NCBI GenBank assembly: GCA_948443805.1
Contig: CAOJUB010000008.1
Span: 5,622-69,621 of the forward strand
DNA: 64,000 nucleotides
DNA from: an uncultured Clostridia bacterium
Lineage (GTDB): Bacteria > Bacillota > Clostridia > Oscillospirales > UBA644
Direction of reading: 5' to 3'
Both the position numbers and the translations under genes were made by a program. Under the pieces are notes generated by a model. That model was not told the DNA's origin, did not search any database, and worked only from the letters and a program-made list of their open reading frames with translations. Below, one piece after another: positions 1 through 64,000 of this stretch (the stretch's first letter is position 1; every line of letters begins with the position of its first letter).

Positions 1-98
1 GCTTCGGTCGGAAGCGGAATTGTCCATCGTCCTCCCAAACCAAGTATAAGGGAGAGACAAAGAAGAACACTGAGTGTTCTTGTCAACAATCTTTTCAT
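1..98 (-). CDS. N-terminus of a secreted or surface protein, running off the window edge
   Basis: Not in the ORF track. ATG at 98 with AGGAGG RBS (105-110) reads MKRLLTRTLSVLLCLSLILGLGGRWTIPLPTEA..., a typical signal peptide. Confidence 0.7.
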   Translation of the reverse strand, partial: MKRLLTRTLSVLLCLSLILGLGGRWTIPLPTE

Positions 99-176
99 AC
101 TATTCCTCCTTTTTAGAAATGATTGTTGTAGTTCCCTACCGGATAATAATCATGAAAGTTGTAATTATCCATAAAC

Positions 177-205
177 ATTATATCACAAGGGTTTTTGTCT
201 GTCAA
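177..205 (-). promoter_or_regulatory. SigA-type promoter for the edge gene
   Basis: TTGACA (205-200), 17 bp spacer, TATAAT (182-177). Confidence 0.75.
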
Positions 206-532
206 TAAAAACCACATTTTTTTTCGATAATTTCGGACATAAAAATTAAAAAAGATATGCATAAACAATTTTTTTTATCTATAATATACAAATATTCGAC
301 GTTTCTTTTGTGACAAAACAAAAACATCGAAGAATTTCGCTCGAAAAACCATTTCTTATAATAATACATTTCCGGAATTCCCTTTTTACGGCATTCAAAT
401 CCCTTTATTCCGTCATAAAGCAGATAAAAAATCGAATTTTTTCGCAGATAAAACACAGAAAAGACAAATAAAATCAGCTTCAAAAAAAGGGCCTCCGACA
501 AAAGCGGAGACTCTTTCGATAAAAGAAACTGT

Positions 533-2674
533 TTATTTGAAATAAGAAATGTCCCATTTGGCAAGATGCCGGGCCAGAAGAACGCTATCGGTGGTATTCA
601 CCGTTTTGTTGCCGTCGATATCGGCCGCTTTCTCATGAATCTCAACATGCCATTTAGCAAGCCATCTGGCAAGAACAACCCGGTCGGAAATGTCAACCTT
701 TCCGTCATTATTGACATCGCCGAGCCGGAACGTCTCGACCGGAAGATACTGCCAATCGGCATTCAGAAGAAGATCGTTTCCATTCTCCACCGTTACCGAT
801 TCCCAATCGGCCTGCGTTCCGCCGTACTGAACCGAGGCCAGCGAAGAACAATAATCAAAGGCGTTTTCTTTCACGGCCGTCAGAGAAGAAGGGAGAATCA
901 GGTTTTCAAGCGCGGAACAATGAGAAAAAGCAAAAGCTTCAATCGAAACACCCGGACAGCGGATCAGCGTTTTTTTATCTTTGGTAAACAGCGCACCGTC
1001 TACTGAAACGTAATTCGGGTTTTCCTCCGCCACTTCAATCGCCGTCAGGACATTGCTGGAATGGCAGAAATCCCCCTCAATCTGAGTCACACTGGCGGGA
1101 ATGCGGATCACAGACAGAATCGGACAGCCGCAAAAAGCCTCAGCTGCAATGGAAGTCACCGCAACGCCGTTGATCGAATCCGGAATATTCGCCTCGGTTA
1201 CCCTTTCCGTACACAGGAGGATCGTTCCCGTTGCCGAATCAAAATATAAATTTCCGCCGGTTACTTCGTAAGCCTCGTAAAACCGGGCTGCCAAAAGAAG
1301 CTCGTTAAAAGAAGGAACAATCGATATCTGATCCCACTCTTCTCTGCTTCCGCTGTAGACAACTTCCGATAAATGATCACAGCCGCAAAAAGCCCCTTCG
1401 CCAATCGACTGAACGCTTTTGGGGATTTCCACATGAGCCAGATTCCTGTAAGAGTAAAGCGCCCAGTCGCCAATTTCCGTCACGGTGCCGGGAAACACAA
1501 AAGTCGAAGCTTCTCTTGCAGCAGGACAGTAAAGGAGTTTTGTTTTTCCGGCGGTATATAAAACACCGTCTTCGGAAACAAAAGCCGTATTCTTTTCATT
1601 CACATTGATTTCTTTCAGGGAATCGCAGCGGTCAAATACATGCTGGCCGATCGAGGTAACCGATTCCGGAATCGAAAGGCTTTCCAGCGCAGTACAATCG
1701 GAAAACGCCCATTTCGAAATCGTCGTTACATTCCCGGCAAGTTGCACATCGGTCAGAGAAGAACAACCCAAAAACAGCCCTTCCGGTAAGATTTCCAACG
1801 CTTCCGGAAGAACGGCCAGCGTCAGAGATTTACAGTAAGAAAAGGCGTAATCACCGATTGTCTGCACAGAATTGGGAACAGCAACAGCCCGCAGGGACGT
1901 ACACTCGGTAAACGCCATACGGCCAATTTCTGTCAGCTCGGAAGGAAGGGCAATCCGCTGCAGAAGCGAACAGCCGGCAAAGGCCTCGCTACCGATCGAA
2001 GTCACGCTGTTCGGCAGCGTAATCGACACAAGGGAAGAACAACCGTTAAAAGCAAAGTTTTGAATGGTTTTCACCCTATCGCCAAAAACAACTCTTGTTA
2101 TCAATTTACAATTATCAAACGCGCTTTCCATAACAGTGGTGACAAATACCGAAGCCGTATATTCACCTCTCTTGCCTTCCGGACAGCAATACAATGTTTT
2201 TTTATCCCGGCTTAATAAAACGCCGTGATCGGAAGCGAAACTGGTGTTATTTTTATCAACCAGAATCTCTGTCAGAGACGTACACCCGGAAAAGGCCAGC
2301 CCGCCGACATACCGCGCCCGTCTGGGAATGGTGACCGTCGTCAGCGAAGAACAGCCCATAAATGCGCAGTCTCCGATAGAAGTAACGGCGCTCGGCATGG
2401 ATACCCGGGTCAGCAGAGAGCAGTTTTCAAACGCCCAGTCACCGATTTCAACAACCGCAACCGATTCAATCTGATCCGGGATGTCCGCCTCGGTCACACT
2501 TTCATCGCAGCCTGTTACAACTCCGGTTTCCGGATCGAAATAAATATTTCCGCCCGTCACGGCATACGCTATCCCGTCCCCGACCGCAGCCGTCAGAGAA
2601 ACAGCCGGAAGAAAACCGAATGTCAGCGCGATCACAAGAAACAAAGAAAACAAACTTTTTATTTTGCGTTGCAT
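533..2674 (-). CDS. Secreted BspA-type leucine-rich-repeat (LRR_5) surface protein with C-terminal type I dockerin
   Basis: Start reassigned to MQRKIKSLFSLFLVIALTFGFLPAVSLTAA (signal peptide, GAAAGGA RBS). Many 'IPxSVTSIGxxAFxGCxxL' repeats. C-terminal duplicated Ca-binding loops GDVNNDGKVDISD...ADIDGNKTVNTTD. Confidence 0.9.
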   Translation of the reverse strand: MQRKIKSLFSLFLVIALTFGFLPAVSLTAAVGDGIAYAVTGGNIYFDPETGVVTGCDESVTEADIPDQIESVAVVEIGDWAFENCSLLTRVSMPSAVTSIGDCAFMGCSSLTTVTIPRRARYVGGLAFSGCTSLTEILVDKNNTSFASDHGVLLSRDKKTLYCCPEGKRGEYTASVFVTTVMESAFDNCKLITRVVFGDRVKTIQNFAFNGCSSLVSITLPNSVTSIGSEAFAGCSLLQRIALPSELTEIGRMAFTECTSLRAVAVPNSVQTIGDYAFSYCKSLTLAVLPEALEILPEGLFLGCSSLTDVQLAGNVTTISKWAFSDCTALESLSIPESVTSIGQHVFDRCDSLKEINVNEKNTAFVSEDGVLYTAGKTKLLYCPAAREASTFVFPGTVTEIGDWALYSYRNLAHVEIPKSVQSIGEGAFCGCDHLSEVVYSGSREEWDQISIVPSFNELLLAARFYEAYEVTGGNLYFDSATGTILLCTERVTEANIPDSINGVAVTSIAAEAFCGCPILSVIRIPASVTQIEGDFCHSSNVLTAIEVAEENPNYVSVDGALFTKDKKTLIRCPGVSIEAFAFSHCSALENLILPSSLTAVKENAFDYCSSLASVQYGGTQADWESVTVENGNDLLLNADWQYLPVETFRLGDVNNDGKVDISDRVVLARWLAKWHVEIHEKAADIDGNKTVNTTDSVLLARHLAKWDISYFK

Positions 2675-3224
2675 ATCAATAATCCTTTCCTTTTCGACAA
2701 TTTTTTCTATTCTATCATAAAAACAACCGTTGTCAATACCATTCGGCATGAGAAAAAATCCCAGCCCTTCACCAAAGCATCTCCATGATAATCGCCACCG
2801 AAACGCTGTTTTTTTTCGGCCGAATGCTTCCGGTATTCCCGTCCCGGTCTTATCTTCCCTTGCCTTGTCAGGCAAACGGCCGGACAATCCGAATCAAACA
2901 GTGGGCCTTCCTTTTTATATCTTCTTCATTTTACCGAAAAACACGCCGCTTGTCCACAACCGTTCCGATTTATCCGCCCCCCCTGCCTGAAGCAGATTTT
3001 TTTCTATGAATTATCCGGATCTTACAGAAAACCTTTCTGTTATCCATATAAAAATCCGGAAAATTTCTATGCTTTTCATTCAGAACGCCCCTATTTCTAA
3101 AAAACCGTTTTCAGAAACCCCGCAAACAAAAAACAGTCTGGCAGCACCAAACCGAAATTTCGGTCTGTCGCACAGAAAAAAGGCCCTTCAGAAAATGAAA
3201 TTTTTGTGTTTTCCTGCGGCAGAC

Positions 3225-3253
3225 TTGACAAATTGCCGGAAATATAGTAAAAT
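3225..3253 (+). promoter_or_regulatory. SigA promoter of tRNA-Leu
   Basis: TTGACA, 17 bp, TAAAAT, 10 bp upstream of the tRNA. Confidence 0.75.
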
Positions 3254-3263
3254 AAGAAAACAT

Positions 3264-3347
3264 GCGGGTATGGCGGAACTGGCAGACGCGCCAGACTTAG
3301 GATCTGGTGTCTAGTACGTGGGGGTTCAAGTCCCTTTACCCGCACCA
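3264..3347 (+). tRNA. tRNA-Leu (anticodon TAG)
   Basis: GCGGGTA/TACCCGC acceptor stem, CCAGA-CTTAGGA-TCTGG anticodon arm, long variable arm, GGTTCAAGTCC T-loop, encoded CCA. Confidence 0.97.
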
Positions 3348-3514
3348 AACAGTACAAATCCGAACCTTTTCCTCGTTGGAGATGGGTTCGGATTTGCTAT
3401 ATCAATAGAACATCCTAATTTTAATAATCAGAAAAATTTAGCAAGATATTGAATTATACTGATATTTATGCTATAATGATATTAATCAAATGTGTTTATT
3501 ATAGGAGCAATGTT

Positions 3515-3709
3515 ATGGCTATTTTTTCTGATTGGGAATACTCTAATCGTTATACTGCTGGGCAAACAGCGGTTAGCAACGGCGAATGGAGAATTGCATT
3601 TGATTGCTTTAAGGACTGTAAATCTTATCTCGAAAGAACGCAGCCATGGAATGATGATGAGATTGGCAAGTTAGAAACACTAATCGAGCGTTGTAATAGT
3701 ATGTTTTAA
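3515..3709 (+). CDS. Small orphan protein (64 aa), low GC
   Basis: AGGAG RBS then ATG at 3515. Own promoter TTGAAT-17-TATAAT (3449-3477). Reads MAIFSDWEYSNRYTAGQTAVSNGEWRIAFDCFKDC... Confidence 0.6.
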   Translation: MAIFSDWEYSNRYTAGQTAVSNGEWRIAFDCFKDCKSYLERTQPWNDDEIGKLETLIERCNSMF

Positions 3710-3959
3710 GCACAACAAGGCAGGGATTTCACTCCCTGCTTTGTTTGCATTTTCATCCGATTTATCGGCTCTTTGCGCCTTTGCTTTGGTTTGTTTCTCC
3801 TTCCACTCCCATATTCCTTTCTGCCTTCTTCGCTTTCGAAAAAGGCAGGAATATTGGGTAAGAAACACCTTTCTATCGTTTCCAGTTCATGTTTCGGTAT
3901 ATTCCATTTGTTCGCTACCATAAGGCAACACGGCGTTTATTTTGATTATTGTCGGTCAT
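3706..3959 (-). pseudogene. Frameshifted small mobile-element protein (..IPKHELETIERCFLPNIPAFFESEEGRKEY/EWKEKQ..)
   Basis: AGGAGG plus ATG at 3959 gives MTDNNQNKRRVAL. A shift gives VANKWNIPKHEL...GRKEY, and a second shift gives EWKEKQTKAK. It resembles small genes found beside recombinases in clostridial elements (recalled, not searched). Confidence 0.5.
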
Positions 3960-3966
3960 CCCTCCT

Positions 3967-4125
3967 TTACATTTTCATTTCATAGCCACCGTCTTGACTC
4001 TACTCATCTTGTTTCTTTTTCTTCTGACCGTGTTTCCGCTCACGGACATATTTAGGCTTCGGCTTGTCATTGTCCGTACCTCCGATCAGTGCAAGATCAG
4101 CTGCAAGATACAGACCATCGATGTC
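3967..4125 (-). pseudogene. C-terminal fragment, possibly of a relaxase/mobilization protein
   Basis: Reads DGLYLAADLALIGGTDNDKPKPKYVRERKHGQKKKKQDE*SQDGGYEMKM*, with an in-frame stop and no start. A basic tail ending in xMxM resembles clostridial relaxase termini. Confidence 0.35.
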
Positions 4126-4506
4126 CCTTTTTTGAAAAACCCGATTTTAGCAGTTTTTTTGCCGTTTCAGGCGATATTTTCCGAAAATCATTTCATAGAT
4201 GTAAAACAGGAATCCGCAACCATATTATTATTTTATTCTTTGTCTTTGGGTAACGGCAGATAAACGTTTGCTCCTCGACAGAACGAAATGGAACGAAGGA
4301 AACAGATAAACCAGCGAAAAATAAACAGTTGATTCTCAAAAGATTTTATGTTATACTATAAAATAATATATCGTTTTTCCGCCCTTTTTTCCCTGCCCAA
4401 AGAAAGGCCTTTTTATAACTGTTTTGAACACCTCTTCTTTACCCTGCAAACACCGTACAGAACCCGGCTGAAGATATTAAAAAAATTATGGAAAGGACAA
4501 AACCAT

Positions 4507-4884
4507 ATGAAAAAAATCCAGACAGAAAAAGCGCCCGCGGCCATAGGGCCGTATTCTCAGGCAATCATTGCCGGAAACGTGTTGTACACGTCCGGTCAGA
4601 TTCCGCTTGACCCGGAAACGGGACGCCTCTGCGGCGAAACCATCGAAGCCCAGACCGAACAGGTGCTCAAAAACCTCGATGCGATCCTCCGTGCAGCCGG
4701 TTCAGGACCGGAAAAAACGGTAAAAACCACCTGTTTTCTGAAAAACATCAACGATTTTGCCGCCTTTAACGAAATCTACGGGAAATACTTCACGAACAAA
4801 CCGGCCAGAAGCTGTGTGGAAGTATCCGCCCTTCCGAAAAACGCGCTGGTTGAAATGGAAGCAGTCGCCCTGCTTTCCGAATAA
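4507..4884 (+). CDS. ridA: RidA/YjgF family enamine/imine deaminase
   Basis: APAAIGPYSQA, LYTSGQIP, KPARSCVEVSALPK motifs. Start at MKKIQTEK. Confidence 0.92.
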   Translation: MKKIQTEKAPAAIGPYSQAIIAGNVLYTSGQIPLDPETGRLCGETIEAQTEQVLKNLDAILRAAGSGPEKTVKTTCFLKNINDFAAFNEIYGKYFTNKPARSCVEVSALPKNALVEMEAVALLSE

Positions 4885-4905
4885 AAAAAAACGGGGACGT
4901 CAACC

Positions 4906-6195
4906 ATGAACCGGACGATATTTCATGTCGATATTAACAGCGCGTTTCTCTCCTGGGAAGCCGCAAAACGGGTAGCCGAAGGGCAGGAAGACCTCCGGCT
5001 TGTTCCCTCTGCGGTCGGCGGTGACCGGAATAAGAGAACCGGCGTGATTCTGGCAAAATCCATCCCGGCAAAAAAATACGGCGTAAAAACCGGAGAAGCC
5101 GTGGCGACAGCGCTGAAAAAATGTCCGGAACTGATTCTCGTCAAACCGGATTTCCGGCTTTACGAAAAATCTTCCCGGGCGTTTATGGAACTCTGCCGCC
5201 GCTATACCCCGGTCGTTGAAAAATATTCGATCGACGAATGTTTTCTTGATATGACGGGAACAGAAAATCTATATCAAAATCTGCACACAACCGCAGAAGA
5301 AATTAAAAACACCATCCGTGAGAAACTGGGGTTTACCGCCAATATCGGAATCGGGCCGAACAAACTGCTGGCAAAGATGGCGAGCGATTTTGAAAAACCG
5401 GATAAGGTTCATACCCTGGCAGAAGAAGAAATTCCGGAGAAACTCTGGCCGCTTCCGGTCGGCGCGCTGTTTACCGTCGGGAAAGCCACCGCCGAAAAAT
5501 TAACCAACGCCCGGATCGAAAGCATCGGAGACCTCGCCCATGCCAACCTGAAAACCATCCAGCAAATGCTGGGCGCAAAACCCGGCTGGCAGCTCTGGCA
5601 CTACGCCAACGGCCAAGACCCTTCGCCGGTTCTTTCTGAACCCGAAGAAAGCAAGGGCTACAGCATTTCTACCACACTAGAAAAAGACGTAACGACAATC
5701 AGCCAGGCCAACACCATTCTGCTCTCCCTTTCCGACAGCGTTTCCGCCCGTATGCGGGCGGACGGCGCAAAGACCTGCTGTATCGGCGTTGCCATGCGAA
5801 CCAACGATTTTAAAAATAAATCGCACCAGAAAAAACTGATTCAGCCAACCGACAGCACCGAAGAAATCTATAAAACGGCAAAAGAGCTCTTTTCCGAACT
5901 TTGGGTCAGGCGGCAGCCGCTGCGGCTGATCGGTATTTCCCTGACCGATATTCTGCGGGACGAAGGTGAACAGATATCACTTTTCCGCGATGAAAAAAAA
6001 GAAAAATCCCGAAAAATCGACCAGGCTGTCGACAATATCCGCAGCCGCTTCGGAACGGCAACCATCAGCCGGGGATCTATTCTGAACAGCCCCAATCAGG
6101 TGGGAAAAAAATATCAGGCACAGATGGAAACACAGCAGAATGAAAAACAGGCCGGATCAACCAAAGACAACCCCTACGCCCCCGATCAGGAATGA
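4906..6195 (+). CDS. dinB: DNA polymerase IV (Y family)
   Basis: IFHVDINSAF, YSIDECFLD, KLLAKMASDFEKPD motifs. Confidence 0.93.
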   Translation: MNRTIFHVDINSAFLSWEAAKRVAEGQEDLRLVPSAVGGDRNKRTGVILAKSIPAKKYGVKTGEAVATALKKCPELILVKPDFRLYEKSSRAFMELCRRYTPVVEKYSIDECFLDMTGTENLYQNLHTTAEEIKNTIREKLGFTANIGIGPNKLLAKMASDFEKPDKVHTLAEEEIPEKLWPLPVGALFTVGKATAEKLTNARIESIGDLAHANLKTIQQMLGAKPGWQLWHYANGQDPSPVLSEPEESKGYSISTTLEKDVTTISQANTILLSLSDSVSARMRADGAKTCCIGVAMRTNDFKNKSHQKKLIQPTDSTEEIYKTAKELFSELWVRRQPLRLIGISLTDILRDEGEQISLFRDEKKEKSRKIDQAVDNIRSRFGTATISRGSILNSPNQVGKKYQAQMETQQNEKQAGSTKDNPYAPDQE

Positions 6196-6713
6196 GAAAA
6201 AGCGCTGGAAATCCCGGTTTTCTCCCATTGCAGCAGCCAGCGTTTTTTATCCAGTCCGCCCGCATAGCCTGTCAGACTGCCGTCCGCCCCGATCACCCGA
6301 TGGCAGGGAATTATCAGAGAAATCGGATTATGTCCCACCGCGCCGCCGACGGCCTGCGCAGAAAGCCTTTCCCGCCCCAACAGGGCGGCCGCCTTTTGAG
6401 CTACGGCGCCGTAGGTTACAGTTTCGCCATATGGAATTTCACAAAGACAGCGCCAAACAGTCCGGCGGAAAAGACTACCGGAAGGACAGAGCGGCAAATC
6501 AGAAGGCTGCGGTTTTTCCCCGGAAAAATAACGGTCGAGCCACAAAATCGTCTGTAAAAAAACCGGAAGATCCGCCTTCAAAACCGGCGGTTCGGAAAGC
6601 GTACCGCAAAAATACCGCTGCCCCTCCAGCCAAAGACCGACAAGGTTTTCCCCATCGCTTGCCGCAGTTATACCGCCGAGAGGCGACCGATAAACAGGGG
6701 AACAAAAAATCAT
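6186..6713 (-). CDS. ogt: Methylated-DNA-[protein]-cysteine S-methyltransferase
   Basis: IPYGETVTYG, AVGGAVGHNP, IIPCHRVIG active-site motif. Confidence 0.93.
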   Translation of the reverse strand: MIFCSPVYRSPLGGITAASDGENLVGLWLEGQRYFCGTLSEPPVLKADLPVFLQTILWLDRYFSGEKPQPSDLPLCPSGSLFRRTVWRCLCEIPYGETVTYGAVAQKAAALLGRERLSAQAVGGAVGHNPISLIIPCHRVIGADGSLTGYAGGLDKKRWLLQWEKTGISSAFSHS

Positions 6714-6795
6714 TGTTCTTACCGCCTTTCTTTCTGAAAAATAAAAATCAAAACGCCGGGCAGCTGATCCAGAAAAAACCGCCCGGCGTTTTTTA

Positions 6796-7167
6796 TTATT
6801 CTTTTTTTTCCGTAAAATACTTCTTCAGCGCGGAAAAACTTTCCTCACTGATCACATGTTCAATCCGGCAGGCGTCCTCCAGCGCATTCTGACGGTCTAC
6901 TCCCAAAGAAATCAGAAGATCGGAAATAAACGTATGACGTTCATACATTCTTTCGGCGATCGCCGCCCCTTCGGTCGTCAGCGACAGTAGCCCGTCTTCG
7001 GTCATTTTTACATACCCGTTCTCCCGAAGATTCCGCATGGCAATACTCACGCTCGGCTTTGAATAGCCCAGTTCCCGGGCAATATCAACCGAACGGACGC
7101 TTCCGTTTCTCCGTTTCAGAATCAGAATCGTTTCCAGATAATTTTCAGCCGATTCCAATATTTTCAT
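6796..7167 (-). CDS. DtxR/MntR family metal-dependent transcriptional regulator
   Basis: ESAENYLETIL, VRSVDIARELGYSKPSVS, EDACRIEHVIS. Confidence 0.9.
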   Translation of the reverse strand: MKILESAENYLETILILKRRNGSVRSVDIARELGYSKPSVSIAMRNLRENGYVKMTEDGLLSLTTEGAAIAERMYERHTFISDLLISLGVDRQNALEDACRIEHVISEESFSALKKYFTEKKE

Positions 7168-7228
7168 GACCGTCTCCATTCTGCCGCCGAACGGCATTCA
7201 TCCTTGATAAAAGTAACGTGCTTTCAGC

Positions 7229-8842
7229 TTATCCCAACCGATGCAGGGGCTTTTTCCCCATCCGGAACGCCAATCCGCCGGCAAGCCCGGAAAAAAGAAG
7301 GAACAGCAATATATACACCAGATTGATCGCAAATTCCGAAAGGAATAAAACCAAACCGGTACAAGCAAATACCGGCAGCATGGTGACAACCGAAGTAATC
7401 ATCACCGGCGGACTTTGTTTGACAATCTGGGTTTCGTTCGTCCAGTCAAACTTCAAAAAATGGCTGTTCAGCCACAGCCCGAAATAGGCGGAGAAAAAAG
7501 AAAAAGAAAGAGGAACCAGCAAAAACATCAGCGACAGAACCCAACCGGGACGAAAAGCCAGACAAAGCAAAACCGAACTGACCGCCGCCGCAGGAAGCGT
7601 TGTCGTCAGACAAACCAAAACCTTGCTGAAATAAATCGCCGAAGGCGTTACCGGAAGCGTCTGCAAAATCCAGAAGTTCTTTCCTTCCAGAGAAAGCGAT
7701 ACCGCCGTCGTCGGCGCCATCCCGATAAAAAAGCACATCAGAATCGGCACGGCCTGCGCAAAGTTCAGGGGCAGACCGGTAAATACCGAATCCAGCGCAT
7801 GACGGATCCCTTCCCTGCCGACGGCCAGCGCCGCGACCGAAGCGATTACCAGAAAAAGGCTGCCGGTAAGCGTATTCACAACATAAGAAACCGAAGAAAA
7901 ATAGCGTTTTCTTTCTCTCCGGTATAATGCCCAAACCGGCGCCGAAGCAGTGATTGCTTCCCTTTTGAATCCTTTTTTGCGGAACGGCAAATGGATGGCG
8001 TCGACAAACCGAAGATAATTCCGGAACAAAAACAGGCAGACCAAAACAGCCAAAGCAATCGAAACACCGACAAAAAGCAAAACAGATGAAACAGACCCCG
8101 AAAAAACAGCACGATAGTTCTCGAAAAACCAGTTTCTGCCCAGAACCGAATCGATCACCTCCTGAAAAAACAACGCCGCCGCTTCGGCGCTTCCATCGGT
8201 CATCCGGTTAAGAAACGTAAAATTAGCAGGGTTGTACAACAAACAGAGAAACCCGGCAAGCAGCGCGAGGAGCAAAACGATAGAAACCGCCTTGACAAAA
8301 CGAAAACGGCTGGCGATGTAAGCAATCAGAACGCCGAAAAGAACCGCAAGGAAAAACGGAACAACCGGCAAAAAGAAAAAACCGACAAAAAACGCGCCGT
8401 AAAAACCGACCGGCGGAGAAGCGACCAGCGCATAGACAATCAGCGCCGGAAGAAAAAGAACGGTGTGAAACGGCAGTTCAAACAGATACAACACCGATAA
8501 TCTCGCCAGAATAAAATCCCGGCTCCGGATCGGCATGGCGGAAAGCATAGCGGTGTCCTTCGCGCCGTATAAAAAAGAAGGGCTCTTGAAAAGCACCGTC
8601 AGAAACGTCAGAAAAAAAGAAACCAGTCCGCAAAGGGGAAAAATGAACAGACCCCGATCCATAACGGCAAACAAAAACGAAAAAACGGCGATATAGAAGG
8701 CGATCATTCCGCCGAGAAAAAGATACAAAACCATCATGCCGACAGCTTTCAGTATGCTTTTGGAATCTTTTGTCCGAAAAGAGTTCAGCGAAAAAATCTC
8801 AATCAAATAAATTTTAATCAGGCGGAAAACATCAGCGTTCAT
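7229..8842 (-). CDS. ABC-2 type transporter permease (multi-TM)
   Basis: 537 aa, highly hydrophobic. Overlaps and follows the ATPase. Contains SLEGKNFWILQTLP. Confidence 0.85.
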   Translation of the reverse strand: MNADVFRLIKIYLIEIFSLNSFRTKDSKSILKAVGMMVLYLFLGGMIAFYIAVFSFLFAVMDRGLFIFPLCGLVSFFLTFLTVLFKSPSFLYGAKDTAMLSAMPIRSRDFILARLSVLYLFELPFHTVLFLPALIVYALVASPPVGFYGAFFVGFFFLPVVPFFLAVLFGVLIAYIASRFRFVKAVSIVLLLALLAGFLCLLYNPANFTFLNRMTDGSAEAAALFFQEVIDSVLGRNWFFENYRAVFSGSVSSVLLFVGVSIALAVLVCLFLFRNYLRFVDAIHLPFRKKGFKREAITASAPVWALYRRERKRYFSSVSYVVNTLTGSLFLVIASVAALAVGREGIRHALDSVFTGLPLNFAQAVPILMCFFIGMAPTTAVSLSLEGKNFWILQTLPVTPSAIYFSKVLVCLTTTLPAAAVSSVLLCLAFRPGWVLSLMFLLVPLSFSFFSAYFGLWLNSHFLKFDWTNETQIVKQSPPVMITSVVTMLPVFACTGLVLFLSEFAINLVYILLFLLFSGLAGGLAFRMGKKPLHRLG

Positions 8843-9554
8843 TGCCGGTAACCTCCAGAAAAACGTCTTCCAGATCGGCGTTCCGGGTCAATTCTTCGGT
8901 TGCGCCGCAGGCAACAAGCCTGCCCTGCTTGATGATCGCGATTTTATTGCACAGTTTCTGCGCGACCTCCAAAACATGGGTTGAAAAAAATATCGCGCCG
9001 CCGGCGTCGCACATACGGTGCATCATTGCCTTCAAATCCATCGCCGCTTTCGGATCAAGCCCGACGAACGGTTCATCAAGAACCAGCAGTTTCGGCTGAT
9101 GAAGCAAGGCGGAAATCAGCGCCAGTTTTTGCTTCATCCCGTGCGAATAAGAAGAAATCAGGTTGCCAAGGTTTCCGGTCATTTCAAAAATTCCGGCATA
9201 CTGTTCTATCCGCTCGGTTTTCTCCGTCCGGGAAACGCCGTAAACATCCCCGATAAAATTCAGGAACTGTATTCCGGTAAGGAATTCATATAAATCAGGA
9301 TTATCCGGTAAAAAAGCCAGCTTTTTCTTGCAGGCAACCGCATCCTGCCGAACCGAAACACCGTCGATCAAAATATCACCCTCGGAAAAATCAAGAATCC
9401 CGGCAGCGGCTTTCAGCGTGGTGGTTTTTCCTGCCCCGTTGTGGCCGATGAAACCAAAAATATCGCCGCTCTCAATGGATAACGAAAGACCGTCCACCGC
9501 ACGCTTTCCGTTTTTATAGGTTTTAGAAAAATTCTGAATTTCCAGTACCGGCAT
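8832..9554 (-). CDS. ABC transporter ATP-binding protein
   Basis: GHNGAGKTT Walker A, YSHGMKQK signature, LDEPFVGLD Walker B. Promoter TTGACA-17-TATACT at 9632-9604. Confidence 0.93.
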   Translation of the reverse strand: MPVLEIQNFSKTYKNGKRAVDGLSLSIESGDIFGFIGHNGAGKTTTLKAAAGILDFSEGDILIDGVSVRQDAVACKKKLAFLPDNPDLYEFLTGIQFLNFIGDVYGVSRTEKTERIEQYAGIFEMTGNLGNLISSYSHGMKQKLALISALLHQPKLLVLDEPFVGLDPKAAMDLKAMMHRMCDAGGAIFFSTHVLEVAQKLCNKIAIIKQGRLVACGATEELTRNADLEDVFLEVTGNER

Positions 9555-9746
9555 ATCCGAAACCTCCGTTTCTTCAGCATATAGCTGCTGCAACTTTATG
9601 AACAGTATAACATAAAAAGAAGATTTTGTCAAGATAAATCCAACGAAAACGGAAAACAGTCAAGAGGAAAAGTTAACGGATATTTCACAAAAAGGGGCTT
9701 GCTTTTCCCCTCTATTTGTGATAAAATATATCCGTTGGCAAATTAT

Positions 9747-9823
9747 GCGTTGTTAGCTCAGCTGGATAGAGTGACTGGCTACGAACCAGTAGGTCAGGGG
9801 TTCGAGTCCCTTACAACGCGCCA
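9747..9823 (+). tRNA. tRNA-Arg (anticodon ACG)
   Basis: GCGTTGT/ACAACGC acceptor stem, ACTGG-CTACGAA-CCAGT anticodon arm, GGTTCGAGTCC, CCA end. Confidence 0.97.
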
Positions 9824-9849
9824 AAATCCCCGATTTTATCGGGGATTTT
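9824..9849 (+). terminator. Hairpin terminator after tRNA-Arg
   Basis: AAAATCCCCGAT-TTT-ATCGGGGATTTT. Confidence 0.75.
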
Positions 9850-9886
9850 GTTTTATCTGAAAATTTTGACGAAAGAAGAGAAGTGC

Positions 9887-10489
9887 ATGAAGAACCGTGC
9901 GGATATTCCCCTGAACTGCCTTTTTCAGGGCTGCTATAACCCGATGTTTGAAGAAGAAATTCAAAAAGGGAAAGATCAATGCTACCGCTATAACCAACTT
10001 CATCCCAACGACAGAAAAGCGCAGCGGCAGCTGCTTGCCGGCCTGCTCGGGAAAATGGGACGGGACGTCACCATCATGCCGCCTTTCTGGTGCGATTACG
10101 GCTACCATATATCTGTCGGCGATTTTTTCTATGCCAACCATAACCTGATCATTACCGATGGAGCCAAGGTCTCGTTCGGCGATCATGTCTTTATTGCGCC
10201 GAACTGCTGCTTCACCACCGCCGAGCACGCCATCGACCCCGAACAAAGAAAAGCCGGGCTGGAAATCGCCAAGCCCATCACTGTCGGAAACAATGTCTGG
10301 ATCGGCGCGGGGACAACGGTTCTTGCCGGCGTTACCATTGGGGACAATTCGGTCATCGGCGCGGGAAGCATGGTTAAAAAATCAATTCCCCCAAACGTGA
10401 TCGCGGTCGGCGTACCGTGCCGGGTTCTCCGGAAAATCGCCGAAGAAGATAAAAACCGTTATCCGGTCTATACAGAAAAAGAAAAATAA
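9887..10489 (+). CDS. Sugar (maltose/galactoside) O-acetyltransferase
   Basis: PPFWCDYGYHI, KPITVGNNVWIGAG hexapeptide repeats, GVPCRVLRKI. Confidence 0.9.
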   Translation: MKNRADIPLNCLFQGCYNPMFEEEIQKGKDQCYRYNQLHPNDRKAQRQLLAGLLGKMGRDVTIMPPFWCDYGYHISVGDFFYANHNLIITDGAKVSFGDHVFIAPNCCFTTAEHAIDPEQRKAGLEIAKPITVGNNVWIGAGTTVLAGVTIGDNSVIGAGSMVKKSIPPNVIAVGVPCRVLRKIAEEDKNRYPVYTEKEK

Positions 10490-10508
10490 ACGCGGAGGGT
10501 GACAGCCA

Positions 10509-10988
10509 ATGAGAAGAAAAGAACGCGAAATATCAAAAGAAGCCGCCCTTCAGATCGCCGACGCCTGTCTCTGGGCAGCGCTCTCTATGACAGAGCCAGA
10601 CGGAACGCCCTATGCGGTTCCCGTCAGCATTGCAAGGAGGGAAACGACCGTTTATTTTCACTGTGCCAAAAACGGAAAAAAAACAGAATTACTGCAAAAA
10701 AATCCTTCGGTATGCCTGACCTGTGTAAGCCAAGCCGTTCCGGTTCCCGAAAAATACACCATGGCCTATAAATCGGCGCTCCTTTTCGGTAAGGCCTCTG
10801 AAGTTACCAACGAAGCAGAAAAAACCGAAGCGCTGAAACTTCTTGTTCTGCGATACGCCGCGGAATACCTGGATCGCTTTGAAGCCATTCTCTCTGCTTC
10901 TCTGGAAAGCACGGCGGTATGGAAAATTGAAATCAGCCAAATCACCGGAAAAAGCAACCCGCTGCCCTCCGAAAACCCAGAAAAATAA
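10509..10988 (+). CDS. Pyridoxamine 5'-phosphate oxidase-like FMN-binding protein (NimA-like)
   Basis: MRRKERE start, PYAVPVS, VYFHCAKNGKK, NPSVCLTCV. Confidence 0.85.
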   Translation: MRRKEREISKEAALQIADACLWAALSMTEPDGTPYAVPVSIARRETTVYFHCAKNGKKTELLQKNPSVCLTCVSQAVPVPEKYTMAYKSALLFGKASEVTNEAEKTEALKLLVLRYAAEYLDRFEAILSASLESTAVWKIEISQITGKSNPLPSENPEK

Positions 10989-11072
10989 AACCCGGCCGGC
11001 ACCGCAAAACGAAGGCCGGAACTCCTGGATATGAATATCGGCACAAAGAAGAAGAAAAAAAAGACTTCCGCC

Positions 11073-11104
11073 TTGGGGCGCCCTCCGTAAGGAAGGCGCC
11101 CCAA
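11073..11104 (-). repeat. GC-rich palindrome, copy 1 (probable terminator and cassette end)
   Basis: Minus strand TTGGGGCGCCTTCC-TTAC-GGAGGGCGCCCCAA. Related copy at 34777-34810. Confidence 0.8.
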
Positions 11105-11159
11105 TTTTATATGGATTTTAGTGTCAAAATCCGATGCTCGCTATAAATATGGACAAGTG

Positions 11160-11972
11160 TTATTTTTTGAATCCTCTATAACTCCCAAAACCAAGCATAT
11201 ATGCTGCCATGGCAACTGCCAAATCTTCGGATTCGATATCCTGTTTTGCCGCCAGTTCTCTCAGCTCATCAATAACAGTATCGTGAGGAACAATAGTTCC
11301 TTCCAGCTCTTTTACTGCGTTCTCAATAACTGAGGGAAGAATCATACACATTTGATAAAAAGCATCGTCTTGCCCTGTAACCAATGCGTAAAATTGATCT
11401 AGACTAACCCTGCGAATCAGTTTATGACCAACCTTGCGCTTATCAACTGTCGTTTCCCATTTGATATTTTGTGATCGTTGAGCAATCGCTTCCACCAAGA
11501 AGCACGCACAATCATCATCGTTCAAAAGTTGGTTTTGCATTTTAATAAAAGTTTTACCAGCTGAAGCAGAATTCATTGTGTTGTGCTTATTTTTCATTTC
11601 AACATAAACAGTGTGTACAATCCCGGCATCAGGGATTGATATGCCGTCTGCATTCTCATAAATGACATCCCAGCCGCCTTCTTCTCCGTTCAGCGGCACA
11701 TGGCAGTTCTCTATGTATTGAAATATGCGCTGATGAAAATATCCGATATCGTTATTGTTTGATTTATCCCTTTGACGAAATATTTCGTTACTGACAATTT
11801 CATCCCAAGTAGACTGATAAACTGTTTTATCAAAAATTAGCTTAATCGGATCAATGATATTTTTGTTGAAACGCTTTAAATCAAAAGATTCAAGCTTTTC
11901 TCCGTACTTCTCAATAGTTGCTTTTACATGGTTCATAAAATCTTCTTCACTTATAAAATTCAATCCCCACAT
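11160..11972 (-). CDS. Type II restriction endonuclease, Eco47II/Sau96I family (probably GGNCC)
   Basis: NKNIIDPIKLIFDK, EIFRQRDKSNNNDIGYFHQ, WDV...EMKNKHNTMNS PD-(D/E)xK core. Shares base 11972 with the MTase stop. Confidence 0.85.
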   Translation of the reverse strand: MWGLNFISEEDFMNHVKATIEKYGEKLESFDLKRFNKNIIDPIKLIFDKTVYQSTWDEIVSNEIFRQRDKSNNNDIGYFHQRIFQYIENCHVPLNGEEGGWDVIYENADGISIPDAGIVHTVYVEMKNKHNTMNSASAGKTFIKMQNQLLNDDDCACFLVEAIAQRSQNIKWETTVDKRKVGHKLIRRVSLDQFYALVTGQDDAFYQMCMILPSVIENAVKELEGTIVPHDTVIDELRELAAKQDIESEDLAVAMAAYMLGFGSYRGFKK

Positions 11973-13201
11973 TATAGACTCTCCAATGCTTCTTTTATTC
12001 TAGTAGCAATATCATATGCTAAATTAACAGGAACTGCGTTACCAACTTGCTTATATTGCTGTCCAACACTACCGCAGAACTGCCAATCATCAGGAAAGCT
12101 CTGACATCTTGCATTTTCACGAATCGTAAACGGACGAGCTTCTAACGGATGACAACGATCTGTTTGTTTCTGACTGGGAGAAGTAAGAACGGTTAAAGAA
12201 GGCTCGTCAAGGCTTAATCTTCGTAAAATTCCAGTTCTTCCGCCTTCCATATACCAACAGCTTTTCATATATTCCTTTGCTATATCTTCGGGAATATCAC
12301 GCCAGTAACCACCGGGAGGAACTAACTCAAATATTTTTCGTTTATATTCAGAATATAGTGTGCCTTCGCTTTTAGGGCAATCAATTAAAACATCTCTAAG
12401 CACGGGTTTATATTTGTGAGGAGCAGGAAATTCAAACGACAGCTTATCCTTCAAATCGTTCCGAATTCCTATTGTAATAAGTCGTTCCCGCTTTTGAGCA
12501 ACGCCATAATCCCATGCGTTTAGTACTTTTTTCTGAATGGTATAACCTGTGCTTTCAAAAATCTCTGTAATAGTTTTATAAGTGCGACCTCTGTCGTGAG
12601 TAAGTAATCCTCTTACATTCTCAAATAAGAACATCTTAGGCTGTAACTGTTCTAAAAATTTTGCGTAGTGATAAAAGAGAGTTCCACGAGCATCCTCAAG
12701 TCCCAATCGTTTTCCTGCATAAGAAAAGCTTTGACAAGGAGCTCCGCCCGATAATAAGTCGAGTTCTCCCTCAACAAGTCCGAAATACTCTTTCAAATCA
12801 AGACAGGAAATATTCGCTATATCATCATTGATAACACGCCAATTAGGACGATTACATTTTAATGTGTCAGAGGCATCCTTATCAAATTCGATAAGTCCTA
12901 ATGTATCAAATCCTGCTTTTTCTATGCCAAGAGCTAACCCTCCTGCACCGGCAAACAGTTCTATTGTGGTAAACGATTTAGGTATAGGAATAGATTCTTC
13001 TTCCTGAACGATTTCTATAATGTCGCCGATGTTACATTGCAGTGCAGCACAAATTTTTTCGATACTTTCAAAGGAAACGGTCTCATTCTTGCCCATTCGA
13101 GCCATTACATTGAAACTAATACCTGCCGCCTCTTTCAATTCTGTTTTATTCATATTTTTGTCTATGAGAAGTTTCCACAAGTTGTTGTAGCAAACAGCCA
13201 T
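11972..13201 (-). CDS. DNA (cytosine-5) methyltransferase with N-terminal XRE-type HTH
   Basis: First ~65 aa are an HTH (YNNLWKLLIDKNMNKTEL...ICAALQCNIGDI). Then ELFAGAGG, GGAPCQSFS, ENVRG, QKRERL, QVGNAVP. Confidence 0.93.
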   Translation of the reverse strand: MAVCYNNLWKLLIDKNMNKTELKEAAGISFNVMARMGKNETVSFESIEKICAALQCNIGDIIEIVQEEESIPIPKSFTTIELFAGAGGLALGIEKAGFDTLGLIEFDKDASDTLKCNRPNWRVINDDIANISCLDLKEYFGLVEGELDLLSGGAPCQSFSYAGKRLGLEDARGTLFYHYAKFLEQLQPKMFLFENVRGLLTHDRGRTYKTITEIFESTGYTIQKKVLNAWDYGVAQKRERLITIGIRNDLKDKLSFEFPAPHKYKPVLRDVLIDCPKSEGTLYSEYKRKIFELVPPGGYWRDIPEDIAKEYMKSCWYMEGGRTGILRRLSLDEPSLTVLTSPSQKQTDRCHPLEARPFTIRENARCQSFPDDWQFCGSVGQQYKQVGNAVPVNLAYDIATRIKEALESL

Positions 13202-13253
13202 TGTATTACCTCCGCATTGCTAAAATCAAAAAATACACAAATGGGTTATTTAT

Positions 13254-13305
13254 ATAATACCATATTCTTGTCGAAAAATCAATAGTTCTCACGATTTCGT
13301 TAGAA
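13254..13305 (-). promoter_or_regulatory. MTase promoter with upstream inverted repeat (candidate HTH operator)
   Basis: TTGATT (13282-13277), 17 bp, TGgTATTAT. Inverted repeat TTCTCACGA-TT-TCGTTAGAA at 13286-13305. Confidence 0.5.
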
Positions 13306-13377
13306 AATCTTTTTGAATGAACTTAAAAAAGGAGAGGCTACTTCCTTATGTAGCCTTTCCCTTTCGGAAGCCGTTTT

Positions 13378-14082
13378 TTATTCCACGGTTTTTGCCACTT
13401 TCAACGTTTTTAAATACGACTTTTGTTCATCAGTGATCCGACGGCTTTCCACCGCTTTCTGAATGGCTTTATTATGCGTCCAGGGCGACAGCCGGCGGTT
13501 TTCAAAATACGGCAGAACCGCCTGGTACTGTTTGGCAAGCGCCGTGGCGAAATACCAGGCGATCATCATATTCACATAATATTCCTTCGACTGAACACCG
13601 GCAACCAATGCCGGATAATCCGGAGAAAAAGCACCGTCCAGATACCAGTTCATCAAAAGACCGATCCCATAGCGGACGGTGTAACACCGGTCAGAAGCAA
13701 TCCAGCGCCGGATCGCCAAAAGCAGCTCCGGCAGATGCTTCCCGAAAATTTTCGGCGACATCATATCACAGGTCGCCCAATTATCCACATACGGCAAAAA
13801 ATCATCCAGAAGCCGGATGGTTTCCTCATAATCCCGGCATTTTTCTATCAGAAAGGCATGCAAATTATTTTCTTCATAATAATCGTGCGGCAACTGTTTC
13901 AAAAAAACCGACGCCTCCGGCGTTTTTGCAAAATCCGACGCGAATTTTCGCAGCGCCGGCGTACGAACGCCGATAATCGTCTCGCTGTCCACCGTCGGGA
14001 TCAGTTTGGAATGAAACGCCCGGTAAGCTGTATCCTGCAGGGAAAATAACTGTTTTTGAACCGACTGACAAACCTGTTCCAA
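13378..14082 (-). CDS. DNA alkylation repair protein (AlkD-like)
   Basis: IIGVRTPALR, VDNWATCD, YYVNMMIAWYFATALAKQ, HNKAIQKAVESRR. TTG start after AGGAGG. Confidence 0.88.
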   Translation of the reverse strand: MEQVCQSVQKQLFSLQDTAYRAFHSKLIPTVDSETIIGVRTPALRKFASDFAKTPEASVFLKQLPHDYYEENNLHAFLIEKCRDYEETIRLLDDFLPYVDNWATCDMMSPKIFGKHLPELLLAIRRWIASDRCYTVRYGIGLLMNWYLDGAFSPDYPALVAGVQSKEYYVNMMIAWYFATALAKQYQAVLPYFENRRLSPWTHNKAIQKAVESRRITDEQKSYLKTLKVAKTVE

Positions 14083-14098
14083 AAGCCGTTCCTCCTTC

Positions 14099-14461
14099 TT
14101 ATTTCGATTTCTTTTGAGAGTGCGAAGAATAAACAAAGCCCTTTTTCTCTTCCCAATACTGCGCCGCACAGGACGGTATCCCGCAATTTTCAGCACAGCC
14201 CTGCTTCAAAGACAAGTCCTCCCGGCAGCCATGGCACTGACCGTAGCAGAGGTTCTGAAAAGAATCGGAAAAATCCTGAAAAAAGGACGTAATCTTCTTT
14301 CCGCCGGTATCGGGTATTCCCGAAAACGCCTGATTAAAAATTTCACCAAACCGGTCAAAAACCGGAGAAAATTCGGAAAATACGCCGTCTTTGCAGTTCG
14401 TACAGGTAAAGCAAAGAGCCGAACAGGGCGCAATCCGGCGCAGCAATTCTTTTTTTTCCAT
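14099..14461 (-). CDS. Cys-rich DUF3795-like protein, possibly C-terminally damaged
   Basis: IAPCSALCFTC...CHGCR...CGIPSCA. Lacks the usual terminal CxxCxxFPC. Confidence 0.45.
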   Translation of the reverse strand: MEKKELLRRIAPCSALCFTCTNCKDGVFSEFSPVFDRFGEIFNQAFSGIPDTGGKKITSFFQDFSDSFQNLCYGQCHGCREDLSLKQGCAENCGIPSCAAQYWEEKKGFVYSSHSQKKSK

Positions 14462-14517
14462 TAAAAATGCCCTTTCTTCATTATCCGTTTCTTTTTTGCA
14501 CAAAAAAACATGTTTAC

Positions 14518-15045
14518 TTACTTTTTATAAAAAATCCGGCCTTCTTTTCTGGGCGCGGCCTCTGGAATTTCTCCCGCTGCATACCCGAGCGCACAATGGC
14601 CGATGCCTTCATAGTCTCCCACAATGCCGAGCGATTGCAGCAGCTGTTTTCCCCACTCGGTTTCGAACTCTTCCTTCGCACGGTGAATCCAACAGCTACT
14701 AAGCCCCAGTTCATGGGCGGCAAGCATCAGGTTCCCCATCACCAAGCTGCCATCGTAAACTCGGTTCGGCCAATCCTTTTTGGCAAGGACAATCACCATG
14801 GCCGGCGCGCCGTAAAACGGATCAAAGCCCTCTTCCCAGCCGCCGATAGCACAATTGCGCCGAACAATCTCATCACGAAGCTCGCGATCCGATACCTGAA
14901 TCATAATTGTATTCTGCTGTCCCCGGGCGCTGGCTGCATACAAGCCGGCTTCCATAATCTGATCCAGCAGTTCCTGCGGAACCGGATCGGGCTTGTAGCA
15001 CCGGACGCTCCTTCTGTTTTTCATAGATTCCAGCCATCCGCTCAT
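14518..15045 (-). CDS. Nitroreductase family protein
   Basis: RRSVRCYKPDPVP, DPFYGAP, LAAHELGLSSCWI. Confidence 0.92.
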   Translation of the reverse strand: MSGWLESMKNRRSVRCYKPDPVPQELLDQIMEAGLYAASARGQQNTIMIQVSDRELRDEIVRRNCAIGGWEEGFDPFYGAPAMVIVLAKKDWPNRVYDGSLVMGNLMLAAHELGLSSCWIHRAKEEFETEWGKQLLQSLGIVGDYEGIGHCALGYAAGEIPEAAPRKEGRIFYKK

Positions 15046-15200
15046 CTGATATTCCTCCCCAAAAGATAATTTCTCCTGCTATCGCACGCCTGAACAAAAA
15101 AAATAAAGGCCGCAGAAACGTATCTCTTATTTTCCTTCAGCTTTTCATCCTGTAAGCCGTCTTTCTGTTCTTGTTTTCTCTTGTTTTAGCGCCAGAAAAA

Positions 15201-15283
15201 TCCTTCGCATGTTTCCCGAAGGGACACAAACCGCAAAAGATTGTGTTCTTTTTTATTATACCGGAAAAATTCCTTCAAGTCAA
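15201..15283 (-). promoter_or_regulatory. SigA promoter plus two-hairpin 5' leader (copy N)
   Basis: TTGACT-17-TATAAT (15283-15255), then AAGAACACAATCTTTTGCGGTTTGTGTCCCTTCGGGAAACATGCGAAGGA. Confidence 0.6.
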
Positions 15284-15334
15284 TCCCCCTCCATTTAATA
15301 AATGGTTTTCTTATCAAGGAAAAGAGGAAATATC

Positions 15335-15363
15335 TTGACAAAACCAGACATTTATGCTATACT
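15335..15363 (+). promoter_or_regulatory. SigA promoter of the lipoprotein gene, bracketed by direct repeats
   Basis: TTGACA-17-TATACT with TG. TTTC(T)TATCAAGGAAA at about 15307-15322 and 15380-15394. Confidence 0.65.
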
Positions 15364-15413
15364 GTACATAAATCCTGTTTTTCTATCAAGGAAACAAAAA
15401 AGGAGGGTTTTCA

Positions 15414-15902
15414 ATGAAAAAGACGATCGCACTGATTCTCGGCATCATTCTCGTGCTGTCGCTGACGGCATGCGGTAAAAGCGCCGAAAAAGAAAAAACC
15501 GTTTATCAGCGCGGAGACACCGTAACCCTGAAAAACTGGGAAATAACCATAACGGATTTCCAGTTTTTCGACTTTTCCGACAAGGAAGAGCATCCGGAGG
15601 AAAAAGGAATTGAGGTAAACTGCACGGTAAAAAATATCGGCAAAAAAGAAGAAACCTTCTTCTCTTCCGGATTTTGGCTGAAAAAAGACAACGCCCGGCT
15701 GCTGTACGGCAATGGCTATGAATACGAAGCGACTTACATCTGGTTTAATGACAGCGACCTTCGGAACGCCGAGATTATCCCCCTCTCCACCCGCTCCGGA
15801 ACGATTTCATTTAGGGTTCCGCAAACGGTTGCTGACTCCCAGGAAGAACTGCTGTTCAAATTTTCCTCCGGCCTCGATTCTTTTCTGGTAAAATTGCGGT
15901 AA
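15414..15902 (+). CDS. Lipoprotein, DUF4352-like Ig-fold
   Basis: Lipobox LSLTA-C, GDTVTL, VNCTVKNIGK, GTISFRVP. Confidence 0.75.
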   Translation: MKKTIALILGIILVLSLTACGKSAEKEKTVYQRGDTVTLKNWEITITDFQFFDFSDKEEHPEEKGIEVNCTVKNIGKKEETFFSSGFWLKKDNARLLYGNGYEYEATYIWFNDSDLRNAEIIPLSTRSGTISFRVPQTVADSQEELLFKFSSGLDSFLVKLR

Positions 15903-16062
15903 AAAATGCTATTTTTACAGGGAACGCTGTTTTTTGCGGCGTTCCTTTTTTCTTTTTCAAAATAGCCGGAACACAAAAAAGAAGGCCGTTTTGGCAAGAA
16001 TAACCGCACTGTTTTACGGAAATACTTTTTTTATCAGTAAAATATCAGAAAGGAATTCTCTT

Positions 16063-16245
16063 GTGGAAAACAACGGCTGTCCCTGCAAACGAAAACAATG
16101 TCAACGGTACGGAAATTGCCTGTTGTGCCGGGAGCACCATCAGCAGACCGGAATCCCCGCAGCCTGCGATAGACCCGGAAAAAAGAACCGGTTTCCAGGA
16201 AAAATCACCGGCGCAAAAAGCGGCGAAACCCAGAATCGATCTTGA
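16063..16245 (+). CDS. Small Cys/His-rich putative metal-binding protein (60 aa, DUF6485-like pattern)
   Basis: GTG after AGAAAGGA RBS. CPCKRKQCQRYGNCLLCREHH...PAAC. Confidence 0.6.
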   Translation: MENNGCPCKRKQCQRYGNCLLCREHHQQTGIPAACDRPGKKNRFPGKITGAKSGETQNRS

Positions 16246-16270
16246 CAATACGTTTTTTTTATGGTATACT
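16242..16270 (+). promoter_or_regulatory. SigA promoter of tmRNA
   Basis: TTGACA-17-TATACT. Confidence 0.8.
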
Positions 16271-16287
16271 GTCTGTGCTGACAATTG

Positions 16288-16636
16288 GGGGCCGTACCGG
16301 ATTTCGACGGGAAGGCTGAAACAAAATAAGCGGGTAGTGGCGCGGAGACACTGTAAAAGCCGCAAACTTTAAAACAAACGCTAATCATAACGAATTAGTC
16401 GCTGCCTAATTACGGCAGCCGTCCTCTCCCGGAGTACTGCGGCCGGGAACAGGGCGTCATCAAGCAGTCAACGCTTGCAGGCGGGGCCGAGAGCCGGTAA
16501 GCGTACAATTTCGGCTTTTTTCCTGACGGATTTGCTTTTTGTTCCGTACGGAAAGAAACCAAACAAAAAGCTACACCCGTAGAAAGTTTTGCGGATCTCT
16601 TTTCGGACAGGGGTTCAACTCCCCTCGGCTCCACCA
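16288..16636 (+). ncRNA. ssrA: tmRNA
   Basis: 5' GGGGCCGTACCGGATTTCGACGGG. 3' GGGGTTCAACTCCCCTCGGCTCCACCA. Tag ORF ends ...NANHNELVAA*. Confidence 0.95.
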
Positions 16637-17513
16637 AAATTATCACTGCACGAACCCCTAAGAGGAAAATTACTGTTTTTCCGCGGGGGTTCGTGCTACA
16701 TATTAAAATATAAAGTTAAAGGATATTTGAAATATGTCTGCTTTTGAAATAGCCTCGCTTATTATTACTGGTTTGGGTGTGGTAGCAACTTTTTCTGCAG
16801 TTGTAGTCGCATTATGGCAAACCAAATATACAAATAAGAAAAAATTGAAATGTCAATTCATTAAAGACAACACGATGGTAAATCCCTCTACTGGAGATAA
16901 AAAGCTGTATGTTGGAATGAGTATATCAAATATAGGAAATAAGAAAGTGATTTTAACAAACTGGGGATTAAAGCTAACTGGTAATAATTTTTTGCTTATC
17001 CTAACTTCTGGCTTTGAAAAGGATTTTTTTGATAAAGCAGTTTCTAAAAAAACGCCCATAGAAATAGAGCCTGAAGAAAATATTACATTCTTTTATTCAA
17101 AGGAATTATTTAAAAAACTGTTGGCTGAATATATTGAACAAAATGAGATTGATAAAAATAAAAAAGTAACTTTTCTTATTCATGATTCAACCGGTAAAAC
17201 TTACAAAACAACCAGTCCTCTGAAGGCTAAAGAATACTTATAAACAACTGAATTATATTTTTAGTGTTCAACCAGCGCAGGCTTGCCTCCACCACGTCGG
17301 AACGAGTTACGCTCGGCTCACCTGTTCAGTTATAAACATTCTCACAACGCCTCACTGTCGCTACCAACTTTTGGCGATCTTCGATCTCAGAGGGTCAACT
17401 CCAACCTCCGAAAAGCCGAAACTATCTTTTTCATGTAGATGATGTATACAGATAAAACCGCCTGAATCCAGGCGGTTTTTCTTTTTTTCCATACACGTTT
17501 TTTACACGTTTTT
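16637..17513. mobile_element. Residual islet at the tmRNA 3' end
   Basis: AT-rich gene. CTCCACCA repeated at 17287-17294. TACACGTTTTT tandem at 17492-17513. No integrase present. Confidence 0.5.
16734..17243 (+). CDS. N-terminally membrane-anchored hypothetical protein, very low GC
   Basis: 169 aa with one N-terminal TM helix and a Lys-rich body (ISNIGNKKVIL). AAAGGA RBS. Confidence 0.75.
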   Translation: MSAFEIASLIITGLGVVATFSAVVVALWQTKYTNKKKLKCQFIKDNTMVNPSTGDKKLYVGMSISNIGNKKVILTNWGLKLTGNNFLLILTSGFEKDFFDKAVSKKTPIEIEPEENITFFYSKELFKKLLAEYIEQNEIDKNKKVTFLIHDSTGKTYKTTSPLKAKEYL

Positions 17514-17660
17514 CGGTTACTTTATACGGTTCAATATCTGAATGGCGCGCTCATTCCGCCGATTGGAAATAAAACCGGCAGCTTTCTCTATGGAAGAATG
17601 ATTCGTCCGGTTCGAAGCAAAATTTTCCGCCATAGGCAAAGGCGCTTTTTCTGTTGTTTT

Positions 17661-18071
17661 TCACACTTCCGGAGACGACTGCAAATACGAATCCAATTCC
17701 TTTTCGGTGAACAGCAGAAAAAGAGAATAAACACCTAAACTGGGGACCTTTTCCAGGAATTCCCGGCTGAATCCGGGAACGACGGATTTGCCCGACACAA
17801 TATCTTCGGATAACACCACGCCGTTTTTCTTTGCCTGAGCAAGCGCATACTTCATTTCCGAGCGGATCCCGTCCATGCGTAACGCTTCCAATTCCTCAAG
17901 CTGCTTCCGCTGGCTCTCGCTCAATTTCCAGACATTTGCCTCCCGGGTTTCGTTTTCCGAAGAGAAATAGACCCGGATAACCATGGGATCAACCGATTCC
18001 TGTAAATTTATCAGCGCTTCGTTAAACTGCTTTGCTTTTCTATAAGTCGACATGGCATACGATACCTTCAT
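17661..18071 (-). CDS. Hypothetical protein
   Basis: 136-aa ORF with AGAGGG RBS and host-like composition. No motif recognised. Confidence 0.6.
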   Translation of the reverse strand: MKVSYAMSTYRKAKQFNEALINLQESVDPMVIRVYFSSENETREANVWKLSESQRKQLEELEALRMDGIRSEMKYALAQAKKNGVVLSEDIVSGKSVVPGFSREFLEKVPSLGVYSLFLLFTEKELDSYLQSSPEV

Positions 18072-18187
18072 ACAGACCCTCTCTTTGTGTGATTCACATC
18101 ATACAGTAAAAAACCTTTCGGCCAAAGAAAAAATACGCTTTTTTTCAAACGGATTTTATCTTCTCTTTCCGGTTTCCCAGCGGCAGG

Positions 18188-19339
18188 TTATCGCAATTTT
18201 TCGTCGATTTTCGGCATCCACTCGCTGATTGCAATCTGTTGGGGGCAAATCGTTTCACAGGTTTTGCAGCTGATACATTCACTGCCGCAAACCGGGCTAA
18301 ACTTTTCTAAAACCTCGGCATAAGCGTTTTTTGCCCCTTCAAGATCACCGTAGGTCTGATATTTTTTATAGGCGCTGAAAATACGGGGAATGGCAATCTG
18401 TTTCGGGCATTCGGAACAGTAGCCGCAGCCGGTGCAGGGAACGACCGAATCTTTGGTCATTACTTCCTGAACACGGCCGATCACTTTTTTCTGTTCGGCC
18501 GAAAGCATACCAACCGAGGCCTTTGCAGCCAACGCCAAATTTTCATTCAGCTGATCGAAAGAAGACATTCCGCTGAGAAGCAGCGAAATCTCCGGCATAT
18601 CCCATAAAAACGAAAGAGCCCAGTCGACCGGAGAACGTTTTTCTCCGCTGTCCTCAAACACTTTTTTTGCATTATTAGGAACATTTGCCAAAAGTCCTCC
18701 CCGCAACGGCTCCATCGCAATCACGCCGAGCCCTTTTCGGGCGGCATAGCGAAGCCCTTCCAACCCGGCCTGCGTTGCCACGTCAAGATAGTTGATCTGA
18801 ATCTGGCAAAATTCCCATAAATCCGTAGCATCAACAATTTCCCGAAACATCTGAACATCGTCATGAAAAGAAAATCCGATATGCCGGATCTTCCCCGCGG
18901 CTTTCGCCTGCTGCATTTTATCGAGAAGGCCGAACGGCAGCACCCGGTTGTTCCACAAATCACGGTTCAGGGTATGCAGCAGATAAAAATCAATCGCATC
19001 GGTCTGCAAACGGTCAAGCTGTTCGTCCAGAATCCGGAAAAAATCTTCTTCTTTTTCCAGCGCATAAACCGGCGATTTGGTAGCCAGATAGACCTTTTCA
19101 CGGTATCCGTCCTGAAGCGCCTTTCCAACAATCGTTTCGCTCATCGAACCGTGATAATGATATGCGGTATCGATATAGTTGACGCCGTTGTCAACCGCAT
19201 GGCGGAGAAGACGAACGGCCTCCGGGATATCCACATTTTTTGCATCGTCTTCCTTCCCCGGAAGCAAAGGAAAACGCATACACCCGTAACCGAGCGCAGA
19301 AACTTTGATTCCGGTTTTCCCCATCATTCTCAAATGCAT
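18188..19339 (-). CDS. Aldo/keto reductase with C-terminal 4Fe-4S dicluster
   Basis: SALGYGCMRFP, GVNYIDTAYHYH, PCTGCGYCSECP, CISCKTCETICPQ. Confidence 0.92.
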   Translation of the reverse strand: MHLRMMGKTGIKVSALGYGCMRFPLLPGKEDDAKNVDIPEAVRLLRHAVDNGVNYIDTAYHYHGSMSETIVGKALQDGYREKVYLATKSPVYALEKEEDFFRILDEQLDRLQTDAIDFYLLHTLNRDLWNNRVLPFGLLDKMQQAKAAGKIRHIGFSFHDDVQMFREIVDATDLWEFCQIQINYLDVATQAGLEGLRYAARKGLGVIAMEPLRGGLLANVPNNAKKVFEDSGEKRSPVDWALSFLWDMPEISLLLSGMSSFDQLNENLALAAKASVGMLSAEQKKVIGRVQEVMTKDSVVPCTGCGYCSECPKQIAIPRIFSAYKKYQTYGDLEGAKNAYAEVLEKFSPVCGSECISCKTCETICPQQIAISEWMPKIDEKLR

Positions 19340-19836
19340 ATTTCTCTTTCCCCTTTCCGGTTTTGATTCATACCGGGCATAGACAAAAGTGTTTCGAAAA
19401 CCAACCGGCAGGTTTCTTCCCTTACTTCGCTGCGGCTGCCCGAAAGATGCAGTTTCCGGGTAATAAAACAATCTTTTTCGAAAGAATAAAGCGAAAAAAA
19501 CACCAATCCCACCGGTTTTTCCGCCGTTCCGCCGCCGGGACCGGCAATCCCAGTAATGCCCACGCCGAAATCCGCGCCGGCCGCTTTGCAAACGCCTTTT
19601 GCCATAGCTTCAGCCGTCTGAGAAGAAACCGCGCCGAAACTTTTTAAAATTTCATCAGGAACCCCCAAAAACCGATGCTTGACCGCATTGGAATAGGAAA
19701 CGATCCCCAGATCAAAAACCTCCGAAGCCCCCGGGACATCCGTAATTCTTGAAGCCAGCAGCCCGCCGGTGCAGGATTCCGCCGTGGCGATTTTTTTCCC
19801 GGAATGCCGAAGCAGATCAATCAGTCTTTCAGGCAT
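19330..19836 (-). CDS. cinA: CinA-C / NMN deamidase family protein
   Basis: IATAESCTGG, PGASEVF, GITGIAGPGGGT..KPVG. Confidence 0.9.
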   Translation of the reverse strand: MPERLIDLLRHSGKKIATAESCTGGLLASRITDVPGASEVFDLGIVSYSNAVKHRFLGVPDEILKSFGAVSSQTAEAMAKGVCKAAGADFGVGITGIAGPGGGTAEKPVGLVFFSLYSFEKDCFITRKLHLSGSRSEVREETCRLVFETLLSMPGMNQNRKGEREICI

Positions 19837-20998
19837 GAGAAATTCTCTCCTTAGTAATGACAACCGCGTCGATCAGCTCTTCCACATTCAGCTTTGCCTC
19901 TTCTTTTTCGACATCGGCCAAACGGGGCGAGGTTTTCGGATGTTTCGGCGTAAAAACAGTGCAGCAGTCTTCATACGGTTCGATCGAAGTTTCAAAAGTA
20001 TCAATATGATAAGAAAGATCAATAATTTCCTGTTTATCACTTCCGATCAGCGGACGGAAAACCGGAAGCGAAGCAACCGCATCGGTGCAGAGAATCGCGC
20101 CGGCGGTCTGCGAAGCAACCTGCCCGAGGCTCTCTCCTGTAATCACGGCGGTGGCTTTGCAGGAAGCTGCAATTTTACAGGCAATACGAAGCATAAACCG
20201 ACGCATGATAACCGTAAACAAGTCTTCGCGGCAGCAATTCCGGATCTGTTCCTGAATCTCGGTAAAATGAACGGTATAAAGAATCATTTCCCCGCTGTAA
20301 AGCGAAAGTTTTGAAGCCAGCTTCTCCACCTTCATCTTCGCCCGTTCCGACGTATACGGCGGACTTTCAAAATGAACGGCCGAAATCCGCATTCCGCGTT
20401 TCGCCATACGGTATCCGGCAACCGGACTGTCAATTCCGCCCGAAAGCATCAGAAGGCCGTGGCCGGAAGTTCCGGCAGGCAGACCGCCCGCCCCCCTTAC
20501 CGGGTCGGCATGGATATAAATATGTCCTTCCCGGACCTCCAGAAAAACCGTAACCTGCGGCGTATGAACATCCACCGATAAATGGGGAAATTTCTCCAGC
20601 AGATATTCGCCGGCCAACGCGCCGATCTGCGGAGAATTCAAGCAGTATTTTTTATCCGCACGCTTGGCAGTGACTTTAAACGTCCCGGCAGTCTGAAACA
20701 CCTCTTCTAAATAATCGCCGCATTCCTGCAGCGCCGTGTTAAAATCATAACTTCCCTGAAGCGCACGGGTCAGCGCCGAAATGCCGAAAACCCGGGAAAG
20801 ATTTTCCAACGCCCGGCCGTAATCCGCGTCTGCCTCGGCAAAAGAGACATAAACGGTCGACTGTGCGGTTTGAATTTCCGGCGTACCGATTCCGCTAACG
20901 GCATTTCGGATATTTTTCAGCAGAATTTCCTCAAAACGCCTCCGGTTCAGACCTTTTAAAACAATTTCTCCGTATTTGAGAAGTATCACTTCATTCAT
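19829..20998 (-). CDS. thiI: tRNA 4-thiouridine synthase
   Basis: LLKYGEIVLKGLNR, THUMP domain, SGGIDSPVA PP-loop, GESLGQVASQT, EDCC. Confidence 0.95.
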   Translation of the reverse strand: MNEVILLKYGEIVLKGLNRRRFEEILLKNIRNAVSGIGTPEIQTAQSTVYVSFAEADADYGRALENLSRVFGISALTRALQGSYDFNTALQECGDYLEEVFQTAGTFKVTAKRADKKYCLNSPQIGALAGEYLLEKFPHLSVDVHTPQVTVFLEVREGHIYIHADPVRGAGGLPAGTSGHGLLMLSGGIDSPVAGYRMAKRGMRISAVHFESPPYTSERAKMKVEKLASKLSLYSGEMILYTVHFTEIQEQIRNCCREDLFTVIMRRFMLRIACKIAASCKATAVITGESLGQVASQTAGAILCTDAVASLPVFRPLIGSDKQEIIDLSYHIDTFETSIEPYEDCCTVFTPKHPKTSPRLADVEKEEAKLNVEELIDAVVITKERISHA

Positions 20999-21026
20999 GA
21001 ATCCAATTCCTTTCTGAAACAGAAGG

Positions 21027-22121
21027 TTATTTTATTTTTATCAGCGTCCGGAGCGCTTCGGAAAGCGCGGAACAAAAAAGTTCAGCCTCGGTCAGGGTAT
21101 TTTCTCCCGAAAAGCTGAAACGCAGGGTATTTTTCGAATAACGCTCCAACCCGCAGGCTTTCAGAACACGGCTGCTTTTTTTGGAAGAACAGGCCGAACC
21201 CGTAGAAACATACATCTGCCGTTCGGAAAGAAAATGCAGAATATTTTCCGCAATATATCCCTCAAAAGCAACGCTTAAAACATAAGGAGACGCCTTTTCC
21301 GGCGACAGAACAACACCGCCGAGCAATGTTGTTTGTTCCCGGAGATAGGCATTGATCCGGCAAACCGTCTGCCGATCTTTTTCCGCATTTTCAATCAAAT
21401 AATCGGCGGCATCTGCCCAGGCAACGGCTCCCGGGACATTCACGGTACCGGAAAAAATATTTTTTTCCTGTCCTCCGCCGACAATCAGCGGCCGGATCCG
21501 GATTCCTTTTTTGATATAGATTCCGCCGATCCCTTTCGGCGCATGATTTTTATGGCCGCTGAACGAAGCGAAATCCACGCAGGAATAATCAAATGCGCCG
21601 CCTTTAAGAAACCCCTGCACCGCATCGGTGTGAAAGGGAATTTTTTTCCGCCGCAACATTCTGGAAATTTCAGCGACCGGATTCACCGCCCCGGTCTCGT
21701 TATTTACCTGCATAATACTGACAAGACGGGTGTCCTCCGTCAGCGCTTTTTCAACAGCCAAAGCAGAAACAATTCCGTTTTCCGGTTTCAGATACACAAC
21801 CTCAAATTCATTTTCAAGGCTCTTAAAACACTCATAAACCGCAGGATGTTCATACTCCGAAGTAATGATCCGGCCGCCCTTTTTCCCCTGAAGATAACCG
21901 CGAACCGCCAGATTATCCGAAACGGTACCGCCGCAGGTAAAATACAGTTCCTCCGGAAGAATCCCCATGTATTTGGCCAAACGCGTCCGGGCGTCTTCCA
22001 GCGCCTTTTCCGCCAGGAAACCGCCGCCGTGCAACGACGCCGGATTCCAATACAGACCGGATTCCTCCGGAAGAGAAGAGGAAAAAGGCTTTGTCGTTGC
22101 AGCATTGTCAAAATAAATCAT
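21027..22121 (-). CDS. iscS: Cysteine desulfurase (probable ThiI partner)
   Basis: YFDNAATT, HTDAVQ, SGHKNHAPKG, STGSACSS. Confidence 0.9.
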   Translation of the reverse strand: MIYFDNAATTKPFSSSLPEESGLYWNPASLHGGGFLAEKALEDARTRLAKYMGILPEELYFTCGGTVSDNLAVRGYLQGKKGGRIITSEYEHPAVYECFKSLENEFEVVYLKPENGIVSALAVEKALTEDTRLVSIMQVNNETGAVNPVAEISRMLRRKKIPFHTDAVQGFLKGGAFDYSCVDFASFSGHKNHAPKGIGGIYIKKGIRIRPLIVGGGQEKNIFSGTVNVPGAVAWADAADYLIENAEKDRQTVCRINAYLREQTTLLGGVVLSPEKASPYVLSVAFEGYIAENILHFLSERQMYVSTGSACSSKKSSRVLKACGLERYSKNTLRFSFSGENTLTEAELFCSALSEALRTLIKIK

Positions 22122-23458
22122 TGCGGATCGTCCTCCGAAGCGGGAAAAATCTGCGCCGCAACCGGATCCAGATCCAAAATATCCGTAGCCTCGCTGTCGG
22201 GAAGGGTTTGCACCTCGCGGAGTTTGCGAAGCATGGCGTTGGTTCTCGTTCCAACCAGATCATTTAAATCTTTTTCCGCACTCTGAATCCGTTTCTTTAC
22301 ATTCTGCAGCGCACCGCCGAATTTTTCAAACTCGGTTTTCACCGCGCTCAGAAGATTCCAGACTTCATACGACCGTTTTTCGATCGCCAGCGTACGGAAG
22401 CCCATTTGCAGGCTGTTCAGGAAGGCCGATAAGGTAGATGGCCCGGAAACGCTGACATGATACTCCCGGGCAAGAAAATCGATCAGCGCCGTCCGTTTGG
22501 TCACCTCGGAATACAGCCCCTCGGTCGGCAGGAACATTAACGCAAAATCAGTGGTATTGGGAGGATCGATATATTTATCCCGGATATCCTTCGCATTCTT
22601 TTTCATTGCGTTTTCAAAATCTTTTGACGCGCGTTCCAGCAAGGCAGGGTCTCCCGCCTCTGCCGCTTCGGAAAGAGCCGAATAGACATCGAGCGGAAAT
22701 TTTGAATCAATCGGCAGATACACCGGCGCACCGTCCTGATTTTTTGCAGGCAGGCAAACGGCAAATTCCACCACATCGCGGCTGCCGCGCTTGGTGGCAA
22801 TGTTTTCTGCATACTGATCCCGGGTAAGAATCTGTTCCAGAATCCGGGAAAGCTGAATCTCCCCGAAAATTCCTCTTGTCTTCACATTGGAAAGGATTTT
22901 TTTCAGATCGCCGACTCCTGTGGCGAGCGTCTGCATTTCGCCAAGCCCCTTATACACTTCCTCCAGCCGCTGGCCAACCAGCTTAAAAGACTCGGAGACC
23001 CGGTCATTCAGCGTTTTCTGCAGTTTTTCATCCACAATCGACTGCATTTCGGAAAGCTTTTCCTGATTGGTTTTCTGCAGGGAAGAAATTTTTTCTTCGG
23101 TCGTTTTCCGAATCTGCTCCAACTGCGTTTCCTGACTTTTTTTCAGGTCGGAAAAACGGCATTCCATTTCGGAAGAAAACCGAAGCAGCCCTTCCCGCTG
23201 CACCTCATTGCCCGATTTCAGCCCTTCGGAAACCGCGCTCATCAGCGAATTCTGAATGCTGTCGAGCCGGGCGTTCATCTCACTGCGGTTGGCCGACAGC
23301 GAAGCCGCGATTTCCCGGCGGAGCTTGTCGTTTTCCCGGCCGGCGTCATTTTTCTTTTTTCCGGAAAGAAGCAAAACAATCAGCCCCAGCCCGACCAGAG
23401 AAACAACGGTCAGCAAACAAAGCAAACAAATCTGCAAAACATCCATTTCTATCTCCAT
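22118..23458 (-). CDS. rmuC: DNA recombination protein RmuC
   Basis: N-terminal TM helix, coiled coil, NVKTRGIFGEIQL, LPIDSKFP, FLPTEGLY. Confidence 0.93.
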   Translation of the reverse strand: MEIEMDVLQICLLCLLTVVSLVGLGLIVLLLSGKKKNDAGRENDKLRREIAASLSANRSEMNARLDSIQNSLMSAVSEGLKSGNEVQREGLLRFSSEMECRFSDLKKSQETQLEQIRKTTEEKISSLQKTNQEKLSEMQSIVDEKLQKTLNDRVSESFKLVGQRLEEVYKGLGEMQTLATGVGDLKKILSNVKTRGIFGEIQLSRILEQILTRDQYAENIATKRGSRDVVEFAVCLPAKNQDGAPVYLPIDSKFPLDVYSALSEAAEAGDPALLERASKDFENAMKKNAKDIRDKYIDPPNTTDFALMFLPTEGLYSEVTKRTALIDFLAREYHVSVSGPSTLSAFLNSLQMGFRTLAIEKRSYEVWNLLSAVKTEFEKFGGALQNVKKRIQSAEKDLNDLVGTRTNAMLRKLREVQTLPDSEATDILDLDPVAAQIFPASEDDPQ

Positions 23459-23479
23459 CCCGCCGTACAGCGGCGTCTT

Positions 23480-25870
23480 TTAAACTTCGTCTTCTATTTC
23501 CAGCTTCGCAAAATTACTCATCAGTTTTTTCACACCAACGCCGTCAAAACGAACCTCCAAAAGCGCATCCGAGGTCATGGCGACAACCGAAAGAACCTCC
23601 CCGCTCCCGAAAGTCCGGTGCCGAACTTTCTGTCCAACCCGATAAGCGGGCTTGGCCGCCGTCTGCCGACTCGGCGCAAACATTCCGGAAGAAAGCGCCG
23701 TGCCGCTTTTTTTCTCCGGAGAAAGACCGTGCATTCCGGTTTTCCGGGAAACCGGAGAAGAAACAGAAACCGGCGCGGGTCTGCCGGAGTCAAGCAGCTC
23801 CGAAGGGATTTCCTGCAAAAAACGGGATGGCAGACCGTTTACGACACGGCCGTAAAGAAGCCGAGACTTTGCCGAAAGCAGATGCAGATGCTCCTTTGCC
23901 CGGGTAATCGTCACATAGCAAAGCCGCCGCTCCTCCTCCAAATCCTCTTCTTCAAAACAGGACTGCGGCGAGGGGAAAAGCCCCTCTTCAAAACCCGAAA
24001 CAAACACGGTGTCAAATTCCAGCCCCTTCGCACAATGCATCGTCATCAGAACAACGGCGTCGTCACTGTCCGAAAGCGAGTCGGTCGCGCTGACAAGCGC
24101 CGTCTGCTCCAAATATCCCTGCAGCGAAGGTTCATTTCCCATTTTTCGCGCATCGTCTTCAAACTGAACAATCGAAGAAAGCAATTCTTTAATATTTTCA
24201 GTCCGGGAACGGTATTCATTGCTGTCGCAGGAAGTCCGGAGCATCGCGTCGTACCCGATCGCCTCGTACAGCTGGGTAAACAACTCGGAAAGAGGCAGTG
24301 TTTCCGACAGCGTCCGGAAGTTTTCCAAAAGCCGGGCAAAGGAAAGAAGTTTTCCCGAAGCAGAAGACAACGAGGCATACGAACCGGCATTTTGGAGAAT
24401 TTCATAAAAAGTTGTTCCTTCGCTGTCGGCAAGCGCGGCTATCTTCTCCACCGTCGCCGCGCCGATCCCGCGTTTGGGCTCATTGATGATCCGGCGGATC
24501 CGCGTGGTGTCGCGGGGGTTGGCAATCACACTCAGATAAGCGAGAATATCCTGAACCTCCTTGCGCTTGAAAAAGGCCAGTCCACCGAAAATACGATAAG
24601 GAATCCCGTTTCCGCGCAGCGCCATTTCCAGCGAGTTGCTCTGTGCGTTCGTCCGATAAAGCACGCAGTAATCCCCGTATTTCTTCCCCTTCAGAACCCC
24701 CTCGGAAACTTTGCGGCAGATATAATCCCCCTCCTCGCGCTGATCGTACACATTGGAATAGAAAATTTTCTCTCCGCCTTTTTTTTCTGTCCAGAGCGTT
24801 TTACCTTTTCTTGCTTTATTATGACCGATCACCGCGTTTGCCGCGTCAAGAATAACGCCGGTCGAACGGTAATTCTGCTCCAGACGGAGAACCTCGGCAT
24901 GGGAAAAGTCTTTTTCAAAATTCAGGATATTTCCCACCGAAGCGCCCATAAACCGGTAAATGCTCTGGTCGTCGTCCCCGACGACGCAAAGAATCCCGCC
25001 CTGGCTCAGCAACGAAACCAGCCGGTACTGCAGCGGATTGGTATCCTGATATTCGTCCACCAGAATATACCGGAACCGGCGGTGAACCTTTTCGGCTATT
25101 TCCGGATACTCTTCCAGCAGTTTCACCGTCAGAAAAATCAAATCGTCAAAATCCAGTGCGTTCGCTTCCTGCAGGCAGCGCTGATATTCCCGGTAGATTT
25201 CCGGGGTTTTCGGATGATAATAATTTTCAAAACTCCGGGCAAAAGCATCGGGGTCAAGATAGGCTCCTTTGCCCTTTGAAATATAATTCTTGATCGTTTT
25301 CGGCTTATACTGATCCGAAAGATTCATTTTCTTAATGATCGTCTCAAGAAGTTTCAGCGAATCACTCTCGTCGTAAATCGAAAATCCGCGGTCATATCCC
25401 AGTACGTCAATAAAACGGCGCAGCAGCCTGACGCAGGTCGCATGAAAAGTCAGCGCCCACAGATCGCCCGAAGAAAAACCGCATTTTTTTTCTATCCGGT
25501 CCTGCATTTCCGCCGCGGCCTTGTTCGTAAAGGTAATGGCAAGGATATGATACGGATCCACCGGATCCACCGCCGTCAGCGCACGGTAGCGCGCGCCCTG
25601 CCGCTTTTCCTTGTCTGTTAGGCAGGATTTCAGAAAGTCAAGATCATCTTCGGTAAGAGAATCCGGGGTCTGATCGGAAGTATAGCTTCTGCCGTACTGC
25701 ATCAGATAACTGATTTTATTGACAATTACCGTTGTTTTTCCGCTGCCCGCGCCGGCAAGAATCAAAAGAGGCGCCTCCCAGTGAAACACCGCTGTTTTCT
25801 GCGCCTGGTTCAGAAACGAAAATTCGTCTTCCAGTATTTTTTTTCGTAATTGGAGAAATTGTTCCTTCAT
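23480..25870 (-). CDS. pcrA: ATP-dependent DNA helicase PcrA/UvrD
   Basis: AGAGSGKT, VDEYQDTN, VGDDDQSIY, LEQNYRST, MTMHCAKGLEF, EEERRLCYV. Confidence 0.95.
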   Translation of the reverse strand: MKEQFLQLRKKILEDEFSFLNQAQKTAVFHWEAPLLILAGAGSGKTTVIVNKISYLMQYGRSYTSDQTPDSLTEDDLDFLKSCLTDKEKRQGARYRALTAVDPVDPYHILAITFTNKAAAEMQDRIEKKCGFSSGDLWALTFHATCVRLLRRFIDVLGYDRGFSIYDESDSLKLLETIIKKMNLSDQYKPKTIKNYISKGKGAYLDPDAFARSFENYYHPKTPEIYREYQRCLQEANALDFDDLIFLTVKLLEEYPEIAEKVHRRFRYILVDEYQDTNPLQYRLVSLLSQGGILCVVGDDDQSIYRFMGASVGNILNFEKDFSHAEVLRLEQNYRSTGVILDAANAVIGHNKARKGKTLWTEKKGGEKIFYSNVYDQREEGDYICRKVSEGVLKGKKYGDYCVLYRTNAQSNSLEMALRGNGIPYRIFGGLAFFKRKEVQDILAYLSVIANPRDTTRIRRIINEPKRGIGAATVEKIAALADSEGTTFYEILQNAGSYASLSSASGKLLSFARLLENFRTLSETLPLSELFTQLYEAIGYDAMLRTSCDSNEYRSRTENIKELLSSIVQFEDDARKMGNEPSLQGYLEQTALVSATDSLSDSDDAVVLMTMHCAKGLEFDTVFVSGFEEGLFPSPQSCFEEEDLEEERRLCYVTITRAKEHLHLLSAKSRLLYGRVVNGLPSRFLQEIPSELLDSGRPAPVSVSSPVSRKTGMHGLSPEKKSGTALSSGMFAPSRQTAAKPAYRVGQKVRHRTFGSGEVLSVVAMTSDALLEVRFDGVGVKKLMSNFAKLEIEDEV

Positions 25871-25980
25871 GGGATGAAAGCCCTTTCTTTTTTATCCGGC
25901 CGTTCCGGCCGCTCAGCGCACAGGAACGGATGTTTTTCTATAGAATCAATGCGTGTGCAATAAAAACACAGGGAAACATA

Positions 25981-26063
25981 TCCGGCGTTTTTCCCGGAAG
26001 AACACAAACCGAAAAGGTCTGTGTTCTTTATTTTATTATACTATATCAGCGGTTGGATTGCAA
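25981..26063 (-). promoter_or_regulatory. SigA promoter plus two-hairpin 5' leader (copy P)
   Basis: TTGCAA-17-TATAAT (26063-26035), then AAGAACACAGACCTTTTCGGTTTGTGTTCTTCCGGGAAAAACGCCGGA. Confidence 0.6.
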
Positions 26064-26263
26064 GAGAAAAAAACAAATTTTGCATTTTTTTCGCGAGTGT
26101 AAAACAGCCGTTATGCATAAGTGAAACAGAAACGGAAAAAATAAGAAATAAATCCACGGAAAAAAGTTCCGGTTGCGGATTTGCAGGGATCACAAAAAAG
26201 ACAAAACCGCCCTGCGCAAATATACCGTTTTGCCCTTGAAAAACGGTGGAATGGAGTGAATCT

Positions 26264-26971
26264 ATGAAAAAAATCGCACACACAGCCCTGGTTTTGACCC
26301 TGCTGGTTTTTTCCGCGCTGATCTGTCACAACCTATATTTTCAGAACGACATAAAAGAAACCGATTTGCAAAACGAAAGTATTCAGACGCTTTCCAAATA
26401 CGGTTCGCGCGGCGAAGAAACAAAAAAAATACAGCAGAAACTGAAAAATCTCGGCTATTACACCTATACCGTAGACGGTATTTTCGGAAGCCGGACACAA
26501 ACGGCAGTCAAGGCGTTTCAGAAAGATTACGGATTGGCAGTCGATGGAATTGCCGGCCCCAAAACCCTGAAAGCGCTCGGCATATCTTCCGGTTCCTCTT
26601 CGGTATCGGCGACCAACAACAACATCAATCTGCTAGCAAGAATCATTTCCGCCGAAGCGCGGGGAGAACCTTATACCGGTCAGGTTGCCGTCGGCGCCGT
26701 TATTTTGAACCGGGTCAAACATCCCTCTTTCCCCAACACGCTCTCCGGCGTAATCTACCAAAACGGAGCCTTTACCGCCATTGTTGACGGACAGATCAAT
26801 CAGCCGGTTGCCTCCTCCGCTTATAATGCGGCAAGAGACGCGCTTAACGGCTGGGATCCCACCGGCGGATGCATTTATTATTACAATCCGAAAACAGCAA
26901 AAAATCAATGGATCCGCTCTCTGCCGATTGCCACAACCATCGGCAACCACGTTTTTTCCCGCGGGAAATAA
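26264..26971 (+). CDS. sleB: Spore cortex-lytic enzyme
   Basis: Signal peptide, PG-binding domain (VDGIFG..T), LLARIISAEARGEPY, WDPTGG. Confidence 0.93.
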   Translation: MKKIAHTALVLTLLVFSALICHNLYFQNDIKETDLQNESIQTLSKYGSRGEETKKIQQKLKNLGYYTYTVDGIFGSRTQTAVKAFQKDYGLAVDGIAGPKTLKALGISSGSSSVSATNNNINLLARIISAEARGEPYTGQVAVGAVILNRVKHPSFPNTLSGVIYQNGAFTAIVDGQINQPVASSAYNAARDALNGWDPTGGCIYYYNPKTAKNQWIRSLPIATTIGNHVFSRGK

Positions 26972-26972
26972 A

Positions 26973-27012
26973 AAAGAAAACAGAGACCTGTCGTCAGGTC
27001 TCTGTTTTCTTT
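26973..27012. terminator. Bidirectional terminator between sleB and dnaJ
   Basis: Perfect 18-bp stem AAAGAAAACAGAGACCTG-TCGT-CAGGTCTCTGTTTTCTTT. Confidence 0.85.
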
Positions 27013-27056
27013 CTGAATTGATTTTGGAAAAAGACAGCCTTTTAAAACCGTATTTT

Positions 27057-28205
27057 TTATTTAAAAAGATCTTTTACCTTTCCCCAGAATCCTTTGTTTT
27101 TCTCATAAGCCTTCGGGGTAGTCATGCCGTCGAATTCCTGCAGAATTTCCTTCTGTTTCTGCGAAAGATGCTTGGGAATTTCAACAAGAATGTTGACATA
27201 CATATTTCCCCGGCTCTTGGAATTCAGATACGGAACGCCTTTCCCCTTCAGGGTAATTTCGGTATGAGACTGCGTACCCTCGGGAATTTTATACACCTCT
27301 TTGGTTCCATCGATTGTGGGAATTTCAATTGTCGCGCCCAAACAGGCCTGTATAAAAGTAATGTACACATCGCAGTAAATATGGTTATCCCTGCGAACAA
27401 AAATCGGATGTGGACGAACCGTAATCTGAATATTCAGATTACCGTTTCCGCCGCCCTTGATTCCATGGTCACCTTCTCCGCGAAGTGACACGGTCTGTCC
27501 GTTGTTGATACCGGCAGGAATATTCACCGAAATCGATTTTTCCCTGCGGACTCTTCCATTGCCGGAGCAGGTCTTACACACATCTTTAATAATCTTTCCC
27601 GTACCGTTACAGGAAGAACAGGTGCGCTCTGTGGAAATTGCGCCAAAAACCGTCTGAGAAACGGTCTTGACCCGTCCCGAACCATGGCAGGTCGGGCAGG
27701 TTTCAGGCGAAGACCCCTTCGCGGCGCCCGATCCCGAACAATCCGAACAGGTTTCGCGCCGAACAATATTGACCTTCTTGGTACAGCCGAAAACCGCTTC
27801 CTCAAACGTCAGCGTCAGCCGGGTGGTTACATCATCGCCGGGAATCGCGCTGGAACGGCGCCTCTGACCGCCGAAACCGCCTCCGCCGAAAAAGCTGCCG
27901 AAAATATCGCCGATATCGCCAAAATCGACAGAACCATAGCCGTATCCGGCGCCGCCCGGACCGCCGCCGTATGAAGGATCGACGCCGGCATGGCCAAAAT
28001 TATCGTACTTCTGACGTTTTTCACTATCCGAGAGAACGCCGTAGGCCTCGTTGACTTCCTTAAAATTCTTTTCGGCCTGCGCGTCTCCGGGATTGAGGTC
28101 GGGGTGATATTTTTTGGCAAGTTTGCGGTAAGCGCGTTTGATCTCCTCCGCGCTTGCCCCCTTCTCAACCCCTAAAACCTCATAAAAATCTCTTTTCTCT
28201 GCCAC
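27057..28205 (-). CDS. dnaJ: Chaperone DnaJ
   Basis: HPD J-domain, G/F region, four CxxCxGxG repeats. Confidence 0.97.
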
Positions 28206-28231
28206 TGTTCAGGATCTCCTCACGGTGTCTG

Positions 28232-30121
<1,890 letters not shown>

Positions 30122-30664
30122 TTAATTCGCAACCTGAACCAGCGCATGCCGGATAATTTTGTCCCCCAGTTTATATCCCTTCTGAAGAACCATCGTCACG
30201 GTATTGGGTTCCACGCCTTCTTCCTCGGAATGCATTACCGCTTCATGCAGATTCGGGTCAAAGGCATCGCCGACGGCGCCGTAGGAAGAAACGCCGAGCT
30301 GTTCAAAACATGAAGCAAACTGATTCAGCACCATATCAACGCCTTTTTTCAACGGCGTATCCTCTTCCCCGGCAGCGGCAAGCGCCCGCTCCATATTGTC
30401 CAGCGCCGGCAACAATGCAAGAACCGTATCGCTTTTTGCATTAGCGTATGCGGCTTCTTTTTCGGTGCGGCTTCTTTTCTTGAAATTTTCAAAATCCGCA
30501 TACAAGCGCAGAAATTTATCATTCGCCTGCGCCAATTCCGCCTGCAGCGGATTTTCCTTCTGCGGACAAGAAGTTTCCGCCTCTTCGTTTATTGCGGCTC
30601 CCTCTGCTGTTTGTTTTTCTGTTTCCTCCGCGGAAACCGTTGTTTCTTTTTCCTTTTTACTCAT
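30122..30664 (-). CDS. grpE: Nucleotide exchange factor GrpE
   Basis: RLYADFENFKKR, FDPNLHEAV, QKGYKLGDKIIR. Confidence 0.96.
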   Translation of the reverse strand: MSKKEKETTVSAEETEKQTAEGAAINEEAETSCPQKENPLQAELAQANDKFLRLYADFENFKKRSRTEKEAAYANAKSDTVLALLPALDNMERALAAAGEEDTPLKKGVDMVLNQFASCFEQLGVSSYGAVGDAFDPNLHEAVMHSEEEGVEPNTVTMVLQKGYKLGDKIIRHALVQVAN

Positions 30665-30679
30665 CTGTCAGCGACTCCT

Positions 30680-31693
30680 TCAATATTCTTCCAGAATATC
30701 ATTGATATATGCAATCAAATGATTGCAGCCGGCGATAATTCTTGAATAATCCATACGGGTCGGGCCCATCACGCCAAGCATGACCGGCAGCGTTCCTCCC
30801 GGAACAATTTCTATCATGCTGGCATAAGGACTGTCAAAAACCAAATTTTCCCGTCCGATTTTAATGGTAATATTTCCCTGATAAAAATCTTTCCGCAGCG
30901 CTTCAACAATTTGCTCATGCCGGTCTAAAATACCGATATACGCCCGCGCTGTTTCGATATTGGCGAACTCCGGATACGAAAGAAGATTCGTACTTCCGCC
31001 GATATGAAGCGTATAGGTTTTCAAATCTCCGGCCAGCTTTCTGGCGCCGGCGCAAATGTCCTTCAAATGCGGCAGCCTGGCAGCCACTTCATGTTCCAGA
31101 AGCAGCAAACGGACATCGCCGATTTTTTCCGCCGAAAACCCGGAAAGAACCCGGTTGAAAATTTTTGTCAGAACCTCGCATTCCTCCGGCAGAGGCCTTT
31201 TCTGCATCTTGCAGAAGCAGGTATGAACCGTACGGTCGGAAGCCACGGCCAGAATCACGGCATTTTCGCCGACCGGCATAATTTCGAAGGCAAAACAGCC
31301 GTCTCTGCCGACAGGAGAAAGCGCAAACACCGTACACCCTGAAAATTCCGCCAGCGACTGAACCATTCGGTTAAACATTCCGTCGTGATCCCGGAAATCC
31401 AGATCCGGCAGCGAAAGCATCTGTTTTTCTTCCCGGTTCAACCGGTAATCCGAAAGCGCCGTTGCAATATAAAACCGGTATCCTTCATCGGAAGGAATCC
31501 GGCCCGCCGAAGTATGCGGCTTCCGCAGATACCCAAGCCGTTCCAGCTCGTTCATTTCATTGCGGACAGTCGCCGAAGAAACCGTCAGCCCCTCCCGCTC
31601 GATTAACGCTTTGGAACCAATCGGCGCCCCCGTTTCGATATACGCTTTGATTACGGCGCAGAGAATATCCTGTTTTCTTTTATCCAACTCCAT
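30680..31693 (-). CDS. hrcA: Heat-inducible transcription repressor HrcA
   Basis: PIGSKAL, SSATVRNEM, PHTSAGRIPS, GPTRMDY. An alternative GTG start lies at 31705. Confidence 0.95.
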   Translation of the reverse strand: MELDKRKQDILCAVIKAYIETGAPIGSKALIEREGLTVSSATVRNEMNELERLGYLRKPHTSAGRIPSDEGYRFYIATALSDYRLNREEKQMLSLPDLDFRDHDGMFNRMVQSLAEFSGCTVFALSPVGRDGCFAFEIMPVGENAVILAVASDRTVHTCFCKMQKRPLPEECEVLTKIFNRVLSGFSAEKIGDVRLLLLEHEVAARLPHLKDICAGARKLAGDLKTYTLHIGGSTNLLSYPEFANIETARAYIGILDRHEQIVEALRKDFYQGNITIKIGRENLVFDSPYASMIEIVPGGTLPVMLGVMGPTRMDYSRIIAGCNHLIAYINDILEEY

Positions 31694-31712
31694 GATATTT
31701 TTCACCCCGCCT

Positions 31713-31739
31713 TTAGCACTCTTTAACCAGGAGTGCTAA
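31713..31739. promoter_or_regulatory. CIRCE operator
   Basis: Exact TTAGCACTC-N9-GAGTGCTAA between the promoter (TTGACA-17-TAGCAT, 31778-31750) and hrcA. Confidence 0.97.
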
Positions 31740-31898
31740 AACTATTCCTATGCTACCACTTTTTTCCCGGTTTGTCAATAGGCTCTAAGGAAAAGTAATA
31801 AAAATTTTACTTTTCTTAAAAAAGCTTCTGCCTGCACCCATCGGAGAAAAAAAGCATAAAATAGAATAGCAGAACTATCAACAGAATGGAGAATCCCT

Positions 31899-31967
31899 AT
31901 GAAAATTGTTATTGTAAAAGCGCCCGGTTTTCTCCGGGGAATCCTGAAAGCGATCTTTAAAGTATAA
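31899..31967 (+). CDS. spoVM: SpoVM-like small amphipathic sporulation protein (22 aa)
   Basis: MKIVIVKAPGFLRGILKAIFKV, with the conserved Pro, GGAG RBS and own terminator. Below the ORF-track size cutoff. Confidence 0.8.
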   Translation: MKIVIVKAPGFLRGILKAIFKV

Positions 31968-32003
31968 AAAGAACGCGTCCCGCTTCGGGGCGCGTTCTTT
32001 TTC
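31968..32003. terminator. Terminator between spoVM and spoIIR
   Basis: AAAAAGAACGCG...CGCGTTCTTTTT hairpin. Confidence 0.75.
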
Positions 32004-32036
32004 ATCAAAGCAATTTTTCCTGAACAGGATGCTTTC

Positions 32037-32765
32037 TTATTTCTCTTTTCCGAACAGATCCCGGAAAACCTTCACCAGCCAAAAATCGAACTTCACTTCT
32101 TTGGGCGCCGGGGTCTCGGCAAGCCGATACGATTCCGGAACAGCGTTCTGATCTACTCTAACGGAAGGCGCGGCCGAAGCCGCAACGCTTTCTTCTTCAA
32201 ACGGATCGCCGGGCGAAGCCGAAGAAACCGTTTCTCCGGTTTTCTCTTCCTCCTGCGGTTGCCCGCTGCTTCCGCTCAGGCAAACCGCGGGAAAAATAAC
32301 GCACCACCAATTGTGCCCCTCGCCGCTGCCGACATTGACGATCAGGCTGTCGTAAACATCGGCCGGAAGATAAAACCCGTCGTATTCCCGGTATTCAAAA
32401 TATTCCTCTTTGAGAGACGCGCTGACCGGATAGGAAAATCCGTTTTCTGTAACAACGCTGTCCGCTGCCGATTCAATCCCGGAGAGGTTGTCCCGAACCA
32501 ATGTCATTGCTTCCTCTTTGTCGGTTACGCCGCTGAGCAAACGCGTCGTATAGTCAAGAATCCCGTCCCGGACTTTCAGTTTCAGAGCCTGATCGCTTTC
32601 CGAATCACTGTTGGCACGGACATGAAGACGGATAAACTGTTTATTTTCACTGTGTGTCGGCACAGGATCCGGTTCCGGCGCTGCAGGCGCGATGGCAACT
32701 ACCATCCGAAGGGCAAAAAAAGCAAGAATATTCAAAACGATAAGCGCAAAAATTGTTTTTTTCAT
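32037..32765 (-). CDS. spoIIR: Stage II sporulation protein R
   Basis: IRLHVRANSDSESDQALKLKVRD, GEGHNWWCVIFPAVC. Confidence 0.93.
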   Translation of the reverse strand: MKKTIFALIVLNILAFFALRMVVAIAPAAPEPDPVPTHSENKQFIRLHVRANSDSESDQALKLKVRDGILDYTTRLLSGVTDKEEAMTLVRDNLSGIESAADSVVTENGFSYPVSASLKEEYFEYREYDGFYLPADVYDSLIVNVGSGEGHNWWCVIFPAVCLSGSSGQPQEEEKTGETVSSASPGDPFEEESVAASAAPSVRVDQNAVPESYRLAETPAPKEVKFDFWLVKVFRDLFGKEK

Positions 32766-33022
32766 AAAAACTCCGTTCCGCCGCCGTATCACGGCAAAAT
32801 AGTATCATTTCCGCTTGCGGTTCTATGTTCATATTCGATATCGTACCAGTATTTTACCCGCAAAGAAAAAATTTTATACGCTTGACGAAACAGGATTTCT
32901 GTGATACAATAATTTTACCAAAAACAGGCTTTGCATTTTTGACAAAAGCATCTCCTATCGGATTTCTATAGAAATAAGAAAAATAAAACGATGACGTTTT
33001 ACAAAAGGAAGACGAGGATTCC

Positions 33023-34012
33023 ATGAAAATTTATTTTGCAACGGTCGGAACCAGCTGGATCACCGAAGAATTTATCGAAACCGCGAAACAGTTCCCTGAA
33101 TTTTATCTTTATGCGGTCTGCTCGCGCGATGCCAAAAAAGCGCAGGCCTTCGCTGAGAAACACGGCGCGGAAACCTGGTTTACCTCACCCGAAGAAGCCG
33201 CCGCCGATCCGAAAATCAACAGCGTTTATATTGCCTCGCCGAATTCCCTGCACTGCCCGCAGGCGCTGCTTTTTCTGAAAGCAAAGAAAAACGTTTTCTG
33301 CGAAAAGCCGCTGGCTTCCAACCGCAAAGAAACTGCGGCCATGATCGCGGCGGCAAAAGAAAACGGCGTGCTGCTGGCCGAGGCTTATAAACCCGCGGCT
33401 ATGCCCGCTTTTGCGGCAATTAAAGAAAACCTTGCCGCACTTGGAAAAATCCGAAACGTCTATTTTGAATTTTCCAAATATTCTTCCCGTTACGACGCGC
33501 ACAAGCGGGGAGAAAACGTCAACACCTTTCAAAACGAATTTTCCAACGGCGCGCTTCTGGACCTCGGGCTCTACAGCCTGATGCCGGCGCTGCATTTTTT
33601 CGGAAAACCGAAACAGATCCGGGCGCTTGCCGAAATTATTCCCGGCGGTGTGGACGGAACGGGAAGCATGATTATGCAGTACGATGGCTTTGTCGTCACC
33701 GTTGCCTTTTCCAAAATTTCGACTTCCTATCTTCCCTGCCAGATTCAGGGCGAAAAAGCAACCATGCTGATCGACAAACTGAATATCCCCGAAAAAATTG
33801 AAATTCTTGCGCCCGGCAAAGAAAAAACGGTTCTTCTGCCGCCCCAGAAAAAGGAAAGCATGCGGGAAGAAATCCGGGATTTTATCGATTGCGTTCTTTC
33901 CGGGAAAAAGGAATCGTCCGTCCATCCGCTTGCCTACTCGCTTGCCGCAGCGGAGATTATGGACGAAGCCAGGAAACAGTTCGGGCTCGTTTACCCAGCC
34001 GACCAGAAGTGA
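33023..34012 (+). CDS. Gfo/Idh/MocA family oxidoreductase
   Basis: VGTSWIT, VYIASPNSLH, FCEKP, GALLDLGLY. Confidence 0.92.
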   Translation: MKIYFATVGTSWITEEFIETAKQFPEFYLYAVCSRDAKKAQAFAEKHGAETWFTSPEEAAADPKINSVYIASPNSLHCPQALLFLKAKKNVFCEKPLASNRKETAAMIAAAKENGVLLAEAYKPAAMPAFAAIKENLAALGKIRNVYFEFSKYSSRYDAHKRGENVNTFQNEFSNGALLDLGLYSLMPALHFFGKPKQIRALAEIIPGGVDGTGSMIMQYDGFVVTVAFSKISTSYLPCQIQGEKATMLIDKLNIPEKIEILAPGKEKTVLLPPQKKESMREEIRDFIDCVLSGKKESSVHPLAYSLAAAEIMDEARKQFGLVYPADQK

Positions 34013-34123
34013 ACCGTTCCTGCCGGTAAAAAAAGAAACTCCGGAAGAAGATCACTTGGTCAGCCGGGTAATTTACATGAAAACCGGCGAAAAATTGTAA
34101 TTGACAAATCAGGAGGTTCCTTT

Positions 34124-34672
34124 ATGAACCATAGCGGCACACAAAGGTTAGAAACGGAGCGACTCATTTTAAGAAGATTCGTGAATGAGGATGCTCTATC
34201 CATGTATCAAAATTGGGCGGCAGACAAGGAAGTTACCAAATACTTAACATGGCCTCCCCACCCGAATCAGGAAGTAAGCCGGAAAGTTGTGGAAGATTGG
34301 GTAAAAGCATATGACAGCAAAAATTATTATCATTGGGCCATCATACCGAAGGAAAAAGGAGAACCCGTCGGAAGCATAACTGTCGTGCATATGAACGAAG
34401 AGATCTCTATGGCACATATCGGCTATTGTATCGGAAAAACTTGGTGGAATAACGGTATCACATCAGAGGCATGTAAAGCCGTTATGGATTTTCTTTTTGA
34501 TATTGTCAATGTAAATCGTATAGAAGCCCGGCATGATCCGCGAAATCCTAACTCAGGCAAAGTTATGAAAAAATGCGGAATGAAATATGAGGGGACTTTA
34601 CGCAGCGCCGATCAAAATAACCAGGGAATATGTGACGCTTGCTATTATGCACTGCTAAAATCGGAACGTTAA
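34124..34672 (+). CDS. GNAT N-acetyltransferase (RimJ/RimL-like), lower GC than neighbours
   Basis: LETERLILRRF, IGYCIGKTWWNNGITSEA, NPNSGKVMKKCGMKYEG. Confidence 0.9.
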   Translation: MNHSGTQRLETERLILRRFVNEDALSMYQNWAADKEVTKYLTWPPHPNQEVSRKVVEDWVKAYDSKNYYHWAIIPKEKGEPVGSITVVHMNEEISMAHIGYCIGKTWWNNGITSEACKAVMDFLFDIVNVNRIEARHDPRNPNSGKVMKKCGMKYEGTLRSADQNNQGICDACYYALLKSER

Positions 34673-34776
34673 ATTCCCATTCTGTAAAAAAACAACTCTT
34701 TGAACTGCACTTTGACGGACATACAAAAAACATTGAGTTGCGACACCGCGATCAAAAAAGAAAACAACGATAAATC

Positions 34777-34810
34777 ATGGGGGCGCTTTCCTTGCGGAAA
34801 GCGCCCCCAT
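34777..34810 (+). repeat. GC-rich palindrome, copy 2
   Basis: Perfect 15-bp stem ATGGGGGCGCTTTCC-TTGC-GGAAAGCGCCCCCAT. Related to 11073-11104. Confidence 0.8.
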
Positions 34811-34850
34811 AACGTTTCTTCAATTTTTATACATAAAATTTCATACTGAA

Positions 34851-35465
34851 TCAGTTTTCGCTCTTTTCGGAAAGGCTTTTCTTCAAATCGCCGAGAAACT
34901 GCCACCCGCAGCGCTCAAGTTCACCGAAAACCCGGTCCATTCCCTTTTCGGAACAAAACCAGTTCTCCCGGGAGATGCCGAAACTGTCGGCCGGAATCAC
35001 CAGGAATTCCGTTTCGGGAAAAGCCAGCTGATAAAAGCAAAGGCTGCGCCGCGCATGAAAGGATTTGCAAACCAAAAGAGCCTTTTTTACAGAAAGGCCA
35101 ATCCGGTCGGTAAGCCGTCGGGAAAAGTCGGCGTTGTCCCGGGTATGGACGGCTTCGTTTTCCCCGGCAATCGCCGAAAGAGGCACACCGTTTTTAACAA
35201 GGACGTCGGTAAAAAAAGAACACTCCGTCTCATAGTTTCCGTTATAAATATCCGCCCGGCAGGAAACGCCGGGAAACCGATCCCGCTTCACGCTGAACTT
35301 TCCCGAAGGAACTAGCAGCGGCGCATATCCTTCCCGGTACAGACGCGCGGCGGTTTCCGGCGGACAGGGGTCTGTGCCACCGGGGAGAAAAATCACATCG
35401 CTTTTTTCCGGCTTGTCCGCAAGAAAAATAAAATCGGTCACCGCTTTTATAATATCATGATTCAT
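34851..35465 (-). CDS. YdcF/DUF218 family protein
   Basis: SDVIFLPGG, HTRDNADFS, LVCKSFHARRS. Confidence 0.85.
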   Translation of the reverse strand: MNHDIIKAVTDFIFLADKPEKSDVIFLPGGTDPCPPETAARLYREGYAPLLVPSGKFSVKRDRFPGVSCRADIYNGNYETECSFFTDVLVKNGVPLSAIAGENEAVHTRDNADFSRRLTDRIGLSVKKALLVCKSFHARRSLCFYQLAFPETEFLVIPADSFGISRENWFCSEKGMDRVFGELERCGWQFLGDLKKSLSEKSEN

Positions 35466-36849
35466 GCCGATTCACGCCTTTCTCCCGATTTTCCTGCCGG
35501 TTTCCCGATTCAACCGTGACAAAACAGGTCTTTACGCCGTAATATTCCAGACAGCAAACCGCCTGTTTATCTAACCGCTCTCCGCAGACGGCAACCGGGA
35601 TCGCCGGCGGACAGGAAAGAACGGCAGAAGCGAGAATCCGCCCTTCAGCTTCCCGAACCGGGATTTCTTCCTGCGCCGAAAAAAGCGCGGTTTTGGGAGA
35701 AACAGCCGGAACAGAAAAACCAAACGCCGGCGGCCTTGCCTGGATCGGCTCTTTTCTTTTCACCTGCAAAAGCGCCGCACAAAGCTTTTCCAATTCTTCT
35801 TTTCCCGTCTGCGCCGAAACCATCATTACCACAAAATCCGGATCAGAAAATTCACAAACAATCTGATTCTCCCATAAAATTTTTGCCAGCTCCGTTCCGG
35901 TATAACCGTACAACTTCGCCGCAATGGTCAACTTCATCGGCTCTTTGCCAATCAGGGTATAGCCGGAACCGGCCAGCACTTTCTTAATTGCAGCCAGTTT
36001 TTCCGAAACGCTCCGAAGCTGCGCCGAATACCCTCCGGCAAGCGTCCGGTTGGCAAGGTCTAACGACTGCAGAATCAAATACGAGGGACTGGTCGATGCA
36101 AAAAGAGCCATCGCCTTTTCGGCCGGCGGCAAAAAAAACGAAGGCGCGCTGCGGGAAATATGCAGATAGGCGCCGCCCGTCAGCACCGGTAATGTTTTGT
36201 GCGCCGAATCGCAGCACAGATCAGCGCCGAGGCCGGCCGGATGCAACGGCTGCGGCAAAAACCGGAGATACGCTCCATGGGCGTTATCAACCAGCAAAAG
36301 CACGCCGTACCGGTGACAGACTGCCGAAAGAGAAGCCATATCCAACAGATTTCCGAGATAATCCGGAGTTGTTACATAAACCGCCGCCGGAAGTTCGCGG
36401 CAAGAGGCAAAGAACCGCTCCAGATACGCCGCGTTAATATCACAGGAAATCAGACCGTCCCGGTTCTCCGGATAAAGCCAGCGAATTTCCACATCCAGAA
36501 GCGCCGAGGCTGTCATAAAAGTCTGATGTGCGTTCCTTCCGGCTGCGATTACCGGTTTCTTGCCGTTTGCTTTGGCATAAAGAACCGTCAGATACAGCAT
36601 GGCGCGGATGCAGAGCGACGAACCTTCAGCCGAATACAGGGTTCTTGCCGTACCGAACAGTTCGGCGGCATTTTCTTCGCTTCGCCGGATGATCCCATCG
36701 GCATGATACAGAACGTCGGCGCCCTCCACCTCCGTAATATCCAGCGGTTCCGGTCCCAGCAGCGCTTTTCCCTTATGACCCGGCATATGCAGCCGGAAAA
36801 ATTGATTTTCCGCATAGCGTTTTACAAAATCGCAAATCGGAGTATCCAT
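35455..36849 (-). CDS. PLP-dependent Orn/Lys/Arg decarboxylase family protein
   Basis: RLHMPGHKG, VDNAHGAY, DSAHKTLP, STSPSY, CPPAIP. Confidence 0.88.
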   Translation of the reverse strand: MDTPICDFVKRYAENQFFRLHMPGHKGKALLGPEPLDITEVEGADVLYHADGIIRRSEENAAELFGTARTLYSAEGSSLCIRAMLYLTVLYAKANGKKPVIAAGRNAHQTFMTASALLDVEIRWLYPENRDGLISCDINAAYLERFFASCRELPAAVYVTTPDYLGNLLDMASLSAVCHRYGVLLLVDNAHGAYLRFLPQPLHPAGLGADLCCDSAHKTLPVLTGGAYLHISRSAPSFFLPPAEKAMALFASTSPSYLILQSLDLANRTLAGGYSAQLRSVSEKLAAIKKVLAGSGYTLIGKEPMKLTIAAKLYGYTGTELAKILWENQIVCEFSDPDFVVMMVSAQTGKEELEKLCAALLQVKRKEPIQARPPAFGFSVPAVSPKTALFSAQEEIPVREAEGRILASAVLSCPPAIPVAVCGERLDKQAVCCLEYYGVKTCFVTVESGNRQENREKGVNRHES

Positions 36850-36873
36850 TGTCCGGCCGCCTTTCTTAAAAAT

Positions 36874-38253
36874 TCAATAATCCTCCGGATCCAGGCGTTT
36901 CGCAGCCTCCAGCATGATCGCGCATTCCATTCGTTTGCGGAACAGCTCGCAGCCTGCTTCATAAACGCCCCGGACCGAGCCCGTTGCATGATAGGCGTTC
37001 GCCGCACAGCCGCCCGAACAGTACAGCCTTGCCCAGCAATCGCGGCATTCCGGTTTGGCATAGACATTGCAGGAAGCAAATTCTTCCCGGACTTCGGGAG
37101 CCGTCACGCCGTCCCAGACATTGCCGAGTTTAAAAGCCTCGTCGCCGACAAACTGGTGGCAGGGATACAAATCTCCCCACGGGGTCACCGCCATATATTC
37201 GGTGCCCGAACCGCAGCCGGAAATCCGCTTATAAATGCAGGGGCCTCCGGAAAGATCAATCATATAATGATAAAAAGTAAACGGCCGCCCCTCCCGGTGA
37301 CGCGCCAGCATGAGTTCCGCCAGTTTTTCATACTGTTCCATCACAACCGGCAGATCGGCCTCGGTCAAAGCAGAGGGGTCTCCCGGCGCACAGACAACCG
37401 GTTCCATGCTCAGTTCGGTAAAGCCGAGGTCAAGCATCTGCTTGATGTCTTCCAGAAAATCGGGATTGGCATGCGTGAACGTTCCGCGCATATAATAATT
37501 TTTATGGCCGCGCGCCTCAACCAGCTTCTGAAATTTAGGGACGATCCTCTCCCAGCTGCCGTTCCCGGCATAATCCACCCGAAAACGGTCGTGAATCTCT
37601 TTGCGGCCGTCCAGGCTGAGGACCACATTGCTCATTTCCCGGTTGGCAAAATCAATCACATCATCGTCGATCAGCATGCCGTTGGTCGTCAGGGTAAACC
37701 GAAAATTCTTTCCGCACTCTTTTTCCCTGGCTCTGGCGTAAGCTACTAATTCTTTGACCACCCCGAAGTTCATCAGCGGTTCTCCGCCGAAAAAATCAAC
37801 CTCTAAATTTCTGCGGCCGGCAGAATTTTCAATTAAAAAATCAAACGCCTGTTTTCCGACCGCAAACGGCATCAGCGCCCGGTCGCCGTGATACTTTCCC
37901 TGGCTGGCAAAGCAGTAAGAACAGTTCAGGTTGCAGGTATGCGCGACATGCAGACAAAGCGCCTTGACGGTGTTTCCGCTCTTCCGCTTCAAAGTATCGG
38001 CCATCGGCTCAAATGTATCGGGCGCAAAGAGCTTCCCTGCCTGCCGGAGCGCTTCAACCTGATCGTAGCATTCGGCAATCTCTTCGGCAGAAACGCCTGC
38101 ATATTTTTCCCGCATTGCCGAAAGAATGTCCGCCCGGTTTCTTTCCTCATAAAGGCCGATGATATCATAAGCGACGTCGTCGACCAGATGAACCGACCCG
38201 GAACAGACGTCCAGAACCAGATTCAGGCCGCCGAGTTTATAACGGTGTATCAT
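36874..38253 (-). CDS. scfB: SCIFF ranthipeptide radical SAM/SPASM maturase
   Basis: CNLNCSYC, DFFGGEP, CIYKRISGCGSG SPASM domain. Directly downstream of the SCIFF precursor. Confidence 0.93.
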   Translation of the reverse strand: MIHRYKLGGLNLVLDVCSGSVHLVDDVAYDIIGLYEERNRADILSAMREKYAGVSAEEIAECYDQVEALRQAGKLFAPDTFEPMADTLKRKSGNTVKALCLHVAHTCNLNCSYCFASQGKYHGDRALMPFAVGKQAFDFLIENSAGRRNLEVDFFGGEPLMNFGVVKELVAYARAREKECGKNFRFTLTTNGMLIDDDVIDFANREMSNVVLSLDGRKEIHDRFRVDYAGNGSWERIVPKFQKLVEARGHKNYYMRGTFTHANPDFLEDIKQMLDLGFTELSMEPVVCAPGDPSALTEADLPVVMEQYEKLAELMLARHREGRPFTFYHYMIDLSGGPCIYKRISGCGSGTEYMAVTPWGDLYPCHQFVGDEAFKLGNVWDGVTAPEVREEFASCNVYAKPECRDCWARLYCSGGCAANAYHATGSVRGVYEAGCELFRKRMECAIMLEAAKRLDPEDY

Positions 38254-38384
38254 ATTTGAATACCCTTTCTGTTTTCCGTCACGGATCAAACCGCCGTCAG
38301 GCAAAAAAACGCGCCGCCCGGCGACCCGATCCGGTTTCTGTCATGAAAAATGTCGCCAAACGGCGACATTCGGAAGAGTTTTTC

Positions 38385-38540
38385 TTATTTGCTCTCTTTT
38401 TCAGCGTTCTCACACTGCTGATTCGCAATGCCGCAGCTGGTCTTGCATGCCGACTGGCAGGAGGTCTGACATTCGCCGCATCCGCCGTTTTTTGCGCTTT
38501 CGCAAAGATTGCGGGTTTCCAGAGTTTTGATATGTTTCAT
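38385..38540 (-). CDS. scfA: SCIFF ranthipeptide precursor (51 aa)
   Basis: MKHIKTLETRNLCESAKNGGCGECQTSCQSACKTSCGIANQQCENAEKESK. Not in the ORF track in this frame. Promoter TTGACT-17-TATAAT upstream. Confidence 0.95.
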   Translation of the reverse strand: MKHIKTLETRNLCESAKNGGCGECQTSCQSACKTSCGIANQQCENAEKESK

Positions 38541-38742
38541 GTTTCTCTCCGTTCCGGCCGCTCAAAAGCGGCGCACTTGATAAATTGATGAAATTACCGG
38601 CCGGCAAAATCTGCCGGATCCGGTCTTTTCTTTATTATAACACGGGGAAAGCCGCAAGTCAATCCGCTTGCAGAAATTTTACATTTTATTTAAATTTCCT
38701 GTCCTGTGCGTCTGCCGGCTTTCCCGGCCTGGAGAACAGCCT

Positions 38743-39519
38743 TTACGACCCCACGGACTGATACCGCCGAAGACCGAACCGGAAAAAAGCGTAGCAGGGA
38801 ATCAAAAACAAAAACCCAATCAGCGGCAAAAAAATCAAGCCGATACGGTCCGACCGACCGGTCAGATAAAGCAACGGATAATACTGAAAGAGCGCAAGCG
38901 GTATCCCGAATGTAAGAAATTTCAAAATCCCCTCTCCGTAGACAGAAAACGGATAACGGCCGAATTCCTTTGCGCCGTCGGTAAAAATATTCATAAACTC
39001 CAAGCCGTCTATGGTAAAAAAGCTGAATGCCGCGTACAGAATAAATAATGCCGAAAAGGTAACAAAGCCGCCGGTCAGCATCAAAAACAGCGCGATAATT
39101 TTATCAAAGGACCATGCAAACCCGCTGGTTAAAACCGCATAGATCAGAATCAGCAGCGCCTGCAAAAACCGCCCCAGCCGGGAGAATTCAATATTTGAAC
39201 AGAGAACCTGAAAAATCACGCTGCGGGGGCGAAGCAAAATCCGGTCGAGATCACCGCTTTTAATCAAGCGGGGAAAGACGTCAAAGCCCCGGGCAAAACA
39301 TTCCGCAGAAGAAAAGGCCATCGAAACCACGGCAAAACACAGCAAGATTTCCGGAAACGTAAACCCGTCGACCTCGCCGAACCGGGAAAACAGGAAAAAA
39401 ATGCTGAAAAACAGACTGAACGACATAAAAAAATGTCCGACGACCATCATCCAAAAAGAAAATTTATACTGCATCTGGCACCGAACCAGCATAGAAAAAT
39501 ACTGTAGATACAGCTTCAT
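38743..39519 (-). CDS. ABC-2 family permease
   Basis: Hydrophobic. GDLDRILLRP, FGRYPFSVY. Third gene of the operon. Confidence 0.85.
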   Translation of the reverse strand: MKLYLQYFSMLVRCQMQYKFSFWMMVVGHFFMSFSLFFSIFFLFSRFGEVDGFTFPEILLCFAVVSMAFSSAECFARGFDVFPRLIKSGDLDRILLRPRSVIFQVLCSNIEFSRLGRFLQALLILIYAVLTSGFAWSFDKIIALFLMLTGGFVTFSALFILYAAFSFFTIDGLEFMNIFTDGAKEFGRYPFSVYGEGILKFLTFGIPLALFQYYPLLYLTGRSDRIGLIFLPLIGFLFLIPCYAFFRFGLRRYQSVGS

Positions 39520-39588
39520 TCCGAATCTTCCCTTCTTTATCTAAAATAAAACGGTGCTTTCTTCCCCGTTCATAAAGGCAGCGCCGGT

Positions 39589-40392
39589 CTATCCGCCCTG
39601 AACCACAACCCGTTTCAGCGTCTTTGCCATCCAAAGCCGCCCGAAAACAAGAAGAACGATCAGCCAAACTGCCTGCATCCCGACTGCACCGGCAAGTTCT
39701 CCGCCCGATAAATTCCCGGAGTAGACCAAAAACGGCGTGCTCTGCATCGAAGCGAAAGGCAGCGCGCGGACAAACGGCTGCAAGGCCTCGGGGAAAAACG
39801 GCAGCGGAATGACAAACCCGGAAAAGAACTCCACGACAGAAACCACCAAAATTCGGACGCCGCTGGTTGAAAGGGTATAAAACGCCGAAATATAGACCAG
39901 CATGGAAAAAGCCACCAGCACGAGAAAGCCAAGCAAAAGAGAAACGACAAACCCCAGAAAGCAGAAAAGATCCGGCGGCGGCAGCAGCCGGAAAGGCTCG
40001 GGCAGAAAAGCGGCGACCAACAGAATCGGCAGACAGCGCAGCGCCGTCCGGGACATGCGAAGCGCCATATTTTTGGTAAACCACATGGCATACAGGTCAG
40101 CCGGACGGCACAGTTCATAAGAAACCCCGCCCGAAAGAATTCCGCTGAAAATATCCTCATCGAAACTCCATGCCATAAACATTCCCAAAGAAGCCTGCTG
40201 CAGCCAGATATAGCAGGAAAGTTCCGGAAACGTCATCGGAAAAGCCGATCCCCCGTTTTGATAAAATGCCCGATACAGCAGCAGCGTCATCGTACCCCAG
40301 AAAAACTGCGTGCAGATTCCCGCCAGCGCCGCCGCCCGGTATTGCAGCCCCGCAATAAAACGGATCCGGAAAAAAGACCAATATTTTCTCAT
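39589..40392 (-). CDS. ABC-2 family permease
   Basis: LQYRAA, SGGVSYELCRP, FFSGFVIPLPFFP. Confidence 0.85.
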   Translation of the reverse strand: MRKYWSFFRIRFIAGLQYRAAALAGICTQFFWGTMTLLLYRAFYQNGGSAFPMTFPELSCYIWLQQASLGMFMAWSFDEDIFSGILSGGVSYELCRPADLYAMWFTKNMALRMSRTALRCLPILLVAAFLPEPFRLLPPPDLFCFLGFVVSLLLGFLVLVAFSMLVYISAFYTLSTSGVRILVVSVVEFFSGFVIPLPFFPEALQPFVRALPFASMQSTPFLVYSGNLSGGELAGAVGMQAVWLIVLLVFGRLWMAKTLKRVVVQGG

Positions 40393-41363
40393 ATATCAAA
40401 TTCCTTATACAGTGACAGAACCGTTTCCTCAATGCTTTCCCCCGTCACGCTGATATCTTTGACTTCAACGGTCGAAGATATCGCAGAAACAGCCTGAGAA
40501 ACCGATAACACAACGGTATTGACCGAAAGTACGGCATGTCCGGGAAGATTTTCAATCAAATCTGCCGCAGGGGGAACGGCAAAGGCATTGCCGGTATAAT
40601 CAACCGTGAGGATTTTATAGGTTCCGTGCCGTTTTTTCAGCTCGGCAAGCGTACCGTCCAGCAAAACCCGCCCCTTCCCGATCAGCAAGACCCGTTCGGT
40701 CAGGGCTTCGATATCCTGCATATCATGCGTGGTCAGAATCACCGTCGTTTTTTCCTCCCGGTTCAGCGTTTTGATAAAATCCCGCACGGCGATTTTAGAA
40801 ACAGCGTCAAGGCCGATCGTCGGTTCATCCAGAAACAGGATTTTCGGATTATGCAGCAGCGAAGCCGCAATCTCGCACCGCATCCGCTGCCCGAGAGAAA
40901 GCTGCCGCGCCGGCGTTCTGACAATCTCGCCGAGATCCAGCAGTTCCGTCAGCCGCGCCAACGTTTTGCGGTACTGCTCAGGATCGATTTTATAAATATC
41001 GCGAAGCAGTTCAAAACTGTCGGCAACCGGAACGTCCCACCAAAGCTGCGAACGCTGCCCGAAGACCACGCCGATCTCTTTTACATGCGCCACCCGGTCT
41101 TTCCAGGGGATGCGCCCGTTAACCAGACAGGAGCCGCTGTCCGGCGTGAGAACTCCGCTCAAAATCTTGATCGTGCTGCTTTTTCCTGCGCCGTTCGGCC
41201 CGATATAGCCGACCATTTCACCGTCTTTGATCGTAAAAGTCACGTCCTGCAAAGCATGAATATCCGTATATTCTTTTTGGAACAGCGCTTTTACCGCCTT
41301 TGAAAAGCCGGCGCTTCGTTTGGCAACCCGGAAAGTTTTCGTAACGTTTTTCATTTCAATCAA
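40389..41363 (-). CDS. ABC transporter ATP-binding protein
   Basis: GPNGAGKS, LSLGQRM, LDEPTIGLD. TTG start chosen. Confidence 0.92.
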   Translation of the reverse strand: MIEMKNVTKTFRVAKRSAGFSKAVKALFQKEYTDIHALQDVTFTIKDGEMVGYIGPNGAGKSSTIKILSGVLTPDSGSCLVNGRIPWKDRVAHVKEIGVVFGQRSQLWWDVPVADSFELLRDIYKIDPEQYRKTLARLTELLDLGEIVRTPARQLSLGQRMRCEIAASLLHNPKILFLDEPTIGLDAVSKIAVRDFIKTLNREEKTTVILTTHDMQDIEALTERVLLIGKGRVLLDGTLAELKKRHGTYKILTVDYTGNAFAVPPAADLIENLPGHAVLSVNTVVLSVSQAVSAISSTVEVKDISVTGESIEETVLSLYKEFDI

Positions 41364-41794
41364 TCCAAACAGCCCCCTTTCTTTTGGGAAGAAAAAATCC
41401 GCTGTTAAAAAACAAACGGATTTCAGATAAATATATCGAGGCAAAAAGAATAGCATAATTTTTTTACAAAATTTTGACATGTCCGGATAAAAAAACAAGA
41501 AAGAACTATGATATCCCGGAAAACGGCTTTCCGAAAAACAAAAATTCACAAATTTTTTCGATTTTCACAGGAAAACACAACATCCTTCCCCTCCCGAAGA
41601 TCCAGGAATTCTTTTCATTTTTCTGAAAACCGACGGAAAAAGGTTGCAATTCGCTACTAATTATGATACTATAGAAAGGAATTATTCGTTTGGCAACCGA
41701 TAGTTGCGGAATTGAAAACCAAAAGGTATAGACTCCGGTTTCTTTTTCTGATACAATAGTCTCATCCAATTTGAAAAAACGGAGGAAACGAATC

Positions 41795-42754
41795 ATGAAA
41801 CGTGAAATTGCAGACAGACTCTATACATTCCGGAAAAACAGCGGTCTCTCACAGGAAGAGCTGGCAGAAAAAATCGGCGTATCGCGGCAGGCAGTTTCCA
41901 AATGGGAACGGGGAGAAGCCTCGCCGGACACTGAAAATCTGATTTTACTGGCCAAAACCTACGGCGTTTCGCTGGACGAACTGATTCTGAGCCGGGAAGA
42001 GCCGAAAAAGACGCAGAAAAACAGCGGCGCCCGGCAGGACGAGACTCCGGAAAAAAACGCCGGAGAGAAAAACCGGGATACGGAAAAGGATTCCGGCCGG
42101 CCGGCAGAAAATCCGGAAGATTCCGTTTCGTTTCAAAACGGAATCCACGTCAATGCAAAAAACGGCGACAAAGTCAATATTGACGGCTCGGGCATCCATG
42201 TTGAAAATCACAACGGCGAAGAAGTCCATGTAGACTGGTCGGAAATTCGTATAAACAATCCGGCCCGCGTGGCGGAAAAAAGCGTTTCGCCGCTGCATTC
42301 CTTTTTCAAACACTTCCCCTATCCGCTGCTGGCAGCGACGGCTTATCTGGCTTTCGGCTGTCTGAATATCTGCGGCGGCTGGGCTTTCGGCTGGCTTATT
42401 CTTCTGACCATTCCCCTTTATTATACCGCGGTAAGCGCACTTTTCCATCGCAACGCCATGTTTTTTGCTTACCCGGTTCTCGTTGCCATGATTTATTTAT
42501 GGTGCGGTTTTACCTTCGAACTCTGGCATCCGCTGTGGATTCTTTTTCTGACAATCCCCCTTTATTATACCGCGGTAAGCGCTATTACCCGTCGCAACGC
42601 CATGATTTTTACCTACCCGGTGCTACTTGTCATTATTTACTTATGGTGCGGATTCGCCTTTGCACTCTGGCATCCGCTGTGGATTCTTTTCCTGACGATC
42701 CCGGTTTATTATTCACTCTGCAAAATGCTGCAAACATTTCGCGCCGGGAAATAA
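41795..42754 (+). CDS. XRE-family HTH regulator with C-terminal membrane domain
   Basis: LSQEELAEKIGVSRQAVSKWERGEASPD, an acidic linker, then repeated hydrophobic units. Confidence 0.85.
   Translation: MKREIADRLYTFRKNSGLSQEELAEKIGVSRQAVSKWERGEASPDTENLILLAKTYGVSLDELILSREEPKKTQKNSGARQDETPEKNAGEKNRDTEKDSGRPAENPEDSVSFQNGIHVNAKNGDKVNIDGSGIHVENHNGEEVHVDWSEIRINNPARVAEKSVSPLHSFFKHFPYPLLAATAYLAFGCLNICGGWAFGWLILLTIPLYYTAVSALFHRNAMFFAYPVLVAMIYLWCGFTFELWHPLWILFLTIPLYYTAVSAITRRNAMIFTYPVLLVIIYLWCGFAFALWHPLWILFLTIPVYYSLCKMLQTFRAGK
42400..42712 (+). repeat. 144-bp (48-aa) tandem duplication, about 2.2 copies
   Basis: TTATACCGCGGTAAGCGC at 42421 and 42565. CTCTGGCATCCGCTGTGGATTCTTTT occurs twice. Confidence 0.9.
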
Positions 42755-42809
42755 AATGCAGACAGAATAAAAAAAGAAGAAGAAAAAATAGAAAGGATAC
42801 TTCCAAGTC

Positions 42810-43277
42810 GTGTATACCATTGAACCTTTCCGAAAAGAAAACGCAGAAACCATCGCCGCATGGTGCCGGGGTAAGGGAGAGACTTTCCTTTATCAGTGGG
42901 GCGTTGACGATTACCGGTATCCGCTGACCGCAGAACAGATCGAAACCCGTCTGCGGCAGGGCGCTGAAATTTTTCAGGTCACCCAAAACGGAGCCCTCAC
43001 CGCAACAATCGAAATTCTCTTTTCGAAAAAAACAACCGCTACGGCAGGAAAATTTCTGGTCGATCCCAGCCGGACGGCAAAAGGCGTCGGCAGCGCAGTG
43101 ATGACCGCCTTCCAGCAATACTGTAAAGAAACCCTCGGTTTTTCAGCCCTCAGCATCTACGCCTTCGATTTTAATCTGCCGGCGCTGAAATGCTACCAAA
43201 AATGCGGATTTTCCCCGGTTGCAAAAGAAACCCGCAAAAACGGCATGACGGCAATTTTACTGACGGCGGAACTGTGA
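42810..43277 (+). CDS. GNAT family N-acetyltransferase
   Basis: FLVDPSRTAKGVG, NLPALKCYQKCGF. GTG start. Confidence 0.8.
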   Translation: MYTIEPFRKENAETIAAWCRGKGETFLYQWGVDDYRYPLTAEQIETRLRQGAEIFQVTQNGALTATIEILFSKKTTATAGKFLVDPSRTAKGVGSAVMTAFQQYCKETLGFSALSIYAFDFNLPALKCYQKCGFSPVAKETRKNGMTAILLTAEL

Positions 43278-43359
43278 CCGTTTTTTTTTCGGCTTTAAGG
43301 CAAGCAGGGCTGATACCGTCGATACTTTTATGTTCACATAAAAAGGAAAGGGCATAACA

Positions 43360-45084
43360 ATGAAAAAACTATGGGTTCATTTAAGAGAATATACCAGGGA
43401 ATGTATCCTCGGCCCGCTGTTCAAACTGCTGGAAGCCACCTTCGAATTATTGGTTCCGCTGGTCATCGCCGCCATCATCGATGTTGGCATATTCAACGGA
43501 GACAAGCCCTATATTTATAAAATGTGCGCTTTGCTGGCAGGGCTGGGAATTGTCGGGCTGATCAGCGCGCTGACCGCGCAGTATTTTGCGGCAAAAGCGG
43601 CCGTCGGCTTCTCGGCTTCCCTGCGGCATTCCCTGATGGAACATCTGCAGGGACTCGGCTATGCGGAAATCGACACTCTCGGAACCGCCACCATGATCAC
43701 CCGGATCACCTCCGACGTCAATCAGCTGCAAAACGGCGTGAATCTGGCGCTGAGGCTGCTGCTCCGATCGCCCTTTATCGTGTTCGGCGCAATGATTATG
43801 GCCTTCACAATCGATTGGCAGGCGGCGCTTGTTTTCGTTGCGGTAATCCCCCTTCTCTGCGCTGTGGTGTTCGGCATTATGCTCTGGTCGATTCCCCGTT
43901 ATCGAAAAATTCAGCAGAAACTTGACGGACTGACCCGCGCCACCAGAGAAAATCTGAACGGCGTCCGCGTTATCCGTGCCTTTCGGCGGGAAAAACAAGA
44001 AACCGGAGAATTTCAGAAAAAAAACGATACGCTGACGCGGACCCAGCAAATGGTAGGGAAAATTTCCGCCTTAATGAATCCTGCAACCTATGTATTGATC
44101 AATGCCGCGGTGCTTGTGCTGATCCAGGTCGGCGCGCTGCGGGTCAACGCCGGAACCCTGACGCAGGGAGAAGTGATCGCTCTTTATAATTATATGAGCC
44201 AGATTCTGATCGAACTGATTAAAATGGCCAATCTGATCATTACCATGACCAAAGCGGCCGCCTGCGGAAACCGGATAGCCGAAGCGCTGGAAATCCAACC
44301 CGGTCAGCAAAACGGAACCGAAAAACCGGAAAATAAAACGGGAACCGTCGTTTTTTCCCACGTCAGCATGGCCTATCATTCCGGCCGGGAAAATTCGCTG
44401 AGCGATATTTACTTTACGGCCGAAGCCGGGCAGACCATCGGAATCATCGGAGGAACCGGCGCCGGAAAAACCACGCTTGTCAATCTAATCCCCCGCTTTT
44501 ACGACTGTTCCGAAGGGACGGTCTCGGTTGACGGAACCGACGTGACAAAATTTGACGCCGAAGAATTGCGGAACAGAATCGGCATCGTTCCGCAGAAAGC
44601 CATGCTGTTCCACGGAACGGTTCGCAGCAATCTGCTCTGGGGAAACAAAAACGCTTCCGACGAAGAACTGTACGAAGCGCTGAAAACCGCGCAGGCAGAA
44701 GATTTTATCAGGGAAAAACAAGGGCTCGACACCAAAGTGGAACAGGGCGGGAAAAATTTTTCCGGCGGGCAGCGGCAGCGCCTGACCATTGCGCGCGCCA
44801 TGGTCAGAAAGCCGGAAATTCTGATTCTTGACGATTCGTCTTCCGCCTTGGACTATCTAACCGACGCCAATCTTCGCCGGGCTATCCGCAGCGCTGAAAA
44901 TCCGCCGACGACCTTTATCGTATCCCAGCGGACGGCTTCGGTAAGAAACGCTGATAAAATCATTGTTCTGGACGACGGGAAGGCCGTTGGTATGGGCGAT
45001 CATGAAACACTGCTGAAAACCTGTCCGGTCTATCAGGAAATCTATGATTCACAGTTTTCCGGAAAGGAGAACGCCAATGACTGA
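43360..45084 (+). CDS. ABC exporter, fused TMD-NBD (heterodimer subunit 1)
   Basis: GGTGAGKT, FSGGQRQR, LDDSSSALD. Confidence 0.93.
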   Translation: MKKLWVHLREYTRECILGPLFKLLEATFELLVPLVIAAIIDVGIFNGDKPYIYKMCALLAGLGIVGLISALTAQYFAAKAAVGFSASLRHSLMEHLQGLGYAEIDTLGTATMITRITSDVNQLQNGVNLALRLLLRSPFIVFGAMIMAFTIDWQAALVFVAVIPLLCAVVFGIMLWSIPRYRKIQQKLDGLTRATRENLNGVRVIRAFRREKQETGEFQKKNDTLTRTQQMVGKISALMNPATYVLINAAVLVLIQVGALRVNAGTLTQGEVIALYNYMSQILIELIKMANLIITMTKAAACGNRIAEALEIQPGQQNGTEKPENKTGTVVFSHVSMAYHSGRENSLSDIYFTAEAGQTIGIIGGTGAGKTTLVNLIPRFYDCSEGTVSVDGTDVTKFDAEELRNRIGIVPQKAMLFHGTVRSNLLWGNKNASDEELYEALKTAQAEDFIREKQGLDTKVEQGGKNFSGGQRQRLTIARAMVRKPEILILDDSSSALDYLTDANLRRAIRSAENPPTTFIVSQRTASVRNADKIIVLDDGKAVGMGDHETLLKTCPVYQEIYDSQFSGKENAND

Positions 45085-46819
45085 ACGGAAAAAAGACACG
45101 CTGAAAAAAGTACTTAAAAAAATCAAGCCTTATTCGGCAGAAGTCCTTGTTTCTTCTCTCCTCACCCTGGTATCGGTCGCCCTGACGCTCTACGTTCCGA
45201 TCCTGATCGGAAAGGCCATCGACCAAATGATCGCGGCCGGGAAGGTTGATTTTGCGGGAATTTTCCGCATTCTCATCCAAATTGCTCTCTGCGTCGGCGG
45301 AACCGCGCTTTCACAATGGATCATGAACGTGCTTAACAACCGGGTCACCTTTCAGGTGGTCAAAGACCTGCGGAACGAACTCTTTTCACACCTGCAGACC
45401 CTCCCGGTACAATATATCGATGAAAATCCGAGCGGAGAGATCGTCAGCCGAGCCATTTCGGACGTCGATCAGTTTTCCGACGGTCTTCTGCTTGGCTTTA
45501 CCCAGCTTCTTTCGGGCGTCGTTACCTTGATCGGAACGCTGATTTTCATGTTCTCCATCAACTGGGTCATTGCGCTGGTCGTTGTCTGCGTGACTCCGGT
45601 CTCTTTTCTCGTCGCAGCCTTTATCGCGAAAAAAACCCATTCGATGTTCCGCCTTCAGTCCGAAACCCGGGGAGAACAGACCGCCTTAATCGATGAAGCG
45701 ATCGGTGACCTGAAAACCGTTCAGGCATTCGGGCAGGAAAAAAACATGCTTGCCGCTTTCGATGAAGTCAATCAACGGTTGAAACGCTGCTCTCTGAAAG
45801 CGATTTTTTTCTCAGCCACGACCAATCCCGTCACCCGCTTTATCAATGCGATGGTCTATGCCGGCGTACTGCTTGCCGGAACCTTTTCGGTTCTTTCGGG
45901 AACGTTAACGGTCGGCGTTCTGTCCAGCTTTTTAAATTACGTAAACCAATATACAAAACCGTTCAATGAAATTTCCGGCGTTCTCACCGAACTGCAGAAC
46001 GCTATCGCCTGTGCGGAGCGGGTCTTTGATCTGATTGAAGCGCCATCGCAGACGCCGGACGCAAACGATCCTGATCCCGAAAAACTGATAGAGGGAAAAA
46101 TCGATATCAGAAATGTTGCTTTTTCCTATAATAAAGAAAAGAAACTGATTCAGGATTTTAATCTTACGGTACAGCCGGGTCAGAAAATTGCAATTGTCGG
46201 CCCTACCGGATGCGGAAAAACCACCATGATTAATCTCCTTATGCGTTTTTATGATATCGACAAAGGCGAGATCCGGATCGGCTCGGAAGAAACGCGAGGC
46301 ATTTCCCGGGAGAAACTCCGCGCCGGCTTCGGTATGGTTTTGCAGGAAACCTGGCTCAAGGCAGGAACCATCCGGGAGAATATTGCGTTCGGCAAACCCG
46401 GCGCAACCGAAGAAGAAATTATCGCCGCGGCAAAAAAAGCCTATGCCGACAGTTTCATCCGCCGGCTGCCCCAGGGATACGATACCGAAATCGGGGAATC
46501 GGGCGGCGTTCTCTCACAGGGACAAAAACAGCTATTATGCATTGCCCGCGTTATGCTCTGCCTGCCGCCGATGCTGATTCTGGACGAAGCCACCTCTTCG
46601 ATCGACACGCGGACAGAGATGAAAATACAGAAAGCATTCGACCGGATGATGCAGGGACGGACATCCTTTATCGTAGCGCACCGCCTGTCAACCATCCGGA
46701 AAGCCGATCAAATCCTTGTAATGAAAGAAGGAAAAATCATCGAACAGGGCTCGCACGAAGAACTGTTAAAGAAAAACGGGTTTTACGCCGAACTGTATCA
46801 CAGCCAGTTCGCCCGCTAA
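45077..46819 (+). CDS. ABC exporter, fused TMD-NBD (heterodimer subunit 2)
   Basis: GPTGCGKT, LSQGQKQL, LDEATSSID. Confidence 0.93.
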   Translation: MTERKKDTLKKVLKKIKPYSAEVLVSSLLTLVSVALTLYVPILIGKAIDQMIAAGKVDFAGIFRILIQIALCVGGTALSQWIMNVLNNRVTFQVVKDLRNELFSHLQTLPVQYIDENPSGEIVSRAISDVDQFSDGLLLGFTQLLSGVVTLIGTLIFMFSINWVIALVVVCVTPVSFLVAAFIAKKTHSMFRLQSETRGEQTALIDEAIGDLKTVQAFGQEKNMLAAFDEVNQRLKRCSLKAIFFSATTNPVTRFINAMVYAGVLLAGTFSVLSGTLTVGVLSSFLNYVNQYTKPFNEISGVLTELQNAIACAERVFDLIEAPSQTPDANDPDPEKLIEGKIDIRNVAFSYNKEKKLIQDFNLTVQPGQKIAIVGPTGCGKTTMINLLMRFYDIDKGEIRIGSEETRGISREKLRAGFGMVLQETWLKAGTIRENIAFGKPGATEEEIIAAAKKAYADSFIRRLPQGYDTEIGESGGVLSQGQKQLLCIARVMLCLPPMLILDEATSSIDTRTEMKIQKAFDRMMQGRTSFIVAHRLSTIRKADQILVMKEGKIIEQGSHEELLKKNGFYAELYHSQFAR

Positions 46820-46893
46820 AACCGTTTAAAAAGCGCCGGCAGACTGCCGGCGCTTTTTCTTTGCAAAGACATTTTGAATTTTTTATTATCGGC

Positions 46894-47018
46894 TTGACAC
46901 CGCTTCCGAAATATGGTATACTGTATGAAATAAAATCTTTGCCCGGTTCTTACAGCCGATAAGGTTTCATATCAAATTCGGATTTTCCCTGATCTTGTCG
47001 GAAGACAAGATTTTTTTT
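46894..47018 (+). promoter_or_regulatory. pyr operon promoter and attenuator leader
   Basis: TTGACA-17-TATACT (46894-46922). Terminator ATCTTGTC-GGAA-GACAAGAT-T7 (46992-47018). 5' stem-loop at 46937-46964. Confidence 0.7.
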
Positions 47019-47059
47019 CGGAAAAGAGCAGCAAAGAAGTACAAAAGGAGAGCAACGGA

Positions 47060-48283
47060 ATGATACTGTCGGAAAGCCTAAAAAAAATTCTGAACCATCA
47101 TCATATTCAGGATTCCGTTTTTACCGAAACGGTTGCTTTCAGGATTCCGGATTCTGAACACTGCGTTGTTATTCCCGGTTTGGCAGATGTACACGTACAT
47201 CTTCGCGAACCGGGTTTTTCTTTTAAGGAAACCATCGCTACCGGAACGGCGGCGGCGGCAAGGGGCGGTTATACGGCGGTCTGCTCCATGCCGAACCTGT
47301 TACCGGTTCCCGATGGAAAAGAATCCCTGAAAAAGCAACGGGAACTCATTGAAAAAGATGCAAAAATCAGGGTTTTCCCCTACGGTTCGATTACCAAAGG
47401 CGAAAAGGGAACGGAACTTTCCGATATGGAAGCGCTCGCTCCGGACGTCGCAGCTTTTTCCGATGACGGAAAAGGCGTACAGAATGAAAAAATGATGGAA
47501 CAAGCCATGCGGAAGGCCAAACGGCTCGGTAAAATCATCGCCGCCCACTGCGAAGATGAAACGCTGCTCAACGACGGCTATATTCACGATGGCGAATACG
47601 CCCGGAAACACGGCCACAGGGGAATCTGTTCCAAAAGCGAATGGGGGCAGATTGAAAGAGACCTTTATCTGGCGGAAAAAACAGGCTGCGCCTATCATGT
47701 CTGCCACATTTCCACCGCCGAAAGCGTTGATTTGATCCGCCGAGCCAAACAGCGCGGCGTCAACGTTACCTGTGAAACAGCGCCGCACTATCTGATTCTG
47801 ACAGAAAACGACCTGCAGGAAGACGGCCGTTTCAAGATGAATCCGCCGCTCCGGACCGAAAAAGACCGAACGGCGCTGATCAGCGGAATTCTCGACGGAA
47901 CCATCGATATGATCGCCACCGACCACGCGCCCCATACCGCTGAAGAAAAAGGCAGGGGACTGGAAAAAAGCCTGATGGGCATTTCGGGTATTGAGACGGC
48001 GTTTCCCCTGCTGTATACCGATTTTGTCAAAACCGGAATTTTTCCGATTGAGAAATTGCTGGCGCTGATGTCGGATAATCCCAAAAAACGGTTTCAGCTC
48101 CAAACCGGAACAGATTTTACCGTCTTTGATCTCGGACAAGCCTATCCGATCGATCCCGACAACTTCCTTTCACAGGGAAAAGCCACGCCGTTTACCGGGA
48201 AAAAAGTTTTCGGCAAATGCAGAATGACCGTCTGCAACGGAAAAACCGTATGGTTTGAAAAAAAGCAGGATTCAGAAAAATAA
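47060..48283 (+). CDS. pyrC: Dihydroorotase
   Basis: DVHVHLREPG, HVCHIST, KMNPPLR, IATDHAPH. Confidence 0.95.
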   Translation: MILSESLKKILNHHHIQDSVFTETVAFRIPDSEHCVVIPGLADVHVHLREPGFSFKETIATGTAAAARGGYTAVCSMPNLLPVPDGKESLKKQRELIEKDAKIRVFPYGSITKGEKGTELSDMEALAPDVAAFSDDGKGVQNEKMMEQAMRKAKRLGKIIAAHCEDETLLNDGYIHDGEYARKHGHRGICSKSEWGQIERDLYLAEKTGCAYHVCHISTAESVDLIRRAKQRGVNVTCETAPHYLILTENDLQEDGRFKMNPPLRTEKDRTALISGILDGTIDMIATDHAPHTAEEKGRGLEKSLMGISGIETAFPLLYTDFVKTGIFPIEKLLALMSDNPKKRFQLQTGTDFTVFDLGQAYPIDPDNFLSQGKATPFTGKKVFGKCRMTVCNGKTVWFEKKQDSEK

Positions 48284-48312
48284 ACGGCGAAAAAGCAGAA
48301 ACGGAGGAACCC

Positions 48313-49047
48313 ATGCAGCAAAAACAGTTTCTTGTAAAAGAAAATAAAAAAATAGCCAAAAACACCTATCAGATTATCCTTCTGGGCGATTGTTCCGCCA
48401 TCAAAAAAAGCGGTCAGTTCGTCAATATTAAAATAGAAGGGCTCTTTCTCCGCCGGCCGATCTCGGTCTGCGATGCGGAGGAAAACCGGCTGACCCTGAT
48501 CTATAAAACGGTCGGAAAAGGGACTTCCTTGCTGGCAGAAGCCCAGCCGGGCGACAAATTTGATCTGCTGACCGGCCTCGGAAACGGATATGACACAGCA
48601 AAAAGCGGCGCGTCTCCCCTGCTTGTCGGCGGCGGCGCCGGCGTCCCGCCCCTGTACAACCTGTGCAAAAGACTCATTGCCGAAGGGAAAAAGCCCACGG
48701 TCATCCTTGGTTTCAACGCCAAAGATGAAATCTTTTATGAACCGGAATTCTCCGCCCTCGGCGCTTCGGTCATTGTAACGACCGTTGACGGTTCTTACGG
48801 AAAAAAAGGATTTGTCACCGATGCTTTTGCCGAAACAGACTATACCTATATCTATACCTGCGGACCGGAACCGATGCTCAAAAGCGTCTATCAAAAGGCA
48901 AAAACCAGCGGCCAGTTCAGCTTTGAAGAAAGAATGGGCTGCGGTTTCGGCGCCTGTATGGGCTGTTCCTGCAAAACGCTGGCCGGAAATAAACGAATCT
49001 GCAAGGAAGGCCCCGTGCTGGAAAAGGAGGAAATCTTATGGCACTGA
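48313..49047 (+). CDS. pyrK: Dihydroorotate dehydrogenase electron transfer subunit
   Basis: LRRPIS, GGGAGVPP, EERMGCGFGACMGC...C. Confidence 0.93.
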   Translation: MQQKQFLVKENKKIAKNTYQIILLGDCSAIKKSGQFVNIKIEGLFLRRPISVCDAEENRLTLIYKTVGKGTSLLAEAQPGDKFDLLTGLGNGYDTAKSGASPLLVGGGAGVPPLYNLCKRLIAEGKKPTVILGFNAKDEIFYEPEFSALGASVIVTTVDGSYGKKGFVTDAFAETDYTYIYTCGPEPMLKSVYQKAKTSGQFSFEERMGCGFGACMGCSCKTLAGNKRICKEGPVLEKEEILWH

Positions 49048-49952
49048 CAAACGTAACGCTGAGCGGCTGGACGCTTGACAACCCGATCATTCCGGCAAGC
49101 GGAACCTTTGGCTACGGCTATGAATTTGCCGAACTTTATGATATCAACTGCTTGGGAACCTTTTCTTTCAAAGGAACAACCAAAGACCCTCGTTTCGGGA
49201 ATGAAACACCCCGGATTGCCGAAACCCCCGCCGGAATGCTCAACGCTGTCGGGCTGCAAAATCCCGGCGTTGATAACGTGATCCGGGAAGAGCTGCCGAA
49301 ACTGAAACAATGCTTTTCCAAAAAAGTAATCGCCAACGTCAGCGGATTCTCCCTGGACGAATATTGTTACACCTGTGAAAAATTAGACCGGCAGGAGCAG
49401 GTCGGCCTTTTGGAAGTCAACATCAGCTGTCCCAATGTACACGGCGGCGGCATGAGTTTCGGAACCTCGCCCGAATCGGCGGCGGAAGTAACCCGGGAAG
49501 TAAAAAAAGTCACCACGAAACCGGTTTATATCAAGCTGTCCCCCAATGTAACAGACATCGTACAAATTGCCAAAGCCTGTCAGGACGCTGGTGCAGACGG
49601 AATCAGCCTGATCAATACCCTGCTGGGAATGAAAATCGATCTTCGGAAAAGAAAACCCCTGCTGGCAAATACCACAGGTGGTCTTTCCGGCAGCGCAATA
49701 TTTCCGGTGGCCGTGCGGATGGTATGGCAGGTCTATCAGGCGGTCGATATCCCCATTATCGGCATGGGCGGCGTTTCCTCGGCGGAAGACGTGCTGGAAA
49801 TAATGATGGCAGGCGCAACGGCGGTGCAAATCGGCGCGGCCAACCTGACCGACCCCTATATCTGCCGGGATATTGTAACAAAACTGCCCGGACTGCTGGA
49901 TCAATACGGAATTCATGATATCAAAGAAATAATAGGAGGAGCGCACCGATGA
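49038..49952 (+). CDS. pyrD: Dihydroorotate dehydrogenase (family 1B)
   Basis: [34 protein letters not shown]. Confidence 0.95.
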
Positions 49953-50647
49953 ATAAAGACGTGATTATAGCCTGTGATTTCGCCTCCAAAAGCGAAGTCC
50001 TCGATTTTCTCGGAAAATTTACCGAGGAAAAACCTTTTGTCAAAATCGGCATGGAATTATTTTACGCCGAAGGACCGGATATTGTAAAAGAAATCAAACA
50101 ACGGGGGCATTCCATTTTTCTTGACCTGAAACTGCACGATATCCCCAATACCGTAAAAAAAGCCATGGCTGTCCTTTCCCGGCTCGATGTGGATCTGTGC
50201 AACCTGCACGCCGGCGGAACCATTCCGATGATGGAAGCCGCGATCGAAGGCCTGACCCGTCCCGACGGAACGCGGCCGCTTCTGATTGCCGTTACCCAGC
50301 TGACCTCTACCAGCCAGGAACGGATGACAAACGATCTGTTGATCGAAAAACCGATTGACGAAGTGGTAATGCACTATGCGCAGAATGCCAAAAAAGCAGG
50401 GCTGGACGGCATTGTCTGCTCACCGCTGGAAGCAGGAAAAGTGCATGAACTCTGCGGTTCGGATTTTCTTACCGTAACGCCGGGAATCCGTTTTGACAGC
50501 GCATCGGCGGGCGATCAGGTACGGATCACGACCCCTGCGCAGGCAAAGCAGATCGGCTCGGATTATATTGTTGTCGGCCGGCCGATTACCGCGGCGGAAG
50601 ACCCGGTGGCGGCCTACCGCACATGCGTAAAAGATTTTCTCGGCTGA
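49949..50647 (+). CDS. pyrF: Orotidine-5'-phosphate decarboxylase
   Basis: [25 protein letters not shown]. Confidence 0.96.
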
Positions 50648-50681
50648 TAAAAAGTAAAGATAAAAGAAAGGATCGTCAATC

Positions 50682-51317
50682 ATGAAAGAACTGATAGCAA
50701 AAGATCTTCTGAAAATCAAAGCAGTGTTTTTCCGTCCCAACGAACCGTTTACCTGGGCAAGCGGCATTAAAAGCCCCGTTTACTGCGACAACCGGCTGAC
50801 TCTGACAGCGCCCGACGTCAGAACCGACGTGGAAAACGGTCTGGCCAATCTCATCAAAGAACACTATCCCGACTGCGAAGTTCTGATGGGAACCAGCACG
50901 GCAGGAATTGCGCACGCAGCCATCACCGGGCACCTTCTCGGCCTGCCGATGGGATATGTCCGTTCGGGAAATAAAGATCACGGCCGGCAGAACCAAATTG
51001 AAGGAAAGCTGGAAAAAGGCCAGAAAGTCGTTGTTGTGGAAGACCTGATCTCCACCGGAGGAAGCGTCATCGAAGTCGTCAATGTTCTTCGGGAAGCCGG
51101 TGCGGAAGTGCTTGGCATTGTCAGCATTTTTACCTACGGCATGAAAAAAGGGCTGGAACGGCTCGCCGAAGCCAAAGTAAAGAACATCAGCCTGACGGAT
51201 TTTGATACCATTGCCGAAGTCGCCGCAAAAGAACGGTACATCAAACCGGAAGATATCCAGCGGCTGATCGCATTCCGGAACAATCCTTCCGACGAAAGCT
51301 GGATTTCCGCTCAATAA
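50682..51317 (+). CDS. pyrE: Orotate phosphoribosyltransferase
   Basis: [25 protein letters not shown]. Confidence 0.96.
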
Positions 51318-51365
51318 ATTCCGTCTTCTTTACCAATGCGCCAAACCGGCAGAATGGAGATTCCG

Positions 51366-52280
51366 ATGAAAAATCTTATTGATATTCTCGATTTATCAAC
51401 CGAAGAAATCGACCAACTGATTCAAACAGCAAACGATATCATAGAAAATCCTGAAAAATACAGCGAAAAATGCCGTGGAAAAAAACTGGCGACCCTCTTT
51501 TTTGAACCCTCGACAAGAACAAGGCTGAGTTTTGAAGCTGCCATGTATGAATTGGGCGGCAATGTTCTCGGTTTTTCCGAAGCGCAAAGCTCTTCTGCGG
51601 CAAAAGGCGAAAGCGTTGCCGACACCGCCAAAACCATATCCTGTTATGCCGATATCATCGCCATGCGGCATCCCAAAGAAGGCGCGCCGCTTGTTGCTTC
51701 TCAAAAAGCAACAGTTCCGGTAATTAACGCAGGGGACGGCGGACACAACCATCCCACCCAGACACTGACCGACCTGCTGACCATTCAGCGGGAAATGCAC
51801 CGGCTCGGCAATTTCACCATCGGCTTTTGCGGAGACCTGAAATTCGGGCGGACGGTTCATTCCCTGATCGCCGCGCTTTCCCGGTATGAAAATATCAAGG
51901 TGGTGCTGATTTCCCCCGAAGAATTGAAACTGCCCAGTTATGTCAAGAAGGATATTCTTCTCAAAAAAGGGATTGAATACCGCCAGACAACCGATTTGGA
52001 ATCAGTTATGCCGCAGCTCGACGTTTTATATATGACAAGAGTTCAGCGGGAACGCTTTTTCAGCGAAGAGGAATATTTGCGGCTCAAAGACAGCTATATT
52101 CTGACGCCGGAAAAGCTGAAAAACGCAAAAAAAGAGCTGGCAATCATGCACCCTCTCCCCCGTGTGAATGAAATATCCGTTGCCATCGACGACGACCCGC
52201 GCGCCTGCTACTTTAAACAGGTTCTGAACGGAAAATATATCCGGATGGCTCTGATTCTGAAACTGCTGGAGGTAGAATAA
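51366..52280 (+). CDS. pyrB: Aspartate carbamoyltransferase catalytic subunit
   Basis: [23 protein letters not shown]. Confidence 0.96.
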
Positions 52281-52703
52281 ATGAAAATTGATGCAATTAA
52301 AAACGGCATTGTGCTGGATCATATCAAAGCCGGAACCGGCATGATTCTCTATCAGTTTCTGAAACTGGATGACCTTGACTGTCCGGTCGCGCTGATCAAA
52401 AACGCGTCCAGCAAAAAACTCGGAAAAAAAGACATTATCAAGATCGATTCCTCCGAATATAACCTCGATCTTGACGTTATCGGCTTTATTGATCCGGAAA
52501 TTACCGTAGATATTATAAAAAACGGCGTTCTCTGTGAAAAACGGCACCTGGAACTTCCCGAAAAGCTGACCAATATTCTGACCTGCAAAAATCCCCGCTG
52601 CATTACTTCGGTCGAACAGGAACTGCCGCACATCTTCCACCTGACCGACCGGGAAAACAAAATTTACCGCTGCGCTTACTGCGAGGCAAAAGCAAAAAGT
52701 TAA
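52281..52703 (+). CDS. pyrI: Aspartate carbamoyltransferase regulatory subunit
   Basis: IKNGIVLDHI, KKDIIK, CKNPRCIT, CAYCE Zn site. Confidence 0.93.
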   Translation: MKIDAIKNGIVLDHIKAGTGMILYQFLKLDDLDCPVALIKNASSKKLGKKDIIKIDSSEYNLDLDVIGFIDPEITVDIIKNGVLCEKRHLELPEKLTNILTCKNPRCITSVEQELPHIFHLTDRENKIYRCAYCEAKAKS

Positions 52704-52775
52704 AAACAACGAAAAAAAAGAAACGTCTTTCGGTGAAAATCCCGAAAGACGTTTTTTCTCTTATAAAACCCTTCG

Positions 52776-53231
52776 TTACGAATGCGCTTCCTCCGCTTCA
52801 CACCCGCAGCCGCTGCAGCAGCCATCGCAGGAGTTTTTCAAACCGAACATCGCCGGATCCAACCCCTGCCGGCGGTAATAATCGGAAAGCGCCGCATGCA
52901 CGGCCTCTTCCGCCAGAACCGAACAATGCAGTTTCACTGCCGGCAGCCCGTCAAGCGCTTCCACAACGGCCTTGTTGGTCAGCTGCATGGCCTCTTCCAC
53001 GCTTTTGCCTTTAATCAACTCCGTCGCCATCGAAGAGGTTGCGATCGCCGCTCCGCAGCCAAACGTTTTAAATTTGATATCCTGAATCACGTTATCCTCG
53101 ATTTTCAGATACATTTTCATAATATCGCCGCACTTCGCGTTTCCAACTTCGCCGACTCCGTTTGCATCCGGAATTTCACCGACATTTCTCGGATTGGCGA
53201 AATGATCCATTACCTTTTCGCTGTATATCAT
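52776..53231 (-). CDS. nifU: Fe-S scaffold NifU/IscU
   Basis: YSEKVMDHF.NPRN, CGD, FGCGAAIA, KLHCS. Cys-rich tail. Confidence 0.94.
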   Translation of the reverse strand: MIYSEKVMDHFANPRNVGEIPDANGVGEVGNAKCGDIMKMYLKIEDNVIQDIKFKTFGCGAAIATSSMATELIKGKSVEEAMQLTNKAVVEALDGLPAVKLHCSVLAEEAVHAALSDYYRRQGLDPAMFGLKNSCDGCCSGCGCEAEEAHS

Positions 53232-53290
53232 ATCGTTCTTTCCTTCCTTTGTTTTAAATCCTTTTTTCTTCAATTTCCGGGAAAAGAACT

Positions 53291-54457
53291 TTATCCTTCT
53301 TTCTTTTCCACCTTTTCCCAAAGCGGAGACATGGCCCGAAGCCGGGCGATAATCTGCGGGAATTTTTCAAGAATATAATCCACTTCTTCTTCGGTATTCT
53401 GTCCGCAGAGACTCAACCGGACAGACCCGTGCGCCGTTTCATGATCCAGCCCCAGAGCCAGCAGAACATGCGAAGGATCAAGAGACCCGGACGTGCAGGC
53501 AGAACCGGAGGAAGCGCAAATACCGTTCATATCCAGCATCAGGAGAATCGATTCCCCTTCCAGATACTGAACCGAAACATTGACCATTCCTGGCAGGCAA
53601 TTCTCTGCGGGAGAATTTCTCCGGCAATACGGAACGGTATCTAAAATCCCGTTTATCAGCTTGTCCCGCAGGGCGGAAAGTTTTTTCATTTTATCCTCAA
53701 GGCCGGTCACTGCTTTCTCAAGCGCAAGGCTCATTCCATAAGCGGCGGGAACATTTTCAGTACCCGGACGTCTGCCCTTTTCCTGCGCTCCGCCCTGCAT
53801 CAGGTTCGGAAGCAGCAACCCTTTTCTGACATAAAGAGCCCCTACGCCCTTCGGCGCGCTGAATTTATGGCCGGAAAGGCTCAACATGTCCACACCGAGT
53901 TCCTTAACGTCAACCGGTATATGTCCGACGGCCTGAACCGCATCGGTATGAAATAAAACGTTGCGGCGGTGCGCAATGTCAGCAAGCTGCCGGATCGGCT
54001 GAATAGAACCGATCTCATTATTGGCCATCATCACGGTAACCAGAACCGTATCTTCCCGGATTGCCTTTTCTAGGTCTTCGCAGGAAACAAACCCCTGTTC
54101 GTTTACCGGCAGATACGTAACATCGAAATCGCCCTTTTCCAGCGTATGAAGAACGGCGTGATGTTCAATTGCAGACGTAATGATATGTCTGCCCTTCGCC
54201 GCTTTTTTTTTCGCCGCCCCAAGAATGGCCCAGTTATCTGCCTCGGTTCCCCCTGAAGTAAAATAAATCTCGTCGGGAAGCGCATTCAGGGCTTTTGCCG
54301 TCCGGTCCCGCGCTTCTTTTAAAACAAAAAAAGCATCGCGGCCGGCCGTATGAATACTGCTCGGATTCCCGTACGTTTCGGTAAATACCGGCAGCATTTT
54401 TTCCAGAATCTCCGGATCGGTTCTTGTGGTCGCGGCATTATCTGCGTAAACCCTCAT
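53291..54457 (-). CDS. nifS: Cysteine desulfurase NifS/IscS
   Basis: YADNAATT, SGGTEADN, SGHKF, SSGSACTS. Confidence 0.94.
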   Translation of the reverse strand: MRVYADNAATTRTDPEILEKMLPVFTETYGNPSSIHTAGRDAFFVLKEARDRTAKALNALPDEIYFTSGGTEADNWAILGAAKKKAAKGRHIITSAIEHHAVLHTLEKGDFDVTYLPVNEQGFVSCEDLEKAIREDTVLVTVMMANNEIGSIQPIRQLADIAHRRNVLFHTDAVQAVGHIPVDVKELGVDMLSLSGHKFSAPKGVGALYVRKGLLLPNLMQGGAQEKGRRPGTENVPAAYGMSLALEKAVTGLEDKMKKLSALRDKLINGILDTVPYCRRNSPAENCLPGMVNVSVQYLEGESILLMLDMNGICASSGSACTSGSLDPSHVLLALGLDHETAHGSVRLSLCGQNTEEEVDYILEKFPQIIARLRAMSPLWEKVEKKEG

Positions 54458-54688
54458 ATAAAAAAATCACCTTTCTTAACTACAAATCATAGCAATAAAA
54501 ACAGACGGTCCGGCATTTTCATCTTCGGTAAGCCAAAACAAACTGTTTTCGATACCATTGTAGCACAGTGTGCCGGAGAAGTCAATACCGGACAATTTTT
54601 ATTCAGAAAAAATACAACAGAATTTAACATATTGGATTAATAGGTTAATCGGAAGTAATAACTCTTTTCAAAAAACCCAAACCGACAG

Positions 54689-56071
54689 TTACGAAAGCGC
54701 TTCCACAATTTTTTTGAAATGATTGCCTCTCGCCTCAAAGTTCGGATATAAATCAAAGCTGGCAGAAACCGGTGAAAGATAAACTTTATCTCCCGGCACA
54801 GCCGCCTGCGCCGCCTGCGCCACGGCGTCCTCCAGAGTTTCCGCATGAAGAATTTTTAATTTTCCGGCGTCGAAATCCGGATGTTCGCGAACCACTTTTT
54901 CAATTTTCGGCCCGGTCGCTCCCATCACAATCAGAACTTTCACTTTTTCAATCGCATACGGCGCAAACGGTTCATACGGAATCTTTTTGTCATATCCGCC
55001 GGCGATCAGAATAATCTTTTCTTTCTGCGCTTTCAGGCAGGCAATGGTTCTTGTCGGGGAAGTTGCGATCGAATCGTTGTAAAACAAAACGCCGTTTCTT
55101 TCCCGGACAAACTCCATACGGTGCTCCACACCGCCGAAAGTCTCGGCCACCTTTTTAATCGATTCCGGTGAAACAATCCCCTTTGTCGCCGCTGCGGCCG
55201 TCAAATAATTTTCGAGATTATGATCGCCCGGCAGAAGAATCGAATCGCGGTTCATGACAAAAATATCCGCTTCACCGCCGGAAAGATATACATCCCCGTT
55301 TTCATCGCAGTAAGCGCCGTCAACGCGGTGCTGCCGCGAAAAGAAATTCACTTCTCCCTTTGCTTCCGCAATAAACGGCGAAAGAATTTCATTATCGGCG
55401 TTCAGCGTCAGCCGGCAGGAGGAATCCTGATACCGGAAAATATTTTTTTTCGCATCAACATATTCATCCATTGATGTGTGCCAGTCCAGATGATTCGGCG
55501 CAATATTGGTGATTACGGCAATTTTCGGACTTTTTTTCATGGTATGAAGCTGGAAAGATGACAGTTCCACAACGGCATAATCGTTCGGTTCGATCTGAAA
55601 AATATCCGGCAGAAGCGGCCGGCCGATATTGCCGCCGAGATGACACCGGAAGCCCTCGGCCTCCAAAAATTTTGAAATCAGCGTCGTCGTTGTCGATTTT
55701 CCGTCGCTGCCGGTAACGGCAATAACCGGACAGGGGCAAAGCTCAAAAAACATCTCCATTTCGGAGGTCACAACCCCGCCGCGTCCGGCAAAAGCCCGGA
55801 TCTCCGGACGGTCGGTGCGCATGCCCGGTGTTTTGAACAAAATATCGCCTTCCAGGCCAGAAAGATACTCTTCTCCCAAACAGAATTCCACGCCGAGAGC
55901 CGAATATTTTTCCGCCGTTTCGCCCAATTCTTCCCGGCTTTTTTTATCGCACACGCGAACCTTTGCCCCGTGTTCCAACAAAAGAGGCAAAAGCGGTTTA
56001 TGGCTCACGCCCAATCCGAGCAAAACCACTTTTTTACCGGAAAGGCTGTTAAAATATTCCGTAGCGTTCAT
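54689..56071 (-). CDS. murD: UDP-MurNAc-L-Ala:D-Glu ligase
   Basis: VTGSDGKSTT, ELSSFQL, GVEHRME, NDSIAT, SPVSASFD. Confidence 0.94.
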   Translation of the reverse strand: MNATEYFNSLSGKKVVLLGLGVSHKPLLPLLLEHGAKVRVCDKKSREELGETAEKYSALGVEFCLGEEYLSGLEGDILFKTPGMRTDRPEIRAFAGRGGVVTSEMEMFFELCPCPVIAVTGSDGKSTTTTLISKFLEAEGFRCHLGGNIGRPLLPDIFQIEPNDYAVVELSSFQLHTMKKSPKIAVITNIAPNHLDWHTSMDEYVDAKKNIFRYQDSSCRLTLNADNEILSPFIAEAKGEVNFFSRQHRVDGAYCDENGDVYLSGGEADIFVMNRDSILLPGDHNLENYLTAAAATKGIVSPESIKKVAETFGGVEHRMEFVRERNGVLFYNDSIATSPTRTIACLKAQKEKIILIAGGYDKKIPYEPFAPYAIEKVKVLIVMGATGPKIEKVVREHPDFDAGKLKILHAETLEDAVAQAAQAAVPGDKVYLSPVSASFDLYPNFEARGNHFKKIVEALS

Positions 56072-56118
56072 AGATAACTCTCCCATTCATCAATTCCGGG
56101 GTTGCCGGCGTTCTTTCA

Positions 56119-57789
56119 TTAAATACTTTTGATCACAGGCAGGATCATCGGTTTGCGTTTGGTCTGTTCATAAATATATTTGGCCAGCTGATCGCGGAGC
56201 TTCCCTTTCGCGTTGTAAATCCACTCGTCATACCCTTCGCCGGCACAGCCTTCCACCACATGTACGGTAATATCCTTCAATTTTTTGGTCAGCCCCTGAT
56301 TTTCTTTGATATAGACAAAACCGCGGGTCAAAATCTCCGGATCGGTCATCAGCGTATGCGATTCTTCATCAACCACCGCAACAACCGCGATCAATCCGTC
56401 CTGCGAAAGATGTTTTCTGTCACGAAGAACGATATTGCCGACGTCGCCGACGCCGATTCCGTCAACCAGGATTTTTCCTGCCGGCACATTGCCCGCAACC
56501 TTAATGGTTTTCGAATCCAATTCTATTATATTCCCGATATCGCCGACTATGATACGGTCGCTCTGAATCCCCATGGATTTCGCCAGCTGCGCATGCTTTT
56601 TCAGATGCCGGTATTCCCCGTGCACCGGAATAAAATAACGGGGATTGGTCAGCCCGAGAATCAGCCGGAGTTCCTCCTGGCAGGCATGACCCGAAACATG
56701 AACTTCGGCAAAAGACTCGTAAACGACCTCCGCACCCGAACGGAACAATTCGTTCACTACCCGGTTGACCAGCTTTTCATTTCCCGGAATCGCGTTGGCC
56801 GAAATTATAATTAAATCATGATTATTGATTTCCACCATTTTATGATCCAGATAAGCCATCCGGTACAGCGCCGACATCGGCTCGCCCTGGCTTCCGGTTG
56901 TAATAATCACCATTTTTTCCGGCGGATATTTATTCACCTGACTGATATCGACAATCACGTTTTCGGGAATATCCATATACCCCAGCTGCCGGGCGACTTC
57001 AAGAATCGTCACCATACTACGGCCGACAACCGCCACTTTCCGCTTATTGGCAATCGCAAGATTGATAATCTGCTGCACCCGATCCACGTTTGAAGCAAAA
57101 GTCGCGACAAGGATTCGCCGTTTATCGGCACGCCGGAAAATCGAACTCAGCGATTCGCCGACCTTTCTTTCGCTCATTGCAAAACCGGGACGTTCGGCGT
57201 TTGTCGAATCCATCATCAGCGCAAGAAGCCCGTTTTTGCCGATCTCACCCAGGCGCGCCAAATCGATCATCTCGCCCTGAACCGGCGAAACATCGATTTT
57301 AAAATCTCCCATGTGCAACACCGTACCGCACGGCGTGTGGATCGCAATCGCCGCTGCATCGGCAATCGAATGGTTTACATGAATATATTCCAGTTTGAAC
57401 AGCCCGCATTCAATCACATCGCCGGCCGAAACCTGCATGAGCCGCGCTTTATGCTCCAGCTTGAATTCCTTCAGTTTATTGGCGATAATACCAAGCGTCA
57501 ACCGGGTTCCGTAGATCGGAACGTCGATCTGCCGCAGCAGATACGGAATCGCGCCGATGTGATCTTCATGACCGTGCGTAATAAAAACAGCGCGGAACCG
57601 GTCTTTATTTTTGATCAGATACTGCATATCCGGAATGACGTAATCAACGCCGGGCATCTCATCGTCGGGGAAAAGAAGACCGCAGTCGATCGCGATCATA
57701 TCCTTTCCGCATTCGATAACGGTCAGGTTTTTACCGATTTCATTGAGTCCGCCCAGCGGAATAATTCTAATTTTTTCTAATTTTTTCAA
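56119..57789 (-). CDS. rnj: Ribonuclease J
   Basis: PLGGLNEIGKN, THGHEDHIG, HVSGHA, PVHGEYRH. TTG start with GGAGG. Confidence 0.96.
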   Translation of the reverse strand: MKKLEKIRIIPLGGLNEIGKNLTVIECGKDMIAIDCGLLFPDDEMPGVDYVIPDMQYLIKNKDRFRAVFITHGHEDHIGAIPYLLRQIDVPIYGTRLTLGIIANKLKEFKLEHKARLMQVSAGDVIECGLFKLEYIHVNHSIADAAAIAIHTPCGTVLHMGDFKIDVSPVQGEMIDLARLGEIGKNGLLALMMDSTNAERPGFAMSERKVGESLSSIFRRADKRRILVATFASNVDRVQQIINLAIANKRKVAVVGRSMVTILEVARQLGYMDIPENVIVDISQVNKYPPEKMVIITTGSQGEPMSALYRMAYLDHKMVEINNHDLIIISANAIPGNEKLVNRVVNELFRSGAEVVYESFAEVHVSGHACQEELRLILGLTNPRYFIPVHGEYRHLKKHAQLAKSMGIQSDRIIVGDIGNIIELDSKTIKVAGNVPAGKILVDGIGVGDVGNIVLRDRKHLSQDGLIAVVAVVDEESHTLMTDPEILTRGFVYIKENQGLTKKLKDITVHVVEGCAGEGYDEWIYNAKGKLRDQLAKYIYEQTKRKPMILPVIKSI

Positions 57790-57920
57790 AAAGATACCTC
57801 CATTAAATATACCTGAGTATTTTTATTTTCATTCAAAAACCCGCCGTTCTTTTCCGGGCGGGCAAGCCTGATTCATTGTTATGTACGGAGACTCCGCAGA
57901 ATCTCCGAAAAAAGATTGCT

Positions 57921-60158
57921 TTAATTCTCTGTTTTTTTGCCGTTTATTTTTTTTTCGTAAAAACGGCAGATCTCATCGGCAGCTTCCATGCTCTCCGCTT
58001 CGGCATACAGCCGAAACCGCTCGGCGCATTTTTCGGGAACGATCAGAACACCGCTGCTCTTTCCGGGAAAAAACAACCGAATGCCTTCAACAAATTCCCC
58101 GTCCTGCCGGCTTTCTTCCGAAAGTCCCCGCATGATCGCCGCCTTGCTGCCGGAAATATCCACCGTGCGCGACAAAGACGAAAAAGAAGGAAGACCTGCC
58201 GCAATCTCGCCAAACGAACACTGCTTTAGCGACAGATACCGGAAAAGGATCGCAGCAGCGATATCCATATCGGTAATCTCATACATCAGCCGCCGGTTTT
58301 CCGACTCGAGCGTGAGCCGTTCCACCGAAAAACCGTTTTGTCTGGCAACCTCATCGCAGATAAAAGGATAATGATACGGCAAATAGACCTTTCCGAAAAA
58401 ATATCCGAAAACATACGTCAGAACCGCTTTTACCTGTTCCGGCGTATAGGCCTGTTCCGATCTCCCGTCCGCCGAAATTTTCCGGACAAAGATTTCATCC
58501 TCGCCGACAAATATCCGTTCCAGCCCACGGGCATTCTTAACAATCAGATGTTCCGACAGCACCGTCGGCGCGATTACAAGCGCCTTAATCGGCCGCTGCC
58601 GGCCAAGCAGCGCCTTAATATGCCGGCGATACAGCGTTTTAAAACCGTCGAACGGCCGCAGAGAACCCTTCCCTTCCCGGATATCTCCGGAAGAAAAAAC
58701 GCGCTCAAAATCCCGTTCGGTATTCCGTCCCGGCGGCAGCCCGTCGCTTTCAAAAAACCAGACCGTTGTTTCCTTTTCATCGCAGGAAAAAAACACGCCG
58801 CCCCGAAAACCGTATTTCCGTACCGTATAGCGAAGCATATTTTTGCTGCATTCGCCCATATCAAAAATTCCGCAGCCGGTACCCACCAGCCCTGCGTTAA
58901 AAGACATTTCAGAAGACAGACAGTCCGACGCCGATATTCCTACGGCAATATTGCCGTGCAGAACCGTTCCGAATGCCGCGCCGGCTTTCATATAATGAGA
59001 AGAATCAAAAAACTCAATCCGGGGGAACACCATTTTCCCGCCGTCCAGCGCCGGCTCGCCGCAATAGGTAAAAATATTGCCGCTGATCTGTGCATTCTCC
59101 GGAATTTCATTATCGGCATGAATCTTCGTATTCGCCGCCACAACCGCGCCCCGTCCAACACGGCAGTTTTTCCCGATCACGGAAAACTCACCCACAGAGG
59201 CGCCGTTTTCAATCCGGCAATCCGGGCAGACAACCCCAAACCGAACCGAAGCATTTTCCCCCACGGTCACGCCGTCCATCAAAACCGAATTTTCAATCCG
59301 CGCGCCTCTGCCAATCCGGCAACGGCTGCCGATTACCGTATTCGGTCCGATAACGGCGCCGGAAATCTCCGAATCTTTTCCCACCATGCAGGGCTCATAA
59401 AAAAACGCGTCTTTTCCTTTGGCGGGCGCCGCTTCCGACCAGAGAGGCGATTGTATTTTCCCGGACGCATAGTCGATATTCGCCTGCAGATAGGCGCGGC
59501 AGTCGCCGATATCGCACCAATAACCGTCCATCAGTTTTCCGTATATCGGAACGTTTTCTTTCATCATCAGGGGAAACACGTCTTTGGAAAAATCGCACAT
59601 TGAGTCTTTGAGCCGGATATAATCAAAAATCCGCCGGCTGAAAAGATAAATTCCCGTATTGACCGTATCGGAATACGCCCGGCTCCAGGAAGGTTTTTCA
59701 ATAAAGCGCGACACCCGGAAATCCTCTTCCAGCAAAGCCACGCCATATTCCAGCGGTTCTTTGACGCGTGTAAAGACGATTGACGCAACGCCCCCGTTTG
59801 CCGCATGAAAATCGATCGCTTCCGAAAGATTAAAATCACACAGACAGTCGCCGCTGATAACCAGAAAATCCCCGTCAAGAAAATCCGAACAGTTTTTCAC
59901 CGAACCCGCCGTGCCCATCGGCGTGCTTTCTTCAAAGAACCGGAGATTCACGTCCCGGCAGTCGCCGAGCGCCTCCCGGATCAATTCGCCTTTATACATC
60001 AGTGAAATACCGATATCGGTAATCCCGTGTTTTTTCAGTAAAGAAATAATATGCTTGATACATGGCGCCCCGCCGATCGGGGCAAGCGGTTTCGGCAGCA
60101 GATCGGTCACAGGGCTTAGCCTTTTCCCCATTCCGCCGGCCATAATAACCGCCTTCAT
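57921..60158 (-). CDS. Sugar-1-phosphate nucleotidyltransferase (mannose-1-P guanylyltransferase-like) fused to a degenerate phosphomutase-like region
   Basis: AVIMAGGMGKRL, PKPLAPI, FIEKP, YWCDIG, hexapeptide repeats. The C-half is PMM-like without TASHNP. Confidence 0.8.
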   Translation of the reverse strand: MKAVIMAGGMGKRLSPVTDLLPKPLAPIGGAPCIKHIISLLKKHGITDIGISLMYKGELIREALGDCRDVNLRFFEESTPMGTAGSVKNCSDFLDGDFLVISGDCLCDFNLSEAIDFHAANGGVASIVFTRVKEPLEYGVALLEEDFRVSRFIEKPSWSRAYSDTVNTGIYLFSRRIFDYIRLKDSMCDFSKDVFPLMMKENVPIYGKLMDGYWCDIGDCRAYLQANIDYASGKIQSPLWSEAAPAKGKDAFFYEPCMVGKDSEISGAVIGPNTVIGSRCRIGRGARIENSVLMDGVTVGENASVRFGVVCPDCRIENGASVGEFSVIGKNCRVGRGAVVAANTKIHADNEIPENAQISGNIFTYCGEPALDGGKMVFPRIEFFDSSHYMKAGAAFGTVLHGNIAVGISASDCLSSEMSFNAGLVGTGCGIFDMGECSKNMLRYTVRKYGFRGGVFFSCDEKETTVWFFESDGLPPGRNTERDFERVFSSGDIREGKGSLRPFDGFKTLYRRHIKALLGRQRPIKALVIAPTVLSEHLIVKNARGLERIFVGEDEIFVRKISADGRSEQAYTPEQVKAVLTYVFGYFFGKVYLPYHYPFICDEVARQNGFSVERLTLESENRRLMYEITDMDIAAAILFRYLSLKQCSFGEIAAGLPSFSSLSRTVDISGSKAAIMRGLSEESRQDGEFVEGIRLFFPGKSSGVLIVPEKCAERFRLYAEAESMEAADEICRFYEKKINGKKTEN

Positions 60159-60290
60159 TTTTCTTTCTCCCATAAAAATCCGTCCTGTAATAAAGATATT
60201 TTTTATCTTTATTCTCTCCCGGAATTATGGAATTTATTCGGTTAAAAAACAAGAAAAACCATCATAAAACTGCGCAATACGGAATCAAAA

Positions 60291-60992
60291 TCATTCGCAC
60301 AGTTCAAACAAAACCGTCTTTGCATTGGCAAAGGCCGCTTTTTTCTCGTCCGACTGTTCCGCCACCGTGCCGGTAAAACTGCGAAGCGCAAGATACAAAG
60401 GCGCGTTGTCCAGCGCCAGTTCTTTTTTAATCGGCTCACCGACCAAAACCGCTTTTCCGTCAAACACCGCCGAATCTGCGATGCCGGAAAGATCCTCCAG
60501 CGCATCGATCGAAATCAGATACTCCAGCCCGCGCTCATCGCAAAGAAACAGCATAGTCTCCGCCGTTCGGACCAATGTGATAATTTTTTCTTTATTGTCC
60601 CGGGCGGCGTCGCTTTTATCTCCGTCCGGCCCGACATAGAGGTTTTCCACCTCAACCACCGTTTTTCCGTTACGGTTCACATCCGCCGAATACCCGGCAA
60701 GCAGCGCTTCCCACTTGGAGACCGCCGTTTTGTCCCCCTCGACAGAAACCGCCTGACCGTATTCATCGGTCACCAGTTTATAATTAACCGGTTTTTCGGT
60801 CACATACAAAACCAGCATATCATTTTTTTCCCGCGTGAAAAGAGTAAAAAACAAATACCCGATCACCGCAGCCAGCAAACAGAAAATAATCACAGGCAGC
60901 CGATAATAGTCCCAAAGCCGTCTGATTTTCTCCGACCGCGTCTCATGGGGGTCTACATACCGGTCGGCTTCTCTTTCCGTATACGCTGCCAT
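60291..60992 (-). CDS. Conserved-type single-pass membrane hypothetical protein
   Basis: LWDYYRLPVII TM segment and an extracellular domain. GAGGA-like RBS. Confidence 0.7.
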   Translation of the reverse strand: MAAYTEREADRYVDPHETRSEKIRRLWDYYRLPVIIFCLLAAVIGYLFFTLFTREKNDMLVLYVTEKPVNYKLVTDEYGQAVSVEGDKTAVSKWEALLAGYSADVNRNGKTVVEVENLYVGPDGDKSDAARDNKEKIITLVRTAETMLFLCDERGLEYLISIDALEDLSGIADSAVFDGKAVLVGEPIKKELALDNAPLYLALRSFTGTVAEQSDEKKAAFANAKTVLFELCE

Positions 60993-61235
60993 TTTCCGCT
61001 CCTATCCGCTACCTGTCCGTAACTCAGAAAATCTTTGATCGTTTCTTCGCGGCGGTTTCCCGCATCCGTTCTTCCGGCCTCAACAAACCGAAACCGCCGA
61101 TCTGAATATAATATTTTACCATATTTTACGGACTTTTTCAAGACTCCAGCCAAACGCAGAGTCAAATGTCATAAAAAAGTTTCACTCCGCCGGATTGTTC
61201 CGCCTTTTTGTCCGGCCTTCCGGCCTCAACGAACT

Positions 61236-62117
61236 TCACAGTTCCTCCGGCCAGAGCGGCATCTGCTCCGCTGCTGTTTTTTCTTCAAACGCAGACAAAA
61301 ACTGAAAAATTTTTCCGTTATCGTGCACCAGCCCGTATCTCTCGCATTTTTCATGAAACAAATGCATTAATTTTTCCTGGTTCGGGCTATCAAGCTCATA
61401 CCGGAGTCCGTAATTCCGGATATACCGTTCTTTCATTCCGGGGAAAAACCGGTCCAGCTGCCGGTAAAAATATTCCCGGTTTCCCTCCCGGAGCGTCAGC
61501 CCCATACCGAAATTAATCACGCCGTACACGCCCGCTTCGGCACACCAGTCCAAAATAGCGGCTATATTTTCTTCCGTATCGTTGATAAACGGCAGAATCG
61601 GAGAAAGCCAGACCACCGTGGGAATATTGGCGTCGCGCAGTTTTTTCAGCGCTTCAAACCGCGCCCTCGTTGTACAGACATTCGGTTCGATAATCCGGCA
61701 TAGCGCGTCGTCGGCCGTCGTCATCGTCATCTGCACCACGCATTTTGCCTTTTCATTGATTTTTTGCAGCAGATCAATATCCCGCAAAACCCGGTCGGAT
61801 TTGGTAATCAGCGTAAAACCGAAGCCGTACCGTTCAATCAGCGCCAGCGCCTTGCGAACCTGTTCCAGCTCCATCTCCAAAGGGATATACGGATCGGTCA
61901 TCGAACCGGCGCCGATCATACATTTCCGGCGTTTTTTCCGTAGCGCGCTTTCCAACAGCTCCAAGGCGTTTTTCTTCACCTCGATATCCTCAAACGGATG
62001 ATCGATATGATAACACCGGCTCCGGGAATCACAGTAAATACAGCCGTGCGAACAGCCGCGGTAGAGATTCATACCGTTCTTTGCCGATAAAATCCCCTTC
62101 ACTTCCGCAAAATGCAA
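61236..62117 (-). CDS. Radical SAM protein, spore-photoproduct-lyase/Rv2578c-like
   Basis: NLYRGCSHGCIYC, GSMTDPYIP, ITKSDRVLRD. TTG start after GAGG. Confidence 0.85.
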   Translation of the reverse strand: MHFAEVKGILSAKNGMNLYRGCSHGCIYCDSRSRCYHIDHPFEDIEVKKNALELLESALRKKRRKCMIGAGSMTDPYIPLEMELEQVRKALALIERYGFGFTLITKSDRVLRDIDLLQKINEKAKCVVQMTMTTADDALCRIIEPNVCTTRARFEALKKLRDANIPTVVWLSPILPFINDTEENIAAILDWCAEAGVYGVINFGMGLTLREGNREYFYRQLDRFFPGMKERYIRNYGLRYELDSPNQEKLMHLFHEKCERYGLVHDNGKIFQFLSAFEEKTAAEQMPLWPEEL

Positions 62118-62254
62118 GAGATACGCCTCCTCACCGCAATAATGCCGTTTTTCTGCACCGGACGACAATTTTCCTGTTTTTTCGGCGGCAAGTTCCGGCT
62201 TTTGCCATGTCCCTATGTGATACTGGTAAAAATCAAAACTATCAGGAGAAAATA

Positions 62255-62710
62255 ATGGACAAAGAAGAAGACGGTCATTTCACTTACCAGCAAAAATACT
62301 ACCGGAAAAATAAATATGAATACTGCCGGAAAACCTTGAATGAGTATTCATTTGCCGCCATCGAGAAAATGAAACGGACCGGCGTTGAAAAACTGGAACA
62401 ATATATGATAAAATATCCCTGGGAAACCGAAGCCGAACGCTATACGCGCCGCGTGCTGAGCCGAAAAAACATCACCCGTTCAAACGGCTGTTATGACGAC
62501 TGCTGCAGCGCCGCGATGGTTGCCTATCTCTACAGCGTTTACCGGTGCGCCTTCATGGGATATGACCACGTAGAATTCTATGTCAAGAAAATGATCAACA
62601 TTTATATCGTCTGCGCCATTCATGTCTACCATTCGGTACAGATGCTCTGCCGGGAAAACGGATTCCGGCAGATTGAAATGGACAACAAAATCTGGAACGG
62701 AAAAATCTGA
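62255..62710 (+). CDS. Hypothetical protein (151 aa)
   Basis: CAGGAG RBS then MDKEEDGHF. Aromatic- and Cys-rich. Confidence 0.65.
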   Translation: MDKEEDGHFTYQQKYYRKNKYEYCRKTLNEYSFAAIEKMKRTGVEKLEQYMIKYPWETEAERYTRRVLSRKNITRSNGCYDDCCSAAMVAYLYSVYRCAFMGYDHVEFYVKKMINIYIVCAIHVYHSVQMLCRENGFRQIEMDNKIWNGKI

Positions 62711-62785
62711 CGCTTGCAGCAGCCTTCCCACAAAAAAACAGCGCTGCCTTAAAAAGATAACCGAACAAAATATAAAAATTTTCTC

Positions 62786-62830
62786 CTATGTCCTAAGAAT
62801 CCCCCGGCCGTCGAAATAAACAGTAACCAT
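62786..62830 (-). CDS. Candidate 14-aa small ORF (MVTVYFDGRGILRT)
   Basis: AAAGGA RBS. The only ORF found under the promoter TTGACT-17-TATAAT (62988-62960). Confidence 0.3.
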   Translation of the reverse strand: MVTVYFDGRGILRT

Positions 62831-63066
62831 TGTATTCTAACCGTCCTTTTTCACTTCATTCTCGCGGAATAATAGAGTAACGGTAAAAAGAAAAACAAAC
62901 GCTGTTCCTGATTGTTCTTTTTTAAAGCATAAAACAAACCTAAGAAAGCGCTTGTTTTTATTATAACAAAAAATACCGCCAAAGTCAATTCTTTCCTCTG
63001 GATTCATCTTCCCTTTAACAGGGAAATACGTTATAAATCCGATGTTCCGTCTTGCCGGGCAGCAGC

Positions 63067-63555
63067 CTACAAATCCAACTCTTTTATACAAGCCATTTCC
63101 CGATAAGATATCAATTCACGCCCGCTCATTTCCAACAACGTTTTTCTGTCCACCCATTGATAAGCAACCGTCTCTCCCTCCTGAAGAAGAACCGAATCCT
63201 TCGGACAATCCGCAGCATAAAAATAAATCACATAAAGAGTATGGTTCTGATCGTTTATGACCCGCCTGATTTCCTTTAAAGAAGAAGCAATCAAACCGGT
63301 TTCTTCTTTCAGCTCCCGGAGAGCGCCATGAAAAGCGTCTTCGCCCTGCAATGCAGAGCCGCCGGCAGTCAATTCCCACTTTCCGCCGAAAGGTTTCCGG
63401 AAATCCCGCTGCATAATCAGATAGCTTCCGTCAATATGCTTAACAATAATCTCGCAAACCAAATGATACACATTGTCGGGAATAGGCTCGCCCCGAATCA
63501 AGGTCTGATTCTTGATTCGGTTGAAAGATCTGTCATAAGCATCCCAAATTTCCAT
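63067..63555 (-). CDS. NUDIX hydrolase
   Basis: GGSALQGEDAFHGALRELKEETG Nudix box. Confidence 0.92.
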   Translation of the reverse strand: MEIWDAYDRSFNRIKNQTLIRGEPIPDNVYHLVCEIIVKHIDGSYLIMQRDFRKPFGGKWELTAGGSALQGEDAFHGALRELKEETGLIASSLKEIRRVINDQNHTLYVIYFYAADCPKDSVLLQEGETVAYQWVDRKTLLEMSGRELISYREMACIKELDL

Positions 63556-63633
63556 AAGAACCTCCTGTAAAAATGATATCGGCAGCCAAAAATCTGCCAA
63601 AATAAAGATCATTGATTCAAGAATCTACAATAA

Positions 63634-63963
63634 AAATTTTCGGAACAGTTAATCCGTTATTCCCTGTGGTGTAACATTCCGTTTGACAAAATAGATAATA
63701 TAACGCCGGAAGAGGTTCGGATCGCAGTAGACGTCGAGACAGAAAAGCAAAAGGATCTCTATAAAATGCTTGCATGGATCGGATATAATACCGCGGCTCT
63801 TACGGGCGTAGCAATGAACGACCCGAAAAAATTCCCATCGCTTGAAGAAGCGTTTCCTACCCTATTTGAACAGAAAGAGCAGCAGGACTGGTGGAAAATG
63901 AAAGAAAGGATTGAGAAATTTGCAAATTTTAAAAATCAATCAAAAAGTACTACAGCTTTTTAA
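63634..63963 (+). pseudogene. Orphan phage tail-assembly-chaperone-like fragment
   Basis: Frame is open from 63634 with no ATG until 63766: KFSEQLIRYSLWCNIPFDKIDNITPEEV...AWIGYNTAALTGVAMNDPKKFPSLEEAFP...QDWWKMKERIEKFA. Confidence 0.45.
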
Positions 63964-64000
63964 AATCAATAAAAAAAGTCCGTCTCCCCTGTTCTTTATA

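Follow-up and report, generated by a model that had tools for sequence, protein, structure and literature searches.

The restriction-modification (R-M) genes that interrupt the alkD terminator in the 64,000-nucleotide stretch of clostridial DNA analyzed here (the window) are very probably the cargo of an element that lacks a recombinase and belongs to an integrative family, related to Tn4451/Tn4453, that inserts into terminator loops. The window copy represents a non-autonomous form or else the remainder of a larger element. Both of its ends belong to the family, AA stands at both junctions and the flanks rejoin to a terminator, while at another site both the empty and the occupied allele are observed and the ends are physically linked to a recombinase gene in other members.

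The insert occupies positions 11075-13361 (2287 bp) with a GC content of 38%, compared with 47.2% for the genome. The sequence-only reading of this stretch had placed its limits at 11075-13363 (2289 bp, 38.1% GC) between duplicated copies of CCTT. Both copies are present, at 11071-11074 and 13360-13363, but the actual junction repeat is only a 2-bp core, AA on the minus and TT on the plus strand, at 11073-11074 and 13362-13363; the apparent 4-bp repeat is a coincidence, because the left end begins with GGG and the 3′ flank happens to begin with GG at this site. The AA core follows from comparison with other family members, and the element proper therefore spans 11075-13361. The same reading had described an AT-rich insert with a hairpin at either end, an octamer shared by the two in inverted orientation, T6 behind the right-hand hairpin, a methyltransferase and an endonuclease as the only cargo, and a terminator rebuilt by deleting the insert, all of which are recovered in the analysis below.

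On the minus strand the rejoined flanks (11055-11072 and 13364-13379) read AAAAAAC-GGCTTCCG-AAAGG-CGGAAGTC-TTTTTTTT, in which an 8-bp stem lies between an A tract and a T tract (T8). The fold has an energy of -18.6 kcal/mol, matched by only 9 of 500 shuffles. The 5′ half of the split terminator (13364-13379, minus strand, AAAAAAC-GGCTTCCG-A) begins within the stop codon of the host gene alkD (13378-14082, minus strand; DNA alkylation repair, 234 aa in public assemblies, assigned by Pfam DNA_alkylation and gene calls), and the 3′ half (11055-11072, minus strand, GG-CGGAAGTC-TTTTTTTT) faces the convergent host neighbor, a pyridoxamine-5′-phosphate-oxidase-family gene (10509-10988, plus strand, Pfam Pyridox_ox_2). 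As judged from sequence and rejoined fold, the halves would correspond to the B and B′ arms, respectively, of an attB within a bidirectional terminator common to both genes. Among about 25 conspecific contigs and four sequencing runs no empty allele of this site was found, all being occupied with identical junctions, and relatives cannot supply the empty site because the nearest other alkD is just 70% identical at the protein level.

Both ends of the insert fold into strong hairpins. The right-end (RE) palindrome at 11075-11102 (minus strand, GGGGCGCCTTCCTTACGGAGGGCGCCCC), the putative P arm of attP, is assigned by its match to the family RE and by its hairpin with a stem of 12-14 bp (z = -4.5 to -4.7). 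Read from 11102 to 11075, the palindrome TTGGGGCRCCTTCCTTACGGAGGGYGCCCC is followed directly by AA at 11074-11073, and 20 of its outer 21 nt agree with the family RE. The left-end (LE) palindrome at 13331-13361 (minus strand, GGGAAAGGCTACATAAGGAAGTAGCCTCTCC), the putative P′ arm, forms a hairpin with T6 behind its 7+8 bp stem and is assigned by its match to the LE of locus L199 and to other family LEs, with which its outer 21 nt agree at 19/21 and 16-18/21 positions, respectively; it is the most divergent of the set, with 14 of the 21 positions matching the RE of the window copy. The segment 13363-13325 conforms to the left-end pattern AA^GGGA..C..C(G/A)TAAGGAAG.. with a T-rich tail (the caret marks the junction). 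The octamer TAAGGAAG is found on the plus strand at 11088-11095 and as its reverse complement at 13341-13348, 13 and 15 nt from the junctions as originally drawn. The T-rich tail (13322-13330, TTTTTT on the minus strand) was located by terminator scan and folding, the scan reporting AGGCTACATAAGGAAGTAGCCT and CTCCTTTTTT at hairpin and tail with a fold of -22.4 kcal/mol. LE hairpin and tail together may act as a replacement terminator for alkD. A GC-rich hairpin of a similar kind also occurs in the window at 34779-34808.

By themselves the octamer and the 8-bp stem are weak evidence. Neither a stem of this length that includes a G-U pair nor a shared 8-mer is rare when taken singly, the junctions were freely chosen, the left hairpin looks like an ordinary terminator and the window holds the further hairpin just mentioned. 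All of this might be accommodated if the R-M genes had entered between the two host genes by illegitimate, microhomology-driven or homologous exchange, the two hairpins being native terminators of the host and the stem complementarity being due to chance. That no site-specific event took place is nevertheless extremely unlikely, since both hairpins are nearly base for base the element ends found at dozens of terminators in unrelated genomes, and the AA junction and the subterminal module match the family too. The family RE, with the consensus TTGGGGC(A/G)CCTTCCTTACGGAGGG(T/C)GCCCC^AA, is present in 24 of 401 genomes of the order, distributed over 17 genera and with compensatory changes of CG to CA/TG in the stem, and in at least 120 metagenome contigs, whereas a reversed-pattern control gave no match. 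AA begins 51 of the 61 distinct 3′ flanks of the RE (84%, compared with 7% at random positions in the same loci), and a run of at least four T starts 5-17 nt beyond the junction in 53 of them (87%, control 12%), which is the architecture of the 3′ terminator half in the window. The left ends follow the consensus AA^GGGA..C..C(G/A)TAAGGAAG...CTCCC and then a T-rich tail, which all of them carry, and at each of the 10 distinct sites the core C(G/A)TAAGGAAG has AA before it. The assignment of the RE-side core copy (11073-11074) draws on the RE flanks and that of the LE-side copy (13362-13363) on the AA before family left ends, in both cases together with the pair of alleles described next.

A true empty site, AAGAACCACCAAGGCAGAAAGGTGGTTCTT, is provided by L268, and the corresponding occupied allele by L199 (...GGCAGAA^GGGAGAGG...GCCCCAA^AGGTGGTTCTT), and comparison of the two shows that the element went in precisely, at an AA dinucleotide of the hairpin loop. 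Besides the pair in the window, canonical terminators are restored when the outer flanks are joined for seven out of nine LE/RE pairs, with energies of -15 to -31 kcal/mol, and for two more pairs that belong to a phosphotransferase cassette (-30 and -32 kcal/mol), which makes nine such pairs in all. The ends enclose quite different contents, with genes for a MatE transporter, for a phosphotransferase and for a radical-SAM protein, unknown genes rich in AT, a non-coding mini-element of 351 bp and full elements of the Tn4451 type. The two checks proposed in the sequence-only reading, i.e. intact terminators at empty sites and the same ends around other cargo, hence turned out positive at the family level. 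Given that many independent sites show the same ends, AA junction and rebuilt terminator, the arrangement in the window is more than chance. The absence of any site-specific event is effectively refuted by these recurring ends in unrelated genomes, and the empty allele L268 contradicts a conserved host terminator. Four LE/RE pairs (L173, L218, L145 and L177) have mismatched outer flanks and may be assembly chimeras or rearrangements, and some RE palindromes stand alone in a terminator loop or pair in a hairpin with element-internal sequence; such solitary palindromes are not explained by a simple attP model.

Autonomous members of the family encode a TnpX-like large serine recombinase with Resolvase, Recombinase, Zn-ribbon and DUF4368 domains. 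In about 45 of the 62 loci with enough upstream sequence, its gene lies on the same strand as the RE and terminates roughly 60 nt upstream of it, and several small elements retain only a 3′ remnant of it. The complete element L194 (7153 bp) has the order LE - TnpV - cargo - NikA/relaxase - TnpW - recombinase - RE and contains no other recombinase. The most likely candidate for the enzyme acting on these ends would therefore be a large serine recombinase of the TnpX/TndX clade with DUF4368, which gives a name to the enzyme acting in trans that the sequence-only reading had left unspecified. A recombinase of this type was detected neither in the insert nor, by tblastn, in the assembly of the window, and the window copy is therefore classed as a non-autonomous derivative; a second canonical cassette is likewise absent from this genome.

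Since the ends, about 30 bp long, able to form hairpins and flanked by a 2-bp repeat, formally resemble terminal inverted repeats, and since the targets are alike in structure but not in sequence, as for IS200/IS605, IS110-family elements and integron attC sites, a different enzyme might be considered, for instance a DDE transposase producing a 2-bp duplication or a single-strand HUH/Y1 enzyme acting on hairpins, with the link to the serine recombinase being incidental. This is very improbable given that the complete 7.15-kb element has no recombinase besides the large serine recombinase, whose gene abuts the RE in most loci, that a 2-bp identical core is a hallmark of Tn4451 recombination, that the two hairpins differ on one strand, unlike the same-strand logic of HUH enzymes, and that no Y1 or IS110-type gene is found in the genome of the window. 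Of the specific candidates, IS200/IS605 or a miniature derivative was rejected on the absence of PF01797 from the genome, the inverted instead of same-strand hairpins and the AA at both junctions. An IS110/IS1111 element was rejected as well, PF01548 being absent from the genome and no such gene being present in family elements, and an integron cassette is disfavored by the presence of two unlike arms and by the scatter of the targets.

The open reading frames of the insert comprise only an m5C methylase fused to a helix-turn-helix (HTH) domain (M) and an Eco47II-family endonuclease (R). The methyltransferase (11972-13201, minus strand, 409 aa; DNA_methylase E = 2e-82) carries an N-terminal Cro/C1-type HTH (HTH_26, E = 4e-19), and the adjacent endonuclease (11160-11972, minus strand, 270 aa; RE_Eco47II E = 7e-88) starts within the stop codon of the methylase gene (TAATG), so that the two share 1 nt; endonuclease and cognate-type methyltransferase thus lie together as in a type II R-M operon. 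Upstream, promoter scan and blastn delimit a predicted promoter/operator region (13202-13321, minus strand) with a -35 box at 13282-13277, a -10 box at 13259-13254 and, upstream of the -35 box, the dyad TCTAACGAAATCGTGAGA (13304-13287), which is shared by the window and many homologous loci and is the putative operator of the HTH domain; an HTH-fused methylase with an operator is one of the known devices for delaying restriction. The operon would hence be autoregulated, with M and R translationally coupled. Nucleotide homology to other copies of the R-M genes extends only from about 13314-13321 to the stop codon of R at 11160 (blastn, 80 homologous loci) and thus stops inside the element ends, which bounds the R-M unit as separate cargo. 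Relatives of R occur in more than 583 species, the best 80 with 76-95% protein identity and from several phyla, and the module itself was very probably drawn from a pool that is transferred very widely. The ends of the window element were found around none of the other R-M homologues among 82 loci, so that just a single site of the R-M cassette is known. The probable specificity, as judged by the family name, is GGNCC. This motif is absent from the insert and rare genome-wide (0.88/kb compared with 4.3/kb for CCNGG; observed/expected 0.46), a depletion that agrees, if only indirectly, with the named specificity.

Between the R gene and the RE lies a subterminal module, here termed B-type (11103-11159, minus strand), consisting of GTCCATA..TAGCGAGCATC and a small hairpin GGATTTTGACACTAAAATCC. 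These RE-proximal 57 nt align with the phosphotransferase cassette and with L145, L175, L177, L180, L216 and L128, with compensatory changes in the hairpin stem, and the module is inverted in L117; a 32-bp piece of it is also found in contigs of another organism (runs X2 and X4). The module bears on whether the window copy arrived small or was reduced in place. It is conceivable, if rather doubtful, that a full-length autonomous element with the R-M genes as cargo integrated next to alkD and then shrank without ever being mobilized in trans, internal deletions having removed TnpV, the mobilization genes and the recombinase while the ends and the hard-to-lose R-M genes stayed. L147, L167, L199 and L224 are clear deletion derivatives that retain no more of the recombinase gene than its final 30-60 codons, R-M systems resist loss, and the GGNCC depletion would point to a long residence. 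The window, however, shows no trace of either a recombinase or a TnpV gene, and its B-type module occurs in multi-site cassettes that lack a recombinase remnant as well, which favors arrival as a small cassette. Movement in trans is observed for the family, because one recombinase-less cassette, the 1141-bp phosphotransferase unit, occupies at least three different terminators. The proposal that the cassette moved in trans accordingly holds for the family; the window copy, seen at one site and always in the occupied state, would presumably have arrived in the same manner, as a mini-cassette mobilized by a recombinase encoded elsewhere.

In the mechanism envisaged, attP would comprise the AA crossover core and, on either side of it, RE and LE as arms of about 30 bp in imperfectly inverted orientation, each arm being itself palindromic with the core TCCGTAAGGAAG. 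The loop of an intrinsic (rho-independent) terminator, a dyad-symmetric arrangement of A-tract, stem, A-rich loop, stem and T-tract, would serve as attB. Recombination at the AA of the loop would cut the terminator in two, and the palindromic arms with their T-rich tails, which by their sequence may function as terminators, would replace it at both junctions, so that the flanking genes stay insulated. In the window the element would have entered the terminator shared by alkD and the pyridoxamine-oxidase-family gene, and it is now fixed in this mouse-gut species, whose assembly holds no cognate recombinase. A description of terminator-loop targeting by Tn4451-type elements was not found in the literature. 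Whether gut Clostridia contain a hitherto undescribed genome-wide cassette system, in which terminator loops are generic attB sites and the arms alone make cassettes mobilizable in trans, is about evenly balanced. If they do, Tn4451-like recombinases would recognize attB by its dyad architecture and not by its sequence, and palindromic attP arms doubling as replacement terminators would render insertion little harmful. A left arm of about 35 bp and a right arm of about 30-90 bp would by themselves make a cassette of any promoter-bearing gene, as exemplified by the R-M pair of the window, the phosphotransferase, the MatE genes and the 351-bp non-coding unit, and the R-M element would be competent for recombination once a recombinase is supplied.

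Compared with known systems, the family is closest in gene content to Tn4451/Tn4453, integrative mobilizable elements of Clostridium perfringens and C. difficile, as its autonomous relatives carry TnpV, TnpW, a relaxase and a DUF4368 large serine recombinase, with a 2-bp identical core at both junctions and many target sites. It differs in the core, which is AA here and GA in Tn4451, in the position of the recombinase gene at the right end beside the RE, in the palindromic arms of about 30 bp with a T-rich tail and in the targeting of terminator loops, and the window copy lacks any element genes besides its cargo. Tn4451 recombines at a 2-bp identical core with low target specificity, and TnpX alone suffices for the reaction (PMC5704250). 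DUF4368 marks a "multi-targeting" clade of large serine recombinases (Durrant et al. 2022, PMC10083194), which shares with the present elements the domain architecture, the many unrelated sites and, in one example with A- and T-rich ends, a TT (= AA) core. Terminators and hairpins are absent from the main text of that paper, as are target stem complementarity, palindromic arms and recombinase-less cassettes from its account, all of which are seen here.

Extragenic palindromes or terminators as safe landing sites are also used by IS1397/ISKpn1 and IS110-family elements in REP sequences, by class C group II introns at terminators and by IS200/IS605 elements and their miniatures. Hairpin-containing ends are a common trait, whereas those elements employ DDE, DEDD, reverse transcriptase or Y1 HUH enzymology, and a search for Y1 and IS110-type genes was negative for both the genome of the window and L194. 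Integron gene cassettes are similar in being single-gene units without a recombinase of their own, with a structured palindromic site and R-M or resistance cargo, moved in trans by an enzyme encoded elsewhere. In contrast to the tyrosine recombinase IntI, the one attC per cassette and the single attI platform of integrons, the elements described here possess two arms, a candidate serine recombinase, target terminators scattered over the genome and their own promoter. R-M units that lie between repeats but lack a transposase have been regarded as putative mobile forms, and the window copy resembles them as an R-M pair within inverted repeats that is precisely inserted and lacks an internal recombinase; it differs in that the element family behind its repeats can be identified, the target is defined and there is a candidate enzyme.

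The R-M cassette lies between two convergent genes, a pyridoxamine-oxidase-family gene on the plus strand (10509-10988) and alkD on the minus strand (13378-14082), in an assembly of 1.81 Mb (47.2% GC, 35 contigs); public runs containing the window sequence derive from mouse gut. The stretch 11075-13363 has a GC content of 38.1% and harbors two overlapping minus-strand genes, encoding a C5 cytosine methylase of 409 aa with an N-terminal Cro/C1-type HTH domain (M, 11972-13201) and an Eco47II-family endonuclease of 270 aa (R, 11160-11972). The sequence details given by the sequence-only reading were all correct on re-checking the window. The 8-mer TAAGGAAG occupies 11088-95 and recurs as its reverse complement at 13341-48. 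Both insert ends form strong hairpins, and the flanks, once rejoined, read on the minus strand AAAAAAC-GGCTTCCG-AAAGG-CGGAAGTC-T8, the intrinsic terminator (-18.6 kcal/mol) into whose loop the cassette had been proposed to have inserted. The tetranucleotide CCTT, described as duplicated at the junctions, is indeed present at 11071-74 and 13360-63, but the true repeat comprises a 2-bp AA core, accompanied by two coincidental G's. Removal of the cassette is predicted to leave GGCTTCCGAAAGGCGGAAGTC as the empty site. The suggestion that an end hairpin would substitute for the interrupted alkD terminator is in line with the left-end palindrome (LE, 13331-13361), which together with its T6 run scores as a terminator. 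At the other end lies the right-end palindrome (RE, 11075-11102). Read on the strand of the pyridoxamine-oxidase gene, its hairpin leads into a T-rich stretch; read on the R-gene strand, the former T8 run is located 12 nt downstream of it.

Both ends belong to a family. A degenerate form of the RE palindrome was searched in 401 genomes of the order alongside a reversed-pattern control; the palindrome is present in 24 of these genomes, from 17 genera, and the control gave no match among the 401. Its commonest form, GGGCACCTTCCTTACGGAGGGTGCCC, differs from the window copy by one compensatory change. Many matches are situated near contig ends, as is the case for repeats, and at least 120 further stretches were retrieved from metagenomes. 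In the flanks of RE copies a second palindrome was identified as the partner end, AA|GGGAGACAC(T/C)(T/C)CGTAAGGAAGTTGTCTCCC, with the variants GGGAGAGGCT(T/C)C(G/A)TAAGGAAGT(C/T)CTCTCCC and GGGAAACACTCCGCAAGGAAGTCGTTTCCC, every form being followed by a T-rich tail. RE and LE, each of about 30 bp, are imperfectly repeated in inverted orientation and have the core TCCGTAAGGAAG in common, an extended form of the 8-mer noticed at both ends of the window insert. The window RE is identical to the family at 20 of 21 positions and the window LE to that of locus L199 at 19 of 21. From the R stop codon to RE, a stretch of 57 nt (11103-11159) corresponds to the B-type subterminal module, which is conserved in other cassettes and shows compensatory changes in its small hairpin. 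No Rfam family covers the ends or this module. A 32-bp piece of it (11112-11143) was also seen, differing by one mismatch, in two mouse-gut runs (X2 and X4), where the contigs that carry it belong to another organism and have a higher depth; this is explained by this type of subterminal module being common to cassettes of the family.

The R-M genes themselves constitute a separate unit. Relatives of the endonuclease occur in more than 583 species, and the best 80, which are 76-95% identical, include proteins from Clostridia, Varibaculum, Treponema, Prevotella, Saccharibacteria and Veillonella; the pair is extremely mobile. Nucleotide homology to these copies begins about 113-120 bp upstream of M, at 13314-13321 in the operator and promoter region, and ends with the R stop codon (11160). 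The possibility that the same ends enclose other copies of the R-M pair was rejected, as in 82 loci homology goes no further than the promoter region on one side and the R stop on the other. Nor is TAAGGAAG enriched in the flanks of these 82 homologues (3 matches versus about 1.3 expected). Since the limits of homology lie inside the ends and the homologue flanks lack TAAGGAAG hairpins, the R-M module is distinct from the hairpin ends that carry it. The module is itself modular, with breakpoints clustering about 113 bp upstream of M, at the M start and after the HTH inside M (12963-12980; loci L030-L111), and in several genomes it follows the same upstream gene and terminator or is located beside Thoeris genes (L111). 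Eco47II recognizes GGNCC. This motif occurs at 1589 sites in the window's genome, 0.88 per kb, with an observed/expected ratio of 0.46 under a maximal-order Markov model, compared with 4.3 per kb for CCNGG. Such depletion looks like restriction avoidance matching an Eco47II-family system and, as judged from genome composition, would fit a long-resident, active one.

The flanks of the family ends point to the terminator loop as the target. Among the matches listed, AA begins 84% of the 61 distinct sequences 3' of RE (control 7%), and in 87% of these flanks a T-run of at least four starts 5-17 nt further on (control 12%). On the opposite side, AA precedes LE in 10 of 10 distinct left ends, with an A-run 6-12 nt upstream in most of them. 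When the outer flanks are joined via a single AA, a canonical terminator results in nine loci besides the window, with fold energies of the rejoined sites of -15 to -32 kcal/mol. These comprise G250 (GAAGTTCTC-GAAA-GAGAACTTC, around an element of 1.87 kb), L220 (ATCCGTGCC-AACC-GGCACGGAT), L161 (10-bp stem), L186 (13-bp stem), G148, L131, L167, L194 and L199. Other strains provide real empty alleles of the L199 site; that of L268 has the sequence ...AAGAACCACCAAGGCAGAAAGGTGGTTCTT..., and its occupied counterpart ...GGCAGAA|GGGAGAGG...element...GTGCCCCAA|AGGTGGTTCTT.... Comparison of the two alleles demonstrates precise insertion at the AA of the loop, with AA at both junctions.

Several copies depart from this arrangement. 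In L145, L177, L173 and L218 the LE and RE flanks of one copy do not rejoin into a terminator, and the right flank of L145 is that of L161; these pairs reflect either chimeric assembly across a repeated cassette or rearrangement or recombination between copies. In L123, L184 and L204 a solitary RE palindrome (H) occupies the loop of a terminator that is perfect in other respects, for example AAAAGCCGCATC-aaag-H-caaa-GATGCGGCTTTT. In L154, L171 and L208 RE forms part of a hairpin with the element's own upstream sequence, and GA or GG replaces AA. In a common gut species, the region upstream of the target terminator at an SDR gene (L265-L274) varies between strains and contains mobile DNA with a group II intron reverse transcriptase, tyrosine integrases and DUF6462 genes.

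The intact-terminator allele expected for an empty site was therefore obtained in other strains at the L199 site, but not at the window site. Against 41 related genomes the rejoined window flanks recovered only alkD, at 65-77% nucleotide identity and without synteny to the pyridoxamine-oxidase gene. The window's genus stands alone among these genomes, where alkD protein identity is 51-60%, and the best homologue outside the species reaches 70% in a search of 5.8 billion proteins; relatives show no empty site because none is close enough. Within the species, about 25 contigs and four Logan runs are all occupied with identical junctions and contain no joints skipping the insert, which is hence fixed in every conspecific strain seen. 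No second insertion site of the R-M cassette was found in these searches.

Further small members of the family clarify what kind of element the window copy is. The same ends enclose other cargo, as the sequence-only reading had anticipated for a mobile cassette: a phosphotransferase, a MatE transporter in G250, a radical-SAM gene in G066, whose LE is truncated, AT-rich genes in G148, and non-coding sequence. The last is represented by a 351-bp member without ORF (L131:1177-1528), whose approximately 300 nt of non-coding sequence include a match to Gut-1 RNA. This match (RF01706, 59 bits, above the gathering score) directly adjoins RE and is accompanied by a second match, inverted and weaker; 19 other loci yielded no Gut-1. 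The phosphotransferase-family cassette (1141-1205 bp) consists of a single gene, whose weak similarity to APH(3') falls short of the family cut-off, and has no recombinase. It is situated between matching terminator halves at three sites (L220, L161 and L186, the flanking protein of L220 having no database record), and its RE adjoins further distinct flanks in L170 and L182. Its presence at three different terminators bears out movement of a cassette without a recombinase of its own. The window element belongs with these small cassettes, its cargo being the R-M operon, and the reading of it as a minimal unit moved by an enzyme encoded elsewhere is supported by the family ends and by recombinase-less cassettes at several sites. 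As to how the window copy was formed, arrival in trans is tentatively favored, and shrinkage in place is a plausible alternative. Several small elements elsewhere retain just the last codons of the family's recombinase gene.

A look-alike of RE in the window's genome, the palindrome TGGGGGCGCTTTCCTTGCGGAAAGCGCCCCCA at 34779-34808, follows a GNAT acetyltransferase gene (34124-34672) by 107 nt. The surroundings (34020-34850) have a GC content of 40-44%, AAAAAAAGAAAC and GTTTCTT are possible outer arms, the left side of the unit (34124-34808) is off the LE consensus, and the junction reads ATAA instead of AA. All conspecific contigs carry the gene, and the unit may be an old, decayed cassette.

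The candidate enzyme is encoded next to RE in larger family members. Of the metagenome loci among the matches listed, 62 extend far enough upstream of RE, and in approximately 45 of these a gene for a large serine recombinase, with the domains Resolvase, Recombinase, Zn_ribbon_recom and DUF4368, ends about 60 nt before RE on the same strand. No homologue was detected by tblastn in the window's assembly, and the HUH (Y1) or IS110-type transposases suggested as possible movers were sought in the genome and not found. A complete element of 7153 bp (L194) contains, in order, LE, TnpV, a GLUG-motif protein, a NikA-like protein with a MobA/VirD2 relaxase, TnpW, the recombinase and RE; TnpV would be a candidate directionality factor. 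Carriage by phages was rejected, as viral contigs contain neither RE nor an RE-AA-LE junction; concerning plasmids, the complete element has no near match in PLSDB except for one host gene. Among the fetched loci there was no clear case of a circular-form junction or a tandem array.

At the family level, the evidence supports that Tn4451-like elements and miniature cassettes target terminator loops at an AA core, where their own palindromic arms would replace the terminator. A 'naked' R-M pair is thereby given a concrete and testable route of movement, which addresses the long-standing question of how minimal units of R-M, other defence or resistance genes are disseminated. Intrinsic terminators would represent a generic safe landing site for this serine recombinase family, the element ends restoring termination and so easing the cost of insertion. 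The same targeting may open a route to gene capture, for which any gene between two terminators would qualify. In practical terms, the LE and RE motifs are simple delimiters for numerous small islands in the genomes of gut Clostridia.

Neither the enzyme family nor Tn4451 is new; no description of terminator-loop targeting by such elements was found in the searchable literature, and the core sequences of the ends occur in no paper there. The gene set of the complete element is that of the integrative mobilisable elements Tn4451/Tn4453, whose integrase recombines identical 2-bp sequences with low target specificity and is the sole element protein needed (PMC5704250). In PMC10083194, DUF4368 is given as the mark of a 'multi-targeting' clade of large serine recombinases to which the TndX-like transposases belong, one example having a TT core and A- and T-rich ends; terminators and hairpins are not mentioned in its main text. 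The present family suggests that part of this clade is perhaps tuned to a structural class of sites rather than relaxed in specificity, which bears on the use of such recombinases as bacterial integration tools. From the arrangement of the ends we infer that RE-AA-LE would serve as attP, predicted to read ...GGAGGGTGCCCC-AA-GGGAGAGGC..., and the terminator loop as attB. Both putative sites are dyad-symmetric, like those of serine integrases.
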